The translations under genes and the position numbers were made by a program. The notes under the pieces were generated by a model that ran no database searches, was not told the origin of the DNA, and saw nothing but the letters and a program-made list of their open reading frames with translations. 27,454 nucleotides of DNA, taken from the NCBI GenBank assembly GCA_945859975.1, contig CAMAPH010000038.1:1-27454 (forward strand). Direction: 5' to 3'. Position 1 is the first letter of the stretch. Each line of letters starts with the position of its first letter. Below, one piece after another: positions 1 to 27,454 of the stretch. Source of the DNA: Chthonomonas calidirosea (GTDB taxonomy: Bacteria; Armatimonadota; Fimbriimonadia; Fimbriimonadales; Fimbriimonadaceae).

Positions 1-870
1 GCCCTGAAAATTCACGGGGCGCCGGTGTACGTTCGTCACGCCATTGTCCACAACGAGCATGTCGTTCGAAGTTTTGAATCTCAAGGCGTGGTTTTCGTCG
101 AGGACATTTCGGACATTCCAAACGGCGCCGTGGTCGTTTACTCGGCCCACGGCGTATCCCCGGAGATTCGCCGCCAGTCCCGTGAGCGCAATTTGCAGAT
201 CATCGACGCCACGTGCCCGCTGGTGACTAAGGTCCACAACGAGGCCAAGCATTATGCTGCCCGCGACTATTTCATGATCTACATCGGCCACGAGGGCCAT
301 GTGGAAGCAGAAGGCAGCATGGGTCAAGCGCCGGAGCGCATGGTCTTAGTCGAAACGCCTGAAGACGCCGAGAAGCTGGAAATTCCTCACTACGATCGGC
401 TGGCCGTGTTGACTCAAACGACCCTGAGCGTGGATGAAGTCCGGGCAACGATGGCCGTGCTGAAGCGCCGGTTCCCGCAAATCACGACCCCGGCGAAGGA
501 GGATATTTGCTACGCGACCACCAACCGGCAGACTGCCATTCGTGAGCTCGCTTCGATGTCCGATCTCGTTCTCGTCGTCGGTTCAACCACCTCATCCAAC
601 TCGAATCGCTTGCGTGAAGTGGCGGAAGTGAGTGGCGCAGAATCTCACCTTCTGATGACGCCAGACGAAATACTGCCGCACTGGAAAACCAACTACAGCA
701 CGATCGGAATTTCGTCGGGAGCGTCGACGCCGGAGGACTTAGTGGAAGCCATCGTTGGCGAACTCTTGCGAGGTCAAGAGCACGTTCCCGTGACCATCCT
801 CGAAACGATCAAGGAAGATGTCACCTTCCGCCCCTCGCGCGACTTGATCGCGCTCGCGATGGCGAAATGA
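1..870 (+). CDS. ispH: 4-hydroxy-3-methylbut-2-enyl diphosphate reductase (5'-truncated by the window edge)
   Basis: Frame is open from base 1 (ALKIHGAPVYVRHAIVHN). Motifs IVHN, SAHGV, DATCPLV, TQTTLS, DICYATTNRQ, SSNSNRL and GASTPE. Confidence 0.97.
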   Translation, partial: ALKIHGAPVYVRHAIVHNEHVVRSFESQGVVFVEDISDIPNGAVVVYSAHGVSPEIRRQSRERNLQIIDATCPLVTKVHNEAKHYAARDYFMIYIGHEGHVEAEGSMGQAPERMVLVETPEDAEKLEIPHYDRLAVLTQTTLSVDEVRATMAVLKRRFPQITTPAKEDICYATTNRQTAIRELASMSDLVLVVGSTTSSNSNRLREVAEVSGAESHLLMTPDEILPHWKTNYSTIGISSGASTPEDLVEAIVGELLRGQEHVPVTILETIKEDVTFRPSRDLIALAMAK

Positions 871-1283
871 CCGAATCTGGCGGCCCGAAAGGGCCCATCG
901 TCTTCTTCGACGGAGTCTGCAACCTGTGCAACGGTGCGGTCGATTGGCTCGTGAAGCACGATCGCCAGCATCGGATTCAGTACGCCTCGCTACAAGGCTC
1001 CACGGCAGCGCAAATGGTCCCGGATCACCTGACCGAAGGCGATCCGGACAGCATCCTCGTTTGGACCGATGGCGTCGTGCTTGTTCGCAGCGACGCTGTA
1101 CTTAAGTTGCTCGGCTACCTTTCGCCGGGGTACCGATTCTTGGGAGTCCTCGGGAGAATCGTCCCACGGTTCGGGCGAGACGCCATTTACAAGTGGGTTG
1201 CACGAAATCGGTATCGCTGGTTTGGCAAGCGGGATTCATGCCGCCTGCCAACCCCCGAAGAGCGGGCTACTTTCCTGCCTTAA
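867..1283 (+). CDS. DCC1-like (DUF393) thiol-disulfide oxidoreductase family protein
   Basis: N-terminal FFDGVCNLC (DxxCxxC) and C-terminal YKWVARNRYRWFGK..C..P; ATGA overlap with the ispH stop. Confidence 0.9.
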   Translation: MTESGGPKGPIVFFDGVCNLCNGAVDWLVKHDRQHRIQYASLQGSTAAQMVPDHLTEGDPDSILVWTDGVVLVRSDAVLKLLGYLSPGYRFLGVLGRIVPRFGRDAIYKWVARNRYRWFGKRDSCRLPTPEERATFLP

Positions 1284-2179
1284 AACGGATCGAGTTGTTC
1301 TTTCCCGATGGCCGATGCTAAAAAGTCCGGCGGCGTGTCGGCGGTACAGGTGATCTGCTTTTCCGTCACCGGATGCACGAAGCTCAAGTAGGCGGAGTGC
1401 AACTGCAACGGCGTCTTCTGGAATTCCTTCGGCGCATACAGCCGGTCGCCGAGCACTGGATGCGCTACTGCACTGAGGTGGACCCGAATTTGGTGGGTTC
1501 GCCCCGTCTCAAGTCGGCAACCTACAAGGGTCCCTGCGTCGACTCTAGCGAGAACTTTAACGTGCGTAATCGCTGGCTTGCCGTTGTGGTCCACCGCCAT
1601 CAGCAGGCGATTCCGCTTGGACCGGCCAATTCCGGCTTCGATCGTAAACTTCTCGCGCTCGACTCGACCCGCGACGACCGCCATGTAGCGGCGCTCCGCC
1701 GTCTTCCCGGCAATCTGTCGGGCCAGCGCCACGTGAACGGAGTCCGTTTTCGCCACGACGAGTAGCCCGGTGGTGTCTTTGTCCAGGCGATGAACGATTC
1801 CGGGACGATACGATCCGCCGGTGCCGCTGAGCTCATGGTTCCGCGCAAGCAAGGCGTTCACCATCGACGGCTCCTTTAGCGTCGCCGCCGGGTGAACGGC
1901 CAAACCACGAGGTTTGTTGACCACGAGCAGGTATTCGTCCTCGTAGGCAATCTCCAATGGAATGTCCGCCGGAGTCAGGTCGTGCTCGGCCGCTTCCGAA
2001 ATTACGGGCACTTCCACGCTCCAACCCACTTCCAGCATCAGGCTTGGCTTCGCGGCTTTTTCGTTGACCAGCACTTCCCCAGCGTCGATTAGCTTCACCA
2101 ATCGGGCCCGGCTGTGGGCGGGCAGCCACCGCGCAAGCGCCTTGTCGAGTCTTTCATGCGCATCTGCGGTGAATTTCAT
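1280..2179 (-). CDS. rluD: RluA/RluD-family 23S rRNA pseudouridine synthase with S4 domain
   Basis: RLDKAL S4 start, VVNKPRGLAVHP, catalytic GIVHRLDKDTTGL, LETGRTHQIRVH, GDRLY. Confidence 0.9.
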   Translation of the reverse strand: MKFTADAHERLDKALARWLPAHSRARLVKLIDAGEVLVNEKAAKPSLMLEVGWSVEVPVISEAAEHDLTPADIPLEIAYEDEYLLVVNKPRGLAVHPAATLKEPSMVNALLARNHELSGTGGSYRPGIVHRLDKDTTGLLVVAKTDSVHVALARQIAGKTAERRYMAVVAGRVEREKFTIEAGIGRSKRNRLLMAVDHNGKPAITHVKVLARVDAGTLVGCRLETGRTHQIRVHLSAVAHPVLGDRLYAPKEFQKTPLQLHSAYLSFVHPVTEKQITCTADTPPDFLASAIGKEQLDPF

Positions 2180-2207
2180 TCCTGTATTCTTCCTTCATAC
2201 TCAAGGA
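2180..2207. promoter_or_regulatory. Divergent 28-bp intergenic region with candidate -10 boxes for two leaderless starts
   Basis: CATACT (+, 2196-2201) lies 6 nt before the ATG at 2208; AAGAAT (-, 2186-2191) lies 6 nt before the ATG at 2179. Confidence 0.45.
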
Positions 2208-2687
2208 ATGCGCTTGGGACCCCTCGCATTCGCCTGTATCTGTGTGGCCGTTACCGTTGGCTGCGGAACGCCAGCCCCGACCACGAAGGAGGCGCCAATC
2301 GAAAACGCCAGTGCACCTAAAGGCACGGAACTGAAGCCAGCGTTCACCAAGCCGGAGGAGGTCGCCGAGAAAATGCAGGTTCCGGCGTACCCGGGCGCCA
2401 GCTTCGATGACGAGACAATCAACAAGTCTTACAAGAACGATCAGGGTGAATATCGTCTTGCGTTGACCATGGTCACGAAAGATCCGGTGGACAAGGTCGC
2501 GAAGTTTTACGAAGGTGCCTTTGCGTTGCAGAGTTTTAAGAAAGAGAACGGCGTGGACATCATGGGTCGAACGAAGTCCGGCACGTTCCTCATGCTCTCC
2601 GTAACCGCAGAAAGCCAGGGCACGGTGATTCGTGCGAAGGGCATTGTTTCCGATTCAGAAAAGAAGCCCGCGACCAACCCAATGTAG
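2208..2687 (+). CDS. Hypothetical lipoprotein
   Basis: MRLGPLAFACICVAVTVGC is a signal peptide with a lipobox-like TVGC, followed by a P/T/E-rich linker and VPAYPGA. The longer ORF from 1962 overlaps rluD antisense, so the start was moved to ATG 2208. Confidence 0.8.
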   Translation: MRLGPLAFACICVAVTVGCGTPAPTTKEAPIENASAPKGTELKPAFTKPEEVAEKMQVPAYPGASFDDETINKSYKNDQGEYRLALTMVTKDPVDKVAKFYEGAFALQSFKKENGVDIMGRTKSGTFLMLSVTAESQGTVIRAKGIVSDSEKKPATNPM

Positions 2688-2712
2688 CCCTCGCGGTACC
2701 CTTATCGCGCAA

Positions 2713-5439
2713 ATGGCAGATCGGTACGAACCGCAGAGTTTTGAGTCCAAGTGGCGCGAGCGTTGGCAAGAAGAAGAACTATTCAAAACGAAAGAAACTC
2801 CCGGTCGACCCAAGTTTTACGGCCTTGACTTTTTCCCGTACCCATCTGGCGCGGGACTGAGCATTGGCCATTGCCGAAACTACATCCCAACCGACGTTGT
2901 CTGCCGCATGAAGCTCATGCAGGGCTACAACGTTCTGCACCCAATGGGCTTTGACGCCTTTGGCCTGCCGGCCGAGAACGAGGCCATCAAGCGGCAAACT
3001 CACCCAGCCGAGATGATCGAGCGTTACGCCGCGACGTACCGACGTCAAATGGATCTGATCGGAATTTCCTTCGATTGGTCCCGGTCATTCAAGTCTTCCG
3101 ACGCCGACTACTACAAGTGGACGCAGTGGATTTTTGGCGTTCTCTTTAACCGAGGACTGGCCTACCGAAAACTGGCGGCGGTGAACTGGGATCCGATAGA
3201 CAAGACCGTCCTCGCCGACGAAGAAGTGGTGGGCGGACGTGCGGAGCGATCTGGCGCGCTGGTTGAGAAGAAGTACATCCCGCAGTGGTTCTTCAAGATC
3301 ACTGACTACGCACAGCGACTGATTGACGACCTTGACCTCGTCGATTGGCCCGAAGGAATCAAGAACCAACAGCGCAACTGGATTGGCCGCAGCGAAGGCG
3401 TTCAGTTCACGCTCAAAGTTGCCGAAACCGGCCGACCCGAAGGGCCGATCGACCTTGACGTTGACGATCCTCAGACTGAGAAGCCGCTGACGTTCGATGT
3501 TTTCACGACGCGCATCGACACGATTTTCGGAATGACGTTCTGCGTCCTCGCGCCGGAGCATCCACTGATCGCTTCGTTACCGAATTCCGAAGACGACCGC
3601 GTGCGCATCAAGGAGTATCAGGATCAAGCGAAGACGCTTTCTGATGCGGACCGACAGTCGGATAGTCGAGAGAAGACCGGCGTTTTCACCGGCGCGTATG
3701 CAATCAACCCGAGCAACGGAAAGCGGGTTCAAATTTGGATCGCCGACTACGTTCTGGCAACCTACGGAACCGGGGCCATCATGGCAGTGCCCGGACATGA
3801 CCAGCGCGATTTCGACTTCGCGGTCAAATTTGGCATCCCCGTTGTGCCGGTAATCAAGCCAACGACGGACTATCTGGAACCGTTCGCGCTGGAAGGTGAA
3901 TCTGTGGACGAGGTTTACCAGCGGTATTTGAACGATGCCACTCAGTTCAATCCGGTTTTCGCTTCAAAGGAATCTGTGCTCATAAACTCGGGCGAGTACG
4001 ACGAAATGTCCATTCCGCTCGCTCAGCAAAACCTTGGCGAATGGGTTGAGGCGCACCAGATTGGTCAGCGCAAGATTCAGTACAAGCTTCGGGACTGGCT
4101 GATTTCCCGGCAACGGTATTGGGGCTGTCCGATCCCGATTGTTCACACAAAGGATGGCGACATGCACCTTGTGAGCACCTCAAGTTTGCCGGTTGAACTA
4201 CCGAAGGTGGACCACTACGAGCCATCGGGCGATGGGACTTCCCCGCTTGCTCACATTCCGGCTTTTGTGAATGCGACCGACAACGACGGTCGACTCGGGA
4301 TGCGAGAAACTGACACGATGGGCGGCTTCGCCTGTTCGTCTTGGTACTTCCTGCGCTTCTGCGATCCGCACAATTTCGACAAACCTTGGAGCACCGAGGC
4401 GGCGAAGTACTGGATGCCGGTTGACACCTACGTTGGCGGTGCGGAGCACGCGGTCATGCACCTGCTTTATGCCCGGTTCTGGACAAAGGTCCTTTACGAT
4501 GCCGGACTCGTGGAGGTTCAAGAGCCGTTCCAGCGGCTGCAGAACCAGGGCCAAGTCCTGGCTCACACGCCTTACCGAAAGCCGCGTGAAGACGAGCGAC
4601 TTGACATTGGCGAAGACGGAATCTTGGTGAGCTTCGATGAAGCCAAGACCTTGCCGAAGGACCAGCTGATGTGGCGCTGGGCGCGGATGAGCAAGTCGAA
4701 GGGCAACGTCGTTGCGCCAGAAGAGATGGTTTCGACTTACGGTGCAGACGCACTGCGGATCTACTTGCTCTTCGTCGCTCCGTTCAACTCGGACGTCGAG
4801 TGGAAGAGCGAGGGGGTCGAGAGCGCAGCGAAGTTCCTGAACCGAGTCTTCAAGATCGTTGAGACCCTCAAGACGCACTACAGTTCGGACTGGAAGTCGC
4901 TGCTTTCTTTTGAGGAGTTGGACTCCGTTGCGCGCCAGGTTAGGCGCGTGACCCACCAAACCATTGCTTCCTGCACCGACGACCTCGACCGGTTCAGCTT
5001 CAACACCTACGTTTCCTGGCTCATGAAGTATGTGAACGGGCTGAACGAGCAGTTCGCCGCCGCCAACTTCGCGGGGACGGATGCTCGGGTACAAGCGTTG
5101 GCGTTCTCGGAAGCAGTTGAGACCTTGATTCTGCTGCTCGCTCCGATCGCACCGTTTGCTTCGGACGAGTTGTGGGAATCGATCGGAAAGGCTGGCTTTA
5201 CGCTCGAAGCGGAATGGCCCGTGAGCAACCCTGCGCTGGCCGTTGAAGACGAAGTCACGATTGCGGTTCAGGTCAACGGCAAGCTTCGTGGAACATTCGA
5301 CTTACCGGTCGGGACAGATAACGCGACGCACGAGGCGCTGGCGCTTGCGCATCCGAAAATCCTGCCGTATCTTGAAGGAAACACGGTGCGAAAAGTTATC
5401 GTCATTCCCGGCAAACTTGTGAACATCGTAGCGAACTAA
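2713..5439 (+). CDS. leuS: Leucine--tRNA ligase
   Basis: MADRYEP start, FPYPSGAGLSIGH (HIGH-like), editing domain FTTRIDT and GTGAIMAVPGHDQRD, DWLISRQRYWG, RMSKSKGN (KMSKS-like), VQVNGKLRG. Confidence 0.98.
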   Translation: MADRYEPQSFESKWRERWQEEELFKTKETPGRPKFYGLDFFPYPSGAGLSIGHCRNYIPTDVVCRMKLMQGYNVLHPMGFDAFGLPAENEAIKRQTHPAEMIERYAATYRRQMDLIGISFDWSRSFKSSDADYYKWTQWIFGVLFNRGLAYRKLAAVNWDPIDKTVLADEEVVGGRAERSGALVEKKYIPQWFFKITDYAQRLIDDLDLVDWPEGIKNQQRNWIGRSEGVQFTLKVAETGRPEGPIDLDVDDPQTEKPLTFDVFTTRIDTIFGMTFCVLAPEHPLIASLPNSEDDRVRIKEYQDQAKTLSDADRQSDSREKTGVFTGAYAINPSNGKRVQIWIADYVLATYGTGAIMAVPGHDQRDFDFAVKFGIPVVPVIKPTTDYLEPFALEGESVDEVYQRYLNDATQFNPVFASKESVLINSGEYDEMSIPLAQQNLGEWVEAHQIGQRKIQYKLRDWLISRQRYWGCPIPIVHTKDGDMHLVSTSSLPVELPKVDHYEPSGDGTSPLAHIPAFVNATDNDGRLGMRETDTMGGFACSSWYFLRFCDPHNFDKPWSTEAAKYWMPVDTYVGGAEHAVMHLLYARFWTKVLYDAGLVEVQEPFQRLQNQGQVLAHTPYRKPREDERLDIGEDGILVSFDEAKTLPKDQLMWRWARMSKSKGNVVAPEEMVSTYGADALRIYLLFVAPFNSDVEWKSEGVESAAKFLNRVFKIVETLKTHYSSDWKSLLSFEELDSVARQVRRVTHQTIASCTDDLDRFSFNTYVSWLMKYVNGLNEQFAAANFAGTDARVQALAFSEAVETLILLLAPIAPFASDELWESIGKAGFTLEAEWPVSNPALAVEDEVTIAVQVNGKLRGTFDLPVGTDNATHEALALAHPKILPYLEGNTVRKVIVIPGKLVNIVAN

Positions 5440-5441
5440 GC

Positions 5442-6194
5442 ATGAAGATTCCAAACTGGGCGGTTCCGATCTTAGTTTTTTCCGGTCTTGCGCTGATCGT
5501 ATTCTTGTCCAATCGTCCTCCGGCGGCTCCAAATGGCGTCCAGATGGTGACGAGCAACGGCGAGTATGAGCTCCGCAGCGACGAAGCATTGGAACTCTGC
5601 CGAACGGCGTTAGAAAAATTTGACCGGTCCGAAGAATTGACCGAAGAAGATAAGACGAAGCTCGAAAAAGCGGCAAAGCTGTACGAAACGATGATGCTGT
5701 ACCGTCCAACGGCGGTGGAGCCCGCGTTCCAGGCCGGACGAACGTACTTCGCCGTTGGAAACACCGATATGGCGGAGGCTAGCTTGAATCAAGCCATCCT
5801 CAGCGGCGAAGAAATTTTGCGACAATCTACGGCAAACGGAAATGCATCGGTAAAAGAAGCCACGCGGCTCACCCTTGCCGAGGCTCGTTACGTGCGAAGT
5901 CTGATCTATCAGAGCGTGGGAGACTTTAAGACGGCGTTTGCGGATGCAGATTATGCGGCTCAGCAGGTCAACAACTCTCCGAACTACCTTTCGGCGCGTG
6001 CGAGTTGCAGCCTTCAACTGGGCAACATGCAACCCGCAATGAATGACATTGCCTACGCCTTGAAGCTAGATCCCGGGCACAAGCGGTCATTGCAGATTGC
6101 GAACCTGATTGATGCCGAGTACCGGGCGACTCAGTCTGGGAAGGGTGCAACGAAGCCTGACGGTCAAAACCCTCCGCCGAAAACGTCTAACTAG
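5442..6194 (+). CDS. TPR-repeat protein with N-terminal membrane anchor
   Basis: N-terminal hydrophobic WAVPILVFSGLALIVFL; helical repeats AGRTYFAVGNTDMAEASLNQA, RSLIYQSVGDFKTAFADADYA, RASCSLQLGNMQPAMNDIAYALKLDP. Confidence 0.8.
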   Translation: MKIPNWAVPILVFSGLALIVFLSNRPPAAPNGVQMVTSNGEYELRSDEALELCRTALEKFDRSEELTEEDKTKLEKAAKLYETMMLYRPTAVEPAFQAGRTYFAVGNTDMAEASLNQAILSGEEILRQSTANGNASVKEATRLTLAEARYVRSLIYQSVGDFKTAFADADYAAQQVNNSPNYLSARASCSLQLGNMQPAMNDIAYALKLDPGHKRSLQIANLIDAEYRATQSGKGATKPDGQNPPPKTSN

Positions 6195-6196
6195 CG

Positions 6197-7063
6197 ATGA
6201 GCAACGAGAACCTCGATGTGGCGGAGATTCGCGCGGAGATCAAGCGCGTCGAGTCCAAGTTGCTCGCCAGTGACGACCCTGACATCAGCGGTGCGCTCGA
6301 GCTCAAGCTGAAGCAGCTCCGGGATTCATTGCCGGCGGAGAAGCCCGTTGAAACTTCGGTTGAAGAGGTGATTGAGCCGCCGACTCCACTGCAACTTCAG
6401 CAGGCGGAAAACCTGATTCGGTTAGCCAACGTCGAAAAGATTCGCGGAAACAAGCAAAAATCGGCTGAGCTGTTGAACGAAGCCGCTGCTGTCGCGCCGG
6501 GTTCCGCAATCGTTCTTGAAGCCATTGCCGATGGGATGATCGAGCGCAAGCGCTGGCGCGATGCTAAATCCGCTCTCGAGAAGGCGGTGAAGTTAGATCC
6601 CAAGAACGCTAGCTTGGAAAGGAAATTCGCCGAGGTCGTGCTGATGTCGGCAACCGGTGGCTCGATCGACGACCAGCTTCGCAACGCGCTTCGCGATCCA
6701 CTTCTGCCAACTTCATCCGAGTCGCTTGCGAGCGCACGTTCGGCGACACTACTTTCCTTCTTCATCCCCGGCGCGGGTCAATTTGTACTCGGCCGGAGCG
6801 TCGCGGGCGGAATCTTCTTTGGCGGCTGGATCATCATGATCTTCTGGCTCTTCTTGCAGCAGCATGATTTGAAGGGCCTGCTAGGAATGGCGGGATTACC
6901 CACGAATGTGAAGCGGCCCGACAACCTGACTGTCCTGGTGCCCATCTTTGTGGCGGCGGGCATCCACCTGGCGAGCATCTTCCAGTGTGCGGCGCTTGCC
7001 AAAGCACCAACCCACCGGAACTACAAGCGTCCCGAGCCACCCGCAAACCTTCCGTTCGAATAA
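6197..7063 (+). CDS. TPR-containing membrane protein
   Basis: TPR-like AKSALEKAVKLDPKN; C-terminal membrane part with LLSFFIPGAGQFVLG and two further hydrophobic segments. Confidence 0.75.
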   Translation: MSNENLDVAEIRAEIKRVESKLLASDDPDISGALELKLKQLRDSLPAEKPVETSVEEVIEPPTPLQLQQAENLIRLANVEKIRGNKQKSAELLNEAAAVAPGSAIVLEAIADGMIERKRWRDAKSALEKAVKLDPKNASLERKFAEVVLMSATGGSIDDQLRNALRDPLLPTSSESLASARSATLLSFFIPGAGQFVLGRSVAGGIFFGGWIIMIFWLFLQQHDLKGLLGMAGLPTNVKRPDNLTVLVPIFVAAGIHLASIFQCAALAKAPTHRNYKRPEPPANLPFE

Positions 7064-7087
7064 GCCGCTCAGGGGTACCTTCTGGGA

Positions 7088-8161
7088 GTGGATTCGGCCC
7101 TTTTCCAGGAAAACGAGCGGACTGCCGCCGTCACTGACGAACGGCAGATTGCCGACTTGGGTCCGTTTCAAACGGAGCGCGGGTTCGAATTTTCTGGGAT
7201 CCAGATTGCCTACGAGACTTGGGGGCAGCTCAATGAAGCGCGGGACAACGCCATTCTTGTTTGCCATGCTCTGAGCGGAGACGCGCATGCGATCGGCTGG
7301 TGGTCCCGGCTCGTTGGCCCCGGCAAGGCGATTGACACGGAAAAGTACTTCGTGATCTGCTCTAACGTTCTTGGCGGATGCCAAGGCTCGACCGGCCCGA
7401 GTTCCGCTGCCGACGATGGTCAGCCCTTCGGAAGCCGATTCCCGATCATCAGCATCAACGATATGGTGGATGCGCAAGCGCTGCTGCTGGACCAGCTCCA
7501 GATCCAAACGCTGCATGCCGTGGCGGGTGGGAGTATGGGCGGCATGCAGGCGCTTGCCTGGTCGGTCCGTTATGCGGATCGGGTGCGCAAGTGCTTTGTC
7601 ACGGCAAGCGGTGCGGCTCACTCGGCCATGCAAATCGGGTTCAACGAGGTCGGGAGGCAGGCGATCATGCGCGATCCGAAGTGGCGAGGTGGCGACTATC
7701 CACTAAACGACCCGCCGCGCGATGGACTCTCGGTCGCCCGAATGTTGGGCCACATCACTTTCCTTAGCGAGGACGCGTTTGGGCAAAAGTTTGCGCGGCG
7801 ACTCCAAGGGAAGGAAGCCTTTGATTACCATTTCGGGGTCGAGTTCGAGGTCGAAAGCTACCTCAACTATCAAGGCGACAAGTTCACGAGCCGTTTCGAC
7901 GCGAATTCACTCCTTGTCCTAACGCGAGCGCTGGACTATTTCGAACTCAAGGCCCTATCCGCGGCAAAAGCGGATTTTCTGTTTGCGAGCTTCACTTCCG
8001 ACTGGCTGTATCCATCGCACCAAAGCGAGACCCTGAACCAAATGGCGAAAAATTCTGGTCTCAACAGCCATCACGTTCTGATTGACCTTCCGTACGGGCA
8101 TGACGCGTTCCTGCTCGATGGAGAGGTTCAAGGGTCGCGATTACGCGAATTCTTGGGCTGA
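7088..8161 (+). CDS. metX: Homoserine O-acetyltransferase
   Basis: IAYETWG, NAILVCHALSG, NVLGGCQGSTGP, nucleophile GGSMGGMQ, RFDANS, YGHDAFL. Confidence 0.93.
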   Translation: MDSALFQENERTAAVTDERQIADLGPFQTERGFEFSGIQIAYETWGQLNEARDNAILVCHALSGDAHAIGWWSRLVGPGKAIDTEKYFVICSNVLGGCQGSTGPSSAADDGQPFGSRFPIISINDMVDAQALLLDQLQIQTLHAVAGGSMGGMQALAWSVRYADRVRKCFVTASGAAHSAMQIGFNEVGRQAIMRDPKWRGGDYPLNDPPRDGLSVARMLGHITFLSEDAFGQKFARRLQGKEAFDYHFGVEFEVESYLNYQGDKFTSRFDANSLLVLTRALDYFELKALSAAKADFLFASFTSDWLYPSHQSETLNQMAKNSGLNSHHVLIDLPYGHDAFLLDGEVQGSRLREFLG

Positions 8162-8164
8162 GGC

Positions 8165-9349
8165 CTATTCTCGTCGAAAAGCGGGCCGGTTTGGCTGGCC
8201 GCGGACTCCGCCAGCTATCGGCGCTTGGTTTACGTTCGTTGGCCGCGTGGAGACACTGTTCATCGCCGGAGCGGCAAAGCTATCTTCTCCAAGTGCTAGG
8301 AGTCGATCGAACTCGCCTGGATCCTTCGCCCGGGCCCGGGCATCTTCCACCGTCACCAGGCCCTTTTCAACCAACGTCACCAGCGACTGGTCTAGGGTCG
8401 TCATCTTCATTCGGGCACCGGTTTGGATGAGCGAGTTGATCTGGTAGCTCTTGTTTTCGCGAATCAGGTTTCTCACGGCCGAAGTCGCAACGAGTACTTC
8501 GTGCGCGGCGGCTCGACCTCGGCCATCTTTGCGCTTTACAAGAGTTTGGGAGAGGACGCCGATCAGGTTCACCGAAAGCTGCATGCGAATCTGCTGCTGC
8601 TGGTGCATTGGGAATACGTCGACGATTCGGTCAACCGTCTGAACTGCGTCTACGGTGTGCAAGGTCGCAAAGACAAGGTGCCCCGTTTCGGCAGCAGTAA
8701 TCGCGAGGTGGATCGTCTCCAGGTCTCGCATTTCGCCAACGAGGATGACGTCCGGGTCTTGGCGCAAAACGTACTTAAGCGCGTTCGCGAAGGTCAGCGT
8801 GTCTACTTCAAGTTCACGCTGATTGATTAGGGCCATCTTGTCGTCGTGGACAAACTCGACCGGATCCTCAACGGTCATGATGTGGACCTTTTGGTTTCGG
8901 TTGAGATGGTCCAACATCGCGGCGAGCGACGTCGACTTGCCCGAGCCTGCTGGCCCCGTCACAAGAACTAGTCCTCTGGGGCGCGTAACGAAGTCCAAGC
9001 AAGCTGGAGGCAGCTTCAAGTCCTCCATCGTGAGAATCTCGTACGGAATCACCCGGAAGGCGGCTTGCATATGCCCGCGCTGCTGGTAGCAATTCCCGCG
9101 GAATCGCGAAACGCCCTGAACCTCAATCGCAAAATCGAGCTCAAGGTCGTTTTCAAACTTTGCAATCTGCGATGTCTGTAAAATTTTGTACAGCTCGGAC
9201 CGAAACTCGGCGTCCGTAAATCCGTTTGCTTCGACGGGCCGAAGGTCGCCATTGACGCGGATGTAGACCTTGCCAGTGTCAGTCTTGAAGTGAACGTCGG
9301 AGCCGCCCACTTTGACGCACATCTCCAGGAAGAACTCAACGGACTGCAC
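8165..9349 (-). CDS. pilT: Type IV pilus retraction ATPase PilT (third copy in transcription order)
   Basis: Walker A GPAGSGKST, TVEDPVEF, LRQDPDVILVGEMRD, His box TGHLVFATLHT, AVRNLIRE; low-complexity C-terminal tail. Confidence 0.92.
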   Translation of the reverse strand: MQSVEFFLEMCVKVGGSDVHFKTDTGKVYIRVNGDLRPVEANGFTDAEFRSELYKILQTSQIAKFENDLELDFAIEVQGVSRFRGNCYQQRGHMQAAFRVIPYEILTMEDLKLPPACLDFVTRPRGLVLVTGPAGSGKSTSLAAMLDHLNRNQKVHIMTVEDPVEFVHDDKMALINQRELEVDTLTFANALKYVLRQDPDVILVGEMRDLETIHLAITAAETGHLVFATLHTVDAVQTVDRIVDVFPMHQQQQIRMQLSVNLIGVLSQTLVKRKDGRGRAAAHEVLVATSAVRNLIRENKSYQINSLIQTGARMKMTTLDQSLVTLVEKGLVTVEDARARAKDPGEFDRLLALGEDSFAAPAMNSVSTRPTNVNQAPIAGGVRGQPNRPAFRRE

Positions 9350-10433
9350 TAGCTGGCACCTCCGCTAATCCCATGTTTTGCGCTCGGCGCGAAAACTCCT
9401 GCATGTTGCTCGACTTTGCGAGGGCATGCTCATAGTCGATCTGACCTTCTTTGAGCAAGTTCAACAAGCTGTTATCGAGCGACTGCATGCCAAGCGCGCC
9501 GCCGGTCTGGATGTCGAGGTAGAGCTGGTGTGTTTTGCCATCACGAATGAGCGTACGGATGGCAGGGGTGGCCGTCATGACTTCAAACGCGGCAACTCGT
9601 CCCACACCACTTTTTACCGGCAATAGCGTCTGAGACACAACAGCTTGCAAGGTAACGCTGAGCTGAGTTCGAATTTGCGGTTGCTGCTCTGGCGGAAAAA
9701 CGTCGACGACGCGGTCAATTGTCTGCGCCGCATCGACCGTATGAAGGGTGGACATCACCAAGTGGCCGGTTTCTGCAGCCGTAATCGCGAGTTGGATCGT
9801 CTCCAAATCTCGCATTTCTCCGACGAGAATCACGTCTGGGTTCTGCCGCATCACGTGCTTCAGGGCGTCGGCGAAAGACCGCGTGTCGGTCGATAGTTCG
9901 CGTTGGTTGATGATCGAAATCTTGTCGGAGTGAACGTATTCGATCGGGTCTTCGATCGTCATCACGTGCGCTCGGGTGTTTAAGTTGATGTGGTTGATCA
10001 TCGCGGCAAGCGATGTCGACTTGCCCGACCCGGTGGGGCCAGTGACCAGAATAAGGCCGCGCGGCATGAGCGCGATTTTCTTTGTGATCTCCGGCAGTTT
10101 CAGCTCATCGATCGACTTGATCTTGTGCGGGATCACTCGGAAGACGGCGCCTACATGGCCACGCTGCCAGAACATGTTGACGCGGAATCGTGACAGGCCA
10201 GGAACGTTGTAGGAAAGATCGACCTCTTTAAAGTCGCGTAGTCGCTCCTGACGCTCGTCGTTCAGGATGCTGAAGAGCATTTTGTTATGCTCGGCCATGT
10301 TGAGGTTGAGAGATGGAAATCGTTCCAACTCTCCTCGAATCCTCATTACAGGCGGTTGCCCGGCCTTCAGGTGAAGGTCGCTAGCATCCAGCCGCACGAG
10401 GTGGCCTAAAAGTTCGTCAAGCGTTACCGCCAT
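9336..10433 (-). CDS. pilT: Type IV pilus retraction ATPase PilT (second copy)
   Basis: ASDLHL, GPTGSGKST, TIEDPIEY, MRQNPDVILVGEMRD, TGHLVMSTLHT, AIRTLIRD, GMQSLD. Confidence 0.93.
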   Translation of the reverse strand: MAVTLDELLGHLVRLDASDLHLKAGQPPVMRIRGELERFPSLNLNMAEHNKMLFSILNDERQERLRDFKEVDLSYNVPGLSRFRVNMFWQRGHVGAVFRVIPHKIKSIDELKLPEITKKIALMPRGLILVTGPTGSGKSTSLAAMINHINLNTRAHVMTIEDPIEYVHSDKISIINQRELSTDTRSFADALKHVMRQNPDVILVGEMRDLETIQLAITAAETGHLVMSTLHTVDAAQTIDRVVDVFPPEQQPQIRTQLSVTLQAVVSQTLLPVKSGVGRVAAFEVMTATPAIRTLIRDGKTHQLYLDIQTGGALGMQSLDNSLLNLLKEGQIDYEHALAKSSNMQEFSRRAQNMGLAEVPASAVR

Positions 10434-10452
10434 TTCAGCAACATCATTCTAA

Positions 10453-10480
10453 GGCTGATTCGGTTGAATCCGAACCAGCC
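10453..10480 (-). other. Intergenic stem-loop between the first and second PilT genes
   Basis: Minus strand GGCTGGTTCGG-ATTCAA-CCGAATCAGCC forms an 11-bp stem with one G-U pair; no U-tract follows. TAGAAT at 10446-10451 lies just downstream. Confidence 0.5.
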
Positions 10481-10495
10481 GACACACAATTCGCC

Positions 10496-11575
10496 TCAGC
10501 GGCGAAGCATCATCTTCAATTCCGAAGCAATTCCGGCATTGACCATCGCGACTTGTTCCGTGATGATGCCTGCTTTGACATATCGAAGCAGCGATTGGTT
10601 CATTGTTTGCATTCCCCAGTACTCGCCCTCGTTCATGAGTTGGTACAGGTCGGCAAATTCACCGTCTTCGATCTTCTTGCTCGCAGTTGGCGTGCAGATC
10701 AAGATTTCGAGTGCGGCAACTCGGCCTTCACCGTCTGCGCGAGGAATTAACTTTTGTGAAACGATCGCGCGGAGCGATCCGGCCATTCGCTTACACATGT
10801 ACTCTCGTTCGTGCGGCGGGAACATGTTAATTACACGGTCCATGGTTTCATACGCCGACGCGGTGTGAACCGTCGAGAAAACAAGGTGACCAGTTTCACC
10901 GGCCTGCAGCGCGACGTTCATCGTGGTCTGGTCGCGCATTTCACCGATCAAGATGACGTCGGGAGCTTCTCGGAGCACGGCACGAAGCGCGGGCTGGAAG
11001 TCCTTGGTGTCAATGTGAATTTCGCGCTGGCTGACGTAACCCTTCTTGTCAGGGTGGACAATTTCGAGCGGGTCCTCAACGGTGACGATGTGGCACTCGC
11101 GCTCTTGGTTGATGATGTCGATGAGTGCACCGAGGGTCGTCGTCTTACCGCTACCCGTTGGTCCGGTGACCAAGATAAGGCCAAGCTTGTGCTTTGTGAT
11201 TTCGCGGAGAACGTCGGGCAAGCCAAGGTCTTGCAGGGTTCGAATCTTCAACGGAACAATTCGCATGACGCAGGCGTAGGTTCCGCGCTGCATATAGCAG
11301 TTACATCGAACTCGGCACTTCCCTTCGAGGGTGAAGCCGACGTCCTGGTCCATGTTGTCCTCGAAGAAGTCAAATTGTTTCTTATTCATGACCGACTGAA
11401 TCAGTCGGCCCATAGTGGCCTGGTCCAAGACCGGCAACTCAGGGTCAAGTGGAGAGACCGAGTTGTACTTTTTCATCATCGGCACTTGGCCGGCTTTGAT
11501 CATTACGTCTGCCGCATCCTTGTTCAGCCCCATTTCAATGAGCTGGTGCATGGTGATCGAATCTAGACTTAGCAT
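10496..11575 (-). CDS. PilT/PilU-family retraction ATPase (first copy, divergent, PilU-like)
   Basis: GPTGSGKTT, TVEDPLE, LREAPDVILIGEMRD, TGHLVFSTVHT, GMQTMNQSL; the AIRNLIRE position reads TASKKIED. Confidence 0.9.
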   Translation of the reverse strand: MLSLDSITMHQLIEMGLNKDAADVMIKAGQVPMMKKYNSVSPLDPELPVLDQATMGRLIQSVMNKKQFDFFEDNMDQDVGFTLEGKCRVRCNCYMQRGTYACVMRIVPLKIRTLQDLGLPDVLREITKHKLGLILVTGPTGSGKTTTLGALIDIINQERECHIVTVEDPLEIVHPDKKGYVSQREIHIDTKDFQPALRAVLREAPDVILIGEMRDQTTMNVALQAGETGHLVFSTVHTASAYETMDRVINMFPPHEREYMCKRMAGSLRAIVSQKLIPRADGEGRVAALEILICTPTASKKIEDGEFADLYQLMNEGEYWGMQTMNQSLLRYVKAGIITEQVAMVNAGIASELKMMLRR

Positions 11576-11608
11576 GTTGACTGTTTCCTTGATAGCGAAT
11601 GCAAATTT

Positions 11609-12301
11609 CTAACGAAAACTTGATTTTCCGCGGCGAAGGAACGAGTATACCAACGCTCCTAAGGCTATAGCGGCAACCGCGATCAGCGCGTAGATGGACG
11701 GATCGAGACCCCTGCTAGGTTCAACCTTGGCGACAGAAGATTCGACTCTTGAGTTTTTCGCGTCGGGAACATCATATTTCGCCGTATCGGTTGTGAGAGG
11801 ATGAAATCGGTATTCCAGACCGATCGAGCCAGGTAAACGCTGTCCCTCGACTTCGATACTCTCTGATCGAAACACCGAGATAGCCGTTGAATCAACCGCG
11901 CGGTTCTCGAAAACCACCCCGATACCCTTCACTTGCTCGCTCGCAAATGCTTGGGCGATGGCGTTCAAGCGGAGCTTTCCCGGCTCAGCAAGGCCATCCA
12001 CACCGAACGATGCTTCCAAGAACTGCTCGCTCGGCTGGTTACCAAATCGATTTCGATAGATCCGTAGGGCGCGCGGCGGCGATTTTAGAATTTCCCCCAA
12101 AAGATTGATTTGGCGTTGCAACTCGGCTTCTTTGTAGTTAGGATCCAGAACCTTCACCTCAAGCACATCGGCACCACCGGTGTGCTCTCGGGCAACGATC
12201 ATGATGTCCGTCCGAACGGAGTTGAAGATAGACGTTGAGGAATCTTGGCCGGACGCAACGGTAGCGGCAACCAATAGTAATAATGCCAGCACCCGCTTCA
12301 T
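11609..12301 (-). CDS. Hypothetical exported protein with C-terminal membrane anchor
   Basis: MKRVLALLLLVAATVASG signal peptide; C-terminal IYALIAVAAIALGALVYSFL followed by RRGK. Start placed at ATG 12301, 7 nt after TAACGT. Confidence 0.75.
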   Translation of the reverse strand: MKRVLALLLLVAATVASGQDSSTSIFNSVRTDIMIVAREHTGGADVLEVKVLDPNYKEAELQRQINLLGEILKSPPRALRIYRNRFGNQPSEQFLEASFGVDGLAEPGKLRLNAIAQAFASEQVKGIGVVFENRAVDSTAISVFRSESIEVEGQRLPGSIGLEYRFHPLTTDTAKYDVPDAKNSRVESSVAKVEPSRGLDPSIYALIAVAAIALGALVYSFLRRGKSSFR

Positions 12302-12452
12302 TCGGTTGACGTTACCCGCCATTGTCGGCGGGCATTTAGACTCACTTTTTTTGGCCCCAGACGAAAGAGAAAAATGAAACAAACAGATTGTTCAAATTCG
12401 TCGTATATCGCGAAGGGTAACGCGTCATAATGACCCGCTTGGAAAAAGAAAG

Positions 12453-12956
12453 ATGAACGAGATGGAGCTGCACCACGAGCCTCAGACGGGGACGCTTCTC
12501 ACCGCAGAAGGTTTTACCGCTCTGCAGAAGGAACTTGAAACCCTCACCACGGTAAAGCGCGGTGAGATTGCGGAGCGCATTCGCGAAAGCCAACAGCACG
12601 GCGAATTTAGCGAAGACAACAGCGAACTTGACGAAGTGAAGCTGGAGCAAGCGATGGTGGAAACCCGCATCGCTGAACTCAAAACCTTGTTTGGCAATGC
12701 CCAAATTTTGGACGAGGCCAGTATTCCAACGGATCGCGTTGGTATCGGATCGGTCGTTACGCTCCTCGACTTGCAGTACCACGAGCAGTTCGAAGTTCGA
12801 TTGGTCTCAAGCATCGAGGCAGATCCGGGTCGAGACCTCATTAGCAACGAGTCTCCGATGGGAACGGCGATTTACGGAATCGAACCCAACACCGAAGTCT
12901 ATTTCGACGCACCGGAAGGTCGCAAAAAGTTCAAGATCGTTTCGATCACTCGGTAA
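12453..12956 (+). CDS. GreA/GreB-family transcription factor with divergent acidic tip
   Basis: LLTAEGFTALQKELETL coiled coil, tip HGEFSEDNSEL, C-domain VGIGSVVTL and ISNESPMG. Confidence 0.9.
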   Translation: MNEMELHHEPQTGTLLTAEGFTALQKELETLTTVKRGEIAERIRESQQHGEFSEDNSELDEVKLEQAMVETRIAELKTLFGNAQILDEASIPTDRVGIGSVVTLLDLQYHEQFEVRLVSSIEADPGRDLISNESPMGTAIYGIEPNTEVYFDAPEGRKKFKIVSITR

Positions 12957-13530
12957 CGGGCGGAACTTTCTGGTCAGGCACTCCCTTGTACTGACTTCGA
13001 ACGAACTCATGCAACCGCACTAGCCACTCGTGACGTGCGGTTGCAAGAAAAAGCAGATTCTGGACAACCATGTTGCGGAGCTCTGTGTCCATCGGCTCCT
13101 CCTGGATGGACTTCCTCAATTCTTTCAGATAGGCATCGCTCTGAGTCATCCAGGTCGCAACCACTTCAATTCGCGCCTCTGGTTCTAGCAACTCAAGAAA
13201 ATAACCGCGTGTGCGCATTGAGTCGGCAAGGTGCCCTAGTTCCGTTTGTTCAGGTGGACTCGTAAGCCAGTGCTGAACCACTTGTGTTCCGAGGTTGGTC
13301 AGCTGATACTCGCTACGAGCACGATTTGGATTACCTGCCTTACCAAGAAGGGTGATGAGGTCTTGGTCTTGCAGGCGTCGTAGGGTCCGGTAAATCGATC
13401 CGCTCTCCGCGCTCCAGCGACTGCCAGGACGACGAAGCATCAGCTTACGCATGGCATATCCTGACGTCACACCGGCGCCGATCATGGCTAGAACGAATTT
13501 CTCTAGCTCACTGTAGGGAAAACTTTTCAT
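12946..13530 (-). CDS. PadR-family transcriptional regulator (long, AphA-like C-terminus)
   Basis: VLAMI..SGYAM..WSAESGSIYRTLRRLQDQDLI..RSEYQLTNLG..WL winged-helix signature. The upstream part of the 335-aa ORF is antisense to secE, so the start was placed at ATG 13530. Confidence 0.82.
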   Translation of the reverse strand: MKSFPYSELEKFVLAMIGAGVTSGYAMRKLMLRRPGSRWSAESGSIYRTLRRLQDQDLITLLGKAGNPNRARSEYQLTNLGTQVVQHWLTSPPEQTELGHLADSMRTRGYFLELLEPEARIEVVATWMTQSDAYLKELRKSIQEEPMDTELRNMVVQNLLFLATARHEWLVRLHEFVRSQYKGVPDQKVPPVTE

Positions 13531-13690
13531 TATTAGCGCAGGCTTAGAACAAAAATCTAACGCAGTCAGCTTTATACCCGAGCACATCGCTGGACTCAGC
13601 CTTGAACTGGAGATAGCTTTGGACCTAACCGTTGGCCCCTTGGTGGTACCATTCAACATTCCCCAGTTTCTAGGAGCTGGACCCATTCTA

Positions 13691-13957
13691 ATGGCACAAG
13701 ATTCATCTTCCGTATCGGGCGGCAAGGAACAGCGAACTACTGGTTCTGTTCCTCTGCCGCGTAGCAAACGCGGCGCAAAGGCGTATTTTAACGACGTGGT
13801 GCGCGAACTAAAAAGAGTTGACTGGCCAACCGTTCCAGAAACCCACCGACTAACCGCCGTGGTTCTGACCGTTTGCCTCGCTCTTGTTGCCATCCTTACC
13901 GGCTTGAGTTCACTATTTGAAATTTTGACCAAGCTAATCACAAAAGGAACCATCTAA
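13691..13957 (+). CDS. secE: Preprotein translocase subunit SecE
   Basis: YFNDVVRELKRVDWPT motif plus a single TM helix, directly before nusG; TAGGAG upstream. Confidence 0.93.
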   Translation: MAQDSSSVSGGKEQRTTGSVPLPRSKRGAKAYFNDVVRELKRVDWPTVPETHRLTAVVLTVCLALVAILTGLSSLFEILTKLITKGTI

Positions 13958-13960
13958 CAC

Positions 13961-14488
13961 ATGCCAAAATCATGGTACGCCGTGCACACAATTGCCGGCC
14001 ATGAAAACAAAGTTCGAGACGTTCTCACTCGCCGCGCTCAGGTTGAAGGCATTTGGGGACTCGACATCTACGACATCCTGATCCCAACCGAACGCGAAAT
14101 GTCAACGCGAAACGGCAAGCGATACGAGCTTGACCGAAAAGTTTTCCCTGGCTACATCCTCGTTCAAATGATGATGACGGACGAGGCTTTCAAGCTCGTC
14201 AAGTCGACCACTGGCGTCACTGGCTTCGTGCAGAGCGGCAACAAACCGGTACCGCTAGAAGACTACGAAGTGAGCCGAATCCAGAAGAACCTGGAAGCGA
14301 GCCGAGAAGCTCCAAAAGTCAACTGGAACAAGAGCGATGCCATCCGCGTTGTGGAAGGACCGTTCAGCGACTTCACCGGAAAGATCGAAGAGGTCAGCCC
14401 GGAAAAGGAAAAACTCAAGGTACTCATCAACATCTTTGGTCGAGACACTCCAGTAGAGCTCGACTTCAACCAAGTCGAAAAGCTCTAG
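13961..14488 (+). CDS. nusG: Transcription termination/antitermination factor NusG
   Basis: WYAVHT..GHENKV, KVFPGYILV, GVTGFV, KOW motif VVEGPFSDFTG, IFGRDTPVELDFNQVEKL. Confidence 0.98.
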   Translation: MPKSWYAVHTIAGHENKVRDVLTRRAQVEGIWGLDIYDILIPTEREMSTRNGKRYELDRKVFPGYILVQMMMTDEAFKLVKSTTGVTGFVQSGNKPVPLEDYEVSRIQKNLEASREAPKVNWNKSDAIRVVEGPFSDFTGKIEEVSPEKEKLKVLINIFGRDTPVELDFNQVEKL

Positions 14489-14501
14489 CGTTTCGCTCCG
14501 T

Positions 14502-14549
14502 AACGACCCCGAACTGCACCGATGGTGCTTCGGGGTCGTTTTTCGTTTT
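14502..14549 (+). terminator. Intrinsic terminator after nusG
   Basis: AACGACCCCGAA (14502-14513) pairs with TTCGGGGTCGTT (14529-14540); inner GCACC-GAT-GGTGC stem; T-rich tail follows. Confidence 0.88.
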
Positions 14550-14589
14550 CAGTGGTCAGTTCGCTTTCTCGAGCCCGTCTTAACTATCT

Positions 14590-16317
14590 ATGTCCCATTC
14601 CGCGCCACGCATCTTCCCTGCCAAATGGGTCACTGGTGAGCGCGACGCAGCCGCCGAGGCTCGGCTAAGTTCGGAACTTAAAATCACTCCGCTGGTCGCC
14701 GCTTTGCTGGCCAACCGTGGTTACGCGGACCCAGGTGAAGCGCAAGTCTTTCTGACCCCATCTCTCCACCGGCTTCATGACCCGTCACTTTTGCCGGACT
14801 ACGAGCTGGCAAAAGCAGAGATTCTCGGTGCCGTCCAGGAAAAATCGCTGATCTACGTTCACGGAGATTACGATGCCGATGGCGTCACCAGTACCGCGAT
14901 TCTCTATCGCTTCCTCAACAAGCTCGGTGCAAACGTGCATGCTCATGTCCCACACCGAATGCTGGAGGGCTATGGAATTCACCCGGACGCTGTGGATAAA
15001 GCACACGCGATGGGGGCAAAGCTCTTCCTCACGTGCGACTGCGGTATCTCCGCCCACGAACAAGTTGCGAAAGCTCGAGAATTCGGAATGCGCGTGGTGA
15101 TCACCGACCACCACCAGCCGAAACCGACTTTGCCCATCGCCCACGCCATTGTAAATCCGCACCGCTCCGATTCCACATACCCCTTTAATGAGCTCTCAGG
15201 GGCCGGTGTGGCCCTCAAACTGTGTGCGGGGCTATTCCGAGACCTGGGACACAGCGAGGACGTGTTTTACCGGCGGTTTGTCGATCTGGCTGCTCTTGGC
15301 ACCGTCGCGGACATGATGCCGCTGGTGGATGAGAACCGCGTGATCGCAAAGTTTGGCGTCGAGAGGATAGCGGACTCGGACAAAACCGGGATTCGGGCGT
15401 TGCTCGCCGTTTCCGGCCTAACAAACCAAACCCTCAAAGCAACGCATATCGGATTTCAACTTGCCCCGCGGCTCAACGCCGTTGGCCGAATTGACGATGC
15501 GAAGATGGCGTATCGCTTGCTCGTGAGTGCCGACGATTCTGAATCTCGTGAGCTTGCCGGCGTGCTGGAGGAACACAACCAGCAGCGAAAGTTGGAGCAG
15601 GAAAAGACCACGCGAGAGGCGATCGAAGAAGTCCGAGAGCAAGGGCTGTCCGACTCCTTCGTGATCATGGTCGCAAAAGAAGGCTGGGGACCAGGAGTAG
15701 TCGGCCTTGCGGCCGGCAAAGTTCTGGAGGAGTATCGACGGCCGACGTTTGTGCTCACCGTCGATCCCGAGTCCGGGAAGCTGAAAGGCTCCGCCCGGAG
15801 CATCGAAGGTTTCCATCTTGCTCACGCGATGCACGAACTGAAGGATCTGATGGATGGCGGTGGCCACGCTATGGCCGCGGGCTGCAGCTTCCCGAAAGAA
15901 AATCTCGACGAAATTCGAAAGCGAATGGACGTGATTGCGCGCAAAACGCTTCAGGAATCCGACTTTGTGCCGACGATCAAGACCGATATCGAGGCTAAAG
16001 CGGAAGAAGTGAACGAGCGAGTGCTTGCCGAGATTGAGGGTCTAGCGCCGTTTGGCATCGGAAACCCGGAACCAACCTTCCTTGTGCGAGATATCACAAT
16101 TGGCTCGATTCGGCCGATGCGAAATCCCGCTCACGTAAACGTCGTGCTCCGCCCCGAATCCGGCGGAAACATCGATGCAATCTGCTTCGGGCAAGGCGAG
16201 TACTTCTCTTCGCTTGGAACCGGTGCAAAGGTTGATTTGGCAGTCCAACCCGAAATTAACGAGTTCAACGGTCGGCGAACGTTCCGCTGGCGGGTGAAAG
16301 GCGTACGCCCCGCTTAA
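14590..16317 (+). CDS. recJ: Single-stranded-DNA exonuclease RecJ
   Basis: HGDYDADGVTS, TCDCG, ITDHH, LAALGTVADMMPL, FQLAPRLNAVGR, KGSARS, GGHAMAAG, APFGIGNPEP. Confidence 0.97.
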   Translation: MSHSAPRIFPAKWVTGERDAAAEARLSSELKITPLVAALLANRGYADPGEAQVFLTPSLHRLHDPSLLPDYELAKAEILGAVQEKSLIYVHGDYDADGVTSTAILYRFLNKLGANVHAHVPHRMLEGYGIHPDAVDKAHAMGAKLFLTCDCGISAHEQVAKAREFGMRVVITDHHQPKPTLPIAHAIVNPHRSDSTYPFNELSGAGVALKLCAGLFRDLGHSEDVFYRRFVDLAALGTVADMMPLVDENRVIAKFGVERIADSDKTGIRALLAVSGLTNQTLKATHIGFQLAPRLNAVGRIDDAKMAYRLLVSADDSESRELAGVLEEHNQQRKLEQEKTTREAIEEVREQGLSDSFVIMVAKEGWGPGVVGLAAGKVLEEYRRPTFVLTVDPESGKLKGSARSIEGFHLAHAMHELKDLMDGGGHAMAAGCSFPKENLDEIRKRMDVIARKTLQESDFVPTIKTDIEAKAEEVNERVLAEIEGLAPFGIGNPEPTFLVRDITIGSIRPMRNPAHVNVVLRPESGGNIDAICFGQGEYFSSLGTGAKVDLAVQPEINEFNGRRTFRWRVKGVRPA

Positions 16318-17351
16318 TCCGCCAATGTCCCGACAATTGCCGTCGCGCGACGGCGAACGCCTTGCCGGAAGAAGTCGATGCGCAGTTCTGTGTTGGGAAC
16401 TTGCTTGAACATCGCTCGCGCGTATTCGTACTGATTTCGCACCGAGTAATCCCCCAGTCGCACCACAACGTCTCCAACCCGCAGCCCGGCCCTTTCAGCC
16501 GCGGAGCCGGGCTCCACAACCACCAGCTCTGCTCCACCCGAGAGAGAGTCTCGGCAGATGCAGCCCAGGTAGGGATGCGCGACGACGCGGTTTGGGGACC
16601 TAAAGCCTCGAACCACGCGACTGGACAGCGTTGGGCTGGTCATATAGCCAACGGTCAGCAGTCCCGGCGCAAACTGAGACTGGTTGAGAAAACCTTGCTG
16701 ATAGCGCTTGTCACGGATTGTCGGAGCCGATTGTTGGAGTTCGGTCTGAACGGAACTTAGACCGCCGTAAAACCGAAATCCTCGGACGAATAAGGCGGTT
16801 TCGTAGTTTTGCTCCGGTTGTTCGAGAGCGATCCGGACAACCGGAACCGTGCGCCGACGCTCGGACGAGACGCCAATGAGTTCGCTACTCGAGAGCTCAA
16901 CCCGAAACATGCCGTCGGGAAGTACGGCATAGACCAATTCGCCGACCTTGATTTCGCTTGCTGCTTCAAACGCCTGGCTACCGGTCACCGCCGTGTCGCG
17001 CTGAATAAGGGCGAGGTCGCTCAGTTCATCGACTTTGAGCAGGCTAACCTTGACCGTCTGCCCATCGTAATCGACGGCGTCAATGCGGTTGCCGCGGACG
17101 GCATATCGACTCACGACGTACAAGCCACGAGCGTCGATCAGGCCGGCCACACCGCGCACCACGCCATCGGTTCGCACCATCAGCAACGACGGCTTGAGGG
17201 TTGACCAGCCAACGGCATCACTTACCGCGTCTGCCTCGGCCCGCAGCGGCTTGCCGAGTACGGCAGATTGCGATGCCTGGGGCGGAAATCCCTGCCAGCC
17301 CGGGGCAAGCAAGGACATCCCGGCAACTAAACTAACCGCCGACAAGGACAC
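16314..17351 (-). CDS. Exported HtrA/DegS-like protein: degenerate trypsin-like domain plus C-terminal PDZ
   Basis: Signal-like N-terminus; DELSDLALIQ (HtrA Asp motif); HPYLGC..VEPGSAAERAGLRVGDVVVRL (PDZ). TNxH and GNSGG motifs are absent. Confidence 0.82.
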   Translation of the reverse strand: MSLSAVSLVAGMSLLAPGWQGFPPQASQSAVLGKPLRAEADAVSDAVGWSTLKPSLLMVRTDGVVRGVAGLIDARGLYVVSRYAVRGNRIDAVDYDGQTVKVSLLKVDELSDLALIQRDTAVTGSQAFEAASEIKVGELVYAVLPDGMFRVELSSSELIGVSSERRRTVPVVRIALEQPEQNYETALFVRGFRFYGGLSSVQTELQQSAPTIRDKRYQQGFLNQSQFAPGLLTVGYMTSPTLSSRVVRGFRSPNRVVAHPYLGCICRDSLSGGAELVVVEPGSAAERAGLRVGDVVVRLGDYSVRNQYEYARAMFKQVPNTELRIDFFRQGVRRRATAIVGTLAD

Positions 17352-18081
17352 CAGTTACGGCCTCCGTTTCCGTTGCCCGGCCAGGGGCATCGGGCAGCGC
17401 ACCGATAATGACAATGGGTTCGTCGTTTGACGCTGGCAACACAACCGGGTCCGATTCCGGCTTTGTAGTCTGCTTGACGGGCTGCTTGACCGCAGGAGCC
17501 GCAGATTGAGTCGCGGCGGGAGCAACGGTCCGTTCTCCGCTTCGAGATGCGACCAGCGTTGCGTACGACTTGCGGTTTCGCTTCTGGCTAACCTGGACCG
17601 GCGCGGTGCCAAACGCAAGAGCATTCGGCTTTGCGGCTTGAGTCATCTGGGGCTCCGGCTTCTTTGCGACAACTGTCGTTCGGTTTAGCACCACCGGCGG
17701 CGTCATTTGATTGCGCATCGGGTTCGGATCCTTAACGACCATCGGTTCTGCCTTCGGCTGCAGGTTTGGAAGCAGCATGATCGCAAAGGTCAGACCGAAA
17801 GCAACCGCGGGCATCCACAGCCATCCGAGCTTCGCTTTTGCGGGCTCTCGGGGTTCGAGGCATCTTTCAAGGATTGCCGCTCGCAGTCGCTCTTTTGAAT
17901 ATTGATCTTCTGGAACGTCCTTCAGGAGGTTCAGGCTCACCGCGAAACGTTCCTGTGCTTTCAGCTCGGCGGCCAGCTCAGAATCGTACTCGGCTTGATT
18001 ACGCAACGCTTCGGTTTTGCCCTCTTCGAGCTCTCCAAAGGCATAACGCAGTAATTCTTGATCTCGTTTGTTTCTCATCAT
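17332..18081 (-). CDS. Putative membrane-bound anti-sigma factor
   Basis: Overlaps the sigma stop (TAATG). N-terminal ELLRYAFGEL..AAEL resembles an anti-sigma domain without HxxxCxxC; TM WLWMPAVAFGLTFAIMLL; Pro/Ala/Lys-rich tail. Confidence 0.72.
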   Translation of the reverse strand: MMRNKRDQELLRYAFGELEEGKTEALRNQAEYDSELAAELKAQERFAVSLNLLKDVPEDQYSKERLRAAILERCLEPREPAKAKLGWLWMPAVAFGLTFAIMLLPNLQPKAEPMVVKDPNPMRNQMTPPVVLNRTTVVAKKPEPQMTQAAKPNALAFGTAPVQVSQKRNRKSYATLVASRSGERTVAPAATQSAAPAVKQPVKQTTKPESDPVVLPASNDEPIVIIGALPDAPGRATETEAVTGVLVGG

Positions 18082-18692
18082 TACTGGGCCAACAGGGGAG
18101 CGATTCGATCCCTGAGCGCTCGTCGGGCTCGGAGCACGCGCAACTTTGCGCCTCCGATCGTACACCCTATAATTTTGGCGATTTCTGGATATTCTCGCTC
18201 TTCTAAATCTCTCAAAACGATCATGGTTCGGTGGTGGGCCGGAAGGGCGTTGAGCGCGGACCGCAGTGCGGCTTTCCGGCGCTCGTCCTCTAGGTTCTGA
18301 ACCGGATCGTTCGTCATTCCGATCGTCATCCAATCCAAGGCACCTGCGGCTTCCTTTTGCTCAAGGTTAGATCGGCGCTGGCTCATTCGAGCCTGGTCGG
18401 TGCAAAGGTTAGTAACAATGCGCAGAAGCCACGTGGTGAACTTCGCTTCATCTCGGTAGCGGTGAAGATTCTGATAGGCCCGAACAAAGGCTTCCTGCAC
18501 CATGTCCTCGGCGTCGTCCCGTCGGCCGACCATTTGGTACGCGAATCGGTACACCAAGATTCGGTGGCGATCGAACAGGTGTTCGAACGCTTCGTACTCT
18601 CCGCTCCGCGCTCGCTGAACTAGCCGCTCGTCGGACTCAAGCTCAAGCCGACCGGTGGCGGTTGCTCCCATTGTGCTCACAATTCCTTCCAT
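18081..18692 (-). CDS. ECF-family RNA polymerase sigma factor
   Basis: DERLVQRARSGEYEAFEHL, DAEDMVQEAFVRAY, FTTWLLRIVTN, LPAHHRTMIVLRD..YPEIA..SRLxRAR-like LRVLRAR. Start is 18692 or 18671. Confidence 0.95.
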   Translation of the reverse strand: MEGIVSTMGATATGRLELESDERLVQRARSGEYEAFEHLFDRHRILVYRFAYQMVGRRDDAEDMVQEAFVRAYQNLHRYRDEAKFTTWLLRIVTNLCTDQARMSQRRSNLEQKEAAGALDWMTIGMTNDPVQNLEDERRKAALRSALNALPAHHRTMIVLRDLEEREYPEIAKIIGCTIGGAKLRVLRARRALRDRIAPLLAQ

Positions 18693-18728
18693 GAATTCCG
18701 CTGGCTCCTTTTCTGAACCAATCGTACT

Positions 18729-18754
18729 GACGAATGCTTTACGTTGGAGTTTCA
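18729..18754 (-). promoter_or_regulatory. ECF-type promoter TGAAAC-N16-CGTC upstream of the sigma gene
   Basis: Minus strand TGAAAC tccaacgtaaagcatt CGTC, matching the B. subtilis SigW/SigX/SigM-type architecture; the TGA is also the dtd stop codon. Confidence 0.7.
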
Positions 18755-19207
18755 TACGGTAGGCATATCGAGCACCAAAGTGACCGGACCGTCATTTAGG
18801 AGTGACACCTGCATGTCCGCGCCAAAGACTCCGGTTCCGACGGGGATGCCAGTTTCTTTGAGGGCAGCGACGAATTGCTCGAACAGGGTGCTTGCCTTTT
18901 CGAATCCGGCGGAATCCGGGAAGCTTGGGCGACGGCTCTTTTCCGCGTTTCCATAGACAGTGAAATTCGAAACGGCCAGAATTCCGCGCTCGCCCTCCGG
19001 AAGGTCGAGGAGCGAGAGATTCATCTTGCCTTCCCCATCATTAAAGATGCGCAGGTTCGAAACTTTGTCGGCCACCTTCTTTAGCCCGCCAGATTCATCA
19101 TCGCGATGAATGCCGACCAAAAGCAACAATCCTGGACCGCATGAGCCGACGACTTCGCCATCGACCGAAACGGACGCCGACGATACTCGCTGAATGATCA
19201 CGCGCAT
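18752..19207 (-). CDS. dtd: D-aminoacyl-tRNA deacylase
   Basis: MRVIIQRVSSASV, LRIFND..GKMN, VSNFT (SQFT-like), GVFGADMQVSLLNDGPVT; standard rel-dtd coupling. Confidence 0.96.
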   Translation of the reverse strand: MRVIIQRVSSASVSVDGEVVGSCGPGLLLLVGIHRDDESGGLKKVADKVSNLRIFNDGEGKMNLSLLDLPEGERGILAVSNFTVYGNAEKSRRPSFPDSAGFEKASTLFEQFVAALKETGIPVGTGVFGADMQVSLLNDGPVTLVLDMPTV

Positions 19208-21432
19208 TATTTGCCCACCCGGCTAAACATTCGCAAGATGCTGAGGATATCGCTGAGATTTGCGATGCGCGTCATCACGTGGTTCAAGTGATCGGTGTCG
19301 GTAACGTCAATCGCAACATTAATTTCGTAAGTCTGGTTTGGCAGTGGATGCGCCTTAAGACCTGAAACGTTGGTCTTCGTTTCGCCGAAGATCGTGGAAA
19401 CATCCATCAGCAAGCCGAGACGGTTGACGGCAAGAATCCGAAGCGGAACCGGATACAGATTTCCATCTTTTGGCCATGAGTAAGGCATCAGGCGCTCGGG
19501 TTCGCTGGTCACGTACGCCATGGCGTTTGGGCAAACCTTGCGGTGGACCATGATCCCTCGTCCTCGCGTAACGTAACCGACGACTTCATCTCCCGGAATT
19601 GGGCTGCAACACTTCGAACGGCTGACCAATATGCCATCGACACCGTCGCCGTGAAGGGCAAGCTTGCCTTCCTTGGTTTTTGTGACTTCGATACGGTCAA
19701 CTTTCGTCCGCTCGTTCGGGTTGCCACGAAGTTTTTCGACAACGTTCTGGACCGAGACGAGTCCGGATCCGAGCTTTGCGAGTACGTCTTGGGCGGAATC
19801 GCAACTATCGAGCTGATCCGCAACTGCACGCAATTTGTCTTCCCCGAGATACTGTTTTGGCTCGAGCCCAAAGGACTTCAGTTCCTTTTCGAGCAGCTCT
19901 CGACCGCGGCTTGCATCCTCGTTTCGAGTCTGCTTCCGGAAGTGCGTGCGGAGCTTGCTTCGAGCATGGGCGCTCTTAACGAACTCCAGCCAGTCCATGC
20001 TCGGTGAGGCGTTGGATCGGTTGATGATCTCGACAACGTCTCCGTTCTTTAGGCGCGTGCTGAGCGGAATCATCTGGCCATTGATCCGCGCGCCAATGAG
20101 GGTCATGCCTAGTTCGGTGTGAACTCGGAACGCGAAATCCACCGGTGTCGAATCTGCCGGGAGGTCGATGACGTCACCCTTCGGCGTAAACACGAAGGTT
20201 TGTTCTGAGAACAGGTCAGTCGATAGGGTTCGAAGAAAGTCGCTGCTCGTTCGCGAGTCGGAGGACCAGTCAAATAGCTGCTGCCGAAGGTTTTGCAGGC
20301 GCTTCTGCTCGTCGGCCGCGGCCTTGCCTTCTTTGTAGCTCCAGTGCGCCGCGACGCCGAACTCGGAGATCTGGTGCATTTCCTTGGTTCGAATCTGGAT
20401 TTCGAGCGGTTGCCCGTTCGGACCAATGACCTTGGTGTGCAGCGACTGGTATCCGTTCGGCTTCGGTCGTGCGATGTAGTCGTAAAAGAGCTGGGGAATT
20501 GGGACGTAGCTTTCGTTCACCGCACCTAGCGCGACGTAGCAATCTGGGATGGTTTCGACAATGATGCGCAAAGCCAGAAGGTCGTAGATCTCTTCGAAAT
20601 CTAGCCCTTGCCGCACCATCTTGTTCCAGATCGAAAAGAGGTGCTTCGGCCTGCCGCGAATGTCGACCAGGCTCACGCCTTTTTCAAGACACGTTTCGCG
20701 AAGGACAACGATAACCTTCTCAAGCTCCTGCTCGCGCTGCTTCCGCGTATTGCCAACAAGGTCGTTGACCTCTTGATACTCACGGGGGTGGAGGGCCATG
20801 AAGGCCAGGTCCTCAAGCTGCCATTTGATCTGCCATATTCCGAGTCGGGCCGCCAAAGGGGCATAGACATCAAGCGTTTCATTCGCGATTCGCGTTCGCT
20901 TTGCCGGCGCGAGCGCGTCGAGCGTCATCATGTTATGTAGCCGGTCGGCTAACTTGATGACCATGACGCGAAAGTCTTTCGACATCGCGAGGAGCATTTT
21001 TCGAAGGGTTTCTGCCGTACGGGCGGTCTTCGCGGCGGCGCGCTCTCGGGCCGTGTGCTCTGGCTTGTCGTCAAGTTTAAGCTTGGTGACGGATTCCACC
21101 AGCTCGACCACTTCCTCCCCGAACTCACGTTTGATTTCGGCGTAAGTTGCCTGCGGGCAATCCTCCAAAACATCGTGCAGCAGCGCGGCGCAGATCGTGT
21201 CGTCATCCATCCCAAGGTCGGCGAGGATGTGCGCGACGGCGATAGGATGCAGGATGTAGGGTTCGCCCGAGGAGCGCACTTGATCGCTGTGGGCATCGCG
21301 CGAATAGTCGAAGGCGCGTCGAATTCGAGGAAGATTTGCTTCGGGCCGCCGGTCGGAAATCAGGGCCAAAAGCGCATCAAACTCATCCGACACCCTGGCA
21401 GATTGGTCACTGTTGAGCGAGTCCATGGGCAT
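19207..21432 (-). CDS. rel: Bifunctional (p)ppGpp synthetase/hydrolase (long RSH)
   Basis: HSDQVRSSGEPYILHP, intact LLHDVLED, KLADRLHNM, GRPKH, DYIARPKPNGYQSLHT, EIQIRT, TGS TPVDFAF, CCSPIPGD, C-terminal ACT. Start is uncertain (TTG 21477, ATG 21432 or ATG 21426). Confidence 0.96.
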   Translation of the reverse strand: MPMDSLNSDQSARVSDEFDALLALISDRRPEANLPRIRRAFDYSRDAHSDQVRSSGEPYILHPIAVAHILADLGMDDDTICAALLHDVLEDCPQATYAEIKREFGEEVVELVESVTKLKLDDKPEHTARERAAAKTARTAETLRKMLLAMSKDFRVMVIKLADRLHNMMTLDALAPAKRTRIANETLDVYAPLAARLGIWQIKWQLEDLAFMALHPREYQEVNDLVGNTRKQREQELEKVIVVLRETCLEKGVSLVDIRGRPKHLFSIWNKMVRQGLDFEEIYDLLALRIIVETIPDCYVALGAVNESYVPIPQLFYDYIARPKPNGYQSLHTKVIGPNGQPLEIQIRTKEMHQISEFGVAAHWSYKEGKAAADEQKRLQNLRQQLFDWSSDSRTSSDFLRTLSTDLFSEQTFVFTPKGDVIDLPADSTPVDFAFRVHTELGMTLIGARINGQMIPLSTRLKNGDVVEIINRSNASPSMDWLEFVKSAHARSKLRTHFRKQTRNEDASRGRELLEKELKSFGLEPKQYLGEDKLRAVADQLDSCDSAQDVLAKLGSGLVSVQNVVEKLRGNPNERTKVDRIEVTKTKEGKLALHGDGVDGILVSRSKCCSPIPGDEVVGYVTRGRGIMVHRKVCPNAMAYVTSEPERLMPYSWPKDGNLYPVPLRILAVNRLGLLMDVSTIFGETKTNVSGLKAHPLPNQTYEINVAIDVTDTDHLNHVMTRIANLSDILSILRMFSRVGK

Positions 21433-21484
21433 CGTTGGCCGGAGGAGGCGACGCTGCCTTCCACGGTCACGGAACAATGGAGCC

Positions 21485-21493
21485 AGTATAACA
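21485..21493 (-). promoter_or_regulatory. Extended -10 element (TGtTATACT) upstream of rel
   Basis: Minus strand TG-T-TATACT in the kdsB-rel gap, 7 nt before the in-frame TTG at 21477. Confidence 0.55.
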
Positions 21494-21507
21494 AACGTTC
21501 GAGTTTC

Positions 21508-22236
21508 TTACGCACCACGTAACAAAAGAAGCTCGTTTGCCGTGACGGCCTGCTCTGGCGTATCCACCGAGATCGGCGATGCCACTCCCTGGACCATCTG
21601 AATCTGCATGCCGTTTTCGAGTAGCCGCAGCTGTTCAAGCCCTTCGGTTAGCTCTAGCGGACTTGGTCCGAGGGCGACGAAGCGTCGGAGCGTTTCTGGG
21701 CGGTACGCATAGATTCCGATGTGCTTCCAAACCGGAAGCTCCCGCTGATTCCGAGGATAGGGCAACGAGTACCGGCTGAAATAGAGTGCGGTTTCATCGG
21801 ATCGGAGCACTACCTTTACTGCCGAAGGCTCGTCGACCTCCGACTCGGAACACGCTGCATAAACGCTCGAAGCATGAGCGGTTGGCGAGGCTTGAAGCGC
21901 ATTCGCGCAGGCGCGAATTGTGGCGGAGTCAATCAACGGCTCGTCGCCCTGGAGGTTTACGTAAACATCGGCAGCAAGTGAGTCTGCCACTTCAGCCAAT
22001 CGGTCGGTACCGCTAGGATGATCTTGCCGTGTTAAGATCGCAGGCGCGCCGAAATGAGCCGCGGCATCAAGTATCTCCTGATCTGGGGTCGCAATCACCA
22101 CTTCATCCGCGCAGGAAGAATCTATTGCCGTGCGATAGACCCATTCCACCATTGGCTTCCCTGCCAGATGAACCAATGGCTTGCCGGGGAAACGAGTGCT
22201 TCCCATTCGGGCCGGAATGACGATGACCGTTTTCAC
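21508..22236 (-). CDS. kdsB: 3-deoxy-manno-octulosonate cytidylyltransferase
   Basis: IPARMGSTRFPGKPL, HPSGTDR, NLQGDEP, ALYFSR, HIGIYAY, EGLEQLRLLENG, SVDTPE. Confidence 0.95.
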   Translation of the reverse strand: MKTVIVIPARMGSTRFPGKPLVHLAGKPMVEWVYRTAIDSSCADEVVIATPDQEILDAAAHFGAPAILTRQDHPSGTDRLAEVADSLAADVYVNLQGDEPLIDSATIRACANALQASPTAHASSVYAACSESEVDEPSAVKVVLRSDETALYFSRYSLPYPRNQRELPVWKHIGIYAYRPETLRRFVALGPSPLELTEGLEQLRLLENGMQIQMVQGVASPISVDTPEQAVTANELLLLRGA

Positions 22237-22251
22237 CTGACTACTTAACCC

Positions 22252-22283
22252 AAAAATGAAAAAGGGCCGCCGAAGCGACCCTT
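22252..22283 (-). terminator. Intrinsic terminator with UUCG tetraloop
   Basis: Minus strand AAGGGTCGC-TTCG-GCGGCCCTT followed by TTTCATTTTT; the G-U pair forms only on the minus strand. Confidence 0.85.
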
Positions 22284-22294
22284 AGTTTTTTGTA

Positions 22295-22367
22295 CACCGA
22301 GAAGGAAGGGTTCATGAAGAACCCGCCTAACTATTGCGAGTCTTTAAAACCCACAACCCTCTCGGTG
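22295..22367 (-). ncRNA. Candidate structured RNA (three-way junction), family not recognised
   Basis: P1 CACCGAGAGGG/CCTTCTCGGTG, P2 TTGTGGGTTT/AGACTCGCAA, P3 GGGTTC/GAACCC; the non-Watson-Crick pairs are all G-U on the minus strand. Confidence 0.55.
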
Positions 22368-22385
22368 GCTATTATCTGAACTCAT
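22344..22385 (-). CDS. Candidate 13-aa small ORF MSSDNSHREGCGF
   Basis: TAAAGGAGGTG (22398-22408) lies 12 nt before the ATG; TATATT -10-like box at 22422-22427. Confidence 0.4.
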   Translation of the reverse strand: MSSDNSHREGCGF

Positions 22386-22453
22386 TTTGTTTAGCACCAC
22401 CTCCTTTAGTTGGGATAGTTAAATATACGCGAGGTTGTTCGAAATCGCGTCAA

Positions 22454-23110
22454 CTATTTTGGGACTTCTCGGCCAAATCTCGAATCGACCGATTTGACCT
22501 GATCGGCGAGCGCCGTCTCAGTCGCGCCGATCTCTTTCATGGTGTCGTCCAACCCCAGCGCAACCGCAACGTGGAGGGTTCCCGTGCTTGCCTGGGTGGC
22601 CGAGATCATCAGGGTTTGCCCGCCTTGTTTCCAGAACCAGTTCTGGACCGTCTTGCCTTCAACCTTCTCGGGAGTCACGCCAGAAAATGTGCTGGTGTAG
22701 AGGTTCACGAGGTCTTCAAGCTGAACTTTCGTAGCCCGGTCTAACTGGTACATCGCCACCGCGATGCGCTGCTGGTACATGATCGTGCCGAAAGATTCTC
22801 TCGCCGTCTCCCAGCCTTGACCACGATATGGCTGCTGAAATCGCTTCGGCAATTCGGCGAACTCGAACGAATTGGCTTCCGGGGCAAAGACTTTTACGGC
22901 CTGGTCGTAGGACGAACCGAGCTTGAGCGAATTTCCCTCGTGAATCAGAAAAAGTTCGCTCTCAGTAAAGCTTGGGGCGAGAACGATCTTTTCCTCGGCC
23001 GGAACCGTGGTCTCGCCGGAAGCAGTACTGGGCGCAGGGCCGGCGCAACCGACGAGCCCAAGCGCGACGATGGCCAAAATCCACTGCGTACTTCGGATGG
23101 GCTTGCTCAC
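22454..23110 (-). CDS. Hypothetical lipoprotein
   Basis: GTG start at 23110 giving MSKPIRSTQWILAIVALGLVGC with lipobox LVGC. The longer ORF start overlaps greA. Confidence 0.8.
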   Translation of the reverse strand: MSKPIRSTQWILAIVALGLVGCAGPAPSTASGETTVPAEEKIVLAPSFTESELFLIHEGNSLKLGSSYDQAVKVFAPEANSFEFAELPKRFQQPYRGQGWETARESFGTIMYQQRIAVAMYQLDRATKVQLEDLVNLYTSTFSGVTPEKVEGKTVQNWFWKQGGQTLMISATQASTGTLHVAVALGLDDTMKEIGATETALADQVKSVDSRFGREVPK

Positions 23111-23138
23111 GTTTGTTTCCCTATCAAGCAAAAACAAA

Positions 23139-23615
23139 CTACGGTGCGGCGACGCCGAGGATGCGGTACTTCTGCTTGCCCGCCGGCGCGACCACGTCGA
23201 TCTCTTCACCGGCTTCGCGACCGTTCAGCGCAAGACCCAGCGGAGAATCGATGGAGATTTGACTCTTGTTCGGATCGGCTTCGTATGCGCCAACTAAAGT
23301 GACTTCGAACTCGTCATCAAACTCTAGGTCGAGCAACTTGACGGTCGAACCTATGTATGCGCCATTGCCCGCGTCGGCCGGACGCTCGACTACCTTGGCG
23401 TACTGGACGGCTCGCTCAAGATCGGAGATTCTCTTCTCAAGTCGCGTCTGGTTGAGCTTGGCCTCGTGGTAGGCCGCGTTCTCACGAAGGTCTCCGTGAC
23501 TCTTGGCTTCGCGGATGGCTTCCGCGATGTTGTTCCGAACCGGGCCTTTCAGTTCCTCCAGCTCCGCCTTTAGAGCGTCGAATCCTTCTTTTGTGACCTG
23601 GATGTCCTTGGACAT
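23139..23615 (-). CDS. greA: Transcription elongation factor GreA
   Basis: VTKEGFDALKAELEEL, canonical tip HGDLRENAAYHEAK, ISIDSPLGLAL, APAG. Confidence 0.95.
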   Translation of the reverse strand: MSKDIQVTKEGFDALKAELEELKGPVRNNIAEAIREAKSHGDLRENAAYHEAKLNQTRLEKRISDLERAVQYAKVVERPADAGNGAYIGSTVKLLDLEFDDEFEVTLVGAYEADPNKSQISIDSPLGLALNGREAGEEIDVVAPAGKQKYRILGVAAP

Positions 23616-23643
23616 AGGACGTTTATTGTAGCATCATGTCCAG
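23616..23643. promoter_or_regulatory. Divergent 28-bp region with overlapping -10 boxes
   Basis: TGcTACAAT on the minus strand (hexamer 23625-23630) lies 9 nt before the greA ATG; TAGCAT on the plus strand (23629-23634) lies 9 nt before the GT2 ATG. Confidence 0.55.
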
Positions 23644-24564
23644 ATGCCACCCCGGACCGTTAGCGTAGCGATCGTTAGCTACAACACAAAGGACAAACTT
23701 CGGCGGTGCCTGGAAGCGATTTCGCAAGAATTCGAGGTCATCGTTGTTGATAACGCGTCGGCAGATGGATCGTCGGAGATGGTCGAAAACGACTTCCCAG
23801 ACGTTCAGCTGATCAAGAACTTGGTCAATCGAGGCTTCGGCGCGGCGAATAACCAGGCAGCCGCCGTCGCATCCGGGTCGTTGGTCCTCTACTTGAATAG
23901 CGACGCGTACGCCTTCCCCCACGCCATCGCAGACCTTGCTGAGGTTTTTGACGACGAAAAGGTTGTCGCGGCCGGAGGAATGCTTTTGAATATGGATGGC
24001 ACGCTCCAAACGAGCACGGCAAACCAGCTGACCCTTTGGGCGGTGTTCTGCGAGCAGTTCTGGCTGGAGAAACTTTTGCCGAAGGTGAAGTTGTTTTCAC
24101 CGTACTGGAACACGCACCAACTGGTTCGGACCGATGGACCGACCGAGACGCCCCAGGTGATGGGAGCATGCTTGATGACTCGCCGGTCTCACATCAAGTG
24201 GGACGAGCGGTTCTTTCTTTACTGCGAGGACACCGACCTATGCCTTCGTCTCTCGACTCAAGGGAAGATTCTCTACGTTCCGTACGCCAAGTTCACGCAT
24301 GAGCTGGGCTCAAGCAGCAAGAACCGGGCTCGAGCCGTTGGCCTGTACAACCGAGGAAAGGAGCTCTACTTCGAGATTCATCATGGCAAGTTTGCGTCGG
24401 CCGTTTGCTTCCTGCTCAATCGACTCGGAGCTCTATACCGGGTGCTTATCTGGGGACTTCTATCCTTTGGGACCGTTGGGAGAGTGCCCCGCTTCCGCGA
24501 ACAGCTGCGAATCTTTACTCAGGTGCTTCGGTTTCCGCGACTTGGGCCGAAACTTGGTCCTTGA
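23644..24564 (+). CDS. Glycosyltransferase family 2 (WbbL/rhamnosyltransferase-like)
   Basis: VSVAIVSYNT, VIVVDNASADGS, NRGFGAANN, LYLNSD, VMGACL, DERFFLYCEDTDLC. Confidence 0.92.
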   Translation: MPPRTVSVAIVSYNTKDKLRRCLEAISQEFEVIVVDNASADGSSEMVENDFPDVQLIKNLVNRGFGAANNQAAAVASGSLVLYLNSDAYAFPHAIADLAEVFDDEKVVAAGGMLLNMDGTLQTSTANQLTLWAVFCEQFWLEKLLPKVKLFSPYWNTHQLVRTDGPTETPQVMGACLMTRRSHIKWDERFFLYCEDTDLCLRLSTQGKILYVPYAKFTHELGSSSKNRARAVGLYNRGKELYFEIHHGKFASAVCFLLNRLGALYRVLIWGLLSFGTVGRVPRFREQLRIFTQVLRFPRLGPKLGP

Positions 24565-25297
24565 GATAGGCGGCCAGGACGTCGTCGGGAAGGCCACTCA
24601 TGACCATCTGCCCGTCACGTAGCCAAACGCACCGGTCGCTGAATCGCTCAACCGCTTGCAAGTTGTGCGAGACCATGAGAATCGTTCCGCCTTCCTTGCG
24701 GAACCGATCAACGCGGTCGTAGCATTTTTGCTCGAAAGCATAGTCACCCACGCTCAAGACTTCGTCCACTAAAAGGATGTCTGCATCCACGTGGATTGCC
24801 ACGGCAAATCCAAGCCGCGCGAGCATGCCGCTGGAGTAGCTTCGGACCGGCGAGTTGATGCTGTCGCCAAGCTCCGAGAATTCGATTATCTGCGGGATCC
24901 GCTCTCGAATCTGCTTTCGGGTTAGGCCAAGGACAACGCCGTTGAAAATGATGTTCTCCATCCCGGTCAGGTCGGGGTGGAAGCCAGCGCCGAGTTCCAG
25001 CAACGGGGCAATGCGGCCATTAACTTTGACTTCGCCCGAGGTTTGTCGGTAGACCCGGGCCAGGATCGCCAACAACGTGCTCTTCCCCGCTCCGTTTCGC
25101 CCGATCACGGACACGCATTCGCCGGGATAACAATCAAAGTCGAGCCCCTTCAGGACCTCAAACTCGCGGACGGAGCGCTTCTTCCACCAAAGCAGAAGGG
25201 TTTTCAATCCGCCAATCGCGGAGTTGCTCACCCGAAACTTCTTGCGCAGATTCCGAACCGAAATCGTTGGAGTGCGAGTTGCCATTGCCTCGCTCAT
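24515..25297 (-). CDS. wzt: Polysaccharide/teichoic-acid-type ABC exporter ATP-binding subunit (Wzt/TagH family)
   Basis: GRNGAGKST, LLELGAGFHPDLTG, YSSGMLARLGF, LLVDEVLSVGD, VSHN; ATGA overlap with the wzm stop; no C-terminal carbohydrate-binding extension. Confidence 0.93.
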   Translation of the reverse strand: MSEAMATRTPTISVRNLRKKFRVSNSAIGGLKTLLLWWKKRSVREFEVLKGLDFDCYPGECVSVIGRNGAGKSTLLAILARVYRQTSGEVKVNGRIAPLLELGAGFHPDLTGMENIIFNGVVLGLTRKQIRERIPQIIEFSELGDSINSPVRSYSSGMLARLGFAVAIHVDADILLVDEVLSVGDYAFEQKCYDRVDRFRKEGGTILMVSHNLQAVERFSDRCVWLRDGQMVMSGLPDDVLAAYLKDQVSAQVAETEAPE

Positions 25298-26151
25298 GGC
25301 CGCTCCACGAAGCGCCACTTCATCCGGTTGAACATGGCGTAGCCACCGATCAGCACCACCACGGAAACGGCCGCCGCGATGTACAAGTACATCGGCTTCA
25401 TCCCTATCGGCGGATGCGTGGTGTTACCGATGGTGATGCTCGCGGGCGCAAGTAGGGCTTGCCGATAGCCGGTCGAAAGCGCCGCGATTGGGTTCAGGTG
25501 ATACAGGCTGAACAACATCCCATTGGTGCGCTGATTGATGTTGGAGTACGCGACCGTCTCCGAGGTGTAAGTAATGGGCGACAGGAAGAACAGCAGGTAC
25601 ATCGCTACACCCGTCAGGTACTTCACATCTTCGTAGAAGGTGTTGAGCGCCGACACGATCAAACCGAGCCCCGTTGACAGGAAGAGTGAAATCAGCATCA
25701 ACAACGGCAGCTGGATTGTGCTGAGTTGGAACGGATTCACCTGCGGATTTCGAAGGTAGATGAACCCGAGGAACGCAAAGAAGACCAGCCAGCCCAACAG
25801 CAAGTGAATGAAGTTGGCGATGATGATCCCCAGCGGCAGTAACTCGCGCGGGAAGTAAATCTTCTTGATCAGCGGCACTTGCGACAAGACCGACTGCGCG
25901 GAGTCCAGAATCGACTGCTGGAAGAACAGATACGGTAGGTACGCCGCCATGACGTACGCGCTAAAGTTGCTGACACCGTTGTTGGCCAGGTAGCCGTACA
26001 CAAAGGTCAGAACACCGGTCGTCACGATCGGAATAATCAGTGACCAAAGGAATCCGAGCGCGCTGTTCTTATAGCGAATTCGCAGATCGCGCTCGACGAT
26101 GGTAAAGAGAAGCTCTCGGTAGCGCCAAAGTTCGCGCAACTCCTCCTTCAT
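25294..26151 (-). CDS. wzm: Polysaccharide ABC exporter permease (Wzm/TagG family)
   Basis: WRYRELL..RDLRIRYKNSALGFLW, LIKKIYFPRE, FFLSPITY, LNP; several TM helices. Confidence 0.93.
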   Translation of the reverse strand: MKEELRELWRYRELLFTIVERDLRIRYKNSALGFLWSLIIPIVTTGVLTFVYGYLANNGVSNFSAYVMAAYLPYLFFQQSILDSAQSVLSQVPLIKKIYFPRELLPLGIIIANFIHLLLGWLVFFAFLGFIYLRNPQVNPFQLSTIQLPLLMLISLFLSTGLGLIVSALNTFYEDVKYLTGVAMYLLFFLSPITYTSETVAYSNINQRTNGMLFSLYHLNPIAALSTGYRQALLAPASITIGNTTHPPIGMKPMYLYIAAAVSVVVLIGGYAMFNRMKWRFVERP

Positions 26152-26557
26152 CTAGCTTCGAATATACCTCCGCTTCGTTCGCCGGCCGAACCGACACCCA
26201 GACAAAGAGCGCCCCGCTGCCAACGGCCAGATGATTTCGGAACCGATGCTCGGCCGGTAGATAGACCAATCGGAGACGACCAGGTGCAAGATCTGCGGTC
26301 ATGATCGCCAGCATGGGGTCCGAGTTTGTTGGGGTTACAAACACGGGCAAGCCTCGGCGATCGGAATCTGCGACCATCTTCCCGGCAAGATCGAGAACGC
26401 GAAATCTCACTTCCGACAACTTGGGGAGGATCGAAGGCTTCGCCCGGCTAACTTCGAAAACGACGATGTCTGGGCTTTTAAAGACAATGGACGGAAAGAT
26501 TGGCGCGACCACCCCTGGAACTAACGCTGCCAAAACTAAACCGAGATCCATACCCAT
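26069..26557 (-). CDS. Hypothetical protein
   Basis: Fills the phoU-wzm gap on the same strand as both neighbours; hydrophobic N-terminus; overlaps wzm by 83 nt; no family recognised. Confidence 0.45.
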   Translation of the reverse strand: MGMDLGLVLAALVPGVVAPIFPSIVFKSPDIVVFEVSRAKPSILPKLSEVRFRVLDLAGKMVADSDRRGLPVFVTPTNSDPMLAIMTADLAPGRLRLVYLPAEHRFRNHLAVGSGALFVWVSVRPANEAEVYSKLDEGGVARTLALPRASLYHRRARSANSL

Positions 26558-26595
26558 TCAAACGATGAGCAATGGCCAGATGGTGCAATTTAGCT

Positions 26596-27285
26596 TTAGC
26601 TTGTTGCTTCAGGCGGCGCAACGGAGTCTCGGAAGGTCCCGGTAACCATGTACTTCACTCGCTCCGAGATGTTCAGGGCGTGGTCGGCAATGCGCTCCAC
26701 GTGATGAATTGCCATGAGGAGCCAGCCGTCGGTGATGACATTCTCCTGGCTGAGTTTCATGTTCTCAAAGATTTGCCCGCGCAAGACGCGGTACATCTCG
26801 TCGACTTCGTCCTCAAGCTGGTTGACGCGTGCAATGAGCGCTGTATCGTGCTGGGAATATGCCTGAAGCGAGAGTCGAAGCATTTCCCGGGCGAGCGCAC
26901 CCATCCTCGGAATGTCCACCACGTCGGCATTTCCAAACTCTTTCTCGATCTTCATGCCGATCTTCGCGACGTCAACGGCTAGGTCGCCAATGCGCTCGAT
27001 ATCGGTGATGACCTTCAGTGCGGTGCCGATGATACGGAAATCACCCGCTAGTGGTTGCTGAAGGGCCATGAAGCGCAAGCATCGCGACTCGATGCTGAGA
27101 TCCTGCTCATCGATCTCATCGTCCTTGCGCAAAACTTCCATTGCCAAGTCGTTGTCGAGGCGAGTCAAACTATCGATCGCCATTTCGACCATGTGCTCCG
27201 CACGCGCGCCCATCTCAAGCAAATCGTGCTCAATAGCTCGAAGCTCTTCGGTGTATGCAGCGCGGACGAAACCAATGTTTTGCAT
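26596..27285 (-). CDS. phoU: Phosphate signalling complex protein PhoU
   Basis: Two PhoU repeats: DDEIDE..ALQQPLAGDFR..DIERIGD and EDEVDE..HVERIADHALNISE. Confidence 0.96.
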   Translation of the reverse strand: MQNIGFVRAAYTEELRAIEHDLLEMGARAEHMVEMAIDSLTRLDNDLAMEVLRKDDEIDEQDLSIESRCLRFMALQQPLAGDFRIIGTALKVITDIERIGDLAVDVAKIGMKIEKEFGNADVVDIPRMGALAREMLRLSLQAYSQHDTALIARVNQLEDEVDEMYRVLRGQIFENMKLSQENVITDGWLLMAIHHVERIADHALNISERVKYMVTGTFRDSVAPPEATS

Positions 27286-27454
27286 TCTGGGAGAATTTCC
27301 TAGAGATTAAGACGTTAGGAACTTGCGTTTTGTACTGGGAAATGGCAAAAGTACCTATGATCGCCATCGCGGGATTCAACGGGATCGGAACTAATGCAAA
27401 GCTCCTGCGCGTTTGGACATCTTCCCGCGAAGCGACAACCCGGGAATCTTGTTC

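Follow-up and report, generated by a model that had tools for sequence, protein, structure and literature searches.

A predicted small RNA gene of Fimbriimonadaceae in which a frame-constrained mini-ORF overlaps a covarying three-way junction

This locus raises the question of whether the gap between a lipoprotein gene and kdsB holds a gene of its own and, if so, what its very short open reading frame is for. The window (the whole stretch of DNA that was analysed, 27,454 nt) carries on its minus strand, in this order, greA, the lipoprotein gene, the element described here, kdsB and relA/spoT. A first-pass annotation had described the gap as a small transcription unit with a Shine-Dalgarno (SD) sequence, a 13-codon ORF, a three-way-junction RNA and a terminator. 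All of these features are present on the minus strand at the positions proposed, and the base pairs of helices P1, P2 and P3 were verified by hand. The parts of the locus, in window coordinates, are:

22454..23209, minus strand: lipoprotein gene with an LxGC lipobox; its 3′ end bears the promoter of the element
22447..22453, minus strand: -35-like box TTGACG; its counterpart in the aligned relatives is (G)GAAC, GAAAC or GCAAC
22425..22429, minus strand: -10 box CGTAT; its core CGT is invariant in the first alignment of relatives
22427-22422, minus strand: TATATT, overlapping the CGTAT box
22396..22419, minus strand: P0, a weak and tentative 5′ hairpin returned by RNAalifold
22408-22398, minus strand: TAAAGGAGGTG, the SD match as read directly
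22396..22406, minus strand: extended SD AAGGAGGUGGU, in which GGAGGTG is conserved to at least 90% across the family
22344..22385, minus strand: mini-ORF MSSDNSHREGCGF, 13 codons plus TAA (ATG at 22385, TAA at 22346-22344)
22295..22367, minus strand: three-way junction P1/P2/P3, from RNAalifold and covariation
22367-22357 / 22305-22295, minus strand: P1, 11 bp including one G-U
22356-22347 / 22343-22334, minus strand: P2, 10 bp including three G-U, with the TAA stop as its loop
22324-22319 / 22313-22308, minus strand: P3, 6 bp
22315-22310, minus strand: AUGAAC, conserved in the family consensus
22252..22283, minus strand: intrinsic terminator with a 9-bp stem, a UUCG loop and a U tract (hairpin 22283-22262, then TTTTTCATTTTT)

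As had been stated, the ORF runs through the 5′ arms of P1 and P2 and its UAA stop forms the P2 loop; the UUCG terminator with its U tract was also found where it had been placed. The SD is present and strong, but its spacing is long, with 14 nt between GGAGG and the ATG. In P0, the 5′ arm ACUAUCCC (22419-22412) pairs with GGAGGUGGU (22404-22396) while A22402 is bulged, so that the SD is covered. The predicted small RNA would start near 22420 and end with the terminator at 22252, giving a length of about 170 nt. The -35-like box begins one base past the stop codon of the lipoprotein gene, and the GTG of kdsB (22236) lies 15 nt past the end of the U tract.

The earlier assertion that the element is not a riboswitch, ribozyme, tmRNA, SRP or 6S RNA agrees with the database searches. 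No Rfam 15 family matched any part of the window at its gathering score, and neither a tRNA nor a tmRNA was found by ARAGORN. PhrS (RF01673; 19.4 bits as compared to a cut-off of 37) was the sole sub-threshold hit in the region; like the element, it is an sRNA that combines an SD with an ORF and a terminator. Membership in this family was rejected: the score is below the gathering score, the aligned parts are only the SD and the terminator, and PhrS was not matched at E ≤ 0.01 by any of 20 other members of the new family. The only match of these 20 members at that level was to BSnc120 (30.1 bits as compared to 114), located just outside the element.

The element is single-copy in its own genome. 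By BLAST, it was detected in 7 of 60 relatives, all from the same genus, and as BLAST reached no further a covariance model was needed. A first model, built from 7 sequences, found the element in 16 of 46 genomes of the genus. A degenerate pattern was then run against 185,579 species genomes and returned 90 stretches, 80 of which were examined as loci; 36 of these were confirmed by the first model. By title, 33 of the confirmed loci belong to lineages of the Armatimonadota, of which Chthonomonas is a member, and for the most part to Fimbriimonadaceae or Fimbriimonadales; the titles of the other three read "bacterium" (two) and "uncultured archaeon" (one). The other 44 pattern loci (from Streptomyces, Cupriavidus and others) all failed to match the model. 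With a second model (43 sequences), 8 of 151 genomes sampled across the phylum were found to carry the element. All 8 belong to the family of the window, and the element was found in none of the 138 sampled genomes outside this family. Within the family, it occurs in 100 of 151 genomes, in 81 of 117 high-quality genomes and in 40 of 50 genera, with one copy each. As 21 candidates were scored per genome in these searches, the absences are soft. On this comparative evidence, we conclude that the element is a real and previously undescribed small RNA gene which is confined to the Fimbriimonadaceae (Armatimonadota).

The minus strand folds with -62.7 kcal/mol (z = -5.3), which none of 200 shuffled sequences equalled; the plus strand reaches z = -3.7. 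The minimum free energy (MFE) structure of the single sequence is not the P1/P2/P3 junction but pairs the same bases in a different, nested way, whereas RNAalifold on 7 relatives returns P1, P2 and P3 together with the 5′ hairpin P0. Covariation was evaluated on an alignment with 80 distinct rows (79 unique members and one spurious reverse-strand row). For this family set, 40 weaker matches had been added to the better ones, which gave 80 true matches, 79 of them unique. Over P0, P1, P2 and P3 together, 89.2% of the cells hold standard pairs, as compared to 37-54% when the partners are slid against each other. Changes on both sides are seen in 23 of 32 pairs (171 cells), a level not reached by any of 500 shuffles. 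P1 is paired in 97.5% of the cells with 7 of 8 pairs covarying, P2 in 89.8% (7 of 9) and P3 in 86.6% (5 of 6). Thus, the three-way junction covaries among the relatives. The non-canonical pairs had been described as being exclusively G-U on the minus strand, and the many G-U pairs do fix the RNA strand as minus. P0 is treated as tentative, because it is only marginally stable and its changes are mostly one-sided (G-U/G-C, with 81.6% of the cells paired in 80 sequences). Its stability is -7.1 kcal/mol in the window and has a family median of -4.7 kcal/mol, barely better than the -3.8 kcal/mol of shuffles. As for a possible RNA thermometer, in which a labile hairpin masks the SD, between 3 and 7 of the 7 SD bases are engaged by P0 in the MFE structures of 71 of the 79 members.

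Conserved to at least 90% are GGAGGTG, the A and the G of the ATG start, the ends of P1, the segment GGGTTTTA, which represents the P2 apex and loop and contains the last two codons and the stop, and ATGAA, which is located in the P3 loop and 3′ arm. The linker between P2 and P3 is variable in length (2-21 nt) and not conserved in sequence, which speaks against a ligand pocket. As there is neither a conserved junction pocket nor a conserved regulated gene downstream, a riboswitch was rejected. The alternative nested fold makes a two-state RNA possible. In this fold, an outer helix (GGGUUU:GAACCC) can form in 94.7% of the cells but consists of bases that hardly vary, and the inner one can form in 75.8%; the pair counts do not exceed those of the shuffle controls. 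P1 contains an SD-like and an anti-SD-like segment (GGGAGG/CCUCCC). These segments are lost in some members which have a fully compensated P1 (e.g. L149 and L144), so a masked anti-SD seed cannot be the general mechanism.

The promoter gives a first indication of how the element would be expressed. The pattern (A/C)AC-N15-18-CGT is found upstream of 65 of the 79 unique members, with a spacer of 17 nt in 51, 18 nt in 13 and 16 nt in one case, while by a rough estimate about 14% of 70-nt upstream regions would contain it by chance. Its forms are (G)GAAC, GAAAC or GCAAC followed by CGT(A/C/T). The site in the window scores 11.4 with the position weight matrix (PWM) and has GAC where the family has AAC. 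An AAC motif at -35 and a CGT motif at -10, about 16-18 nt apart, are the hallmark of promoters for ECF (group 4) sigma factors, and this is the arrangement found here. From its motif, the promoter is thus of the ECF-sigma type and not of the sigma-70 type. The -10-like TATATT of the first-pass annotation is indeed there, but as the tail of the conserved CGTAT in an AAC-N17/18-CGTAT promoter and not as a sigma-70-type box. A scan of the region for sigma-70 promoters returned no site; the rRNA operon promoter of the same genome reads, as judged by eye, TTGACA-18 nt-TTAAAT. In the group of near relatives, CGT is located 27-29 nt before AGGTG, so the transcript would start at the foot of P0. In distant genera, the promoter is found further upstream and an additional GC hairpin precedes P0.

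Among the 23 sigma genes of the genome, the best upstream match (score 14.8) belongs to an operon coding for an ECF sigma factor, which is thus a candidate for the cognate one, a zf-HC2 anti-sigma factor and a MucB/RseB-domain protein. In related loci, a motif scoring at least 9.4 is located 47-82 nt before the start of that sigma gene in 14 of 25 cases, as compared to 8 of 103 control windows. Within the genus, the promoter of this RpoE/RseA/RseB-like operon resembles that of the element; in 10 genomes from other genera, the sigma operon has GGGAAC...(C/G)GTA as compared to GAAAC/GCAAC...CGTC/CGTT for the element. A genome-wide scan with the PWM gave 198 sites with a score of at least 14, but it is not specific, since the matrix holds only about 12 bits, and was left uninterpreted. 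The plain pattern GAAC-N16-18-CGTA occurs 166 times genome-wide, with about 193 expected.

The DNA of the element occurs in lake-water metagenomes, and a small share of a 1-kb query from this locus was also detected in six metatranscriptome runs from freshwater. The RNA evidence consists of assembled contigs, which carry no true ends and no strand and may include DNA carry-over; parts of the locus that are not covered by RNA contigs were not counted as evidence. Contigs from three of the runs cover the element. One is a 154-nt contig corresponding exactly to 22247-22400, while those from the two other runs (22178-22401 and 22183-22399) both bridge the terminator into kdsB. In a fourth run, a contig (22394-22652) extends from the lipoprotein coding region into the element. 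Therefore, of this kilobase, it is the element that has been assembled from RNA libraries, with DNA carry-over being possible. The first three contigs end at 22399-22401. These positions fall within the SD, about 19 nt downstream of where transcription is predicted to begin, so that a full SD could be missing from the abundant RNA species. The ends may represent a fading of coverage, a stop of reverse transcription at P0 or real processing.

The first-pass annotation had suggested examining the length and the peptide of the ORF in relatives. This was done with the 79 unique sequences, which come from searches that did not require an ATG. The start codon is ATG in 71 and TTG in 4 of these; it follows GGAGGTG at a distance of 6-13 nt and shares its frame with the P2-loop stop. 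A canonical in-frame start is missing in the remaining 4: three have ATA or ATC at this position with the frame open, and one is frame-shifted and ends at the UGA within AUGAAC of P3. The distance from start to stop is 36, 39, 42 or 45 nt in 78 of the 79 members, always a multiple of three, which corresponds to 12-15 codons. Most of this stretch is unpaired and variable in sequence despite the fixed frame. Control linkers distribute over the three length classes modulo 3 as 32/15/32 (P2-P3 linker) and 20/14/45 (spacer between SD and start). A start-to-stop distance that changes in steps of three while other linkers vary is the signature of a reading frame, and the short ORF is under selection to remain open. 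In addition, the SD can form 11 contiguous pairs (one of them G-U) with the 3′ tail of the genome's own 16S rRNA (3′ end GGATCACCTCCTTA, located on contig C50). The SD 10-mer has 5 further copies in the genome, none of which is followed by a comparable mini-ORF; they were judged by eye and taken for chance matches in coding DNA. Taken together, a start codon in 75 of 79 members, a conserved frame in 78 of 79 and an 11-nt SD provide strong comparative support for translation of the ORF. Two further possibilities for coding were tried and rejected. A second ORF starting from the conserved AUG of P3 is not conserved, its length ranging from 3 to more than 56 codons. For a programmed frameshift at GGG-UUU-UAG towards the UGA of AUGAAC, the frame classes are 35/24/18 and the stops in the shifted frame are scattered.

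Length and frame of the ORF are thus conserved; the peptide is not. For the 53 ORFs with 13 codons, pN/pS is 1.04 in codons 2-7, as compared to 1.16 and 0.80 in the two shifted frames, and it is 0.83 for the 30 ORFs with 14 codons. Cys, Arg and other residues alternate along the covariation of P2, and the switch between Cys and Arg tracks a change from U-A to C-G pairs. By these comparisons, the peptide is without detectable selection at the amino acid level while start, frame and stop position are kept, which suggests that it is the passage of the ribosome that matters and not the peptide. The first-pass annotation had offered a dual-function gene for a small protein or, alternatively, a ribosome-engaging structured RNA. 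As the amino acids show no selection, the latter is the better fit.

With moderate confidence, we favour an independent small RNA which is driven by an ECF sigma factor and in which the junction is opened by ribosomes on the mini-ORF. An ECF-sigma-type promoter at the 3′ end of the lipoprotein gene would drive an RNA of about 170 nt. Ribosomes would bind to the 11-nt extended SD, which is partly hidden by the weak P0, and would translate the ORF of 12-15 codons. As the second half of the ORF represents the 5′ strands of P1 and P2, each round of translation would melt both helices, and a ribosome at the stop would cover the 3′ strand of P2. Translation would thus switch the RNA from a closed junction to an open form and back. 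We infer that this gates the activity or the stability of the RNA, which may act in trans on other RNAs. In the approximately 40% of members that are close to kdsB-relA, the element may also set the number of transcripts that pass the terminator, and such read-through into kdsB-relA may be a secondary or an ancestral output.

The neighbours of the element bear on whether it is a gene of its own. In 40 of 51 loci, the gene immediately preceding the element in the same orientation is a homologue of the lipoprotein gene, and from its stop to the -10 box there are 2-144 nt (median about 26 nt). This protein belongs to no Pfam or NCBIfam family, and the Atlas provides only "putative lipoprotein" clusters. 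No terminator was found between the lipoprotein gene and the element in the window. With the promoter overlapping the 3′ end of the lipoprotein gene, the two share one terminator, so that the element shows the layout of an sRNA nested in a 3′ UTR. In this respect it resembles MicL from E. coli, a sigma-E-dependent sRNA inside cutC that has its own promoter and a terminator in common with the gene. Both have a promoter for an alternative sigma factor (for the element, judged from the motif only) within or at the end of the upstream gene, and the envelope genes next to the element (lipoprotein, kdsB) recall the setting of MicL. MicL is not known to carry a translated ORF or a three-way junction.

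On the downstream side, 18 of 43 loci have a kdsB-type gene (CTP_transf_3) as their next gene on the same strand (one of these was inferred from near-identity), mostly within about 50-110 nt of the 3′ end of P1. The location upstream of kdsB, which had been pointed out before, is thus true for the window, but across the family the tie to the lipoprotein gene is tighter. The other next genes are MazG in two loci, an ECF sigma factor in one and varied genes, e.g. transporters, in the rest; in at least 7 loci, a gene with Pfam support follows on the opposite strand. A hairpin with a T tract is found at the same place in 60 of the 79 members by a strict rule, and the 19 members that fail this rule all have, as judged by eye, a GC-rich hairpin and a weaker T tract. 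Given the varied downstream genes, the ORF, which is intact across all 43 downstream contexts, and its own terminator, the element is a gene of its own. The proposed separate transcription unit, with its own promoter motif and terminator, is thereby borne out at the level of sequence.

The strongest competitor, which we nonetheless consider unlikely, is a leader-peptide transcription attenuator for kdsB-relA. The position of the ribosome on the mini-ORF would decide if the terminator forms and hence how much of the ECF-driven transcription, and of that from the upstream operon, reaches kdsB. The order of promoter, short ORF, structure, terminator and gene is the classical one. Where kdsB is present, the gene has no room for a promoter (15 nt from U tract to GTG in the window) and must be reached by read-through; the two RNA contigs that bridge the terminator would also fit such a role in cis. 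Leader-peptide attenuators such as trp, his and erm have a strong SD, a very short ORF on which the position of the ribosome counts more than the sequence, and a terminator downstream. The element shares these features with them, as well as the overlap of the ORF with one strand of a helix, but it differs in that no single downstream gene is common to the 43 loci, the peptides contain no run of regulatory codons and an antiterminator was not recognised by eye, and it behaves as a stand-alone gene. The 3′ arm of P1 is C-rich, like the 5′ arms of the terminators, as seen by eye; however, conserved antiterminator pairing was not seen by eye, and the terminator sequences differ between members. 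Element and intact ORF are kept where the next gene is on the opposite strand or is unrelated to kdsB. As kdsB follows in only about 40% of the members, the element is not simply a kdsB leader.

That the peptide of 12-15 residues (ending in QGG(C/R)GF) is itself the effector, with the fold only controlling its translation or stability, seems to us improbable. Start and stop are conserved behind a strong SD, the C-terminal Gly-Phe is nearly universal (GGG UUU is conserved to at least 90%), and close relatives use AGC, AGT and TCT for a Ser at position 3. Selection could also be read from the last six codons, where pN/pS is 0.50 as compared to 0.87 and 1.09 in the shifted frames. This region, however, coincides with the helices, and the conserved C-terminal codons are exactly the apex and loop of the P2 stem, so that constraint on the RNA explains their conservation. 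In the unstructured half, pN/pS is close to 1. Where P2 covaries, the peptide changes radically, from CGF to RKL, RQL or RGF, and genes for modification or export are not linked to the element. A thiolactone or RiPP-like peptide was also considered and dropped, as the Cys is not conserved. In the usual sense, the small-protein or dual-function gene is thus not sustained.

We return to the favoured translation-gated RNA with a related proposal that we regard as rather speculative, namely that the element, on its own, senses the capacity for translation or termination. The dwell time of the ribosome on the ORF or at its stop would set the folding of the junction and hence the activity of the RNA, its half-life or the passage through the terminator. 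Of the 77 members counted, 64 use TAG and 13 use TAA as the stop in the P2 loop. This codon can thus always be read by RF1, and TGA, which only RF2 reads, does not occur. In the genome, TGA terminates about one third of the genes (long ORFs: 658 TAA, 621 TGA, 475 TAG). The base after the stop is C in 66 of 77 members, so that the context is mostly UAG-C.

A structured sRNA that is not translated, with ATG, frame and UAG as by-products of RNA constraint and the "SD" as a seed or as a binding site for a protein, is quite unlikely. Consistent with it, the SD, GGGUUUUAG and AUGAAC are conserved as nucleotides with wobble positions included, the RNA contigs start inside the SD, and the genome codes for Hfq and CsrA, with a GGA present in both the SD and P1. 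A CsrA sponge was dropped, there being only these two GGA motifs. Against an untranslated RNA stands the unpaired and variable stretch from ATG to P1, which, unlike the other linkers, changes its length by threes only (78 of 79), and the ATG is exchanged for another start codon, TTG, in 4 members. That the element is mere 3′ UTR and terminator region of the lipoprotein gene, without a function of its own, is highly improbable, for although the terminator is common to both in 40 of 51 loci and one RNA contig spans from the lipoprotein coding region into the element, the latter has a dedicated conserved promoter, covarying helices and a constrained frame and persists in the 11 of 51 loci where the search found no same-strand lipoprotein homologue directly upstream.

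Two described RNAs provide the closest parallels to an RNA that is both translated and active as such. Pos19 from Rhodobacter sphaeroides is reported to be an RpoE-dependent small coding RNA of 219 nt with a 150-nt ORF, and its regulation survives the loss of sORF translation so that the RNA itself acts (PMC5036791). It resembles the element, for which these traits are predicted from sequence, in being a small RNA with an ECF-type (RpoE) promoter and a translated small ORF. The two are unrelated by sequence or Rfam, and the element differs in that its ORF has only 36-45 nt, codes for an unconserved peptide and overlaps the 5′ strands of a three-way junction. In AzuCR from E. coli, translation and base pairing are reported to compete, and AzuC is a conserved and functional membrane protein of 28 residues (PMC8915982). 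AzuCR, like dual-function RNAs in general, is one short transcript that is translated as well as structured or regulatory, and its competition is the principle which we propose for the element; unlike AzuC, the element's peptide has a pN/pS of about 1. Neither Pos19 nor AzuCR is known to have an ORF of which only the frame is kept or one that is interleaved with a junction.

Literature searches on small RNAs of the phylum or of Fimbriimonas returned nothing relevant. With no regulatory RNAs described for the Armatimonadota and no Rfam model for the element, it would be the first well-supported small RNA family of this phylum, and it brings along a testable class of regulator, the ECF sigma factors, as well as a clear architecture. 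It is also a natural case in which, unusually cleanly, comparison across genomes tells the translation of an ORF apart from the importance of its peptide: the residues drift under a conserved frame, start and stop, and the ORF and a covarying junction are physically interwoven. If this RNA is gated by translation, the competition known from dual-function RNAs would be extended to a device in which the ORF serves solely as a switch. Should the element act as a sensor, it would couple an ECF stress response to the state of the translation machinery, in a locus that it shares with greA and relA.

The element, the predicted small RNA gene between the lipoprotein gene and kdsB, can be folded in more than one way. 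The GGGUUU at the apex of P2 (22334-22356, minus strand) is perfectly complementary to the GAACCC of the P3 3′ arm (22308-22313, minus strand), and the CUCGC in the 3′ arm of P2 can pair with the GCGGG that precedes P3. This CUCGC reads CCCGC in most relatives. A second, nested fold of the element is the single-sequence MFE structure.

Among the divergent members, the loci L161-L180 from more distant genera have their promoter about 45-50 nt upstream of the Shine-Dalgarno sequence (SD), and an additional GC-rich hairpin is found between the predicted transcript start and P0, the weak hairpin over the SD. The most divergent member is located in L120 (1501-1618, minus strand), where the ATG is in a different frame. 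Its ORF has 18 codons and ends with a UGA within the conserved AUGAAC of P3, which results in an AUGA overlap.

One metatranscriptome run contains a second contig, which is placed at 22050-22273 and originates from a close relative with 13 differences. This RNA contig spans the 5′ part of kdsB as far as the terminator stem.

Two ORFs were considered upstream of and opposite to the element:
22454-23209, minus strand, lipoprotein gene whose product carries an LxGC lipobox as well as W-E and F-W motifs that are conserved
22334-22744, plus strand, 136-aa ORF with a TTG start, antisense to the element and to the end of the lipoprotein gene

No Pfam or NCBIfam family was found for the lipoprotein. 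With the listed start, GTG at 23209, its ORF shares about 70 nt with greA; the true start is probably near residue 34, and the protein Atlas record likewise starts there. In all likelihood the 136-aa ORF is not a real gene; read on the plus strand, the G-U pairs in the helices of the element would be A-C.

A sigma-70-family gene of ECF size (ORF about 224-236 aa) is encoded directly 3′ of relA/spoT on the strand of the element (18375-18578, minus strand). No motif resembling the promoter of the element was found upstream of this gene (best score 0.5). Another sigma factor is encoded elsewhere in the same genome:
contig C3, 114579-116770 (locus L186), operon for an ECF sigma factor (198 aa), a zf-HC2 anti-sigma factor (162 aa) and a MucB/RseB-domain protein (386 aa)

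This operon is preceded by GGGAACC-N17-CGTAA, 64 nt ahead of the start, and its RseB-like protein is found in 138 of the 151 Fimbriimonadaceae genomes.
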